From Calcarisporiella thermophila CBS 279.70 (lineage: Eukaryota > Fungi > Calcarisporiellomycota), in the NCBI RefSeq assembly GCF_041956535.1, contig NW_027192195.1:1003762-1067761 (forward strand): a DNA stretch of 64,000 nucleotides, written 5' to 3'. The notes under the pieces were generated by a model that saw nothing but the letters and a program-made list of their open reading frames with translations, had not been told where the DNA came from and searched no databases. Below are positions 1-64,000 of the stretch, in pieces (position 1 is the stretch's first letter; each line of letters starts with the position of its first letter). Made by a program: the position numbers and the translations under genes.

Positions 1-36
1 ATCCTTTGTTAGATCCGGCTCGCTTTCGAATATTAC

Positions 37-155
37 CATTCACCCTTGTCGTCATCTCGACGTCCACGGCCCCGCCCACCACGGCCACGACCGCGACCAC
101 GTCCACGTCCAAAGCCACCACGTCCACGACTATCGGCCGGTGCAGTATCAGCCAT
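37..155 (-). CDS. RPS2: 40S ribosomal protein S2 (uS5), first coding exon; gene runs off the left edge
   Basis: Minus strand reads MADTAPADSRGRGGFGRGRGRGRGRGGRGRGRRDDDKGE(W), then a GTAATA donor at 36. An RG-rich N-terminus leading into ...KGEW is typical of uS5. Not in the ORF track. Confidence 0.85.
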
Positions 156-158
156 TTG

Positions 159-288
159 CTATGGATTATAAGACAATGGAGATTAGCCTTGATTGTTCTG
201 GTTTTCATCCGATTTCATTCCATTTCCCCAAGGTCGTCCACTCATCCATTCATCCATCCATCCTCTAAAGCATGCATAGCCTACTCAC
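159..288 (-). other. 5' UTR intron of RPS2
   Basis: GTGAGT donor at 288, CTAAT branch site, and TAG acceptor (161-159) 3 nt before the ATG. Confidence 0.6.
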
Positions 289-411
289 ATAATCCTAAAT
301 CCTTCTTCTTGAGAAAGAGTACGATGTGGAGAAGAAAAAACAGGAGGAACCGCTACTGTCGCACCAGGACCTGCTATTTTCTCCCTCCCCAGTGAGCCGC
401 GCCCTCTGATT

Positions 412-432
412 GGGTTAGGTTTAGATTAGGTT
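412..432. promoter_or_regulatory. Degenerate telomere-like (TTAGG) tandem in the RPS2/TIM10 bidirectional promoter
   Basis: GGGTTAGGTTTAGATTAGGTT lies between the two divergent starts. Confidence 0.4.
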
Positions 433-514
433 TCTCGCGTTTCAACTAAGTAAACAGATAGAAATTCCCTTGATCTCCCTCGATCTCATTTTCTTCGTGT
501 AGGAATAATTTACC

Positions 515-874
515 ATGTCTTTGTTCGGAAATCCATTCGGCGGTGCAAACCAGCAGCAACAAGTTAACCAGGCCAATCTTATGGCTGCTGAGCAGGAGCT
601 CGAAATGATCACGGATCTGTTCAATCGGTAAGTTGGCTTCCCCCCTCGCCGTATCTATTTCTCGCTGTGCCCCGTGGCTCATTGTCTCACTTCTTCCCTC
701 AGTATCGTCGACTCGTGCTTCAAGAAATGCATTCCGCCCAAGTACCACGAGGCCGAACTAAACAAAGGCGAGTCGGTGTGTGTAGACCGATGTGTTGCCA
801 AATTCTTTGCTGCCAACATCAAAGTCGGCGAGAAAATGCAGCAAATGAGCCAGACCAACGCAGGAGGGCGCTGA
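515..874 (+). CDS. TIM10: Mitochondrial IMS small Tim chaperone Tim10 (exons 515-627, 703-874)
   Basis: Spliced product ...[49 protein letters not shown] has a twin CX3C motif; GTAAGT/CAG intron. Confidence 0.93.
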
Positions 875-1254
875 TTTAATCGCCCCTGTTTAAAGAAAAG
901 AGTAGAGTGACATTATTGCCCTTGAATCTTTTGCGTTGTTTTGTGTCGTGTAAGTTTTTTTATGGAGTGTCGCGGTCGTTTATTCTTTTCGGCCTTGTAC
1001 ATATACCTTCCTCCCGCTTTAATGAAGAACATGTGTCCTTTTCTACTCAAAGTGAAAAACAAAAAATAGAATGATTTAGAATGCCATTTTCTAAACAATC
1101 ACTGTTATTTTAAAAATCAATATATTAAAACAAAGAAGAAAAATGAACCAAGAAAAAAAAAACTATCAACATCATGGCAACAGAAAATCCCAAAAATAAA
1201 AATGCCGCAAAATAAAAAGAAATTGAATACAAGTTAACATGATGATTCTCAGCT

Positions 1255-2829
1255 TCAATCCCGACGAGGCATCTTGGATGCAGCCTCTTCTAGATCTCCT
1301 TCGCTGATACCAGCCCTTTTTCGCTTGGATGCGGGAGAGTCAAAGGAATGCATTCGATCTTGCTCATCGGCCTCCTCGTCAAGATCCTCTCTGTCCTCCT
1401 CCTCGTAGTCATCTGCATTCAGATAGGGCTCGTATTCGTCGTCATTGTCATCGAACATTTCCTAGAAGAATTCATTAATAAGCTGGAGAGGACGAAGATG
1501 ATAAAGGCAGGCGTATATTTACATTGGGTTGTTTTAATAGATATTCGAGGCCAACATCCTCCCCCGCATCTTCACCTTCCTCCTCCTCCTCCTCCGCCTC
1601 CTCTTCCTCCTCACCACCTCCATATGCTAAATGCTCTCCCACCACATTTTGTACGGAGAGTACTGTACGTGGTAATCCTTTTGTGCCATGTTGAGGATGG
1701 AGATCCTCTTCGTTATACTCTTCGTTCTCTTCATTCTCCTCATCCTCATCCTCCTCTGTTACACGGTCATCTTCATCGCCTTCTTCCTCTTCCTCCTCAT
1801 CCTCCTCCTCTCCTTCCATAGTCATTCCTTCCTCACCCTCTTCTTCCTCTTCCTCCTCCTCCTCTTCTTCCTCTACTTCACTTTCTCCCGCTTGTATAGA
1901 TACCTCCTCTTCTTCTCCCTCCTCTTCTTCCTCTCCATCCTCATCCTCCCCGTTGTAGCTTACCTGACCTTGGTATCCTAGATACAGTATAAAAATGTGA
2001 TTCGTGTTCAATATCAAATTAGCCTGATATCTATTTACCAATATGACCATTTAATCTCCCCTCATCTTCTTCTACCTCTGCTTCCTCTTCCTCATCCTCC
2101 TCATCTTCTTCCGCCTCCTCTTCTTCATCCTCCTCCTCTTCTTCCTCTACCTCCTCCTCCTCCTCCTCCTCCTCTTCTTCTTCTTCTTCTTCATCACTCT
2201 CATCCTCAGAGTTAACTTCATTTCCGTTTCGATCCTGTTCGTCCAGGGTTGATAATTGAGGGAGCATTGCGAAAACTGCATCTCGATAAGAGGGAGTTCT
2301 TGTAACATCGCACTCTATGAGGCTAAGATGCCGTAAATTAGGAAGCCGTTTCTATCCATTGAAATGTAATAGATTAGTAAATGGAAAGGCCATCAAAAAT
2401 AAGATAATAAGGTGGATGTTACCAGAGGAGCGAGAACTGCCACATCGCTTATTCTATTATTACTCAGATCCAGATGTTTTAGGCTGAAGAGGTTAGCGTT
2501 AGCAAGCGCCTCTAATCCAGCCGCTATTTTATTATCTGCAAGGGATAACTATCAGGATCGTGGTCATGTTCAAAAAGTTAGCATTGTGAAAAAGAAATGG
2601 GATGGTTTTAGACGTGGAAACTCACCCGCCTTAGTCGAGGAAGGTGTGGAAATCCTTCCAAGGAATGGCAATTGACGGAATTCAAGGAGAGCTGCGCGAG
2701 ATTAATGAAGGAATCGAGGGATGCATCCTTGAGAATACTTATTTGAGGAACTTTTAGATTATCGAGGAGAAGTTCACGGACGGACGCAGGGTCCTCGTAT
2801 GAAAGTTCTTCGCGTATGTCGGGATCCAT
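1255..2829 (-). CDS. ANP32-family acidic leucine-rich nuclear protein (ANP32E-like), 5 exons
   Basis: LRRs (VRELLLDN, SLEGFPHLPRLRR, LKHLDLSNNRI), LRR cap YRDAVFAMLPQLSTLD, very long E/D tail, VGLEYLLK motif and C-terminal KRKR NLS. Confidence 0.85.
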
Positions 2830-3372
2830 TGCTTGTAATGAAGAGCGGATTATCGAAAAAATAAAATCGATTCAACAAGAAAAAGAAAATAAAAAAAGCT
2901 TAAACTAATGGTAGTTCTAAATAGGTTAGTAAAACTAAGGATATAAGGCGGCTGTTCTGATCCAATATATAAGCAATGATGTATAGAATTAAAATAATAA
3001 TCTCCCCTCTTTTATCTTTTTTTTTTCCTCCCTCTCTTCCTTTGAAAATGGAGTCCTAAGCCACCTGAAATTTATCCCTCACCCGTATTCAAATATCCGA
3101 AATGAAAATGAAGAATGATAATTAGGAGGTTCTCTATTGATGAAGTGGGGGGGAGGGGGAAATAGCAAGTCGTGGAGAATGTAAGTGTCCCATGAAGATT
3201 AATGCAATAAGAAAACTACTAAAACGAAAAGTAAAGAAAAGAATAATTATAAGAATAGAATAAAAAAATGTTCCATTAAATTCCTCTAACATAACCGAAA
3301 GAAATAAGGTAATCGATGCTAGGATGAATGAGTCCAATAGGCCCCGGCCGAGGAATAGATGCAATACGTGTA

Positions 3373-4615
3373 TCATGCTTTTTCGCGCGGTCCTGCCGCC
3401 TCGACGTCCACCGAATAACGCTGAAGCATCTCTAACGAACTAGGACTCTCGCTTTTCTCAAAGTGTTTTTCCTTTCTACTCCTGCTTCTTGCAATATGCC
3501 TCACGCCCTCAGTAAAGGACCGCGACCGAGTCAGGAACTCTCGCGAAAATTGCCGCATTCGATGGGTGCACTCTTCGCCAAACCCCATCTCGACGTATCC
3601 GCCGCTGCACAGCTCAGGGAATCTCGCGTAAAACTCGGAATATCCCCCCGCGAGGATGTACACCTCAGGGCAGTTCAGCAATGGGTATCGGGTGGAATTG
3701 AGCTTCCTATCCAAATTGCGCAAATAAAGGGCCATCCTTGGGGCTCGGTGCACGGAGAACTCGCAGTGAAATACGAGCAGGGTGCGATTCGAGGACGAGG
3801 TTCGAAGCAATTCCTCCAGCTCGTCGCGGGTGTTGAAGTTGACGGCGCCTTGAATGTGGCCGCCCATGTATTCGTACGGGAAACGGCAGTCCACGACGAG
3901 ATGGGTATCGTATTTCGATGCATACTCGCCTTTCAGCAACTTGACCAACTACCCACCCCCCCAATAAGAGCCGTTAGCAATCCTCGGGTTCAGCCTAAAC
4001 ACTAGACCAAAAAAATACGTACTGTTTCGGGAGCTATCCGCTTAATGGCATCGTGCTTGACACTGCTACAAGGCAGCACTTGGCATTCCATCAATTCGTC
4101 AGAGTCTACAAGGCTTTGTGTTCGGCGGCAAACCAGTTTCTCCACTGGATCAATGTCAGGCCCCGCATACGAATGCGCTCTCGTTAACTTAAGGTCGTCG
4201 GTCTCCGCTTCTCCGGGCGCCTGGAGCTCTTGGCAGTTGTCTATTTCGTTTTCAAGCCAAGACCAGGTTTTCCACTGTGCATTCAAATCCCTAAGCCCAT
4301 CCAGCTCCTTCAGGAATACATTCAAGACAGTTGAAAATGAGTGATTCACACAAACCTGGTAAAGAATCTGTGTCTCGGAGCAAAGATATCATCCTCGCTA
4401 CACCTCTTTTTTCCGCGCAGCGCAAGAGGATATGAGAGCGGAGAGGAGGGGGGGTCTTCGGCGGCGGTGGACGATGCTAGAGGGGGCGGAGGAAACGAGA
4501 AATAATCCTCCGGCTCCTCGTCGACGGTGGGGAGAAATTGAGAGGCAGTGGACAGGAAGTAGTCGGCGTTGAATGGAGTGCGCAGTGAGCATGGCGACGA
4601 CACAACGGCCTCCAT
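3373..4615 (-). CDS. cdc25: M-phase inducer phosphatase Cdc25/Mih1 (3 exons)
   Basis: Rhodanese-fold motifs VDCRFPYEYMGGHI, catalytic HCEFSVHRAPRM and EVYILAGGYSEF. Confidence 0.92.
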
Positions 4616-5665
4616 TAGGGGTTGATTGATTGGTATGGATAAGAAAGTGGCGATTGGGAGGGGGAAGCGGCGGGAGAGCTGCAGAAGAGAAGAGAGGCCA
4701 AGAGACTAAGAAAGCAGGAGAGCCAGGCTAAGCAAAAGAGGATCCATATAACGGGGGGAGAAGGCGGGCTGGAGGAGACGGGAGACAAGGGAGAGCAGCT
4801 GAACAACGGGCGCTGAAATAAAGGGAAATAAGGATAAAGAGCTCAGTAGCCTAAAATATTTCTGCTGGAATTAGCAGAGAGATCGCCCAATCCGGATGCA
4901 TCATTGGCCACTCATTATTGCTCCAACCTTCTTTAGCCTTCTCAGACAGAGACGGCACAAGAACACAAGAAGAAAACAAACCCTCGAGCCCCCATTCACC
5001 GCCCCACGGCCGTCTCCCAGCCCTCTGCAGGCGTCGCCATCGCCCTCGGCCCCCTCTTGGCCGCCGGCGGTCGGCGGCGGCTTGACGCTCATGCAGTGTT
5101 TGACACGCGGGAAATAAAAAAAGGGCTCATGCTTGACGCAGTCATGGAAGGGAAATCAATTTAGAATCTCACCGGCATTTTGGCGGGCGGCACGTTAGCA
5201 TTTATTTATTAGCAGCATGAACAATTTCATCCTCCCTAGCCACCGCGAAGGAATACGAGGCAAACAAAAGGGAAAAGCCCACGATGAGGTGCGTAACGTA
5301 CAAGCATTGTGCCGATTGCTCGAATCAAATAAATTGCGCACAGCGGGCCGCGGGGAAATGGCGATACACCAGATGTGCTGGAAAACGACTTGCCCGCGCA
5401 CAGCTATGTTTGGCCGGCCACAAGAGCAACCCAGACACCTGCACAAGGGGCTCCGGTGCCCCCCTTGCAATCCCACCCTCAGGTCCGGCCGGAATGCTTC
5501 CTCGCAGCCTGCCTTCAGCAGGTTGTCTGCGAAGACCCATTGCTGCTCTCTTCAATCTGCTTTTTTGTTGTAGGAAAGATTGCGCATTGCCTCTGCGGGC
5601 TTCGTTTGCCTTTGTTTATTATTTAAGATATAAAGAATACATACAGTGGAGTGCATTGCGGATAG

Positions 5666-6899
5666 CTAGTCTATAGGCGGCCGACTCAGCAGCGAGAGCA
5701 GCTGGCCATCCCCCTCAAGCAACCCCTCGAACCCGCGCTGAGCCACCTTCTTTCCCGCCAGCGCGCAGGCAAACTCCAGCGACTTTAGCACCCCCAAACC
5801 CTGTGTCATGCCCAGGATGATGCCCGCAGTAAAGGTATCGCCTGCCCCGATCGAATCCACCGCCTGCGGCACCTTTTGGGCTGGGACGTGCGTGATTTGG
5901 GCGTGGTGAATGGCGGTGGCGCCGTCTGCGCCCCAAGTGCAGAAGGCGATACAGCTAGAAGTTGAACACAACCGCACGTGAAGTAGCAAGTCAACACGAT
6001 GAATCGCACAACCTACCCTGGCTTTAGCCTGGATGCCGCCGATCTGAGAAAGTCTGCTGCGTTGGAAAAACCGAGCGACTGCGCGTATATCTTCGAGAAA
6101 AACACCACGTCTGCCTATTTGGCGGAGGGTGCAAGGGGGAATAGGAGTGAGCCAGAACAGCGGTGAGGTACGGGATACAAGGGTCATTCGGTTACCAGCT
6201 CGAGCATTCCGTGGATTCCCTCGCGGCCCGGTTTCTCGCATTCCACGCTGATGACGGCAGGCATCTCTCCCCCCTCTCTTCTCCGATCATCTACCCACCG
6301 TAAGAACTTTGCAGTCTCCTCACAGTTCCGCCCCTCACAGTGAATCCATTGGAAAGGTGTCCCAGTATCTAGATATTGTGATCTCATTTCCTCAAACGTC
6401 AGGTTTGGCACGTCATTATAGTTGACGATGGTCCGCGAGCCGGTTGCGCCGCTGTGAATGATGTACGAGGAGGGGATCGAGGGATGCTCCTCGTGAAACA
6501 GGATGGCTGAGGTGTTGATCCCATGCTGCGAGAAAGTATCTAGCACGCGTCTTCATATGGATGCCAGCAATAGAACCAGAATTACGAACTGCATTGGTCC
6601 GTATTGAGAGGCATAAGAAAATAAGTTTACCTGCAAACATCCTTACGTCCCAGCGCCACCATTAACCAGCCCGAAATATTCTTGAATTGCGAAAGCACGA
6701 ACAGTGTATTAACGACATTGCCACCTATTCGTTCTTCACGATGGGTGGCTGCCAATTTGGTATCTTCTGCCGGGAAAAAGGGTGTATGAAGAATCACGTC
6801 CATCTAATGGAAAAGCGTGAGTCGCAGCGAGATGTCAGGCCATAATTCCACTTTTACATAGAGGGCGCCTACGAAGAGTATGTTAGGTGTGTCTACCAT
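5666..6899 (-). CDS. PfkB-family carbohydrate kinase, ketohexokinase-like (multi-exon)
   Basis: ATG at 6899 (MVDTPNILFVGALY|MDVIL...FPAEDTK...IGGNVVNTL), GSRTIVNYN, WIHCEGRN, SVECEKPGRE, and PfkB signature VDSIGAGDTF. Confidence 0.85.
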
Positions 6900-7187
6900 G
6901 GGAGTCATCAGCTTTTACTGTTCCAAATGCAACGCTGCGTCTAATCAAAAAAAACATGAAGTGCTCAATAAAACAGAGATGCACTATGGATCGATATGAG
7001 AGATTTCAGAAATATATCAGATTAATCCGGGGCTCTTCCCTGTTGGGTAGTTCAACTAGATCATGAATAGGATCAACATCCATTTTCATATATAAATCAT
7101 CAAGAGAATGCTAAAATATTGTATTTCTAATCAATAAGCAACACAGCGCGGAAGTATTAAACATGACAATTTTTTTTTTCGGGTGGT

Positions 7188-7673
7188 TTAATTGACGCTC
7201 ACTCCGTGGACGCGTAGATCATCTTTCGCGGCACGAATTTCCTGTGGATTCATTAATAGGGTTCATGTTCAGTTTTAAAAATAGCCCGAGGCGAGTATTT
7301 GAATAAACGCATTTCTATTCACCTCCATAAGCTCTTGGTAAGCCTCGGGACAGTCGCTAAATGTCATAACATGAAGACCGAGCGTTCCAAGGGAGTACGC
7401 GCCAAATGTCACTAGGGACCACCAAGGGAGCTATTGTAATTAAATTAGAACACACGATCAGAAAAGAGAGCGGAGGGCCAAATAACCGGATTCACGGAAA
7501 CTGGAAGCCTTCACTTGGAATAGTTCAGTGAGGAATTCTAGTTTAGTTCTACTTACATATGGTAAAATTTCATCATGAATTAGTTTTGGGTGTGGGATGA
7601 TATTGAAGACAAGTGCAAAATAAACAACAAAAACAGTGCCAAAAAACGTGAGCGCTTCTGTTGCTCTTGTCAT
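7188..7673 (-). CDS. DPM3: Dolichol-phosphate mannosyltransferase subunit 3 (3 exons)
   Basis: MTRATEALTF...ILPY|LPWWSLVTFGAYSLGTLGLHVMTFSDCPEAYQELME|EIRAAKDDLRVHGVSVN*. Confidence 0.88.
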
Positions 7674-7936
7674 CTTGGGCTTTAATCTAGATGTGAAGGA
7701 GATCGACAGGTAAAGCTCGCGAATTTTCAAAGTTATTCCCCGTATTGCTGACGTCATTATTAACCGACAAGGTCTTCAAGATGACCATGGGGATCACATT
7801 CGAGACAAACAAAGATAGGGGGACGATCGAGTAAAAGAAGATGGCGTGTTTATTCCAGTTTATACAGTGTATCCATTGAACGGGTCGAAATAGAAAAGAG
7901 CACAATAAATAGGTTGGTAAAATAGAATCTCAGTTA

Positions 7937-8687
7937 CTATATTTTTATATCAAAACTGACGCCACAGCCGCATCCTTGAGTTGCATTTGGGTTTTCAACG
8001 AGTTGGAACTGTGACCCGATCAGCTCTTGCGTGAAATCTATTTTAGAACCATTAATGAGAGAGAGAGACATTTCATCCACTATGACGCGTGCACCATTAT
8101 TCTCAAAGACCCTAGAGCGGAAGAGCGGAGTTAGTACATCTCCTCTACAAGACCTCATCCTTCACTAAGATATTTACGCATCCTGGTCTTCCACCTGATC
8201 CGAGAGCTCGAACCGCACTTGAAATCCATGACATCCTCCCGATTCGACAAGGACCCGTAGCATTTGATTGGTTGTATTTTCTTTTTTGTTGATATCCAAA
8301 AGCCGCTAGAGTCGAGCAATGACAGAGTTAGCAAGAGAAGCATCAGGTGAAAATGATTATAAAAAATGGAAGATCAACAATGTCAAGTTAACACGGAAAA
8401 TCGGGAAAGAAATCGATTGCTCGAAATCTCGAATCAAAGAATAGAAAATGTACCTGAGCAGCCCGATCGGTGATGTCGAGTGTCATTACTTTTCCACTCT
8501 CATCGATCTGAGGTCTCTTGATCGATGTTGCATATAATCGAGAGGTAAAGGTAGATGGTAATCGGAGGGGTGAATAAAAGTTGGATGAAGAGGAGGTAGA
8601 AGGAGGAGCGGCTATACGTTGTGGCATTCTAACAAAAGTGCGGCCACATGCGTGGCATCCCGAACGGTATAACAGAGATCGGAGCAT
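7937..8687 (-). CDS. ISA2: Mitochondrial iron-sulfur cluster assembly protein Isa2 (3 exons)
   Basis: Presequence-like N-terminus, SGGCHGFQV, and C-terminal GCGCGVSF of the IscA/HesB family. Confidence 0.88.
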
Positions 8688-8880
8688 GAGTAACGAAAGC
8701 GATCAGGAATAGGGAGAGTCTGGAAAGTGGAGTCAGGTCATTCAAAGGTGGTTCCGAAAATGACTTGCGGTCAAAATCGGAGTGACTTTCATTCGATACG
8801 TCATCACCTCTTCTCGCTACCATCAACAAGGTGCCCTCGAATTTTGTTTTCCCTTTGTTTTTCAAGAAAATTAAAATACA

Positions 8881-9202
8881 ATGTCGGCAGGCAGTGAGCT
8901 CGACGAGCAATCTCAGCGTGAACTCGCCAAATTCCTCGAGAACGAAAATGCAAAACTTCGTCTCCAAAACTCGATTCACACTTTTACCGACATGTGCTGG
9001 GACAAGTGCATCACTAAAGTAAATTTCAGAATGGAATCATTTTCGCTCTCTCTTGCTTGGCTAATTTAACTTGGGGATATCGTAGGTTGGAAATCGCCTA
9101 GAAAGGAATGACGAGACTTGCCTGACCAACTGCGTTGAGCGCTTCCTCGACACAAGCCTGTTCATCGTGCGCCGGCTGGAGGAGATGCGAAACCAGATCT
9201 AA
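8881..9202 (+). CDS. TIM8: Mitochondrial IMS small Tim chaperone Tim8 (2 exons)
   Basis: ELAKFLENENAKLRLQNSIHTFTDMCWDKCITK|VGNRLERNDETCLTNCVERFLDTS, twin CX3C. Confidence 0.92.
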
Positions 9203-9642
9203 GCTGCCCATCGATTCAGCAAGTCAAAATGGTTTTCATTTTATAAATGAGGGCATGGGAGAGATGCTATCGTTCCTCCTTTCTCGTTTTATTTTATGAT
9301 CCACCCTCCCACTCGGACTTTTCTTTCGCTTTATGCTATCAAATCTTTTTTTTTCTATTTTCACACTTTTTATTATTATCCTTTGTGCTAAAACATAAAT
9401 TCCTGTTTAGACTGGGCAAACTTTTCCTCTGTGAAGTATTTCTACTTGCATGGGGATTTGTTCAAATGACATTAGTCAGAGTATCCTCATATAATGTACC
9501 TAAACATCTTTAGGTTTGTCTGAAGAACCTTAGTTTCTCTGCCAATCCTACCATCTCTAGAAAGATTCATTTACGCGTCTGGGTGTTTACTTTCGTTTTT
9601 CTAACCAGCATTCTACAGGATAAAGGAGGGTAGATGGCTGTG

Positions 9643-10300
9643 AGGGGGCTCGCGATCTCGATACTCATGTTATCTCGTTGGAAACCGAGAAATGAGAATA
9701 TGGAAAGTGTTATCCTACGGTACCGATAATTTGGATATCCTCAGATAGCCATTAATAGTTACGACTGCTTTTTTTTTTCAGGTGGGCCTTGATGCCGCTG
9801 GCAAGACTACCATTCTTTACAAACTTAATCATGGAGAGATTGTGTCTATTATCCCTCGACAAGTTAACCAGCCTCTTATTTTAAAGGCCAGACGTTGAAT
9901 TGAATATTACCTCTTGGTGTTCTGATTATCAGGCTTCAATTTCGAAGCTGTTGAATATCTTTCCTTTATAATCTGAGATGTAGGGGGCCAGGAAAAAATT
10001 CGCCCACTCTGGACCCATTATTTCCAAAATATCTAAAGCATTATCATGGTGTTGGATTCAAATGATCGGTAACGTATTGGCGAGGCGCGTGAAGAGCTAT
10101 TGCGTATTCTGAATCAGAGTGAATGGCGAGATGCTCTCCTTCCCGTATTTGCAAATAAACAGGTAGTACCGAATGCAATGAATTCCACGGAAATCACCGA
10201 CAAATTAGACCATCATTCATTCATAGTGCTGGCGGCATGAGTATATTCAAGCCACCCGTGCGACTAGTGGTGAGGGGCTCTACGTGGGTTAGCGGACATG
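9643..10300 (+). pseudogene. Unprocessed ADP-ribosylation factor (ARF1-like) pseudogene
   Basis: [47 protein letters not shown] and ATSGEGLY are recognisable. In-frame stops at 9974, 10034 and 10070; start codon appears as AGG; intron remnants are retained. Confidence 0.9.
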
Positions 10301-10934
10301 AGCCGAGGTATTGAAGCAAAGCAGGCGCGCAATCTGTTTATTTTTTGCATATACATCTTGAGTGGCTCCCGTCGAATCGAGGACGTTAAGCCATAACGCT
10401 ATGCACCATTAATATTTTATTCGTCAAAGGCAAAAACAATCTGATACCACTTCGATAAGATAGATCAAAAATGGTCTATAGAATTGCCAATCTATGGAAA
10501 TCATAATTTCCAAATTTCGACTCGTTCCAATACCATTTAAAAGGATGCTGTCCTTGGACACAGATGAAGTATATCAGGGCCCTCCAACCTATCATTTCCT
10601 GGTTTCTTTCCCTTCGGAGCTAGGCCAGCGACTCCTCATGCCATCTCTTTCCCTTAGTTTTTCCGGCTCACCCCAACCTTCTTTTCTTATCAATTTACCT
10701 CTTGGTGAAACATATACATGGCAACATTAATAATATTAAAATTAACACGTCATATTTGAACGTGAGAAATTACAGGAGGGCGGTCCAATTGCATGTTTAC
10801 CTTGGAAAATTTTTCAACATAGAATCATAATATCTCTTATACTTTTTTTTCCCTCTTATTTGCCTCAACCCTTCGACATATTGCTATTTTTCTCACACTA
10901 ATTTATTCCTCCAACATAAATCTTATCCTCGGCA

Positions 10935-11824
10935 ATGACTATGGAACCTATTAACAAGGAAAGCGTCAAAGAAACAGACCATGGCCATCAAATGTTGGTC
11001 AAACGACAATTAGACTCAAGATGCTCCTCTCCCTTCTCCCGCGTGGATTCTCCCATTGACCTGGACGGCCTTAGTTGGCCAAGTAAGCCTCTAGCCCCCA
11101 CCTATTAATAAGCATGAGTATGACGTTAACCTTCTTTATTGATAAGGCGTCGGAACGAGAGAGCGCTTGGAGGAATCCCCGGAACAGCGTGCTGAACGCA
11201 CCCGCAAAATTGCAGACGCTGTGCGCACCATTCTCACTTGCCTTGGTGAAGATCCAGAGCGGGAGGGTCTCCTCAAGACCCCTGAACGATATGCCGAGGC
11301 CCTTTTGTTTTTCTCTCGGGGCTACGAGCAGAACCTCACCCAGGTCCTGAATAGTGCGGTATTTGACGAAGACCACGATGAGATGGTCATTGTGCGCAAT
11401 GTAGAGGTGTTTTCCCTCTGTGAGCATCATATGGTTCCATTCACTGGGCGTGTGCATATTGGATACATTCCAAATAGAAAAGTGGTTGGACTAAGTAAGC
11501 TTGCCCGAATTGCGGAAATGTTCAGTAGGAGATTGCAAGTGCAAGAGCGCATGACAAAACAAATTGCAACCTCGTTGATGGAAGTACTAAAACCTCAAGG
11601 TGTTGCCGTTGTGATGGAGGCCTCGTAAGTATTTCGTTTCATCCCACCTATCCTTTCTCTCCTTCGAGCCATAGTCTTATTTGGTATATTTACGCAGGCA
11701 CTTGTGCATGGTCATGCGCGGCGTTCAGAAACCGGGCAGCACCACCATCACCAGCTGCATGATGGGCGTGTTTAGGACAGATCCTCGAACTCGCGAAGAA
11801 TTCATGACTCATATTCGCGGTTAA
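10935..11824 (+). CDS. FOL2: GTP cyclohydrolase I (exons 10935-11082, 11147-11624, 11698-11824)
   Basis: [55 protein letters not shown]. Confidence 0.96.
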
Positions 11825-12520
11825 AATGAATATTATATCAGCAAAATGATCAAAAAAAAATCATCGAGAGATCATTTTATAGATGTGTTGCACCATGTAT
11901 CATATATACTCTTTGTCCTTTTTCTTCCGTTGAAGAGCGATTCATGTATTTTATCTTTATCTATTCTCAATTTGTTCAACAAGACTCTATCTGGTCAGCA
12001 TCCCCCCATTTTTGACAGGAAACGCCCTAGAAATGGGCTGTTTAGGTTACAAAAAATTTTACACAAGGTTTTCAGTGCTGAGTGAGATTCCAGGTTAAGT
12101 CTTAAGTGTGTTAAGAAATAACATGGGCTAAGACTTTATCGGACACGGCGGAAACTTTTCACCTTGGTTACAAATAGTGCATCCTTACTCTTGCAAAACC
12201 TCACGAACTGGGGGGGGGGTTCCAATTCCGTTTCATATAATCAGATTTCACCCCCGGCTTAAAGTCTGACTCAAAGTGAACAGTACTGAGGATCGCGATT
12301 TTTTTTTGCCTAGAGATACCCTTCTATGAATTCAGGCACTCTATGGAGTCTGTATTATGGCTCTGCGTTGATTAAATTAAAATACAAATTCGAACTCAGG
12401 GGATAATCTAAACTCTCGTGATCAATATTATAGAATTGAGAAGCAAGTTATATTCAACCTATATGGCGTCAGATTGGTAAGAGCAATTGGCGTCCTAGGA
12501 CGATATGTACAATAGCAGCA

Positions 12521-13282
12521 TTAGACGATGACCATCAACAACGATAAAATGAACATAAAGTAAGTGATAAAGCTCAGTTGCCATCGCTCTGCAGTCCCAC
12601 TCCATGATGCCATCGTTTTAGCTAACTCATCTGTCGTTGGCGCCACCGTCCGCAGGCTAAATATGCACCGTTCTTCCGCGGAGCTGTCGAACCCACTCTC
12701 TAGCATCAAGCCAAAAGTTTCCTTGCCCTCGTGGATCAATTTGGTTGCATCTACCCCATTTGTGCACGACGACCGGAGCTTCAGAGTCACGTTGCAGGGC
12801 GCGTTGAATTGAGGATCTGAGCTGAAAAGTACCGCATTTGTCGTGGAGAGGGGGCATGGAAGCACAATGGTGACATTGTAAGCTTGTGTACTCTCAGGTA
12901 GGGTCGGGTAAGTCCAGACTTCAGTTAAGATACGATTCGTGGAATTGAAGCCCGTGGGTGAAGGATAACCCGAGCTAGAGGAGGCGGTGGTTATTAGAAG
13001 GGTGGTTGGAAAAGGCAGTGAAGGGGTGATGGTATTAGCCGTTGCCGCCTGGGATGAGGTTGGGGTGACCAAGGATGGCGATGTTGTTTGTGCGATGACA
13101 TTATTATTGTTAGAAATCGATGTAGGAGCTGCGGTGGGTGTGGCCGTCACAACCTCCCTCAATATTTCTTGAGCTTCCCCCTGCTGGCGTCGGTATTCGA
13201 TTACATTGGCATGAGCTTCAAAAAAAGCTATGGAAAAGAAAAGAAGAATAAGAGTAGCTCGAGAGAGTGACCTTCGACTCAT
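12521..13282 (-). CDS. Secreted or cell-surface Ser/Thr-rich protein, possibly GPI-anchored
   Basis: 253-aa single ORF with a hydrophobic signal peptide, T/S/P-rich stalk, 4-Cys domain and hydrophobic C-terminus. Confidence 0.7.
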   Translation of the reverse strand: MSRRSLSRATLILLFFSIAFFEAHANVIEYRRQQGEAQEILREVVTATPTAAPTSISNNNNVIAQTTSPSLVTPTSSQAATANTITPSLPFPTTLLITTASSSSGYPSPTGFNSTNRILTEVWTYPTLPESTQAYNVTIVLPCPLSTTNAVLFSSDPQFNAPCNVTLKLRSSCTNGVDATKLIHEGKETFGLMLESGFDSSAEERCIFSLRTVAPTTDELAKTMASWSGTAERWQLSFITYFMFILSLLMVIV

Positions 13283-14272
13283 TATCCAGATAGGGGTATT
13301 GCGACCTGAACTATTAGTGCGGCCGAGTGTATCTGTAAAGGAGTTCGAAATGCTAGATAAAAAAATGAAAGAATGGTATCGGCGCGGTCCCCAATATATA
13401 CATCTCGTAAAAGATTCCGAACTATTTATTGTTCGATCGGAACTCTCGGGGGAGTCTCGTAGAATTAGAAATTTTCATAGGCCATGAATTTCCCCGCGAT
13501 TTTGAACGGTTTTTAAATTCAATCAACCAGTTCACTTAAAAATCAATCAGAAATACACTGCTCTAAATAGATAGAAATTTTGGATGATTAGCTTCCGAAA
13601 AATATAAAATCAAGCAACCTCAATATACTTAATATGCTCATAACAATCTACTCTATTTTTGGTAAATTGGGCATGCCATTGCTCCAGAGCCATTGGTTTA
13701 TCTTAGGGCATGTAATGGAGAATCGCGACTTTGGTCAACCTGGGTGATATTGTTGGTTAGGTCTAGGGGTAGGGTCTAACATAATACATATAGTTGACTT
13801 TTAATTGAAATAACCCATCTGTCAAATCTGGCTTTCTGTCACGTCCATGCAAGGTAAATAAATTAATTCTTGACCTCATCACCCTGGATACTATTCATGA
13901 GAGGAACCGAAACTCACAGCATCAGATATTAAAAAATCTATAAGCCTTTCACGCTTTCAATGCTAAAACCATGTTATTAGCATGCCGCTTTAAGCTAGAG
14001 AATATCTCTTCCCCCCCTTTTTTAACATGATTACCATTTAACTAACAATTTGACGCAAACGAAGGAGATATCCAAATGATGGACATCGAGTAATGTCACT
14101 GTGATGGAATAAATTTGGCTGTAAAAAAATAGATTGATTATAGCTGAACGGGAGAAGAGTGTTTTGGAAGAAAGAGGGGAAGTACAAAAGCAAAGAGTAT
14201 GTTTCCTCACTTTACTGAGGGAATAAAAATGGGAGCATAAGAAAAAAACAAAGAGACGCTGGCCATGGGATG

Positions 14273-15899
14273 CTATTTTGTCTCCTTCTCGGCCAGATCA
14301 ACCGCTATTTTGAAAGCCCCAATCAGTGCCGTGGTTTGTATCTTCTCTGTGCCACCCTGTGCCAACCGATATTCTAGTTCTGCGAGTTTTTCGAAGAGAT
14401 AGATCCTCGCTGGGCCGGGGAATCCGATTTGTTCAACAAACTCGTGCACCTCTGTGATGATATCCTGCAGTGCCATGCCCTTCTCAGTTTTCATCTTCGA
14501 AATATCTATTCAAAACGAAATGAGTCAAAGGAAATAGAGTAAGCCGCGCCTCCCTCGGGTCCCGGGAATCAAGAATACTACTCACTGGAGTATGCAGTTG
14601 TGAATTCGTTCTGGAGCATCCAGTCGACAATTTGCTGAATATCACGCGGGTGAGGATTTCCTGTACAGCTATAGATTTCAGATTCGTCGATGCGGTCGTA
14701 GGCAGCGTGCGCAGACTACCGGTTTATACCCGATCCAAATAAATACAAAGATTAGAGATGGATGACATCCGAGGAATTCAGAGTTGTTAGAAGCTCTCTA
14801 CCTGTAGTACATTGAGAGCTCGTCGCATGTCACCATTCGTCAGTTTAAGCAGTGCTCTCTTCCCATCCTCTGTTATGTTAACCCTAACCATATAGGAAAT
14901 AAATTGTCAAGTGGCATGCCAAGGTATCGCTTGGGATATTTCAATACCCTTCTTGCTGAACTATATAATTTAAGCGTGATTCGATCTGGTTAATCTCGAG
15001 AGGAGCAAAGCGAAATCGTGTGCATCGAGACTGGATGGCAGGGATTATTTTTGAAACATAGTTGCAAATGATGCAGAATCGAACGTTTCTGGTATATTTC
15101 TCGATAACTACCACAAGAAATGTGGGTTAAGAGGCAACCTCACCGTCCCTATCAACACAAATATTCACCTCTCCTCAGAGCAGCCTGTGCAGCCTGTGTC
15201 ATAGAATCGGCCTCATCGAGGATGATAAGTTTGAAACCCGAACTAATATCCATGGAGACTGGTCAATACTACGGAGCTACTCTCCAGAAACCTTATTTAT
15301 GTTCACCTGAAGATCGTGCGAGTGCTTGCAAATCCTTTGATCTGTTCTCTTACAACATCAATTCCACGCTCATCGGAAGCATTCAACTAGAGTAGCAGAA
15401 TATTAAAAGTAGGAAAATGAGGTTGGGAACATGGCTCTATTTTACCTCCAAAACCATGGATCTCCATTGAGCCCCGTATAACTTGCGTGCACATGCGAGA
15501 ATAGTAGAGGTTTTACCCGTACCAGGGGGACCATAAAAAAGAAGATGTGGTAACCGATTCTCATCAATAAATCGCTCGACTACAATAAATAAAAGAGACA
15601 AATAATGTGAGCACTGGATTAACGAGCGTGCCATCACGACGATAGTAGAGAAAAGAATTACTTGTAGAGGTGATATCCCTTTGCGAGACCAGATCTTCGA
15701 GTTTCTGAGGGCGATATTTCTCGACCCTAACGTTGATTGGATATATTATTCATTTATTCTATCTAATGGAATGTAGAAATAAATTGGTGAATTACCAAGG
15801 TAAATGCCCATTTAACATTGGCTCTGTCATTTTTCCTTTTCCTTTATTCACGCTGGAAATGGAGTTTGCGTTCGTATCGATATCCATTGAATCTGCCAT
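14273..15899 (-). CDS. RFC3: Replication factor C small subunit (yeast Rfc3 / human RFC5 type), multi-exon
   Basis: LPW|[71 protein letters not shown]. Confidence 0.93.
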
Positions 15900-16120
15900 T
15901 GTGAATTTATTTTCTGGATCTACCCCTATTTTTTTTAGAGTAATAATGGTGTGACGCGCTCGAAAAATTAAACGCGTTAACTTTGGCCGCAGCATTTTGA
16001 CCGAAGGATACCCTTATTGCCCCTCTTGACCTTTCAACTCATGCTACATTTTGCTTCTCATCCTCTCCATGATTACAAACTCTCCAATCTAGAGAGCTCA
16101 CAGGAGCAATCATGCCAGCC
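15809..16120. repeat. Direct segmental duplication, copy A (RFC3 5' end, promoter, decayed MPA start)
   Basis: Collinear with 22203-22543: CTGGAAATGG, TGACGCGCTCGAAAAATTAAACGCGTTA, CCGCAGCA, CTCTCCATGATTACAAACT, ATGCCAGCC. Confidence 0.85.
15952..15979. promoter_or_regulatory. Twin MCB-type (ACGCG/ACGCGT) G1/S elements upstream of RFC3
   Basis: ACGCG at 15954 and ACGCGT at 15972, 55-80 bp upstream of the RFC3 ATG. Confidence 0.7.
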
Positions 16121-16462
16121 AAGTTTTTTTTCTTGAACACTAATTGCCTCTCTAAGATCTAGTCGTTGTATGAATTTGGTCGTCACATCATTCCAAACTG
16201 ACTTTGGTCAAGGAATTAATGCATAATCTAGGCACTCCTTACCCAACATCACCGAAAACCTCTGCTGAAATAGCGCGGTTCTCTACTTTTCAAATCCCTC
16301 ACAGTAGTGAACAATGTCACTGAACATTGGTTGTCCTTAGGAAGGATGTCATTCTAGGTGCAATTCTTGTTTGCACGCATACAATTTCATCAGATGGACT
16401 TTATTTCAAAATTTTCTATGACATACAATCTATATTTAGTTCAAATAAATATACAGGGTCTA

Positions 16463-18368
16463 TTAAGGAAGCGGTTTGGAATCCGGCTCAACCGCTGAGG
16501 TCTCCGCTGCTTCTCCCATGAAAAGAGCGGTGTTGAACCCGTTCTTCTCGAGGTAGAGTCTAAAGTCTTCGTCTTCTCTTTCCAAAGATTCGGGCTGGAT
16601 GTTTGGAACACAGAAATACGCAACAATACCTGCAAGAATAGCCAGGCTGCTCGAGAAGAGGAACGAGCCGCGCTCGCCAACCGCGCTCACCATAGGTGAG
16701 AAGGCAGCTGTGCCAACCGTAGCACCGATTTTGCCAATAGCTTTGCAAAATGCACATAGTGAGTTTGCGAACCAAGATGTTACCCCACCACACCACATTC
16801 CCAAGCCACACTTACCTGCAGATATGCCATACGCTGTCCCACGTACCGCAGTTGGGTAAACTTCGGTAGACACCAGCCCAATCTAAGAAAAGGTTAAAAC
16901 ATGGAGTCAGGTCAGATTTTTAGGTTTGCCTTATATCCAATCATACCATATCTCCCGGGCCGAGCTCGCCAAGCATTAGGAAGATGCCATACATGACAAC
17001 AAACATTGGGAAACAGTTAATTACAAGAAGATTCAAGCATCCACCCAATATCAGACCAACACACCCTTGACTTATAAAACCAAGGGCCATGGTGTTCTTA
17101 CGCCCTAGTCTATCAGAGAGCAGAGCGCCTGCAATGGCACCCGGCAAATACATTGCATAGAGCAACGTATTCCAACCTTTGAGAAAGAGAGTATTAAGTT
17201 AGAGAGGGGTGGATGGCGGGGGGGCAAATGGGGATTAGAATCGCATACCAGCCGTCTGTTTTAAAGAGTTATCCGGCACTACAACCGAGAGAATAGTGGA
17301 TGAGAATACACCACTTGGATATGAGATGAAATCGTAAAAAAACCATAACCCCCCCGTGATCAATAGTCGGGGCCAGTACCGCTTGATGATAAGCCAATAG
17401 GGTACCTTGCGCTTGAGCGACGACTTCCGGAATCGGGTAGTGTCGGACATCTTCAACCGGACTAAAGAGGGAAGAGAGAAGCATGAGATCCAAACTCGGT
17501 TGAGGGTCTAAGCAAACACAGAGATGAAATCTTACACCAAAGAACGCTAAGCGGGGGCACCACCCCAAGGCCCAGACACAGGCGCCAGTTTGGTTCAAGC
17601 TGCTGCTCACCAAAGATTGCCAGAAGAATCAAAGGCACGAAGGCCGACACAACGTAGCCAAGGTCAATCACGAAGTTAGTCACCATAATGAATAGTAACC
17701 CACGTCTTCCGGGCACCACTTCATCCGCCGACTCTGCGGCACTGGTACTAGAGCATGGATATTCACCACTAAAATGGATAAAATGTATCGGTCAGCAACT
17801 CTTCTCACTCATCTTTTAACAGAGGGCCAAAGGGCCAAATAGCTCCAACTTACCCTACTCCTACGCCAAGGATACCACGAGAGATGACGAGCATCCAGAA
17901 TAGACCCTCGGGTGTGGAGCCACTACTGGCTGCACTCAAGGCGGCCCCGACGATAACGAGGATTGTGGTAGAAATAAGTCCAACTTTGCGGCCAATTCGG
18001 TCACAGATAAGACCAAATCCGACTTGTCCTATTAGCGCCCCCACGAACAATGCGTAGGAAATCCGAGATGCAACCTCTGGAGTGAAGACATCAGTTCCAT
18101 ATATCAATTTCAAGAGAACTTGTGCAAAAGAGATAATGCCCGATTGATATCCGTCTGAAAACAATGCGAAAGCAGAGAAGATAGTTACAAATATGGCATT
18201 AGAGCGCGAGCGGGATCGAAGAGCTTGGTTTGCATCCCCTTTCAATTTAGAATCCTCATTTTGCGGGGCAACCGCATCAGCCTTCTTGGGCAGCTCATCG
18301 GGAAGGGATGGGATGTTGGGTGACTGTGTGAAGTCTTTAAGGAGACCACTCTGGCTGGAACTTGTCAT
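16463..18368 (-). CDS. MFS glycerophosphodiester/phosphate-family transporter (Git1-like), multi-exon
   Basis: FSAFALFSDGYQ, CDRIGRKVGL, LGVGVG|GEYPCSSTSAAE, WFFYDFISYP, GELGPGDM, STEVYPTAVRGTAYGISA. Confidence 0.85.
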
Positions 18369-18540
18369 GAGACCTGCAATATAACCCTTTGAAGTAATGC
18401 CAATATGGAGAACTGCTGCCCGGGGGTGGATAAAAGTAAGGGGAAAGCGCTTTTGTATTCTGCAACCTCAGACAAGACTTTTTATATTGTCCCTGATCGG
18501 GGACAAATCAATGGGTACAGCATCCACTCCAACCAATAAA

Positions 18541-18876
18541 AACGTGTTGGTTTTCTCCGCGACTGCTTTATGTCATGGAAAGAGATGGAAGTTGAGGTAT
18601 GAGAGCCTAGCAAAAGAGTCTAAGCATGCCTTCCAAGGCTTGCGCTCAGTAGTACTAACATATGGCGACATGCAGCGGGGCCGCGTCGCACCTGCTACGG
18701 AGAGCGTGCGGAAAACGTGTCTCAGTGGGAGGAAGACGAAAGCTCTTGGCTACATTACCTCAGCGGGTTGCGATCACAGCCAAGACATCGACATGTAGGG
18801 AAAGGAGAGGCAGCACACCTCGATAGCTTTTGATTGCACACTCGGTTTCCTCCGAGTAAATGGAACCGCCCACGTG
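18541..18876. promoter_or_regulatory. Candidate PHO (Pho4-type) boxes upstream of the Git1-like gene
   Basis: CACGTG at 18871-18876 (GCACGTGGG on minus); CACGTT on minus at 18541-18546 and 18714-18719. Confidence 0.45.
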
Positions 18877-19373
18877 CTGATGTAACTCCACGGGGGTGGA
18901 ACTACAATCTATTGCGAATTCCCTTTCTCTTCCCCAGGCTGCTTCTGAGTAGAGGGGAATGGCATGGGGCCTCGGAGGGGGCACGTCATAGAAACGCCTG
19001 CATCCCATTGGATAGGGACGAAGAGAGGAGTCATTGTTTGAGAGAAGGGGGCGAAGCCCAAGAGGAAACCCGTCATGGTCTCTTCCCATCATGCAAGTCG
19101 CTGCAACCCGAACCTTAAGAGTAGAATCGGATCATATTGAACCTTGCATTGCCTCTGGAACAATCCAATTTCGATGACGCTTCTGTGACCAGTTCCTTCC
19201 CCAGCCATAATTCATTGGGCCGCCATAGAACCCTTTCCATATGCGAACTGGGAATTAACCCTATTTCGGAATCATGATCATTCGGGGATGGACCAAACAG
19301 AAGATATGGAACTTAAGCCTTCAGACGCATTTTATTGAATAATACAAGAAGCAATGGAAGCGGAAAAATACAC

Positions 19374-20086
19374 TTATGAACTAAAGAAGTTTTGCTCGGT
19401 GAGGCGTTGCACAGCCTTGGTGCTCTTCACGGCCTCATTGAGTTTGACCAATGCCGGGGTCTTTTCGCTGTTGACAATGGTCTGGAATACTTCCTCGCCA
19501 AGGACATTCTGGAGCAATCCAAGGATGGCAAACGCATGGATGTCAGCGACAGTGAATTTGTCCTTAAGGTAGTGACCATTGCTGGAGTTCTTCTTGAGGA
19601 GGCGCTCGTGATAGGGAATGAGCTTCTCAGCACTTTCTTGCAGAGTCTTCTTGCCGGCTGCCTTCTTCTCCTCCTCCTTCGCAAAGAAGACATGATGCAA
19701 TGCGGTGGCAAGCAAGTCATTCAGCGAATCAATCACCGACTCCACAAAGGCAGTTTCATCGCTATCGTCCCCGAGCAGGCCGTGTTCACGCGCGAGATAC
19801 CGACTGATGGCATTGGATTCGGCAATTTCAACGCGCTTGCCATCGGGCTTGGTGACATAGAGGATAGGGAGACGGCCGAAAATGGTGTCGGGTTTCTCGG
19901 ATTCCCAGCTCTGGGGATGCTTAAGGGTATAATCGGCCTAGTAAAAGGAGGGAAGCGGAATTGGTGGTGTTGGAAAGGCAGTCCAATGAAAGTAAATACA
20001 TTAACGGTCTCAAGGAGGATGCGAATGGTGCGAGAAAGGCCAGCAACGTTGAAGTAGTAGAGCTCGTATTTGTTTTGAGAAGCCAT
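19374..20086 (-). CDS. Glutathione S-transferase (intron 19938-19999)
   Basis: YELYYFNVAGLSRTIRILLE, FGRLPIL, IAESNAISRYLAR, FTVADI; TATAAATA upstream at about 20155-20161. Confidence 0.9.
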
Positions 20087-20850
20087 TGATATTATTCTTT
20101 TGGTTCTTTTGTGAGGATTGGATGGGGGAAAAAATACGCAAACCCAAGGGGGGTATTTATAGCTAACTAGAATCCATGCAAAAAGCTCGGATCTGGATAA
20201 AATCAAAAGCCAGTAATGATTATTAATGCAATGACAATTCATTTTCACGGCCACCGTAATGAATCCATTTGAAGGACGCTTCTTACGGTAGCACAGCGTA
20301 GGAGTCCATCTTAAATCAAAAAAATATTGGATATTATTCCCCAGCGTGGTTTGCTCTGAAATCTGTCTATACAAAAGTCTAGAGGGTTCTTCGGTGGATT
20401 AGTAATAAGATTTAATGACGCAGATAGTCACAAGCGAGAAATTATCCCTTTCTTCAAAGCTATGCAAGAGAGTTTCTTGACTCACCCTTTGCATAACCCC
20501 CAACGTTGAGAACGCTTTGGCGCATTCGAGTTTAATTCCACTTTGGATCTGAAGAGTTACTTCAAGGCTCCAAACTGGATTTTGTATGGTTATTGTTTCA
20601 ATATATGGTTTGGAATGTTGAACAAGTTTGATATTCCTCAATAAGAAGGAATTATGCACTGTGCTTTGTGGAAGAGTGCTGTTCTAAAATGTAAGGAGGT
20701 GCCTGAGGAGAGAAAATAGGCACTAGGTCCTTCACACTACCATGGATATTGACCTTTGGCAAAGTGAAAACAGGTCTCCTTAGAGAAAGAATTCCCAATT
20801 CAGATACATCGCGTTTTTGTAAAAGAATGGCATTTGTATTTACATTATGA

Positions 20851-20912
20851 TTCATTCATTCATTCATTCATTCATCCTTTCATTACAGGTACCGAGCTAT
20901 TTGCCTCGGTAC
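20851..20912 (-). mobile_element. Possible 3' end of a LINE/SINE: stem-loop followed by a (GAAT)n tail
   Basis: Perfect 8-bp stem GTACCGAG/CTCGGTAC (20889-20912) with an 8-nt loop, next to (TTCA)6 at 20851-20874. Confidence 0.4.
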
Positions 20913-22202
20913 ATTGGTCAAGGTGGTGATTTTATACAAGCACTGACCCCTACGACATAAATGAAATTCTAATGAAGGTACTTTTTAAGGAATCGGGGTT
21001 GTCCAAATAGGATTAGTAGCCGCATAATCCGTGTAGGTTTAAAATAAATTGGATATCTACAAATAGAACGAGTTTGCTGGCTTGTGATGTTTTCATTGGC
21101 TTCTATAGCCGTAGCTACTAACAGAATGTACGTTATGTATTCAACGATTTGAGCCCATAGCAAGTTCGCCTGGCTTATTTCTAATAAAACAGGCGTGCAA
21201 TCATCCTCTTGCAAATATCCTTTCGAATATCATCTCATTTAGTCATCTAAAAACTACTTTACGCGCTTTATTAAAATTGAATCGAGCAATTTTCATTAGC
21301 ATACACAATATGTATTCTCCAGATCAATATGGCTTGGTAATTAGCTAATTTCGAAGCTCTCTTCAATTCTCTATCCGAAATATCTAGCCATATTCTTCGG
21401 TTAGTTAAAGCCGTAGTAACAGATATAGAATATTAAACTAACTTGAGATCTTGGGGGACAATTTTAAGGGAAAGATCTCCTTACCACTGTTCTTAGACTA
21501 TTTATACCTCATCCTATGACTTCTTCAATGTGTAGCCTCTAACACGAGTGAGGAGGTGAAAAAAATAATCTTATCTCATTGAGAATGGTGGCTAATATCT
21601 CGCTATCGCATTATCTGTACGGGACCGACGTTTCGATGGTTGCGAGCAAAGTATATTCAACTTAGTCTTATTGCATTGTATTATAGATTTGTATCTCCAG
21701 AAGGAGAAATACGAGCTTTTTGCGAATACCATCTATTGTAGCAGGCAACCAAGACCAATCCCTAACACACTAAGGGATAATGAAGATTGGTTTGGTTACG
21801 CAATAACGATGATTTGGATCGGATCGAATGCCAGCCCACGTCTGAGAATGGTCCCGTAAACATGGACTCTTCTCGTGCTTGTAACAGTTATTTTGAGTAC
21901 ATCTTTTCCTAAAGGAATAAAATCCACTCTCAAGATTCTTCAATTTAAAGTAAGTTTATCACATCCGTTGGTTAGCACTTTATCTAAATTAGCGGTAGCA
22001 TAAATTTGTCCATAGATTCAACATCGCTCATCAATGCGATGGTACTAGATCCGCATATATGCCAATTCAATCGACCATTTCATCTAGTATTACTAGCATT
22101 AGTACCATGGTTTTTGGAGATTGCAAGATTCACAGCATTCACTGGCCCAGCTGTGTATATCAATAAAAAATGTGGAAAGTAGGATATTGCTAAAGCTGAT
22201 AG

Positions 22203-22283
22203 CTATTCAATGCTGCATCCGTCCTTTTTCTTTTATTTTCTGAAATTACTGGAAATGGAATTCACATTTGCGACCAAGTCCAT
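22203..22283 (-). pseudogene. Relic of RFC3 exon 1 in duplication copy B
   Basis: Minus strand reads MDLVANVNSISSNFRK* versus RFC3 [16 protein letters not shown]; after a frameshift, KRTDAALNS versus KMTEPMLNG. Confidence 0.75.
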
Positions 22284-22543
22284 TACTGCAGCGCAAGTGA
22301 ATTATGGATCAAATATAGCTTATATTTTGATATGACGCGCTTGAAAAATTAAACGCGTTAGCACTGTCCGCAGCACATTGGCCGGAGAATCTTACTATTT
22401 TCTCGAATCACTTAACCACTCAACTTACAGAACTTGCATAATTATTTCTTTCCTCACTGTTTTTTCTCCCTTCCCCCTCCCCCCCCTCTCTCCATAATCA
22501 CAAACTGTCATATCAAGAAATAGCAGAAAAAAATATGCCAGCC
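22203..22543. repeat. Direct segmental duplication, copy B (decayed RFC3 start, twin-MCB promoter, intact start of the Siva-like gene)
   Basis: The 28-nt core at 22333-22360 matches 15952-15979 at 27/28 positions; offset 6381 bp. Confidence 0.85.
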
Positions 22544-23159
22544 GGGATTTCTCGCAAGCGCTCCTCTCCTCTCTCCCTTTCTGATAAATCACCAATGTCT
22601 TGGAAACGCTTCCATCATGTGGCTGCCGAATCGCTCGCGAAACCTCCTAAATTTCGCAAACTCGACGAATCCGATAGCGAGTCTGGGGATGATGGGATGT
22701 GTGGTAGGTTTCCGCTCCGGATCTCCCTTAATCACTCTCGAGGTGGACATCCATTGATCAAGACTAATGTTCTACTCGATCTAATGTATAGATGAACCAA
22801 ACCGTCTCCTCCGCATTCCAAAATCGCGATCTCATGCCCGCTCGCCTCGCATTCGTCCCCAGCATCCTCACATCCCTTCTAAATTAAATGGGGCAACCAA
22901 TTGTGCAGTTTGTTATCGTCAAAGGTTGTTTACGGCCACATTTACTCGCTGCGATAAATGCTCAGCTGAAGTGTGCATGGTGTGTGTGCGAGGCTGCGAT
23001 GCATGCAGGGGTGCTGTATGTAGTCGATGTTGTGTGGAGATTCCTGAGTAAGAAGCTTATATAAAATCACTTTAAATGAGACGCTAATCTTCTTCCGTAA
23101 TGTATAGAAATGACGATGTGCTAGTATTGTGTCACGGGTGTAAATTAGCTCAGTCTTAG
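22535..23159 (+). CDS. SIVA1-like zinc-finger protein, 158 aa (exons 22535-22703, 22792-23047, 23108-23159)
   Basis: Splice phases are consistent. C-terminus CAVC-x12-CDKCSAEVCMVCVRGCDACRGAVCSRCCVEIPENDDVLVLCHGC follows the Siva six-CxxC pattern. Confidence 0.75.
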
Positions 23160-23546
23160 GCGATTGCTCTAGGCGCTTAAATGTTAGTGGAACGCGTGCC
23201 CCCTTTTTTGTGAAGTTTATCCCTCTTATCCTTAATCCTCTTCTCTTCCCTCCAATGCCCCAATTACGCTCTTTTCTGTATATCCCCACTCCTTACCTCT
23301 CTGTTTTCTTTTCTCCGGGACTTCTTGTTGATCCGTTGCTATAAACCCTTTTTCTTTTCTTTTCTTTTCTCTTTTTTTTTTTTCTCTCTTACTCTGCATT
23401 ATATAATACCAAACACAATATAATACATATATGTATTGAAATAAAATATTCTTTGTATTTATCCATTTTAGCATGGAAATAGCGAGACAGTCACAATGGT
23501 CTAATATGGAAAGCGTATAATGTAGAGGGAATGGGAGAGAGAGGGA

Positions 23547-24501
23547 CTATGAGGTTGCCCGGTAGGGTTCATAGCGATGCCGAGTCATTTCTGGATCATC
23601 TCTGGGATGCCCTCCTCGAAAACATTCGTTACAATACAGATCACCGTCACAGTCATGACATCGAATGGTTGCGTCTTCGTTACATATACCTAGGGTGTCA
23701 AATGATTTGAAAGAGTAGATGCTTCGTAAGTCCATGATCCCGCCTCCGTGAATATGCAGGCTTATCTTCAAGGCAAGATAACTTACAACACCAAGTATCA
23801 ACCTCATTAGGTCGTATCTCCTCTATATCCAAAGGCTCCGGAGGAGGTCCCAACTCGCTGCCATCTCCGACTTCTTTTTTACCTCCACCTACCCGTGTTG
23901 CAGCAAAAGTAGGGGTATCTCTGAAAAGTTTTTGAAATCGTTCGGCCAGCTCATCGTCTTGTTTCTCTGCAATATCCTTGTATTTCCTTTCGATGGCCAC
24001 CTCATCATTTGCTTGTGCAAGAATCTCAGAAGTCTCATGGTTATCAGCGCTGTTATTAATATCTTCACCTAGAAATGTTTCGATAGCGCGATCGAGCTTC
24101 GAATTAGGGGGATGGGTAATGAGCTCAGAATCCAAATCCTCTAGCAAAGAAGAGTCGGAAAGTAATCTTTCAACCTAAAATTGGATGGAATTAAAGACTC
24201 TTAAATAGTAAAATATCCAATTTCAGACAGTATACCTCATCTAAATCCTCTTTGTCGGCCTCTGGAGGAGTCGATTGAGTTTTCGAGTTGTTAGGCTGTG
24301 GGCCAAAGAGCTTGGTAAATCGGTTTATCAATTCATCATCGCTACATGTAACAAAATTAAAAGTATAAATTAAAACATCCAATACGTAGCAAAAAGTGAA
24401 TAGTTAAAACACCTGAGTTCTATAGGTTTACCAGATGAACTGGTTTGCACGTTAACCACTGTTAATTGCTCTATACGCCTGCGGAAATCATCATCAGACA
24501 T
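23547..24501 (-). CDS. ZFYVE19/ANCHR-like protein (C-terminal B-box-like zinc finger), 4 exons
   Basis: EILAQANDEVAIE and WC|CICNEDATIRCHDCDGDLYCNECFRGGH; no FYVE domain seen. Confidence 0.75.
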
Positions 24502-26449
24502 TTTAATCTTAGAGTGGCAAAATTGAGCAGGACTAAAATTTTACGGCAAAATTATTTTGCTCCAGCTTCTCTCTCCTAATGAAACACAGACTATGTAGTT
24601 TTGACGAGAGTTCACCAACATATAGCGGGAAATGCAATATGGCAAATATTATAAGAACAAATAGCCTCCTTTTTCTCAGGTATACAACAGAATCCCCCAA
24701 TATGAATAATGTATTCTCGATCATACTGACCTACTTACTACATTTTGGGTGGATTATCGAAGCGAAAAGAACCACTCTGAGTCGGTAATACTTAGCTCGT
24801 GTCGCCTCAGCATATACACCACAAATTTCATCTAGAGAGAATACACTACTCGGGATGAGTGCTGTAAATGATCCCGACTTACTCTCCTTAAGTGATTAAC
24901 TGTTTTGTAAAACAAGATGCAAAAGATACTCCATACTCCAGACAGAGTAGGACCAATCAAGTAATTATATCGGCCTTGAATAGCATCCCTATTCTCTAGA
25001 AATCCAATGAAGTAGCCAAGTGAAGTCTCTTCAAAGAAGTTGTCATCGTGTACCCAATTTAACTCTCAGGTCGCTTTCCTTCGCTATGACTCGGTCCATA
25101 TTAATAAAAATTGTAAAATCATTAAATATATTCGATTGCCAGTGTATCGAGGACCGTGAACTTATACCAAATGTAGTTTCCTGAAGAAGCATAGTAAAGA
25201 GCAACAATATACTAAAATAGATTGAAGGGTATTGGTCGTATAATTTTTATAGCTGGCATTATTAAGGTATACGAGAACACGTTTAATCTACTCGGCTCTA
25301 CTATGCTCTGCTACATCGTGCTACAAAATTAGCTCGAAATCTCTCTTCGTATTGTTCTCTGATACCCACGATTCAAAAACATAAAGCATATCCATGCGAA
25401 TTTAAGTTGGAACGGAGAGCTTAAAAAAAATCTATCAAGTCGATAATAAGCTGCGATAAGATAAGAAAATGTTTGCGTGTAAGAAGAAATGCTAGCTGTT
25501 AATACTTGAACAAGGCGAGCAGATAAGGAAGCATTAAGATGAGAGCAGATTAATGACCTTGCCAATCTGTAATCAATTATTGAAGCTGGCTAATGGAACA
25601 ATTTCAGAAGCAAAATGTGAACAAAAAAAAATGACCTAATAAGTCGACATCGGTGTGCTATGGTGTCAATTGTATCCAAAATCGAAAAGGAAGCCAGATG
25701 CAGTCGCTACTAGAGCAGCCGAATCCGACCATTTGCGTCCGGTATTAGGGAGAAGAGGGATCGGATGTACGGAGCACCACGATCAACTGACCCTGGATAA
25801 TTTACATAGGACGATGAAGCCATCCCAGAATAGTCATAATGAAATAGAGTGTGAGTTCAGTTTCTATTTTCGTCTGCATTGAGCGCAATTTTCCCCGCAT
25901 GTAATGAAAGAGGTCTCCAAACAGGCTCTGCCAAGCCGTCGGATCGCGCCTCTATTTTTTCCTCCAAAGTTCTACGGGTAGGGTGGGAAATCGTGGCAGC
26001 CGGATCTAGGCGCGAAACGTAAACTTGCTGGCCATGATGAAACCACGCATTTGTTGGGCCCGCCAAGTGCCGTGGTGCAAGTCATTACGTGTATGCCCAG
26101 CATTTCTCAGAAGTTGGGCTTAGTAGCTGGGGCTCATTGGAGCCAAAATAGTTGAGGACAGTTTGATCATTTCCTTAGCCTCGTGACTTTTGTGATATTG
26201 TCAAAGGCATAGCCGAGAAAAACTTTCCCGGTTTTGGGCAGCGGTTAGTTTTCCCTCTGTTCTCTCTCCTTAGCCGTGAAGAGGCAGTGGTATACCAGCT
26301 CTCCATTACTTCACAGATGTCATTTAATTTATTATTCGCATTTCATTCTCCTGTTGTTCTTTTTTAGCGCCATAACTTTGTCTTACTAAACGCATTAAGT
26401 AATTTTTAACTAAAACGACTCGCAGTTACTTTTTCCGGTAGAATCCATA

Positions 26450-28948
26450 ATGTCGATTCCGTCGATTCGAAAGTGGATGCATCCGGTACGTTTTTTCTTG
26501 GAGATGAATGGATTTTACTACTCTGGCCGATTGCTGACCTTCTTGCTTATAGGCTCAGATACCCACCAGCAAGTCCATCACGCCACCGCTGGAAATTGAA
26601 GCCCTGTACGACCCGAACGAAAAGTATTTTGGACTTGAAAATGTAGCGTAGCTCGAATGCATGTTTTTCCCCCAGGGCATTATTTATCCTAATTCTTTCT
26701 TGTATTAATACTGGATAGTTTGGCAACACATGCTACTGCAACTCCATTCTTCAGGCTCTCTACTATTGTGTACCCTTTCGGGATTGCGTGGAAAATTATC
26801 CATCTCCATTACCTCCACCTTGCTATCCTGCCGCCTCGCCTCCCCTCAGTTCTACCGCAGCACCTCCCCCACCAGCAGCAACTAACGGGCACATGTACCT
26901 TCCTGCTTCCATACTCTCTACTCCCACGATTCCTGCGGTAAACGGGAAAAAGCCGGTGCCCTCAGAGCAAGAGACCGCAACCGATACCCCATCGTTGAGT
27001 GTAAAGGGAATGGAGGACGGTCTATTTGTCGCGCTAAAAGATTTGTGGTGGCGAGTGAAGAGTCAGCCGTCCAGAACAGGTGCCTTCGCGCCAAGAATGT
27101 TTATTTCAAAGTTGCGAAAGATGAACGGTGAAGCATCGAAGCTCTCTATTTCAAATACATAAATCTAATCATATCATCTCTATTCAGAGATCTTTAGTGG
27201 TATGGCCCACCAAGACGCTCACGAGTTTCTCATGTATATTCTCAATGCGGTAGCTGAAGAGGTTGAGGCCTATGAGCGGGACTTTGCTGCGGAGCTGCAA
27301 AAAATGCGGAGTCATACCCTGAAGCAGCAGGAGAATTTGAATGGCTCTCTTACGCCCGCTAACGAAGACAACGTCAAAACCGAGAGTGTTGCTTTCGGTG
27401 TTGAACACAACCGTACCACTGCGACCTGGATCCACGACCTGTTCGCGGGAATCCTTACCAACGAGATAAAATGCCTCACATGCGAATCTGTCACGAGCCG
27501 AGACGAGACCTTTCTCGACATTTCGATCGATATCGAACAGCACACCTCGGTCACCTCGTGTCTGCGCCAGTTTTCCGCCAGCGAAATACTCTGTCACCAA
27601 AATAAATTTCTGTGCGAAAACTGCGGAGGCTTGCAGGAAGCTGAGAAGCGAATGAGAATCAAATCGTTGCCGCAGGTCTTAGCTCTGCACCTGAAGCGGT
27701 TCAAATACGAGGAGAAGGTGCAAAGGTTCGTTAAATTGTCCTACCGAGTGGTGTTCCCTCTCGAGCTGCGGCTCTTTAACACAGTAAGCTCGTTATAAAA
27801 ACAAACCGTCTCTTGAAACTCAAAATGACTTCTTGGCGGTTTTTTCTTATAGAGTGATGACTCGGTGGATTCAGAACGACTTTATGAACTCTACGCAGTC
27901 GTAGTCCATATTGGCAGCGGCCCTCATCACGGTCATTATGTTACCTTAATTAAAAGTTTGGGACAATGGCTTATCTTTGACGACGAAACTGTGGAGGTAA
28001 CTCGATAATTTTTTATTTTACCACCTTTATTTGTCCTTAACAAATCGATAATTTTATTTAAAAAATAAATAATAGACGATCGAGGAGTCCGATATCCCCA
28101 AGTTCTTTGGTGATCGAGCGGGCACGGGCTCTGGATACTTATTATTTTATCAGGCCAAAGATCTCAATATTTACTCACTCAACATTCCACAGACTTATTG
28201 GAGTGCAAAGGAAACACAATCTACAACTGAAGAAATGGCTGGGAATAAAAAAGAAGACTTGGAAACAGGGGAAGCTTGTGCAAGCAGCTCTGCTTCATCG
28301 ACCATCGCGACGGCTACCCATATTTCCACTACCGATGGAAATGGAAAAGAGCATCTATCGAACAGTAGCTCTACAGAGCGTGAGAAGGACAAGGAACCAG
28401 AGCGGAGCAGGGAAAAGGAGAAGACCAAAAGTAAAGATGTTAGGCAGTGGTTCTTACGCAAGCAGAAAAGTGAGCATCGTCGTAAAACCGAGAGCCCACA
28501 ACCGGTCACAAGCACGCCTAATGGAGGTGGGGAGAGGAAATGGTTCCAGCGCAGCAAGAGCATTACAGGAAATGTTCGGGGCACCGGTTCCAAAGAAATG
28601 GGGGATGTCAAGGAGAAAGCCGACGAGAAGCCGCGCTCTGCTCCTCATTCCGTACGCTCCAGCGCATTTACCTCCCCATCGAAAGCGCATGAATCCCAGG
28701 CTCGCGAGCTGCAGCCGCCATTTTCGCTTCCAAAACACAGATTTTTGGCAGAGGGGGCGACGGTAGAGGGATTTTTGACGGGAAACAAAGCTGCCGCGAC
28801 CCCACAATATCGAATCTCGGCGTCCGTCCATAGCCGGGGACTTGCGATGAGCTTAGTAGGGGGAGGGGAGAAGAGGAGGGGGAGAAGAGGAGGGGGAAGG
28901 CGCTTCTATACACTGTCCGTCTGCGTATATGTACCATTTTATTTATGA
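26450..28948 (+). CDS. Ubiquitin-specific protease of the USP12/USP46 (CreB/Ubp9/13) type, multi-exon
   Basis: Cys box GLEN|[31 protein letters not shown], His box [19 protein letters not shown]. The 3' end is less certain. Confidence 0.9.
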
Positions 28949-29169
28949 TTCGTATTTGATACCGTGCTTTTATTTTCTTTTATTTATTTATTTATTTCTC
29001 TCTTTGCTTATTTATTTTATTCTCTTGGAATGAGCTAGGGAATGTTTTTACTCGAGTTGAGAATAATGCTATCATAATAATAATAGCCTGGTATTGATGG
29101 ATGCTAAATAGTGGTGATCAGCTGCAATTCGGCAAACCAAATAATGAAAGTATAAGAGGAGGGGCCGGT

Positions 29170-30096
29170 TCATGGGTTCACTCTCTCCTCCTTCCAGCTC
29201 CCATCCGCGCCTCGAGTGAATAGCCTCCGTTCTGGAGGAAATTGCCACAGCTTTACCCAGTCGACTTGCTCAACCTCCACCAACAATAGCACAAATTGCT
29301 TCAGAGCCTCTTCCTCCTGGTCTTCAGCCAGTTCCTTTGGAAAATGATGCTTCTCTACTTCTTTGTCATTATAGTCGGTAGAGAAAGGTTCTCCTGGAGG
29401 AGGATATAGAAAAGAGGCGCGAAGGAGAGGAGTGAGATCTCTCCAGAGTCGGAGGCGCTCGGACTCAAGCGCTTGAGGAAGTGGCTGCGCAAGATTATCG
29501 GTATTGGGTCTGGTATCAATGTTGGGATCGGAATGCGTGAATTGGCGAGAGAAAATATGTGCTGGAATGAGGTCGTGAGGGAGTGAGGAATAGGGCTGCT
29601 GTTCTTTAGATGCAAGGAAGTGGACACGACCCGAGAGACGGTATTGTTCACCAGTCACAGGTAGCCACCTAGTATATTAGTGGAATTTAGTGGTTGGATA
29701 AGGGAACGGGCCGCGGATCACGACAACAATGAAATGTTGGTGTGACTAAGCAATGAGGGCGATGTATTACCAACATAATTCAACACTATTGTCAGCTTGA
29801 AATTGGGCAAGTTTTGGCGTACGGGCGTCAGTGGTTATCAGGAGTAGATCAGTTTCCAGAGACGAATGAGTATCAAACAGAAAGCCACGTGCGACCACGC
29901 TACGATTTCTTGGTCTTTTAGTAGCTACATCGAGAGTCGCCAGCTGCACAGTCTCTAAGGGTTAGCGACGTTAGAGCAGTGAGGAAAGTAAATGAAGTAG
30001 AAACCTCTTACTTGCATGAGCGTAAGTTTGGAGATTGGAAGCAACGCTCTCTTCTATAAGTTGCTTCCATCTAGGACACTTTGCAGAGTGTAGCAT
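29170..30096 (-). CDS. Pyridoxamine 5'-phosphate oxidase-like FMN-binding protein (3 exons)
   Basis: PRWKQLI, VQLATL...PRNRSVVARG, TTDARTPK, VELCW|WLPVTGEQYRLSG, C-terminal WKEERVNP. Confidence 0.82.
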
Positions 30097-30258
30097 TTTT
30101 ATCGCCACTCTATGATAAGGTTATTCGAGTCTGGTCCAAGCAATTAAATGAAGAGTGAAGAGTGAAGAGTGAGTTGAGGGCGTACTAATGCATATGAAAA
30201 TGTGAATTTCACGTTTTTTTTTTTCGACATTCTCCTCATTCCATGTTTTGAAACCGCT

Positions 30259-31564
30259 ATGGCGACGCCAGTGGAGCCCATATCGCTACAGGTGGCAGAC
30301 GAGGCCGCATCACTACAGAATGCGCAGGATCAGTCACAATCACAAGCTCAACCGAACTTACACATAAGGCGGCATTTGCCCAATTTTAATCTCAACTTTC
30401 CCTCTGCAGCCCAACCTGATATTAGTATGGCATCTAAATCCAATCTGTTTTAAGCATTTTAATCCATGGTCTAACCCGCCTCCTGACAGTTCGCTCCAAT
30501 CAGAAAGACGTCTACTACCAGTCTATCCTTCAAGACCAAATTTCCTCTATTGTCCAGCAGCAGTTCGGCACCCAGTTCCAGCACAAATTTCAAAATGAGA
30601 TCCGCATGCTCTCTGATCTATGCTACTTTGGATTAACAACCCTGGCCGGCACACAAACTTTAGGCGAGGAGTATTGTGGGATCATGCAGGTGCACGAGCG
30701 GACGGGTGTTTACCCCGGAATCAGGGTGAGAATATCTTCCTTTCAAACCCTAGTGCGGCATTCTGTATTCATAATGGATAAACCATTTTAGAGACGCGCC
30801 ACCCTCATCTTCTTTCATACCTTGTTTCCCTATTTATTAACGAAAACGATCCTTGAGCTAAAGAAACGTGTCCGCAAACCTCTTCCCCCGCGCCAGGCGC
30901 GCACTCTCACTACCTCTTTGGCTCGCAAGCGTCAGTTACTTTCCGAACTCGTGCACAACGCGTTACCCAGGCTTCAGACGTTCTTTAAGGAGCACGCGCA
31001 CCCTATACATCTCGCAGTGTTTTATTTCTTTGGGGCATACTACCATTTGGCTAAGCGAGTAACGGGAATCCGATTTATATTCACGAGGGTATTAGGGCCT
31101 GGAGAGCAGAGGATAGGTTATGAAGTTCTTGGGGTATTGTTAGTGTTGCAGCTGATAATCCGCGGGATATTGCAGCGAAGAGAGCGAGCGAAAGAACAGG
31201 AGAGCAAGAAAGACCAAGGAGAAGACAGGTGAATCACGACTCTATGTTATAGCGCTGACAAAATACAACGTTTTTGCTAAAGCATTATATGTTATATTGT
31301 TCTAGCGAAGAGGAGGGGCTATTAGGCCAATCCTCTACATCTTCCTTTGTCGGTGACCAATTAGAGTCCAATCTGACTGCCGAGGAGATGCAAGCGCGAA
31401 AATGCACATTGTGTTTATCGCCACGGTCACAGACCACAGCAACGCCGTGTGGCCATCTCTTCTGCTGGGATTGCATTATAGAGTGGTGCCAGAACAAGGC
31501 AGAGTGCCCTTTGTGTCGACAGAGCGTGATTCTCTCTCACCTTCTTCCATTGTATAATTACTGA
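30259..31564 (+). CDS. PEX10: Peroxin Pex10 RING E3 ligase (4 exons)
   Basis: FPSAAQPDI|[35 protein letters not shown]3HC4 RING CTLC...CGHLFCWDC...CPLCRQ. Confidence 0.94.
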
Positions 31565-31629
31565 GCGTTCTTAACTTCATTTTAATCAAATAAATAAAGC
31601 CTCTATTTACAATAATACAATCATGGTTG

Positions 31630-32776
31630 CTAAAGAGCAGGGTCTGCTGCTAGTTTTCGTATTCTCGCCACAAAAAATCCCGAGGTGTTTGAGATCAAGG
31701 GGTCAAACCTTCTTACCGCACTCAAGTCAATATCTGGGAATTCCGGAGTCAGTTTGGGGGGAGAGGGAACTATCGATCCACAATGAACGGGCTCCAATCT
31801 TGCACTCTCCCGATGATTTGACAGAAACCACGCAATCACACACTCGTTCTGAACCTTTGACAGAGAACATGTGCTATACACAAGGATCCCGCCAGGCTTA
31901 AGCAGTCGCCAGCCATTGGCAAGCAGATTTTTCTGTAGCTGCTGAATGGAATCGATGCGAAGGGGGTCAAGGACTTGGCGTTCAAAGGCGTCGAAGTCCC
32001 AGCCTTCACGACACGAAGTATATTTCCAGATGTGTACGAGCGAGCCATCATGTGTGCACTCGGCATCCACCAGTACACGGTCGTAAAGGCGCCCCTTGAG
32101 CTGGGGATCGTTGCGTATTAATTTGGGGGCATAGAATGGTTTCACTAATGCTTCCTTGGACTCTTCGCGCTCTCGTTGTTTACGGGACACGCCTGATTTA
32201 AGCGCGGGAGCATGGACGTCGAAAGTGGTGCCATCCGCTACGAATATGCGTGCCCGAGAGCTGCGATGTTTTTTGAGTAGACTGCGACAAGTTGCGGCAC
32301 GATGGGCCGAAATGTCCACCCCCGTTATAGTGCCTTCCCCAGAAGTGCCCACTAAGGAAGCAAGCATGCAGAGCTTGGCACCGGGAGCACAGCATATGTC
32401 AAGAATATGAGAGTCTGGCGTCGGTTCCAGAGCATAGACGGCAATAGCGGAGCTGATGTCCATACCGAAAATCTAAGATAATGCAAAAATCAGTGAGCAC
32501 CGTACCATTTTGGCTGTCCAGAGCAATATGTACTTTTCCATCCTTGTATGCTTGGCATCCGACGATTTTCACCCTTCCATCTAATCTCCAAAATCCGTCA
32601 ACCCCTTCGACCTTTTCTATATGCGCTTGTAGTTGGTGCTCCACCTCCGATGCGGATATCTCATTCTCATCAAACCGAATAAAGCGTGGCAGGTCTGTGA
32701 TGGTGTATATACGAGGATCTATGTCATTAGCAGCTAGAAAATCTATAAATTTTTGAGGTAGAGCAGCTAGATCCAT
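31630..32776 (-). CDS. NOL1/NOP2/Sun-family RNA m5C methyltransferase (2 exons)
   Basis: ILDICCAPGAK, YDRVLVDAECTHDG, LKPGGILVYSTCS, QNECV, SGFFVARIRK. Confidence 0.88.
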
Positions 32777-34011
32777 TAAAGAAATGGAGGTAGAGGGTAC
32801 ATTTTTTCTTGAAAGTCACACTGACTGTAATCAATCTGACTTTGAAATGATTTATCTAGCTTAAGCTCTCTCAAGTATGCCAGGTACATATGAACGTTAT
32901 AGGATTAGTGCAAGAAAAAAAAGTTGGTCAATTCTATGTAAAGAACTGGGCATTTTTACGCGTGTAACAGATGCGAGTTAGGGAAAACTTATGTTTGGTT
33001 AACCCGTGTGAATACATATATATATATAAAGTAGCATCAATGGCGATTGTTGGGAAATTTATAAATCCGCGTTACTCTTCTCATTTTAATTGCTGAATGT
33101 GCACATTGTGCAGGGATTTTACTGGTAGGATTGTGGTTTGACGAAGACGTGCAGGTATCGACACATATTCAGTATCAATAGACAGTAGCAAATGTTAAAT
33201 TTATGGGCATTGATCTAGTCATCCTAAGATAGTTGTGATGATACATAGGCAACAATGGTATCAGCACATCGTACAGTCCTTCCCTGGTGAAGGGGATTCC
33301 GGGCTGGACTTTGGGTTGAGTTTCGATGATCAAAAATCGCCCCAACCTTTTTTTCCTGTTATTTGTATCCTCGATTCTCAATTTTCTTTTGTTGTCGTGT
33401 TGTTGTCGTGTTTCGTGACTGCCCCCCATTTTGAAACACGAAAGCAAAACTTTGCAGGGGGCCGATCCATGGCTGAAGCAAACCCATTTATTTCTCATTT
33501 TGGATGAAATTTCCCTTGCAGCCCCATAGCTTTCACTCTAGCTTCCTAGATGTCCCCTCATGCTCTACATTGTAATCCTCAAATCTTCATAAACCTCCCA
33601 TGCCTGACTCATCGGCTTTTCTTAACTCCTTCTGGCTCATACAATCGCACAGCATCCCAAGTCTTTCTTTCTCTGCTTATCCTTTGTCGTCATTCGGACT
33701 AAAATCAGTAGAAAGCCGCTTTCAAAACTTATTTATTTATTGGACCCCTAACCAAGCCCGGGCCCAAATCAGATAATCATTCCCATCTCCGTCCTCAATT
33801 CCATGCCCGTGGCATTAGATGCTTAATTCTTTCATCAAAAATCAGGGAGCACTAGCCATAATATGTATGGGCTTTGGGCTAAATTGATAAAAGAATGGAA
33901 AAGAACCAAACGTGAAAATTGTAGCGGGAGATAAAGGATTTGGCAGCATCTGACTGGTCGAAGGAGTTTTTTTTTATTTGTACCACAGCGTGACTGCTCG
34001 ACTTCTGACAG

Positions 34012-34018
34012 TATAAAT
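34012..34018 (+). promoter_or_regulatory. TATA box upstream of TBP
   Basis: TATAAAT about 200 bp upstream of the ATG. Confidence 0.4.
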
Positions 34019-34216
34019 AGGGGAGGGGGAGAGTCGAATTTTTCAAATTTTTTTCACTTTTATTGAAGTCTTATTTTCATTGGTTTCATTTTCTGTGACG
34101 TCGTCATCGTAAATTATCCCCCCCTCCCGGAACCTTTTGCCCCTCCGCCTGATAAAACCTACCCCATCCCACCCTCAACACACATTTTTATATATAGAAT
34201 CATATACTTCATCATA

Positions 34217-35178
34217 ATGTATTCTTCCCCCCTTCAATCCCTTCAAACCCCCCAGCCGGTACAGAACGGAAACGGCCTGTTGCAATATCCAGTGTCGATG
34301 GGTACGCCTGCCCCCTCCTCAATGGAGGTGAAGGATGCACCAACACCTGGAGGTCAGCCGCAGAACCCGTACTCTGTCGCCGGCATCACCCCCACACTAC
34401 AGTAAGTTATCATCGATGATCGCGTTTGTATATATCTTGTATAATAAATGTATTCGTGCAGAAATATTGTTGCGACAGTCAATTTGGATTGCCGCCTGGA
34501 CTTAAAGACGATTGCGCTCCACGCGCGCAACGCTGAATACAATCCAAAGGTACAGACTCTTGTGTCCTGTATTCCTGCATGACCTTTTATTCAATACTTT
34601 GAATCTTTTCTTCAAACTCTTTCCCACTTTCCTCTTGGCCTCCCCTCCACCTCGTCTCCCTTGCACACTTTTAGCGTTTTGCTGCAGTGATTATGCGCAT
34701 TCGTGAACCGAAGACAACCGCACTTATCTTTGCGAGTGGCAAGATGGTGGTGACGGGAGCCAAGTCGGAGGAGGATTCACGGCTTGCCGCCCGCAAGTAT
34801 GCCCGCATCATTCAGAAACTTGGCTTCAACGCCAAATTCACTGATTTCAAGATCCAAAACATTGTGGGCTCTACAGGTTTGTTTCCTCTGTGTTTCCCAC
34901 CTCTGGCACCCCTCGCTAACCACGTGATCTCTGCCCCCCTCTTTCTAGACGTGAAGTTTCCCATCCGTCTCGAGGGTCTTGCCTACTCCCACGGCCACTT
35001 CTCTTCTTATGAGCCTGAACTGTTCCCCGGCCTCATCTACCGTATGGTGAAGCCGAAGATTGTGTTGCTCATCTTCGTCAGTGGCAAGATTGTGTTAACG
35101 GGTGCTAAAGTAAGAGAGGAGATCTATCAGGCATTCCAGGCCATCTATCCGGTGTTGACCGAATTCCGGAAGCCTTAA
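34217..35178 (+). CDS. SPT15: TATA-binding protein (4 exons)
   Basis: PTLQ|[17 protein letters not shown]|[36 protein letters not shown]. Confidence 0.97.
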
Positions 35179-35752
35179 GGAGAAGGAGGCCTTGAGGTGG
35201 CCGATGGCTGTTACTTGCGGGTTCTTTGTTGCACCGTCGGTGTTCTTCCCCCACCGCCCCCCCCCCCCCTGCCTTGTTAAGCTTGACTCGCAAAGGCATG
35301 CGTTATGAGCGGACATTCTTATCTCTTCTATGCTTATGCTGGTGGAAATGGTTCGGGATTATTCTCTTATCTCCTATTCCTTCTGGGTTTTTTATGAACA
35401 TTTGCGATGACTTCTCACAGTGACTTTTTCTTATTCGAGCTCTTAATAGTTTATAATCTTTTCTCTCTCCTCTCTCGTGTACTATAGTTTATCGTTATTG
35501 CATTGCTTTCCTCCTTTTTACCATTTGCGCTACCCATACTGCTTGTGATGCATGGGGTTTTTTTATTATATTCTGTGTATAGTCCTTTTTCCTTTATTGC
35601 TCTCGTATCACATAGCCCCATCTTGACATGCTTGTGTTGGTAGCCACAAAAAAAATACATTTCTTACACAGCGTTTATTCTCTTCATCCATCTTGTGCAA
35701 ATTCGGCGAATGACCCCTACTATTACAGAAGGGGAGGGGAAAATCGATGGGT

Positions 35753-36168
35753 CTACTTTTCGCCCACCAAGTAGCGGCAGCCGTTCGGGCCCATCCAAGC
35801 CTCATGGAGCTCTTGGGCCCCGACGTCGGCACGGTCACCCGCCACAAAAGTGCGAGTTTGGCCGTTCATAGCCAGCGTGAGCTCGCCCTCCAGGATGAGG
35901 TGGGTGGTCTCGGTGGAGTGGACATGAGGGGGGTAGTGGGCGTTGGGGGGATCGGACCATTCGAAGATATGAGTGTAACCCTTGGATGCATGGAAGGAGG
36001 GGAGAGAATGAGTAAAAGACCGATGGAATGCGGGAGGGAAAGATCATGCCAGGGGGGATACGAGGGAAACAAGCGTGATGCTGAAAATCTCTATCTGAAA
36101 AAGGGGTGATTCATTACCTCGGTTCGAAGTTGTGCTTCCTGCTCGGATTGGTTCGGCTTCGACGCCAT
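35753..36168 (-). CDS. Small cupin (RmlC-like) protein, 92 aa (exons 36118-36168, 35753-35980)
   Basis: MASKPNQSEQEAQLRTE|GYTHIFEWSDPPNAHYPPHVHSTETTHLILEGELTL...GDRADVGAQELHEAWMGPNGCRYLVGEK*; cupin HxH...H and second-motif His. Not in the ORF track. Confidence 0.85.
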
Positions 36169-36380
36169 GCCGGTGTTGCGATCTTCACATGTAAGTAAAG
36201 GAGAGCGAGGGAGGGGATACTTGTGCCTTGTAGGGCCAAAGAACAAACGAGACTCTTGTGGCAAACTTCAAATTGAAAAAAAGGCGTCATTTGCGTGGCT
36301 GGGGATTTGGCCACAAAGGAATACTAGAGCGCGGCCCAGCTTTTCCTCTACCCTGTTGCCAAGATCCGAGCCATCGCAAG

Positions 36381-37174
36381 ATGAATTTTGCGCCGTACAC
36401 CCCCTCACCTGATGAATCCAAGCGTGGTCGCAGCGGCTACCAGCCCATTCCTTCCTCCTCGTCCTCCTCAGGGCCAAGCGGCATCGCGGGCTCTTACCAG
36501 AATCCATCGACCCACGCCGGGCTTCTTGAGGAGGGAGAAGCCGCCAACACGGTTCGGGTGAATAAATACGAGACGTCCTTGCCGATCCGGGTGGACATTG
36601 AGGCGGCACTTACCTATTCGCTGGGATGTGTCACTGGTAAGATTGCGTCTGCTGAATGATGAGGTGGCCCCTGTTTTTTGCCCCCCCCCACCCCCCCCCC
36701 AACCCCGCTTCGATGGACTAATTGTTTTCTGGGACGGGCGATGGCGGACATAGGTGTACTGTTCCTAATATTAGAGCAAAAGAATGATTACGTGCGCTTC
36801 CATGCATGGCAGTCGTCCCTGTTATTTTTGGGGATGCTTGTAAGCCTGAAGATGTCACCCTTTGCCCAGTGTTGGCAATACTGACGGTCCATTTGCCCTC
36901 TTTCTCTCTTTCTCTCTCTGCGTTTAGGTTATTCAGTTCATCTTCATGTTCATCTCGACATTCCTCAGCTGGCTACTCTTCTTTACGGAGATTTTCCTCA
37001 TCGGATATTTGAGGTATGTGTGCAAACTCGCGCTCACTTATGATAGACTAGGAAACCCTAACGCGTGTCCCCCTCTTTCTCAGCTACCGCGCCTACCAGG
37101 ATGGGGCCACCCTGGAAAGATATGAAATACCCTACATTGGTCAATATGCGGCACAGTGGACAGACGAGGAATGA
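36381..37174 (+). CDS. Small multi-pass membrane protein (UPF0132/DUF4870-like), 4 exons
   Basis: YETSLPIRVDIEAALTY, LFLILEQKNDYVRFHAWQS, YRAYQDGATLERYEIPYIG...WTDEE*. Confidence 0.82.
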
Positions 37175-38268
37175 TCGGATTCACCACCCCTCTAATGCTC
37201 TTCGCCTTCAACTCGCTCCCTCCCTTCCCTCTTGTTCCATATTCTCTATATAAATATATATAATTTCTTTTTTTTCACCCTTCTATTACTGTTGGTTTTT
37301 CTCTTTCTTTTTTTTCTCCTTCCTGTTGCTTATATCTACTCCTGTTTCAACAACCGCTTTTTTAAGAATATAGTTGATGCTGAAGCCGAGGCCAAAGTCT
37401 CCGAATCCAATGCGCTCGGTTCGTGTATGCACACTATTGCAAACTCGATGGTATCTCTCTCTCCTCTCCTCATTTTCCCCCGTTCTTTTTGGCCCCAAAG
37501 GAAAAAAAAACTACAACAAAAGGAGAGTGGGTGTTGACCATGCAATTTGACTAAATAGACAGGATGGGAGAGAGATAGCCTATCCATCTGCTCATCATCG
37601 GAGGATATCTGCCCTCTCGAAACAGGGAGTCGGTGCGAGCGAGAAGAGAGGGATGGGGGGAGGGGGGGCGGAGCTTGGATTATACCTGCACACTGCATCG
37701 GACCTTCTTAGCGTGCAGGCAAGGCGTTTCGGATGCACATCCACCAATGTGGTAAGCAGTGAAATCTCGAGCTGACTTGTTCGCCAAGGCATTGCTTATG
37801 CTAGCACCATGTACATGAGATGCAAGTAAGGGGAGAAGAAAATGCATACAATTATTTTTGTTGCAGGGTGGATAAACAAAAATTTAGAGGAAAAAAAAAC
37901 GGAATCAAACATGTATTTTAGAACAATACAACAATACAAAAAAAAATTAAAAAGGGGGGGAGAAGTGTTTTGAAATGACAAGGATAAGATGAAGGGAGAA
38001 AAATAAAATAGAATAAAAAAAATGGAATGAATAATATGTACGATGAGGGGAGAGGAAGCATTGAAAAGAAACCACAAGATCAACAAGACCAGAAGCAAAT
38101 TAGGACCTTTAAGCATTCAAAAAACATAGGGGGAAAATAGAGGAGGAAACCGCTGTAGTGCATGGTAAAAACAATTTAGTATACCATAATGGTATGAAAG
38201 ACAAGGTTGTGTGTCGGTGCAAAATAAAATAATAGAAGGTGAGGGGGGGGGGGGAGAGAGGGAAGAGT

Positions 38269-39927
38269 TCAGTTGTTTGACGTGTTATCCCGCTCAAGCC
38301 CGTCCACGCGAGCCAAGTAGGCAAACAAGCATGTCCAGAACTCCATCTGTTCGGACCGGCCCTCCCACAGCGGTAGCAGGGAGATGTGCGACATCGCCGG
38401 GACTTCGTGCACCTGCCACCGCCCGGGCTTGGGCACGATGTGGTGGGGGTTGAATGCATCCATCACGCGGGATTTGAGGCCACCCCGTTTCCCCTCCTCC
38501 CTGAGCAGGTGGGGTTTGACGGAGGGGCAGATGCCGGTGAAGTGCTCACAAAACTCGTAGCGGCAATCGCCCGGATGGTACTGCGAGATCTTGGGGCACA
38601 CGCCGTCGTTCTCCCACCAGTCTTCCTCCGAGAACCACTTCATGGAGGGGGGCTTCGGATGCATCTGGTAGCGGCCGATGAGGTAGGAGAGGACGGTGAG
38701 CGGGATGGTTTTGGCCTGCGAGAGAAGAGGGATATGGAACTGGTAACCGCGGGAGGGCTGGGTCTAATTCGAAAGGAGGAGGAGAAGGGGTGAGAGGGTT
38801 AGCCGCCAAGTATTCTCTCGAGCCACCACACGGTCGAACCTACCATCGAAGTGGCGATGCTCTTGTAGTATGTGCAGGGGAAAGTCTTGCTTTCCGCGTT
38901 TGCCCTCGATGCCTCGTCCAGCGTCAGGTCATAGGGGGGGTTGTCGGTGCCCTCGGCCCACGGGCTCTTCTTCAGGCACCGCTTCAGGGAATAGCGGCTC
39001 CCGATCTCCCAGTGGTCGATGTTGAAGTCGTAGAAGTACGACTTGAGCCAGGCAGGGGCCCATGCGTCGTAGAGATGCATTCCGCGATATATGATTCCTC
39101 CCCATGAGAAAGGGCGCACGTCTCCGGGAGAATGGTGCTTCTCGCCAAGGAGATAGACCGCGGTTGTTCCGCGGAAGGGCGAGCTCACCGCGGTGAGAGA
39201 GCGAATCCAATTCTCGCTTGTGTCAGGGTGAGTGGAGAAGAAGCGGTCGGCGAGGAGCTGCTGAAGGCGATAGATGGTGTTGCCTCCCTGTGAGGAAAGA
39301 GAGATGAAAGGAGAAAGATTTAGAGATCAGAGAAGGGACGGGGGAGGGGGGTGGGGGGTGATAAAGAGCTATTTTTCAGGAACCTACCAGAGAGTGGCCC
39401 AGGAAGTGAAGGGGATGCTTTGCACTCCACTGTGGGTAAAGGCCTATCCAAGGAATCCAGGATTTAGTCATGGAAAATCGGGTCGACGATTTATTTTCAA
39501 TGGGGAGACGAGTGCCGATGCAATACCTTCATACACGCGCCCGTACCTCGAATGTCCTTTCTCAGCAGAGTGTTCTTCTCCATAGTCCACTACGGCGAAA
39601 ACAGAACCAATACGACCATCAGCTTCTGCCAGACACATCCAATTCCAATTTTCTTTTGCGCTTACCTCTGCCGCCTTTCAGTTGGTAGAATATCTCGCAG
39701 GCGCGGTCGTGTAGGCTTGAGCAGGGCCCGGGGCGAACGTGAATGATACGACGCCTGCGGCCCTGCGGCTGTAATTTGTCTAGGGGGCCCCAAAGCCAGG
39801 GCTGGTTGACACCGAAAAGGCCTTCCACCAAGACGAGCGGAACCTCTGCGTCCTGGTCGGGCAGAGGGGATGGCGGCAGCGGGGAAGCCGGGGCGGTGGG
39901 AGCAAAGAGTTCTGGAGAGCACTGCAT
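38269..39927 (-). CDS. Alpha/beta-hydrolase lipase resembling the Geobacillus/Staphylococcus-type lipases, 5 exons
   Basis: PLVLVEGLFG, SSLHDRACEIFYQLKGG, VDYGEEHSAEKGHSRYG, nucleophile GHSL|GG, WENDGVCP, MSH. Confidence 0.85.
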
Positions 39928-41738
39928 GATTGGATGAGATGACAATGGTGCGCGGGGGCTGGAAGCAGAACAAAGAAAGCTCGGTTGCAGAGAGAAGAGC
40001 GCAAGGTGGGGAGGGGGTTGTGGGTGTGAGGGCAGAGAGGCAAGAAGAGGTCGAGAGGCAAAGAGGAGGAGGAGGAGGAGGAGGAGGAGAGAGAAGAGCT
40101 CCAGGAACCAAAACGGCCTTTGGAGAAAAAAGTCGGAAGCTGACACGTAATATATAGCGCTGCCAAAACGGAGGAGGGGAATGAGCTGGGATTCAGTCTG
40201 GGCCAGTCCTCGTCTTGACCATGCAAGGGAACCTTGATTTGTGCTCACGATGAAGGCCCGCCTGCACATTTAGAGTGGTTCCACTAATCTGTCGAAACAG
40301 TTAGTGACAAGACAAGGTTTTATGCATTTAATACATGCCTTATATGGGCGAGTTTCACGAGACCTTCTGCGCGCGCTAAGTCAGGAAGGATGGCGCTGGG
40401 TGTTTTGTTCTGTCCTCTTCCCTTTTCTACACCCTCCGAACAAACCAGTGGCTTTATTGCACGGGAAACCAGTCTCCTCTCTGCCGCGCCTGTTCAATAT
40501 GGCAAACCGCGCTCGCGATGCCCGTCTCCCCATACATTGCATCCCCTCGCTGCACGGCGGGCGTGCTCGCCCTTCCCCCCCCTCTCCCCGTGCGTGGCCT
40601 TGCAAGCGGCGGCGGCCCAGCGTGCTCGCTAAATGACGCCAATCCTGCTCGCACAAGGTTCGTCGCGGTTGGCCCCTGCGGCGGCCGATTGTACTAGGGA
40701 AAAAAGGGGGGGGAAAAAAACAAGCCGGGCCAATTGCCCGGCCATTTTGGGGGCGAGTGGGAAGGGGGGCCGTGGGGAGAGGCCGCCGAACCTTGATGGG
40801 CAGGCCAGGTGACAAGAGGGGGCGAGGGGTGTGCGCAAAAGCCCCTACTATTCAAGCTGAATAGGGCGATTTCACCACGGGCCCCGCGGGCTTGTCGCAC
40901 TCCCACAACCATAATTTCCAATCGCGGCAGAATCTCATTTATCCCATGTTATGTCTTGCCTCGCTTAGAAGCAGCATATTTCCGAACATAGCGAAAAAGT
41001 GGAAATCTGACACATCGGTTCCTGATATTTTTAGAAGGCCGCGAGGGCCCGGCGGCCTCTGGCTCGCGGCAATTTTTCTTTTTTCATGAGTGCTGCGGGG
41101 GACGGGCGTGTCGAGGAGAAAGCAGCTCTGACAACGGGGCAATTCATGCGACACCGCCGGCTTGTTTCTGATGCGCTCGCCCCTTTCCTTATCCTCCCTC
41201 CCGCCGCCTTATCGCCCCCGCGCACACGAGCATCGCCTCCCCTTGCCGCCTGAATCAGCCAGGGCTGAGATTAGGCTAAATCACGTCAGTGTTTCTTTTT
41301 TGTGCCCTTGCGTTTCTTTATGGGTGGGTGCGGGCCTGATCTGCTCGCCAGCAGAGGCGGGCCCGCAGCTTGTCACCTTCTTTTGGGCGGGTGCGAGGGT
41401 GGTTCCAGGCCCGCCTGCATTAGAGTTTTTCCTTTAGAGTTTCCCGGCATCTATGCGGGCGCGGAGCGCATTTTTCCATTTTTTTCTCAAGGGGCACGGC
41501 AGAGTTTCTGGCCGCGAAAAGCTCCGGGGGAGGCGCGGGCACCGTAGCTGCTTCTGTCAATAGCTAGTCTGCTTTATTATTTAGTCATGGACCACAACAA
41601 AATAAAGCAGCAATGGAAGAGCATATGTGCTAAGAAGAGGGGGGAGGGGGGAGGGGGCTTCAAGCGGGGCTTATCCCAAAAACAAGGTCTGAAATGGGGG
41701 AGGGGGGCTCACAAGACAGCGAGTCTGGGGATGGAGCA

Positions 41739-41933
41739 TCACTCCGCGAGATAGCAGTGGAGCCGGCAGCTCATCCATCTTCGCCTACAGGACTCGTAAT
41801 CCGGGTCATCTTTGCACTCAGTTGAGCCGGGATCGCAGTTTTTAAGACATTCCGTTGGTTCGGCCATGACGATGGGAAGGATGAGGAGCAGCGCAACTAG
41901 CGCAAACATAACCAGATGGTGGCGGCGTTTCAT
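41739..41933 (-). CDS. Small secreted cysteine-rich peptide (64 aa)
   Basis: Basic N-terminus, hydrophobic core and VMA|EP cleavage-like site; the 40-aa mature region has 6 Cys. Confidence 0.65.
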   Translation of the reverse strand: MKRRHHLVMFALVALLLILPIVMAEPTECLKNCDPGSTECKDDPDYESCRRRWMSCRLHCYLAE

Positions 41934-42381
41934 GGTCACGGTTCTGCGATCGAGCAGAGGATTCAAAAATAAAGGAACAATAACAAAGCTAGGGTCCCTC
42001 AGAGGGGAGAGGGGGGAGGGGGGCTGTCGCCCCCATTAATAGAGTAAACCGGTCTCTGTGGGAGATATGCACTCTGTCTGCAATGAATTATTGACTGTTT
42101 TAATTGTTTGATTTTCTTTCATTCATTTCCCGTCCTAGCGAATCCAAATGAAAAAGCCTTCATAACGAGGTAATACCCCTCCCTGGCTCCAGAGGCTGCA
42201 AACAGCTTCCGGCCGCTCCAAACCTGCCATTGGAAGAGTAGAAGCCTGGGGAGAGCTCGGCAGCTACGCTGGAAATAAGGCTGTGAAAACTGCAGCCTCA
42301 AAGGCCCTCCTCCTCTTCAAGGCGTCCTGCTCTCCAATTCAATTGTGCCAAGCTCCCGTCCTAGGTAAACCCAAGGTGAGA

Positions 42382-43128
42382 TCAGTTGGAAGCCGTCATT
42401 TCGAAGGAGGGATTGAGATATTGGCTCGCATCTAAAATAAATGCGATGCGTGGAGATTGCAACTCAATAAAATAGATTGAATAGATATATTCGCGTTGAT
42501 TTTCCATCCCAAATAACCTGTCCAGGGCAGCTTGGTTTGCAGCCTTCTTGCAAAGCTCGAATCCACACCCTCATTTTCACGCTTAAAGTTAATAAAAGTG
42601 CAGAGTTTGCGAGGCTCTGCATGTGGGTCAATATGCTCGCGCCATAGCAATTCTTGAGGGAAGGCCCACTCGGGAGGGCGCAAGAGCAATTACGGGAAAT
42701 AAATTGACTTAATTTCCCGACTTTTCTCCTCTTTCTTACATGCACCCCCTCTCCTTGACCGATCCGTCCGATTCTTACGCGACTTTTAGCGCATGGCAGT
42801 CGGCTTTCTATCTGCACAATCATGCCGAATCTATATGAGTTGCTATGTAGCAAGGGGAGAATATTAGCTACATTGGCATTGTGCAGCAAAAAGGAAATGA
42901 ATGGACACAGGGATGGATAAAGACTGCCATGGATTAAGCCGTGCTCCGTGCAGAGTAGATGAAAAAAAATGGATTGCCTGCAGATGACGGCCCATACGGT
43001 CAATCGGTATGGATCAACATAGACGAGGCGGGTGGAAGTACGGGGGGAGGGGCATGTTATAGCTTGAGAGTGGGTCTGATCGTCAGCCGCTTCTTCCTCT
43101 TCTCTCGTTTCTCTCCCGCCGTTGCCAT
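42382..43128 (-). pseudogene. Possible decayed multi-exon gene divergent from RAD2
   Basis: Three intron-like segments keep one reading frame, which is interrupted by three TAA codons. Confidence 0.3.
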
Positions 43129-43356
43129 AGCGTCTTGCTCTTTTTCAATGGATGCCGCCTCGAATCAGGGCCTTGGGTTGAAGAACTGAGCCACACAAGT
43201 GGCTTCACCTCGATTGCTGACGTAAATATGAAAAACGGTGACTAGATTTTTCGCAAGTCCAACTTCGTCAGTTGACGGTGCTGAAGTAGACCCCGCACTG
43301 GTTAATTCTAAATCACTCACCGATCAACCCGATCAAGAGATTAGTCGAGTTCGCAC

Positions 43357-46300
43357 ATGGGTGTGAAGGGATTGTGGTCGCTGGTTGAGCCAGCGGCACA
43401 GAGTACCAAACTCGAGACTCTGGCGGGCAAGAGATTGGCAGTCGACGCCAGCATTTGGCTGCATCAATTTCTCAAGGCCATGCGCGATAAGGAAGGGAAT
43501 CCTATGCGCAATGCCCACATCATCGGATTCTTACGCCGCATTTGCAAGCTGTTATTCTACGGTGTCAAACCGGTGTTTGTGTTTGATGGTGGAGTGCCCG
43601 AGCTCAAGCGTCGCACCGTGGTAAAGTACCCTCGTTCCCCTTCGTTGCTTGTTGAAGGGGGGGGGGACTGTCCCCCTCCCCTTTGCGTGCCTCTTCTAAA
43701 CACGTATTTCTCTCCTTTTGTTGATCCATGTTAGACCGAGCGCCGAAGACGGCGAGCTGGCCATGTGAACAATTTGCAGAAGACGGCTGAGAAGATCCTG
43801 CGTGCTCAGCTGCAACTGCATGCATTAAAGTCCGCCGAGAAGTAAGTCCATTAATCTCAGTGAATTCCTTGATCAGGCCGTGCTCATATTGCACCTGTAG
43901 AAACAAGAACAATGACGCGTCTCCCCCCATCGCTGAGGTTATTACGGAGGAAGTCACGGCCGCGGATTTGAATTTGAATTCGGATCTCAAGCGGCAAAAG
44001 AAAGACGAATACGATTTGCCTCCTATTCCTGGAATAGAGTAGTCTATGCCGCTAGAAGCGTGATTAGGGGAGACTAGACACTGACGCTTGGCTTTCATGT
44101 TTAGGAACATGGCCAGGAAAAATGACCCTAGGTTTGCTTCAGAGGAGGAGCTGGTCACTTTTTTCGAGGATATCAAGGTTAGAGGATGGGGTGATCAGGG
44201 AGACAGGCTTCAGTTATATTTAAATGCCACTCTTTTTTCTCTATATCTTTTCCCCTCTCCTGTAGGACCATCATCTTGAGAATATCAATATCGACTCGCT
44301 CGACTTCCAGACCCTCCCACCCGAAATCCAATACGAGATCATCACCGAGCTCAAGGTCAAAAGCCGCCAACCTTCGTGGGCGCGCCTGCAGGAAATGATC
44401 CGCCACTCTCGTACCCCCCTCGACTTCTCCAAGCAACAAATAAAATACCTCGCCCTGCGCAACGATCTTACCCAGAAGCAGTTCAGCGTCACCGAGCAGA
44501 CCAAAATAGCCACTTCCACGCCTCTGCGCATTGCCTCCGAGCGAAACCGGGAATACATGCTATTGAAAAACGAGAACGTGAAGACGCAGCTGGGATGGAA
44601 GCTGCCGGGACTGAAGTCGCAGCAGCAAAGCGGGAGCGAGAGCGCGAACGATGAGAAGGAGGTGGTGGAGTTGAGGAGCAGCAGTGTCGTGGGGAGCGAG
44701 ATGGACGAGTGCTTACCGCGGCTGCTGCGGTTTGATGAGGATGAGGAGGGGGTGCCCGAGGTGGAGCCTGACTTGAAGGAAAAGCGCCAGGTGCTAGGAA
44801 AGCGGCTGATGCACGCCGCCGATTTACCCAAGTCCAAGGAGCAGCGCGCCAAATTGCCCGCGGCCCCCCTCGGTGCGGTGGACGAGGAGACAACCAAGGA
44901 GAATCGCCCCCCTTCCCCCCCGCCCAATTCCCTCTTCCTCCCGGGCGCCTTTGTCCGCGAAGCGGACCCTGCCCACCCCCCCGGCACCGCCGTGGACGAC
45001 TCCTCCCTTGTGGATGACTTGTCGGCCTACGCTGACGAGAACGAGTCCATCGACAACATAATGCAGCGGTTCCGTCGGCTGGAGGAGGAGAAGAAGAAGA
45101 AGGAGGGAGGCAGGGAGGGGGAGGGGAAGGATCGAGGCCAGCCTCAAGCCCCGGCCATCGTGAAACCGAAGCCGCTGCGGATCCTATCCTCCCCGGACCG
45201 GGAGGTGGCGCTGAGGTTGGACCGGGAGGTAAGCTCTGACGAAGAGGAGACGCTCCAAGATCCGCGGCGGAATCGGCCGCGCCTTGTTCCTTTGGCGCAG
45301 CGCAAACCAGCCGCACAAGAGACGGCGCAGCCGTCGCAGCCGGACACTACCACCCCCGACGGACTCCTTGCCAGCTGGCAATCGCGCCTCCCGCCGGGGT
45401 TCTCTCGCGTCTACCCCGATCACGACGAACTGATGCAAGAGGCTGTGAGCGATGAATGCAACGTGCCGGAGTTAAAGGTGCGTCAGGTGCTGGCTCGTCG
45501 CCGACTCGAGAAGCTGCGATCCGACGATCGCGAGGCGGTGGGAGCCGTCCAGTTTTACCTCGACTTTCTGCAGGCCGTCTTGCAAATGAAAGAGAGCATG
45601 CCGGCCCCGGCCATCGAGGCCAGCCTCGCAGGGGGTGAGCCGGAGGAGGTGGAGGACGACGAGATCACTTCGGGAGGAGTTGACTTGAGATCCTCGCCCG
45701 TGCTCCTTGATACGTTGACCGAGGACGTCGGCCTGGTCCCCGAAGGCCATCCAAATTCCGAGGGTCTGGATCTACACGCGGAGCTTGGGGCCGACCTGGA
45801 GGGAAGGGTCCCTGTGACTGAAGTGGATGCTCCGGTGGAGAGGATGGACGCCCCTCAAGCTCAGCCGGCCATCAGCGTGAGCATTCCTGTCGAGCGGGTC
45901 AAAAGGTCGCCCCCCGCCCCCGTGCTCTCACCCCAGCTGAGCGAAGCGGAGGGCCGGTCTCCAGTGGATGCTCCCAGGGACGAGGAGGTCATCCTGCCTG
46001 TGGTGCTGGACTCCAGTCCCTTGTTATCCCCACAAGAGGCCCAAGGGGCTCATGAGTTGACACCGCGAATCCCCATAGGTGACATGCTGGAGGTGACGGA
46101 AGGTGGGATTGCGACCAACGGCGTTCTATCTGAGCAAGTCGCCCAATCTCTCGAGGAGCTGTCCTCCTCCGCCGAGATGCAGCAGCTGGAGTCGCCCTCC
46201 AAGGACTTCGTCGTCATCTCTGATGACGAGGACGTGCCCGAGGACTTGTCTGCGGAGAACACCGAGTTTGCACGCTTTTTCTCCGAGCTCAGCAGCAAGG

Positions 46301-47840
46301 ACGCGTCCACCGTGCGCTCGGAGCTGGACCATGAGATGAGGCAGCTTCGTGAACAGCAGCGGCGCGATGCGCGCGACGCCACCTCGCTCACGGACCAGAT
46401 GATAGCGGAGACGCAGGAGTTGCTGCGCATGTTCGGCATCCCCTACACCGTGGCGCCCATGGAGGCGGAGGCGCAGTGTGCTGAGTTGCTCCGGCTGAAG
46501 CTGGTGGACGGGATCGTGTGCGACGACAGCGATGTGTTCCTGTTCGGAGGATCGAACGTGTACCGGAACCTGTTCAACCAGCAGAAGTACGTGGAGTTTT
46601 ACACGAGCGCGAACCTGGTCAACGTGATGCAGCTGACGAGGGACCGCTTGGTGGACCTGGCGCTGTTGCTGGGCAGCGACTACACGGACGGCGTGACGGG
46701 GGTGGGCGGGGTGACCGCCATGGAGATCATCCAGGAGTTCCCGGGGGAGGAGGGACTCCGGCGGTTTAGGCGGTGGTGGGAGCAGGTGGTCAAGGGGGAG
46801 AAGGTCGACGTCGAGACCCCCACCCAGCGAAGGCTGCGGAGGCAAATACAAAAGCTGGAGCTGCCGGATGCGTTCCCGGATCCGCACGTGCGAGAGGCGT
46901 ACATGCGGCCGCTGGTCGACGACTCGAAGGAGACGTTTGTGTGGGGATTCCCGGATCTGGACGTGCTTCGCGAGTAAGTTTCCCTCCCCGACCCTGGAGG
47001 CAGAGGGGGTATGCCAATCCCCCACTGTGGCGCTGGTGCACAGCTCTGACACGCTTTTTCTCACCTTTATTTCATTTTGTCTCTTCTCTCTCCGATAGGT
47101 TTCTCATGGAGACGCTCCCTTGGTCACAGGAGAAAGTGGACGAGACACTTCTCCCGATCATCAGACACATGAATTCGCGAATGGTAGTGTTTGTCCAGTC
47201 ATCTTATTTTATCTCATCTCATCTCATCTCATCTCATCCTGTATCTTGTTTATTTTTGGATGCTTTTTAGGCGGTACAAACCACTCTCGATACCTACGTG
47301 CTTGCCCCCAAGTCCAAGCAACACTCCAGCAAACGTGTACAGAAAGTGGTGGCGGCAATGCGCAAGAGAAAACGAAGCCGTTCCGTAGCATCGACCGCCA
47401 GCAAAGGCTCTGGCTCCTCCTCCTCCTCCTCTGCAACTTCTTCCTCCTCTGACGAGTCAGGGGAATCCGAGGGAGAATCCACACCGAATGTCGCCTCTAG
47501 CCAGGGGCCTAACCGGGGAAAGAAGCGTGGGTTTGCGTCGGGCAGTCGTCGGCGGGGCGCCGCAAAGAAGAAAACTCGGGGAGGAGCCAGGGGGGTGAAT
47601 GGTGAGGCGGAATTGCACCATCCTTCTGCGGTGTTTGAAACAAGCACTGATCGTGCTACCCAGCCTTTTCGGGCTCTCGGAATGAAAGGAGGGAGGACCA
47701 AGAGTTCATCTCGGGATCAACTCAAAGGAGGGCGTGACGAGGTGTCAAAGGGCATGGAGCTTCTGCCGCCGGCCTATCCGGCGAAACCGCGGGCAAAGAC
47801 CACCTATACCGGGAGGGGAAAGAGAAAAACCAATCCATGA
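43357..47840 (+). CDS. RAD2: XPG/Rad2 nucleotide-excision-repair endonuclease, 7 exons
   Basis: N-domain MGVKGLW...LAVDASIW...PVFVFDG; I-domain [17 protein letters not shown]...DDSDVFLFG...LLGSDY; PIP-like QTTLDTYV. Confidence 0.95.
47211..47237. repeat. (ATCTC)n microsatellite in a RAD2 intron
   Basis: atctcatctcatctcatctcatctcat. Confidence 0.8.
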
Positions 47841-48405
47841 CGTCTGCTGTATTCACGATCTATCTCTTCTCCTTTAATGGCGCTGCTATCCTGCAATGTT
47901 TGCACGACAAGAGGAGGGGGGAAGAGGAGACTAGCTGTTGCTACCATACATATATATATATATTGTATATATACACCATCGATGTTGTTTTATGCTAAAG
48001 CAAAGAAGAAAAAAAAAATCTAAAATAAAGCGCTGGCTTCTCCTGATAAGCAAAGGCTGGCTGCACCAGGAATTGTGTTTCCGTTGGGGATCTCAGGCTT
48101 CCGGTCCACTTTATCTCATGTTAGCTCTCCGAATGAAATTTTTGAGTTCGCGTTCTGAGTTCGATGTTTACGATTTGAGGCAGGGGGCCAATCGATTGCG
48201 CAGAAGCCTCCATATCACTCTATTTCATCTTGCCTCACCCTGACCTTTGGTAGGATTTTTATTTACTTTGTTTCTCCGGTGAAAAGACCTCTTCTTCCCC
48301 CCTCTTCTTCCTCTCTCCCCTGTCTCTCGACTTGAGTCTCTCTTCGACTGCTTCTTTCTCGCTTTTTCTTTCAAACCAGGCCGTCTTTGATTTGCTATTG
48401 CCAAC

Positions 48406-50157
48406 ATGACCGTTGCCGCCTCTGCCGATGCTTGGGTAAGTGCATCTCGTCGCCTCGCTACGAGGCCAATTCGATAGGGCCCTCTGATTTAATATCCTCT
48501 AATGCTTGGGTTCTTCTTATTGGTTTTTTTCTCCCCCCTCCTCTCCCCTCCTTTCTGACATGGTCGGACATTAGAACTCATGCCTCAACACGCCTCTAGA
48601 GCAGGAGGACAAGGAGATCTACGAGCTCATCCAGAAGGAGATGTACCGGCAGTACAGCTGCCTGGAGCTCATTGCCTCGGAGAACTTCACCTCGCAGGCC
48701 GTGATGGAGGCCAATGGGTCGGCCCTCACCAACAAGTACAGCGAGGGGCTGCCCGGCGCGCGCTACTACGGAGGCAACGAGTACATTGATCAGGTGGAGG
48801 ACCTGTGCCGCAAGCGGGCGCTCGAGGCCTTCCGCCTCAATCCCGAGGAGTGGGGGGTCAATGTGCAGCCCTACTCGGGCAGCACGGCCAACTTCGCGGC
48901 GCTGACCGCGCTGATCCAGCCGCAGGACCGGCTGATGGGGCTGGATCTGCCGAGCGGCGGCCATCTGACGCACGGCTACCAGACCGCCAAGAAGAAGGTG
49001 TCGTCGTCGTCGATCTACTTCCAGTCGATGCCGTACCAGGTGGACCCGCGCACGGGGCTGGTGGACTACGACCGGCTCGAGGAGAACGCGGCGCTGTTCC
49101 GCCCGCGGCTGCTGATCTGCGGCGCCAGCGCATACCCGCGCGAGTGGGACTACGCGCGCCTGCGCAAGATCGCCGACCAGCACGGGGCGTACCTGATGAG
49201 CGACATTGCGCACATCTCGGGGCTGGTGGCGGGCGAGGAGGCGCAGTCGCCATTTGCGTACTGCGACGTGGTGACGACGACGACGCACAAGACGCTGCGC
49301 GGGCCGCGCGCAGGTCTGATCTTCTTCCGCCGCAACCGCGGCGACGACCTGGAGAACCGCGTCAACCAGGCGGTGTTCCCGTCGTGCCAGGGCGGGCCGC
49401 ACAACAACACGATTGCGGCGATTGCGGTGGCGCTGAAGCAGGCGGCGAGCCCCGAGTTCCGGCGGTACGCGCAGCAGGTGCGGGCGAACGCGCGGCGGCT
49501 GGCCGAGCACCTGGCGTCGAAGGGCTACAGCATCGCGACGCAGGGCACCGACAACCACCTGGTGCTGTGGGACGTGCGCCCGCAGAAGCTCACGGGCAGC
49601 AAGGTGGAGAAGATCTGCGACCTCGCCTCCATCACCGTCAACAAGAACTCGGTGCACGGCGACAAGAGCGCGGTGACGCCCGGCGGCGTGCGCCTCGGCA
49701 CCGCGGCCCTGACGTCGCGCAGCTTCAAGGAGAAGGACTTTGAGCAGGTGGCCGAGTTCCTGCACCGCGCGGTGCAGATTGCGCTCCGCATCCAGGACAA
49801 GAGCGGCAGCAAGCTGATGAAGGACTTTGTGGTGGCGTGCGAGGGCGACGAGGAGATTGCCGCGCTCAAGCGCGAGGTGGAGGCGTTTGCCACGAGCTTC
49901 CCCATGCCTGGTAAGCATCCCGTGGGGGGTTTTTTTTTTTGGAGGTGCAAAGAAGGAGACGCCGGTGGGGCGGCGAGGAGGAGGAGAGAAAGAGGACGGG
50001 GTGGTGGGAGGTTTCTCTTTCCGTCCTTTGTTCTCCTTCTCCTTTCTCTCTTTTTTGGTGCTGTTGTTGTCTGATTCATCCTTCATTTTTGGCTGACCCT
50101 TTTTCCACACTCTATTTAGGCTTTGATCCCTCGAAGCTCCAGGCCCCGACTCACTAG
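48406..50157 (+). CDS. SHM2: Serine hydroxymethyltransferase, cytosolic type (exons 48406-48435, 48575-49910, 50120-50157)
   Basis: [28 protein letters not shown] lysine motif [12 protein letters not shown]; no presequence (in-frame stop just upstream of the ATG). Confidence 0.95.
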
Positions 50158-52125
50158 AGGAGGGCAAGCTTTCCCTTTCCCCCTCCTCCCCCACAAATTT
50201 CCAAAACCAAGCCTTTCTATGTATAGAATCTTTCTTAAAGCCGCCGTCTACGGAAGAGGAAAAAGTTGGAGAAGGAAAAAAAAAATAGTTATATGCCATA
50301 GGAAAACTACCCAAAATCTCCCCATGTATGGAGGTGCAGATGCACCTGTTCTGTGACTTTGTTCTCTCTTTTTTTGTACGGTTGGACTTTCTCTCGTTCT
50401 TTTATTGTCAGTGCTTTAGTTCTATTCTTATTTTGTAAGGGGGCAGATCGGTGCTTCCTGGTAGCTTAGTAAACATTTTCAATTGGAAGCTGGAGAAGCT
50501 GGGCCGCCAGACAGAGAAAACAAAAGAGCGGGAGAAAAAGGGAAGCCCGCAGGCGGAAACCCCTCGGGGCACAAGCACCGCAGGGGGGCGATGGTGCATG
50601 CCTTGCAGCGAGGGCAGCCGCTGGCCGGGGGCGAGCTGGGACGGTGGAGGAGAGGAGGGGTGGGGCGGCGGAGGATCGATCGCGGCCCAAATAGAGTTTG
50701 ACGTTCCATTCACAAACGCACGGGGGCGTCTGAAGGCAGGCGGCGAGGGGGAAAAAGGCCGAGCTCGCGCCAAAAGCGGGCCGCCGGCAGAGAGGACAGA
50801 GGGCGGATGATTCGCCTTGCAGCGGGCCGCAGCTTCCTCTTTCTCTCCCCCTTCAGCCCAAGCTGCAGCGTCAGGGCGGATTTGGCGCGGGATTTTCCTC
50901 AGCGCCCATTGGCAAACCGGACCCCCGCTTGCCCCCTCTCCTCGAATCGGTCGATCCCTGCCCCCTCCCTCCTTCCTATTCCGAGCCCCGGCGCAGCTCG
51001 GCTTCTCACGCACAAGACCACACCTCCACCGGGGGGGAGGCGGCCCACAAGCCTGGGCGAGGGCTGGGCGACCGTTGCAAGCGAGGGTGCCGAGCGCACC
51101 GCGGGCTCGGGCCGGGGCTGGACAGCGCAAGACGATCGTGGGAAAGGAAAAAAAAAAGCCTAACTTTGCCCGAGGGAGAGAGGGGAGGGCGAGATGAAGG
51201 CCGTCTGATCCGAGGCTGACTGAGGCAACTGCCCGTCTCAGCGGGCCCTGGGCCTCTGCTTCGTGGAGGGGCGAGGGCCGCCCCAACCTTCTCTACGGTT
51301 GGCTGCGGGAAAAAAGAATCCGCAAAGCGTCGAGCGCGCAAGCACATTGGGCCCGGCGCTGCTATGCAAGGCTGAAGCCTTTTTTTTTCCGCAGACGTGT
51401 CTCCTCTTTCTGCATGCACGGAGTAGAGCAAGTTTAGAATTCTGCGCTGAATTTTCTTTTCCGCCGGGTCAGGATGGGATTACGTGAGTTTTTTTTTTTC
51501 TCACTCTCGCCCGCGTCTGATTTTCAAACTCCCAACTTGCCACCCTAAACTCTCTTTTGCCACTGGCCAGAGGCTTTTTCTGCCCCCCCTTTTCCCCTTT
51601 CGACCGCTCTTCCTGCTCACCAGCTTTTCGCCTTTCTCCCTCCCCCGCGCGTTCTCCCACTTGCTTCCCCCCACGGCCACACCCTTCAGCCAGCGCGCAC
51701 TGTGACGATGCCCAGCCTCTGACGCTTGATGTGATTGGGATAGGCTTGTTCTGATTTTCACGGATTCTCAAAACAAACGGACTCTACCACGCGATTGCTT
51801 CGGATCGCCCCCTAGCCCGGCGACATCCAGCGCTTCTCTCCCCTGCTTATATACCGCCATCGACTTCCACCCATCGCTTTCTAGCTATAGTTGGCCATAT
51901 ACCGCTTCGCCATCGCTATTCTCCCGCGCAGTATATATCGTATATACGTTCCATATATAAATACATATATTTTTGGCTGTCTCGCCTTCCCCTCTTCGCC
52001 TGTGCTTATTTTTTTTTTTTGCCCTTGGTTTATTGTACATATCCTGTTGCTGCCGCTGTCTCCACATATATGTTTTCTTATTCTTCTCTCACATCGACAT
52101 TTCATCTATAAACCCACCTATAAAC

Positions 52126-52182
52126 TGATATATATATCTATATATATATATCTATATACATACATATATATACCTATATATC
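52126..52182. repeat. Imperfect (TA)n tract upstream of the homeobox gene
   Basis: Alternating TA run seen directly. Confidence 0.7.
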
Positions 52183-52328
52183 CATTTCTCGATTTTCTTT
52201 TTCCCCCTCTTTGTTCCACCGTGGCCTTTCCTCAATCGGTCTCTTTTTGATTGCTTTACTCCTGTAGCGACTTCCTGCGCTGTTCTGAGTTTATCTCTTT
52301 GTTATTCCATTTTGCTCTAGTGCTCACT

Positions 52329-54553
52329 ATGGACTTTTCATTTCCAGCTGATGCCTTAGCCCCGCAGGCCACCGTCGCTCCATTCGAGACCGAGGCGCCC
52401 GACGAGCTAAAGGCCAGCACCAACGAGTTCCGCGCCACGTTCTACAACCCCACCGAGGTCAAGCGCCGCCAGCGGCCCTCCAAGTCGCAGCTGCGTGTGC
52501 TCGAGAAATCCTTCCTAGAGAACCCGAAGCCGTCGTCGGCCGCGCGGCGCATCTTGGCCGAGGAGCTGGACATGACCCCGCGCCGGGTCCAAATTTGGTT
52601 CCAGAACCGGCGGGCCAACATCAAGAAGATGCGCGAGGGACGCGGGCGGCGGAGCAGCGGGTCGGAGACGAAGGGGGCGGAGGAGACCGAGTCCACCGAC
52701 GGAGCCGCCGAGGGTGCCGAGCGGGGCGGCGCAAAATCGGAGGGAAGAGCGAGGGAAAGGAGGATGAGGGAATCCGCACGAAGGTGCGAGCAAGAGGGAC
52801 GCGACGGTGAGGAGGAGGGGGTGGAGGAGGAGGATGAGGAGAGAGAGGACGACGAGGAAGCAGTGGCAGTAGTAGGGGGCGACGAGGAGGTGGAGGAGGG
52901 GGAGCTGGAGAAGGGAGGCGAGGCGGAGGGCGAGGAGGAGGAAGAGGCCGCTGCCGGCACAAAATTCGGATTAGACCGCATCGCACTCGTACTCGCATCC
53001 GCATCCACGTCTGCCCCTGGATCCATCCCCGGGGTCAAAGCAGCCGAGAGTGAGGCTGCACGCAGGAAAAAGCGGAAAAGGCGGAGAGACGCACGAGAGA
53101 GTGCAGTGCACTATGAAGCCGAGGAAGGAGGAAGAGGTCTGGAGCCGCATGCGCCGTCGGAGAACTTCGCCGAGAACGTGCAGGGGCTCTACCCGATCGA
53201 GTTGCGCGCCGAGTCGACCGAGGCTTCGTCGCCAGAGATGATTAATGACCTGTGCTGGAGGCCGCAGAATAATGCCGCCGCCGTATGGTCGCCGCCTCCT
53301 CCGGCCCACTCCTCGCCTCCTCCTCCTCTCTCCGCCGTGCCACCCCCCCTGTTTTTTCTCCCTTGGGAGGGGATGACGTACGGGGGTTGGCCGGGCGTGG
53401 AGCCCGAGGAGCAGCGCAGCCCTGACACCACGCCAAAGCCGCCCGCAAGAAGACGGTGCAGTCTTGGAAGCGGGAGCGGTGGAGGGGGCGGGGCAGGGGG
53501 GCCCGCGGCGGTCGGCGGCTGCGGAGGCGGAGGAAGGCGGCGGACCAAATCCGCCATCACGTCGGAGCGGCCGCGAAGGAGAACCCAGCCTCTTCAGCAG
53601 CCTCCGCCCCAGGCGGCAAGCACCGCCGCCGTCCCCATCGACGCCGCGTACCCTCCACCTCCCTCCTCCGCCATCCCCCTCACCTCCGCCGATTTCTACC
53701 CCAACCCGCGCGGCCCCCTGCAGATGCCCTCGCAGCCAGGCCCCCCCGACCCGGCTTCCTTGCAAGAATGCCCCCTCGCCTCGCAGCCTCCTCTTCCCCC
53801 GGTGCATCTCTGGCCTCCCCTCATGCAGCCCGCGGGCCCCGCCCCGTCTCCCTGGATGGATCCCGAGCACTCGGGCACTTTTGCCCAGCACGCTTACAGC
53901 CCCGAGATGTATCAGTCGGCCACCGCGGTGCACTCCGCCACTGCCGCCGCCGCCGCCCCCCACTCTACCCCCATCCCCTCCGACGTGCTCACCGATCACA
54001 TGATGTCCCCGTGTGCGTCGTCCATGACCGATGCGACGACCATCGTGAACGATGCGATGGGCGGTGAAGGCCGGCGCAACTCATGCCCCGACGGGTTCTT
54101 GGAGGAGCTGCTGGGGCTAAGTATCCATCCGGCGACCACGACGGAGCAGAAGATGGTGCTAGCGCCCATCTCAGAGAGTGACCAGGATGTGCTGATGACC
54201 CACGCTGGCTACGTGGTAAGCTATTCCCCCTCCTCCTCTCCCTGGCTCGGCGATGCTGATACATGGACTGATGGCGCACTCTCCCTCCCCCCCTTTGCTC
54301 TCCTTCCCTCCCTTTCCCATAGCCTCTCCGGCGCCGGTTTTCCGTTCCACAGTCCATAGAGCAGCATTTTGCCAGCGTGCGCGATCCCGCCCTGGCCCCT
54401 TCCTTCGTGATCCCACCGTCCAGCTCCGACCTACAGCAAGGAAACCTGGACCAATATGGGGCGGGCGGTCGGGGCCAGTACGTCGACTTCCAGGGACTTA
54501 GCTCGCACCAACTCATTCGGGGCTATAGTTGGGACTCCGTTTTTCAGCATTGA
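52329..54553 (+). CDS. Homeodomain transcription factor (exons 52329-54215, 54323-54553)
   Basis: KRRQRPSKSQLRVLEKSF...RRVQIWFQNRRA. A phase-0 GTAAGC...CATAG intron adds PLRRRFSVP...VFQH*; the unspliced stop would be at 54359. Confidence 0.88.
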
Positions 54554-55358
54554 CACATCGCCCTATGACAGCTATAAATTCCATGGTTATAATACTATCC
54601 CCATCTATCTCTATCCCTTTCTATCCCGCTCTCTTGCCCTTTCCCTCTCCCCTCGCCCCTCTGTTACATAAATATACACATCTTACATATACCATTATGG
54701 TTCCTTTTGGTTTTTTTTTCCTCTGTCCCTCTGTTTATTGTGCCAAACACAAAAAAAGCTCTTTTTTTTTCAGTTGTTGTATATTTCATGAAGAATGCTA
54801 TAAAAATTGCCTACATTTTTTTTTCGTGGGAAATAACCGTAATCTCAGCCCGCTTTTTATTTTTAATTCTGTGAGCATATTGGGAAAAATGCAGGTTTCC
54901 TGGTTTCATTCATAAACTTATTTCCAACGCGGTATGCCTGGGGATGCGGTAGCGATTCCGGGGGGACTATGTGGGCGGGGCAGAGGCAGGAGGGGGGAGG
55001 GATGTGGGAGGAAGAGCAGGGAAGACAGAGGAGGCGCGGCTAGGCCCCCGGATGCGGCCCGCCACCCCTCCCTCCCCCGTCCCCAACCGGCTAAGAAAAT
55101 TGAGGAAATCATGAATTTTGGGTTCATCATTCTCGGCTTGTCTTTTTTGAGCCTCTTTGGATTTGAGGGATTTATGAAAATTATGCCCGATTTTCGGCGG
55201 GATCCTAATTTCCATGGTTTCGTGTGTCTCGTGTGATCCTTAGTTCCCCGCGTTTTTTCTTCCACTTTGAAATACTAGTTCCTTTTTTTATATTTTTTTT
55301 TCCCATCGTATTCACCCCTCCATCCCTCCCCCCCCCCCCTTCCATTCTATCCCATCCA

Positions 55359-57170
55359 ATGTTATCCCTCACAAGACCCCTTGCAAGCCTTGCGCAGCGC
55401 AGTCTGTTGCATTCGCGCGCCGCCGCTGCCACCAAGACCACCACCGCCGCCGCCGCCTTTCGCGCGCGGCGCCCCCTCCCGCCCACACTATACCGCGGCT
55501 TCATTACACATAAGGGTGCCGCGCTCTCCAGCGTTGGGGCCGGGCAGCTCCACCAGCACCAGCACCACCAGCACACGAAAATTGAGGAGGAGCTGCATCA
55601 GAAGGCTCACATCGACTACGACAAGGTCAGCATTATCTGGAATCCATCCGTGCCGGTGCTCATTGAGCATGCGGTGGAGTTCGAGCCTGGGACGGTGCTG
55701 TCGTCGACAGGGGCGCTGTGTACGAGCTCTGGGCACAAGACGGGGCGGTCGCCCAAGGACAAGCGCATCGTGGAGGAGCCCGATTCGGCGGGCGACATCT
55801 GGTGGGGCCCCGTGAACACGAAGCTGTCGGACCACGTGTTCATGATCAACCGGGAGCGCGCGATCGACTACCTCAACACGCGGGACCGGCTCTACGTGTT
55901 CGACGGGTTCGCCGGGTGGGATCCCGAGCACCGCCTGAAGATCCGCGTGGTGAGCTCGCGCGCGTACCACTGCCTCTTCATGCGCAACATGCTGATCCGC
56001 CCCACGGAGAAGGAGCTCGAGAGCTTCGGGGAGCCGGACTTCACGATCTACAACGCGGGCGCGTTCCCCGCCAACCGGTACACCACCGGCATGACGTCCA
56101 CCACGTCCGTGGCCATCGACTTCAAGCGGCGCGAGATGGTCATCCTCGGGACGGAGTACGCGGGCGAGATGAAGAAGGGCGTGTTCACGGTGATGCACTA
56201 CCTGATGCCGAAGGCGGGCGTGCTGTCGCTGCACACCTCCGCGAACGAGGGCCCCAAGGGCGACGTCACGTTGTTCTTCGGCCTGTCGGGCACGGGCAAG
56301 ACCACGCTGTCGGCCGACCCCAACCGCAGCCTCATCGGCGACGATGAGCACTGCTGGTCCGACCGCGGCATCTTCAACATCGAGGGCGGCTGCTACGCCA
56401 AGTGCATCGACCTGTCGCCCGAGAAGGAGCCGCAGATCTACGACGCGATCCGGTTCGGCAGCGTGCTGGAGAACGTGGTGTGCGACCCGGACACCCGCGT
56501 CGTCGACTACACCGACAAGTCCGTGACGGAGAACACGCGCGCCGCCTACCCGATCGAGTACATCCCCAACGCCAAGATCCCGTGCGTGGGCGGGCACCCC
56601 AAGAACATCATCCTGCTGACGTGCGACGCCTTCGGGGTGCTGCCGCCCGTCGCCAAGCTCGACCCCGCCCAGGTGATGTACCACTTCATCTCGGGCTACA
56701 CCGCCAAGATGGCCGGCACGGAGGTGGGCGTGCTCGAGCCCGAGGCCACGTTCAGCGCCTGCTTCGGCCAGCCCTTCCTCGTCTGGCACCCCGCCAAGTA
56801 CGCGCGGATGCTCGCGGAGAAGATGGCCCAGCACAGCGCCGACGCCTGGCTCATCTCCACGGGCTGGACGGGCGGCCCGTACGGGGTCGGGCAGCGCTTC
56901 TCGCTGCGCCACACCCGCGCCATCATCGACGCCATCCACAGCGGCGCGCTCTCCCAGGCCGAGTACGAGCCCTTCCCCGTGTTCAACCTCCAGGTGCCGA
57001 AGGCGTGCCCCGGGGTCCCCAGCGAGATGCTCAACCCGATTCGCGCGTGGAAGGACCAGGGCGCGTTCCAGGCTCAGGTGCGCAAGCTCGCCGGCCTCTT
57101 CTCGAAGAACTTCGAGCGGTACCAGACCGAGGCCTCGCAGGACGTCGTGAACGCGGGGCCAAAGTTCTAA
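55359..57170 (+). CDS. PCK1: Phosphoenolpyruvate carboxykinase (ATP)
   Basis: [17 protein letters not shown]-loop [37 protein letters not shown]. Confidence 0.96.
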
Positions 57171-58097
57171 GTTGGAGGGGCGTGAGCCGGAGGTGACTCG
57201 CCCCCCCCCCCTTTTTTTTGGTTGTCTACCAGCTTGTTTGGCGGATCGCTTGAATGATGGTGTGTTTGTAACTATACGCTTCCTCTAAACGCGCTTCTTT
57301 TCTTCTTCTTCCTTTGTTCGACTCTCAATGGATACAGATTTTGCCTCCTTATTTTTATATATCGGTTTTGAGATATACAGAGGGAAGTGAATGGGGATGC
57401 ATTGTGTTTTATTTTTGAGAAAATCATGTCTTAGTAATAAAGAGCCACTTTATCTTCTTGGTCTCGAGTCTCCATGGAATGCAAGTTACTTTGCCACCTA
57501 GCTGGAAGCTTCTCCACATGACGGTGTCAGTTTCAACCGGACCCAAGTCAAGGCTATCGCAATGGTCTCGTGGTAGGGGAAAGCTTGGGGCAACGGTTTG
57601 GGGGGGGGGGGGAGGGGGGAGGAATTGACGGAAGTTGCCTCGTCGCATACACTTTTCTGCGGACAGATCGATAAGATTCGAATAGACTCCTGTTTAGGGT
57701 TAGGAATTCTGTCCTTTGGCATGCATAAGCAATTGAACCCCGCGTTATCAAATCAATCTAGCGGTAGGGTTATCCTTTGGCAATGATCCCACTAGCGTGG
57801 TAAGGACATCCGTTAGAAAATGGACAAAAAAACATTGCCGCCCTTCCTTCCATTTATCTTTGTTATATAGTTATATAGTTATATAGTCGTGTTTTATTTT
57901 TTTTATTATTTTTTTTGGTCTTGAAATCAGGATGTAGATTAGGAGAGAGATGCTGCGCCGCTTGGAAAGTCACGGAGTAGCAAGGCCTTGGGTTTTCTTG
58001 TCCCTTGGCAAACCTCCCATGATCTAGTTGAAATCCTGCCTCCTCTCACACTCACCCCCCTCTTATATTGTTAGTTATAGATCATCATTAATCTTGT

Positions 58098-59755
58098 ATG
58101 GGCGCTGCACTCAGTTTCATGGGATTTGGCGCGGCCACGTCGGTGGTGACGTGGGCTGCAGCCTGCTTCTCGGGCGCTGCCTGCTCGCTCTTCACCAAGT
58201 CTTGCAACTGCAATAACTCGGTTGCGACCCGCGTAGGCTATGCCATCCTATTTCTTCTCAATTCAATGGTGAGGATCATCTTTCAGTTTGGCCCCGGCGA
58301 TGCACAATACAGATAGGAGCAAGACATCGGATGCTAATGGGTTCTTTTTATATTAATCATGTTTAGCTGGCCTGGATCATGACATCGGACTGGGCCATCA
58401 AACAACTCCAACATATTACATACGATTATCTCAAGCTCAATTGCCCATCGGGCGAATGCTATGGGCTCCTTGCGGTGCATCGCGTCTGCTTTGCCCTTAC
58501 ACTGTTCCATACCATTCTCGCCTGCATCCTGATTGGGGTGCATGACAGCCGGAATAAGCGGGCTGCGATCCAGAACGGGTGGTGGGGTCCCAAGGTCCTC
58601 GCCTGGCTCTCGCTACTTGTGGTCACGTTCTTCATCCCGCACGGATTCTTCAGCTTCTGGGGAAAATATGTGGCGCTGATCGGGGCGGCGGTGTTCATCC
58701 TATTCGGGCTGATTTTGCTGGTCGACTTTGCGCACACCTGGACGGAGGGGTGCCTGGAGCGGTGGGAGATGGCCGAGAGCAACTTCTGGAAATATGTGCT
58801 CATCGGCGGCACCTTGTTCATGTACCTTGGCGCCATCACGCTCACCGGCCTCATGTATGGGTTCTTCGCGGGGAGCGGGTGCCGGCTGAACCAGTTCTTC
58901 ATCAGCCTGAACCTCGTCTTCGCGATCCTCCTCACCGCCATGAGCGTCTTGCCCGCGGTGCAGGAGGTGAATCCGCGCTCGGGGCTGTCCCAGTCGGCGA
59001 TCGTGATCATCTACTGCACCTACCTCGTGCTGAGCGCGGTGGTGAACGAGCCCAAGGACCCGAATGGGGGGTGCAACGGCTTTGACCAGCTGCATGGGTC
59101 GCGCACGACCTCCATCGTGCTCGGGGCGGTGTTCACGTTCCTGGCGATAGCGTACTCGACCTCGCGCGCGGCCACGCAGGGCAAGGCCCTCATCAGCTCG
59201 CCGTCTGGGGAGTACCAGCAGGTGGCGCAGGACAACGTGCCGCTGGTGAACAACCAGCAGCCCAGCGGCGTGAACGCGCGGCACGACGCCCTGGTGGCCG
59301 CGGTGGAGCGCGGGGCCCTGCCGGCCTCCGCCCTGCACGACGACGACGATGACGAGGACGAAACCGACGTGAAGGACGACGAGAAGCAAGGGTGCGCGTA
59401 CAACTACTCCTTCTTCCACGGGATTTTCGCCATTGCGGCGATGTACGTGGCCATGCTGCTCACCAACTGGAACACCCTCGAGAGCGGCACGGAGGAGGAC
59501 CTGGTGCGCGTGGGCCAGAGCTACGCGGCCATGTGGGTCAAGGTGGTGTCGAGCTGGATCTGCGTGGGGCTGTATGGGTGGACGCTGGTGGCGCCTCTGG
59601 TGATGCCCGACCGATTTTTGGTAAGTTGAAATGGAAATCGAGCCGTTGGCGTCTCCCTCTTTTCCACCCCTCACTATAAAGCTGTAGAAGATACCCTTGC
59701 TGACCTCTTTCTTTCTCTCTCCCCCCCAACTTTTTCGGTGCAGGAGTACTATTGA
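58098..59755 (+). CDS. TMS1: Serine incorporator / Tms1 membrane protein (exons 58098-58268, 58367-59620, probably 59744-59755)
   Basis: NSVATRVGYA, RAAIQNGWW, LLVDFAHTW, YNYSFFH, WTLVAPLVMPDRF. If the last intron is not used, the stop is at 59629. Confidence 0.92.
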
Positions 59756-60490
59756 ACCCGCGGTTGTCTCTCGTAGCTATTTCCGCAAGAATGGAGGACT
59801 CTTTTGTAAACCTTGAACCCCCTCTTCTCAGCACGTGTAGTTTTCTTTTTGTCCTATTTTTCATCTCTTTTCCCCCCTTGTAATACCTGCATGCCTATTG
59901 AAATTTATAAAGCGTTGAGCCACAGCACTCATCAAGGCGTAGCCCAGTCTCTATGTGGTGTGGAAGAGAGAGTTCTTAGGTGGGGGAGAGTGTAGATGGT
60001 TTGATCCCCTGACTGGGAATTCCCCTCCCTCAACCCTTCCTCCTCTCCCCTCATTGCTGCCCTTGTACTATTAAGTGGCATGCCAGAAAGTCAGGGAGAG
60101 CGAGTGAGGATGCCAGTAGGGTCTATTTGAAAAGTCCGTTGGACTGATCGGTAACGAAAATAATCCTCCCGTTCATAAGTATTAAAATGGAATAAGCGCA
60201 TTTTGAAATTGACTCCGAAATCAGGCATGTCATTGCCAATGTGCACTCCTCGCCGACCTCTTCATGGGAACAGCAGCCGGTTGGAACCTGTGGCCCATGA
60301 TCGCCATTGTATTACCGTTGCTTTGATGAATGCTCCATGTCGCCTCATCCGCTTCTTCCTGGTGGAGTCTCGAATGTGATGGTGAGCGAGAGTAGAAATG
60401 AAAACAGATTTATTATGTGACAAAGAACCTTGGGCCGGCCCCAATAGAATAGTAACAAACAAGATAAAAAATGAAAATGCGCAGACGTCT

Positions 60491-63266
60491 TCACTCGTCT
60501 TCATTGTCGTGGAACGCGTCCTCTAAGGCCACATCACTATCCGCCTTTTCCTCCGTACTCTCTTCCTCTCCGTCTCCATCGTTTGTCTCGTCATGGCTCT
60601 CCCCATTGCAGCCCGAATTTTTTGATCGTCCCCGCCCACTCGAATTTTCTCCTCTCGACACTCCCTCTTCTAACTCTTCGTCATCGTCATCGTCGTCGTC
60701 GTCGTCATCCTCTTCGCCTCCTCGCTGTCTTTGGTTACTCCGACGCGAAAAGAAATTCGCTAACTCCCGCACTTCATCGATACCGATGAACATGGCTTCA
60801 TCCTCGTCCGATGAATCCGATGCATTGAGGTTATGCCACTCGAGCCCATCATTTTCTTCCTGGGCAAGCAGCATGTCGAAGAGCGCAAGTGTTCGTACAT
60901 CTTCTCCCGAAGTCTCTCCCTCATCCGATGGAGGTGATTCATCGCCCATGAACATAATGAGGGGATTGAGAATACTATGGCGCATCTCGCGATTGGCGGG
61001 GAACCGCTGCCGAACATGGGCGGAGGAAGTGGAGGAGGAGGTTTCATCTAAAGTAAAGTCCAGTTGGGATGAAATGGAGCAAGAGAAGGATAAAAAAATG
61101 GGAAATTACCTTCATTCCCAAAGGGGAATATGGAATGCACCTTGATGATTTTTTCGACACCTAAGCGTATCCAAAATCAAGCAGTCAGTATCGCGGTGAA
61201 CAAAACCAAAGCTTTGGAGGATGGGGGGATATAGAAAATAAAAGAGGATTTTACCACTTGAGAACAATAGGGGAAGGTGCGGGTGCCATCGGACTTGGTT
61301 CACCACCGATCGATGCCCTGTTAAAACGGCAGAAAGAGAACCATGAGGCGCTTCTCAACTCCAACTCGCCACGGAGGAGCCACTCACCTGACAACACAAA
61401 GGCCGGGTCGCCCACGTTGACGGGATGGTAGACCGATGTTTTGTCCGTGCTCTCATCCTTCCCCATGTACAGCACCTTGTCCACGGGGGGTCTTACAAAT
61501 AGGTCGGCGGAGGAAGACGAGTGCGCATCGGAAGTAAACGTGGGCATCTCATCGAGCGACCGTGCGGGCCCGAGCAATTCAGGGACATTCCACGCATAGA
61601 TTCTGAAATCATCGCTGCCACTGAGGAAGTACTCGTCGTCAGGACCGCCGAAATTTCCGTGCTACCGAGGGGGAATTAAAGGGCGCATGGATGCCTTTCG
61701 GGGTATTGCTCTGCTTACCTTGACGGTGCAGCTATTCTTGTACCCGTGCTTCCTGCTCATGGGACTCGAGAATATACATACCGGAGCGGGATCATTTGTG
61801 TTGTAGAGGGTGGGCTGAAATCGGTGGAGGCTAGCACACAGCCGTTTGCCGTCACGCGAAAAGCTCACCGAGGATACATCGGGAATCGTATACTGGTTGT
61901 TGTGAACGAGTTTGGTTGCATACTAAAGATGGAGAGGGAACAAAATTATAATTATAGGTAAGTAGGCGGCGGCGGATTCGCTCTGACTGGCGGATCAGCT
62001 GCACACTCACTCTCACGAGAATGCTCGAGTCGTCGTCTCGTGTGGGCCGCCTTGCCCTATTCTTCTTGAAGGACATCCGCAGATCTCGCAGCCTACCAGG
62101 CAGAAATTCAGCAACCAACTCATTCACATCTCCAGATAGACACACGCATTACAAGATCTGGCCTTTTGCATCGCACGACACAAAGTGATTCGGGATGGTG
62201 GGATTAAACTGCACCCCGCACATTTCTGCCCCAAACCCGCGATACCGGTTGTAAAGGGTGTCCTGGCACATACTAGAGGAACAACGCAAATCCCAGAGTT
62301 TGATGGTACCTGTACGAGCCGGGGGAAGTGGAGGTATAAGTATCCACGTGCATATGATGTGGAGAACTGAAATATTCATTTACCATCCTGACTGTGGGAT
62401 CAGGGATCGCCGGCAAAAAAATAAGTTGGTCAATACCATCTCTATACCGGAGAAGGAGCATAGGAAGTAGGAGTTTACCTGGCCGAGAGTAAGATGTCAT
62501 CATTGTCCGGCGATATGCTCACTTCTTGTACCGACGCTTCGTGCTCCATCAAGACCTCGTTGGGGGTGGCCGCACCCTCAAGATCATAGCGAAGAATGAG
62601 GCCATCGTTGCCACAAGATATGATATGCCGATTGCTATTATCGAAAACAATGCAGAATATGATGCTCTATCGTTTCCGATTAGAGAAAGATGAGAATTAA
62701 GAGTGGAGCCCCGGTGAGCAAAAATGATGAAAGGCTCATTTCAATGTAATCATAGTCACCTGATGCCCACGAAAATGCTTAATCGGCTTGGCATTGGAGA
62801 GATCGCCATACATGTCCCAGAGCAAGCAGCGCTTATCTAACGGAGGAGAAGAAGGTGTAAGGTGTAAGGTCCAAGCAAGGTGATTCTGGAGAACAATGAT
62901 TAATAGGAACCATCTCCGCCAGACACCAGAAATTTCGCGTCTCCATGACTGAATCTATACGCGATAAACGGAATTAATGCATTTGAGGGAGAGCAGAGGC
63001 ACTGAGCACAAGAGTAACCCACCCAAGGGTGTTCACACAGGAGTAGTGGCCCTTCATGTCCCTGCCAAATGAGATCAATAGAGAAATCATCAGAATCACG
63101 GCACTCCATGATTAGCCAAGAAGACGAAGAAGGACACTTGCCGCCAGTGCTTAAACGGGCCGGAGTCGTGGATGAGGGCCTTGTAGACATGTTTGGTGGG
63201 CACGGAGTCGAGAGTTCGCCTGTGGATCAGGCCTGGGATTTCGAGTCGTCGCCGCTTATTTGACAT
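60491..63266 (-). CDS. WD40 protein of the DCAF5/WDR22 type, multi-exon
   Basis: RDMKGHYSCVNTL, FLVSGGD|DKRCLLW, GYKNSCTVK, EYFLSGSDDFRIYAW, VNQVRWHP, VEKIIKV, acidic tail. Confidence 0.82.
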
Positions 63267-64000
63267 TATTGCCGGGTTTTAGCGCGCAGTTCATTAACAG
63301 ATTTCGCCTATTTTGAGCTAAATTGGCGGGGGTAACCTGACAACCTAAGGAGTATGTGACTTCGCTCCCTCTATCGCATGAGATAATAATCTGGATAGCT
63401 GTCCTCCGGGCTCAGGAGGCGATGGTTTGGAGACGCTTCAGCCACCGCCGGTAGGCTCTCATGCCATTGGCCGTGGGAGAGGAGGGGGTGGGAAAAGGAC
63501 GAAGCAGGAACAGCCATGGAGAAGAGCCTGTGATTGCGCTAGAAAACTGGAAGAGTAAATAGAAGCTTGGGGGCTGCCAGCGAACGGGTCACCGTGGACA
63601 TTAGCGGGGTTCATGAGCACGGCGGGCAACGGCGGGCCGCCCGAATGCACCGCAGCTGTCTTGATGATCTAATCCAGGGAGCGCCGTCGTGGCCGAACAC
63701 AAGCTTCGAGTCTAAAGGCAATCGAGGCCGGTCAAAGTTTTGCTGCAGTCATCATCTCCTTTTATGGAGGAGGCCAGCAAATCAAGGTCACGCGCCCCCA
63801 CCTGTGCTGGCCCCAACTTTCTGTTTCTGCCCGCAGAACGAAATTAAGTAGGATTCTAAGTGTGCTTATTCTGAACGACTTTCTAAATCGCACAAGCTTG
63901 AAAACTCTCCTCTTTGCTTCTCCCCCTTTCCCTGCTTAGTTGCTGATAGTAGAATAGAATGTGCTCATGCTCGACTTTATCTGACTGCCTTCAGTTGTAT

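Follow-up and report, generated by a model that had tools for sequence, protein, structure and literature searches.

A divergent, probably Siva-family zinc-finger gene beside a duplicated and split RFC3 promoter in Calcarisporiella thermophila

The window, a 64,000-nt stretch of contig NW_027192195.1 of Calcarisporiella thermophila CBS 279.70, holds a small three-exon gene for a Siva-like zinc-finger protein, an intact RFC small subunit gene, and two copies of a short unit that carries 5' parts of both genes. The features of this region are listed below, in window coordinates; those without a strand are given as such.

14273–15899, minus strand: RFC small subunit gene of the yeast RFC3/human RFC5 type (hereafter RFC3), intact and multi-exon
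15791–16129, no strand: duplicated unit, copy 1 (RFC3 kept, Siva side dead)
15952–15979, no strand: twin MCB-like core, copy 1, ~60–80 nt upstream of the RFC3 ATG
16063–16162, plus strand: decayed 5' leader and start of Siva, with an ATG at 16112, the same first three codons, and a stop after 16 codons
16463–18380, minus strand: gene of the MFS sugar-transporter family, between the two unit copies (5' end not fixed)
19374–20090, minus strand: glutathione S-transferase (GST) gene, between the two unit copies
22186–22552, no strand: duplicated unit, copy 2 (Siva kept, RFC3 side dead)
22186–22310, minus strand: relic of RFC3 exon 1, aligned with 15791–15920 (~63% identity, interrupted frame; 0 of 1000 shuffles reach its score)
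22333–22360, no strand: twin MCB-like core, copy 2 (ACGCGC at 22335, ACGCGT at 22353), ~180–200 nt upstream of the Siva ATG
22535–22703, plus strand: Siva-like gene, exon 1 (residues 1–56; basic patches, SP sites, and an acidic stretch; no family match)
22704–22791, plus strand: intron 1 (88 nt, GTAGGT...TAG, phase 1)
22792–23047, plus strand: exon 2 (residues 58–141; CxxC pairs 1–5 at 22902–23030; Pfam Siva E 0.011 alone)
23048–23107, plus strand: intron 2 (60 nt, GTAAGA...TAG, phase 2)
23108–23159, plus strand: exon 3 (sixth CxxC at 23130–23141; TAG stop)

The three exons of the Siva-like gene sum to 477 nt (158 aa plus the stop codon) in consistent phases, and both introns are of the GT–AG type, each with a CTAAT/CTRAY-type branch site. 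A public protein, P0001 (XP_069254404.1, C. thermophila VTP21DRAFT_9517; 158 aa, annotated as 'uncharacterized protein' and forming a singleton cluster), holds the translations of exons 1, 2, and 3 in sequence order; thus, an independent annotation agrees with the three-exon model. The first-pass annotation of this DNA had proposed a phase-consistent three-exon gene of 158 aa, and this is borne out by the exon arithmetic, the GT–AG introns, and the identical public model, such that the gene is almost certainly real. It is present as a single copy in the 28-Mb genome. The exons were queried one at a time, and full-length analyses were run on P0001. Tail-to-tail with the Siva-like gene lies another gene (23547–24501, minus strand), the last exon of which matches an ANCHR-like B-box (PF22586, E 2e-14).

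The C-terminal part of the Siva-like protein carries six CxxC pairs, which start at residues 94, 110, 118, 125, 133, and 150 and are separated by gaps of 12-4-3-4-13; a 4-3-4 spacing is also found between the middle CxxC pairs of human SIVA1. In Pfam, the best family for P0001 is Siva (PF05458; E 0.00099, 19.3 bits), with residues 88–155 aligned to profile positions 105–170, so that the C-terminal six-CxxC pattern claimed earlier is present and falls on the Siva profile. Siva is also the sole match of exon 2 (E 0.011, 15.9 bits), and both scores miss the Siva gathering cut-off of 26.2 bits. Other zinc-finger families rank behind Siva, FYVE_2 far behind (E 1.5 and 0.12); in the Pfam check suggested earlier, Siva is thus first in rank, with no better zinc-finger family, at a score below the curated one. 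By ESM Atlas features, exon 2 lies closest to three clusters of animal Siva proteins (0.81, lead level), and the nearest to the full protein are two unnamed ascomycete clusters (0.91 and 0.87), with a chytrid cluster, 54% of the members of which carry PF05458, also among the nearest. The named Atlas matches (10 of 10) share one family or clan. The structure closest to the Atlas model of the protein is a chordate Siva, at a TM of 0.42 that is below the usual fold threshold; our own single-sequence AlphaFold model has a pLDDT of 43 and is unusable. Word searches with exon 2 and P0001 gave no alignable relatives, phmmer with exon 2 against 1.84 billion representatives retrieved the protein itself and, apart from it, just two long repeat proteins, no metagenome sequence matched P0001, and the best E-values of a PDB sequence search were only 0.24 and 1.1. 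A PF05458 search of the C. thermophila genome itself gave no match anywhere, a result that is uninformative as a negative.

The protein resembles animal SIVA1 and the PF05458 family in being small, with a C-terminal Cys-rich region of six CxxC pairs, but differs in that the match is limited to profile positions 105–170 and lies under the curated cut-off. Residues 1–93 have no Pfam match at E-values up to 5, and profile positions 1–104, which comprise the amphipathic helix and the death-domain homology region, are not matched by the protein. The earlier identification of the zinc-finger region as Siva-like stands, on signals that are weak but consistent (Pfam, Atlas features, and Atlas structure all place Siva first), and true homology to Siva is likely from these comparisons. 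Because the curated cut-off was missed and the N-terminal comparison failed, we file the protein as a probable divergent member of the Siva family rather than a proven one.

The sequence at 22333–22390 matches 15952–16009 (83% over 58 nt, E 7e-9). No second match of this kind exists in the 28-Mb genome, and the promoter of the Siva-like gene is confirmed as a copy of the RFC3 promoter. The copied segment exceeds the promoter, and includes the dead RFC3 exon 1 (22186–22310). Its extent was set by piecewise alignment against 1000 shuffles, none of which reaches the score of 22488–22552 against 16063–16129 (the Siva leader and start codon). Beyond the unit there is no significant similarity; the RFC3 body and Siva exons 2 and 3 have left no relic that could be detected. 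A first alignment had placed the duplication at 21985–22790; this span was rejected, as piecewise shuffling leaves 22186–22552 alone significant. To the left of promoter copy 2, the stretch 20385–22185 is AT-rich and single-copy, with a (TTCA)n run near 20850; it lacks a long ORF, matches nothing in Rfam, and shows no detectable remnant of RFC3.

The two copies lie 6.4 kb apart, with the MFS and GST genes in between. Both copies carry both flanks, and therefore the ancestor had RFC3 and Siva head-to-head on either side of one ~360-bp intergenic region; such an ancestral pair within the Calcarisporiella lineage is very probable. A short duplication around an inserted 6-kb block and a duplication of the whole pair followed by deletions are indistinguishable here, because only ~350 bp are still alignable. 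Segmental duplication with reciprocal loss can split a bidirectional gene pair, and the arrangement is like such a case: the two copies are collinear and diverged, and in each one gene is intact while its partner survives as a relic.

The two copies share a 28-nt core in which ACGCGC and ACGCGT lie 18 nt apart, and which is identical at 27 of 28 positions, compared with about 63–77% in the flanks; a 24-nt core has exactly two occurrences genome-wide with up to three mismatches allowed. The twin MCB boxes proposed in the first-pass annotation are thus present as paired sites, only one of which is a perfect ACGCGT (22353), the other being ACGCGC (22335). The chance of such conservation is P 1e-4 to 6e-4 per site, or 0.04 to 0.24 over ~400 sites; across all positions, the conservation of the core is only modestly significant, and it could stem from gene conversion. 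A further perfect ACGCGT occurs at 23192–23197, 33 nt past the Siva stop codon.

SBF-family factors, which are kept across fungi, recognize the CGCG core, and the MCB box is ACGCGT (PMC4862756). In a small, hand-picked set of C. thermophila genes, ACGCG sites were counted no more than ~350 nt from the start: PCNA has four, RFC2 three, an SBF/MBF-like gene two, and RFC4 one, and the RAD18 promoter has four. The expectation is ~0.3 per 350 nt (at the rate of the window's left part, where GC is lower), and two control genes (GST and the 12524 gene) have none. The clusters at PCNA, RAD18, and RFC2 uphold the earlier view that MCB-like sites are a replication-gene promoter element in this genome. 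The promoters of RAD18 (L010:1829–1919) and PCNA (L009:1235–1409) both contain an overlapping ACGCG–ACGCG as well as further ACGCG sites, and the overlapping arrangement recalls the fission-yeast MCB2 site. KilA-N/APSES genes are present in the genome; an E2F search of the genome was empty, as was its control. The Siva and RFC3 promoters are like G1/S promoters under MBF/SBF in having paired ACGCG sites 60–200 nt upstream of the start in a genome that encodes KilA-N factors; unlike in established MBF/SBF promoters, the binding factor is not certain, given that zygomycete fungi may also keep E2F. Because ACGCG clusters mark replication genes and KilA-N/APSES genes are present, we infer, as a fair reading, a G1/S-type control of the Siva-like gene, and the promoter sequence tips the balance slightly toward G1/S-biased expression. 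Two paralogous KilA-N/APSES-like genes with similar N-termini were found at L020 and L022, the former adjoining a run of N; we take both to be Bqt4-like.

The RFC3 neighborhood in other fungi was surveyed at loci drawn from metagenomes and from exon-level homologs (n = 15 with usable upstream flank), in which we looked for CxxC arrays and for matches to the zinc-finger region. The sample includes Mortierellaceae and Mucorales-like loci; Endogonales, Umbelopsidales, and other Calcarisporiellales are not knowingly included. A Siva-like neighbor was detected at 0 of the 15 other fungal or fungal-like loci, by scans that could miss a finger more broken by introns. In Mortierella polycephala, Dissophora ornata, and a third, Mortierellaceae-like contig, the neighbor is a tandem VTT-domain gene, and in two Mucorales-like contigs (assigned from sequence) it is an unrelated tandem gene. 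RFC3 is head-to-head with ubiquitin–RPS31 in three basidiomycete-like loci (L037, L039, and L041), each with two perfect ACGCGT boxes upstream of RFC3, 16–19 nt apart, a spacing as in C. thermophila. The remaining neighbors look like ATP2, ARPC3, or CLASP genes from their translations, or are PPR, EB1, AAA, or RanBP-zinc-finger genes. In L043, we discarded a phmmer match (E 0.14) that lies 700 nt upstream of RFC3, in the 5' part of a gene with a long ORF of HEAT-repeat/CLASP-like appearance. Paired CGCG sites are present at several of these RFC3 promoters without a Siva neighbor, and therefore the element is RFC3's by origin, with Siva a lineage-specific sharer. Judged from gene order in this sample, the RFC3–Siva pairing is a lineage-specific neighborhood. 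Of the claim that Siva was ancestrally head-to-head with RFC3, what survives is a pairing in a recent ancestor of this genome, attested by both relics; an old pairing does not, and the synteny proposed as a check in related fungi was detected at none of the 15 loci.

Fungal Siva proteins have been noted before: S. pombe SPBC26H8.13c carries the annotation 'Siva family protein' and is recorded as conserved in metazoa (PMC9290682), and overexpressing the region of this gene extends chronological lifespan (PMC8246873). The 2014 paper that defined the PCNA/RAD18 role stated that a counterpart of SIVA1 exists in higher eukaryotes only (PMC4068132). Our literature search found no functional studies of fungal Siva members and no link of SPBC26H8.13c to RFC3 or MBF; SPBC26H8.13c is absent from the list of genes co-bound by Cdc10 and Yox1, with its presence on the array unconfirmed (PMC2726434, Table S3). 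The C. thermophila gene is like SPBC26H8.13c as a little-studied fungal gene of the Siva family, a likeness of annotation and not of compared sequences. The novelty that the first-pass annotation implied for a fungal SIVA is therefore lower, given the annotated S. pombe gene (PMC9290682) and the chytrid Atlas clusters with PF05458: fungal Siva is not new, and the C. thermophila gene probably adds one more divergent member to a family already known.

Human SIVA1 binds RAD18 via residues 40–58 and PCNA via a divergent PIP at 83–96 (Q85, I88) (PMC4068132). Neither these two regions nor the death-domain homology region are recognizable in the fungal N-terminus, and the region equivalent to residues 40–58 cannot be aligned. 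A motif scan of the Siva-like protein found no QxxILMV, neither a strict nor a relaxed PIP, and no APIM, in agreement with the earlier remark that a clear PIP box is absent; the sole Q-x-x-F pattern sits within the zinc finger. The gene had been proposed as part of a PCNA-pathway module, and this proposal loses its footing because the human RAD18- and PCNA-binding segments fall outside the matched part (profile positions 105–170). A PCNA/RAD18 role is possible because both partners are encoded in the C. thermophila genome; nothing in the protein's own sequence, as read from motifs and alignments, supports it, and it is very unlikely that the Siva-like protein bridges PCNA and Rad18.

Alternative readings concern both the identity of the protein and the meaning of its promoter. 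The zinc finger may be a lineage-specific Cys-rich one (FYVE_2/rabphilin-like, B-box-like, or RING-like) that is Siva-like merely in CxxC composition, given that every Siva score is sub-threshold, that Cys-rich patterns yield chance matches, and that the match is confined to the C-terminal 68 residues of a protein without an alignable relative. Against this, the HMM, the language-model features, and the predicted structure all place Siva first (the last two being one source), and the 10 named Atlas matches agree on one family or clan; FYVE_2 fits much less well (E 1.5) and the protein lacks the basic R(R/K)HHCR patch, whereas the size (158 aa, vs. 173 for the profile) and the C-terminal position of the finger agree with Siva. 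We therefore regard an unrelated finger as unlikely. It is less easily dismissed, if still less probable than the reading preferred here, that the gene is Siva-like and that the twin boxes of copy 2 are uninformative on timing, reflecting gene conversion, a general growth promoter element, or an unseen leftward transcript over 20400–22180. Paired CGCG sites 16–20 nt apart occur at other fungal RFC3 promoters whatever the neighbor (L037, L039, L041, and L118), the inter-box spacer is conserved as much as the boxes, as a conversion tract would also give, and the adjoining 1.7 kb on the left lack an explanation; yet the conserved block and the motif pair match exactly in position, flank identity drops to about 70% or less on both sides, and no gene or RNA family was detected in the left stretch.

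The first-pass annotation went further, and read the locus as a module for replication or damage tolerance that is both ancient and conserved: a fungal Siva would share its regulation with the clamp loader and link Rad18 to PCNA, the role of human SIVA1 (PMC4068132). The twin MCB-like core kept beside Siva after the death of RFC3 on copy 2, and the presence of PCNA and RAD18 with the same promoter element on both, are consistent with such a module, and the human PIP is itself divergent, so that a fungal equivalent could elude a consensus scan. Against an old role of this kind stand the RFC3–Siva adjacency at 0 of 15 other fungal loci and the position of the human PCNA- and RAD18-binding segments, which fall in the N-terminus where the fungal protein is without a match; the lack of a strict or relaxed PIP or an APIM, with the lone Q-x-x-F inside the zinc finger, also counts against it, as does, weakly because its presence on the array is unconfirmed, the omission of SPBC26H8.13c from the Cdc10 and Yox1 list. 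We consider the ancient module quite improbable. A broader version, in which fungal Siva-family proteins are G1/S-expressed replication or damage-tolerance factors that contact PCNA or Rad18 via an unrecognized surface, is likewise improbable.

The preferred reading is that of an intact, single-copy SIVA-family zinc-finger gene left by a split RFC3/Siva pair with its MCB-like core kept, which, taken as a whole, has a reasonable probability. In a recent Calcarisporiella ancestor, the Siva gene and RFC3 would have faced away from each other across a single ~360-bp bidirectional promoter. The pair would then have been split by a local duplication or rearrangement, giving two copies around the MFS and GST genes; each copy kept one gene and a decayed 5' stub of its partner. 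The twin core has stayed nearly identical between them, which would be explained most simply if MBF/SBF-type factors still drove both genes, and the Siva gene would probably be expressed with replication genes in growing cells. In the protein, the low-complexity basic and acidic N-terminus with SP sites is, from its composition, probably disordered and nuclear-targeting, and the C-terminal module, which would hold three zincs, may act as a protein-binding adaptor, as described for animal SIVA proteins; a partner in the ubiquitin system is a family-based guess.

Siva-like proteins occur across fungi (in the S. pombe annotation and Atlas clusters) and have attracted almost no functional work. 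To these the locus adds a testable hint, in the form of a probable G1/S-type control kept under selection, and directs attention to SPBC26H8.13c for the ancestral function. It is also a natural footprinting case, in which a bidirectional promoter was split and a cis-element outlived one partner on each side. By itself the locus is no proof of an old PCNA module; if Siva were linked to replication, the retention of the core beside it would be the first genomic hint that the family's ancestral opisthokont role lay with the replication fork and not with apoptosis.

Elsewhere in the window, a single-exon gene at 12521–13282 (minus strand) encodes a Ser/Thr-rich protein of 253 aa (public singleton P0004), which has hydrophobic stretches near both ends and no Pfam match. 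Over 38000–60000, GC content rises from ~0.44 to 0.55–0.69 around genes with long exons, which encode an XPG-family nuclease, a homeodomain protein, and PEP carboxykinase.
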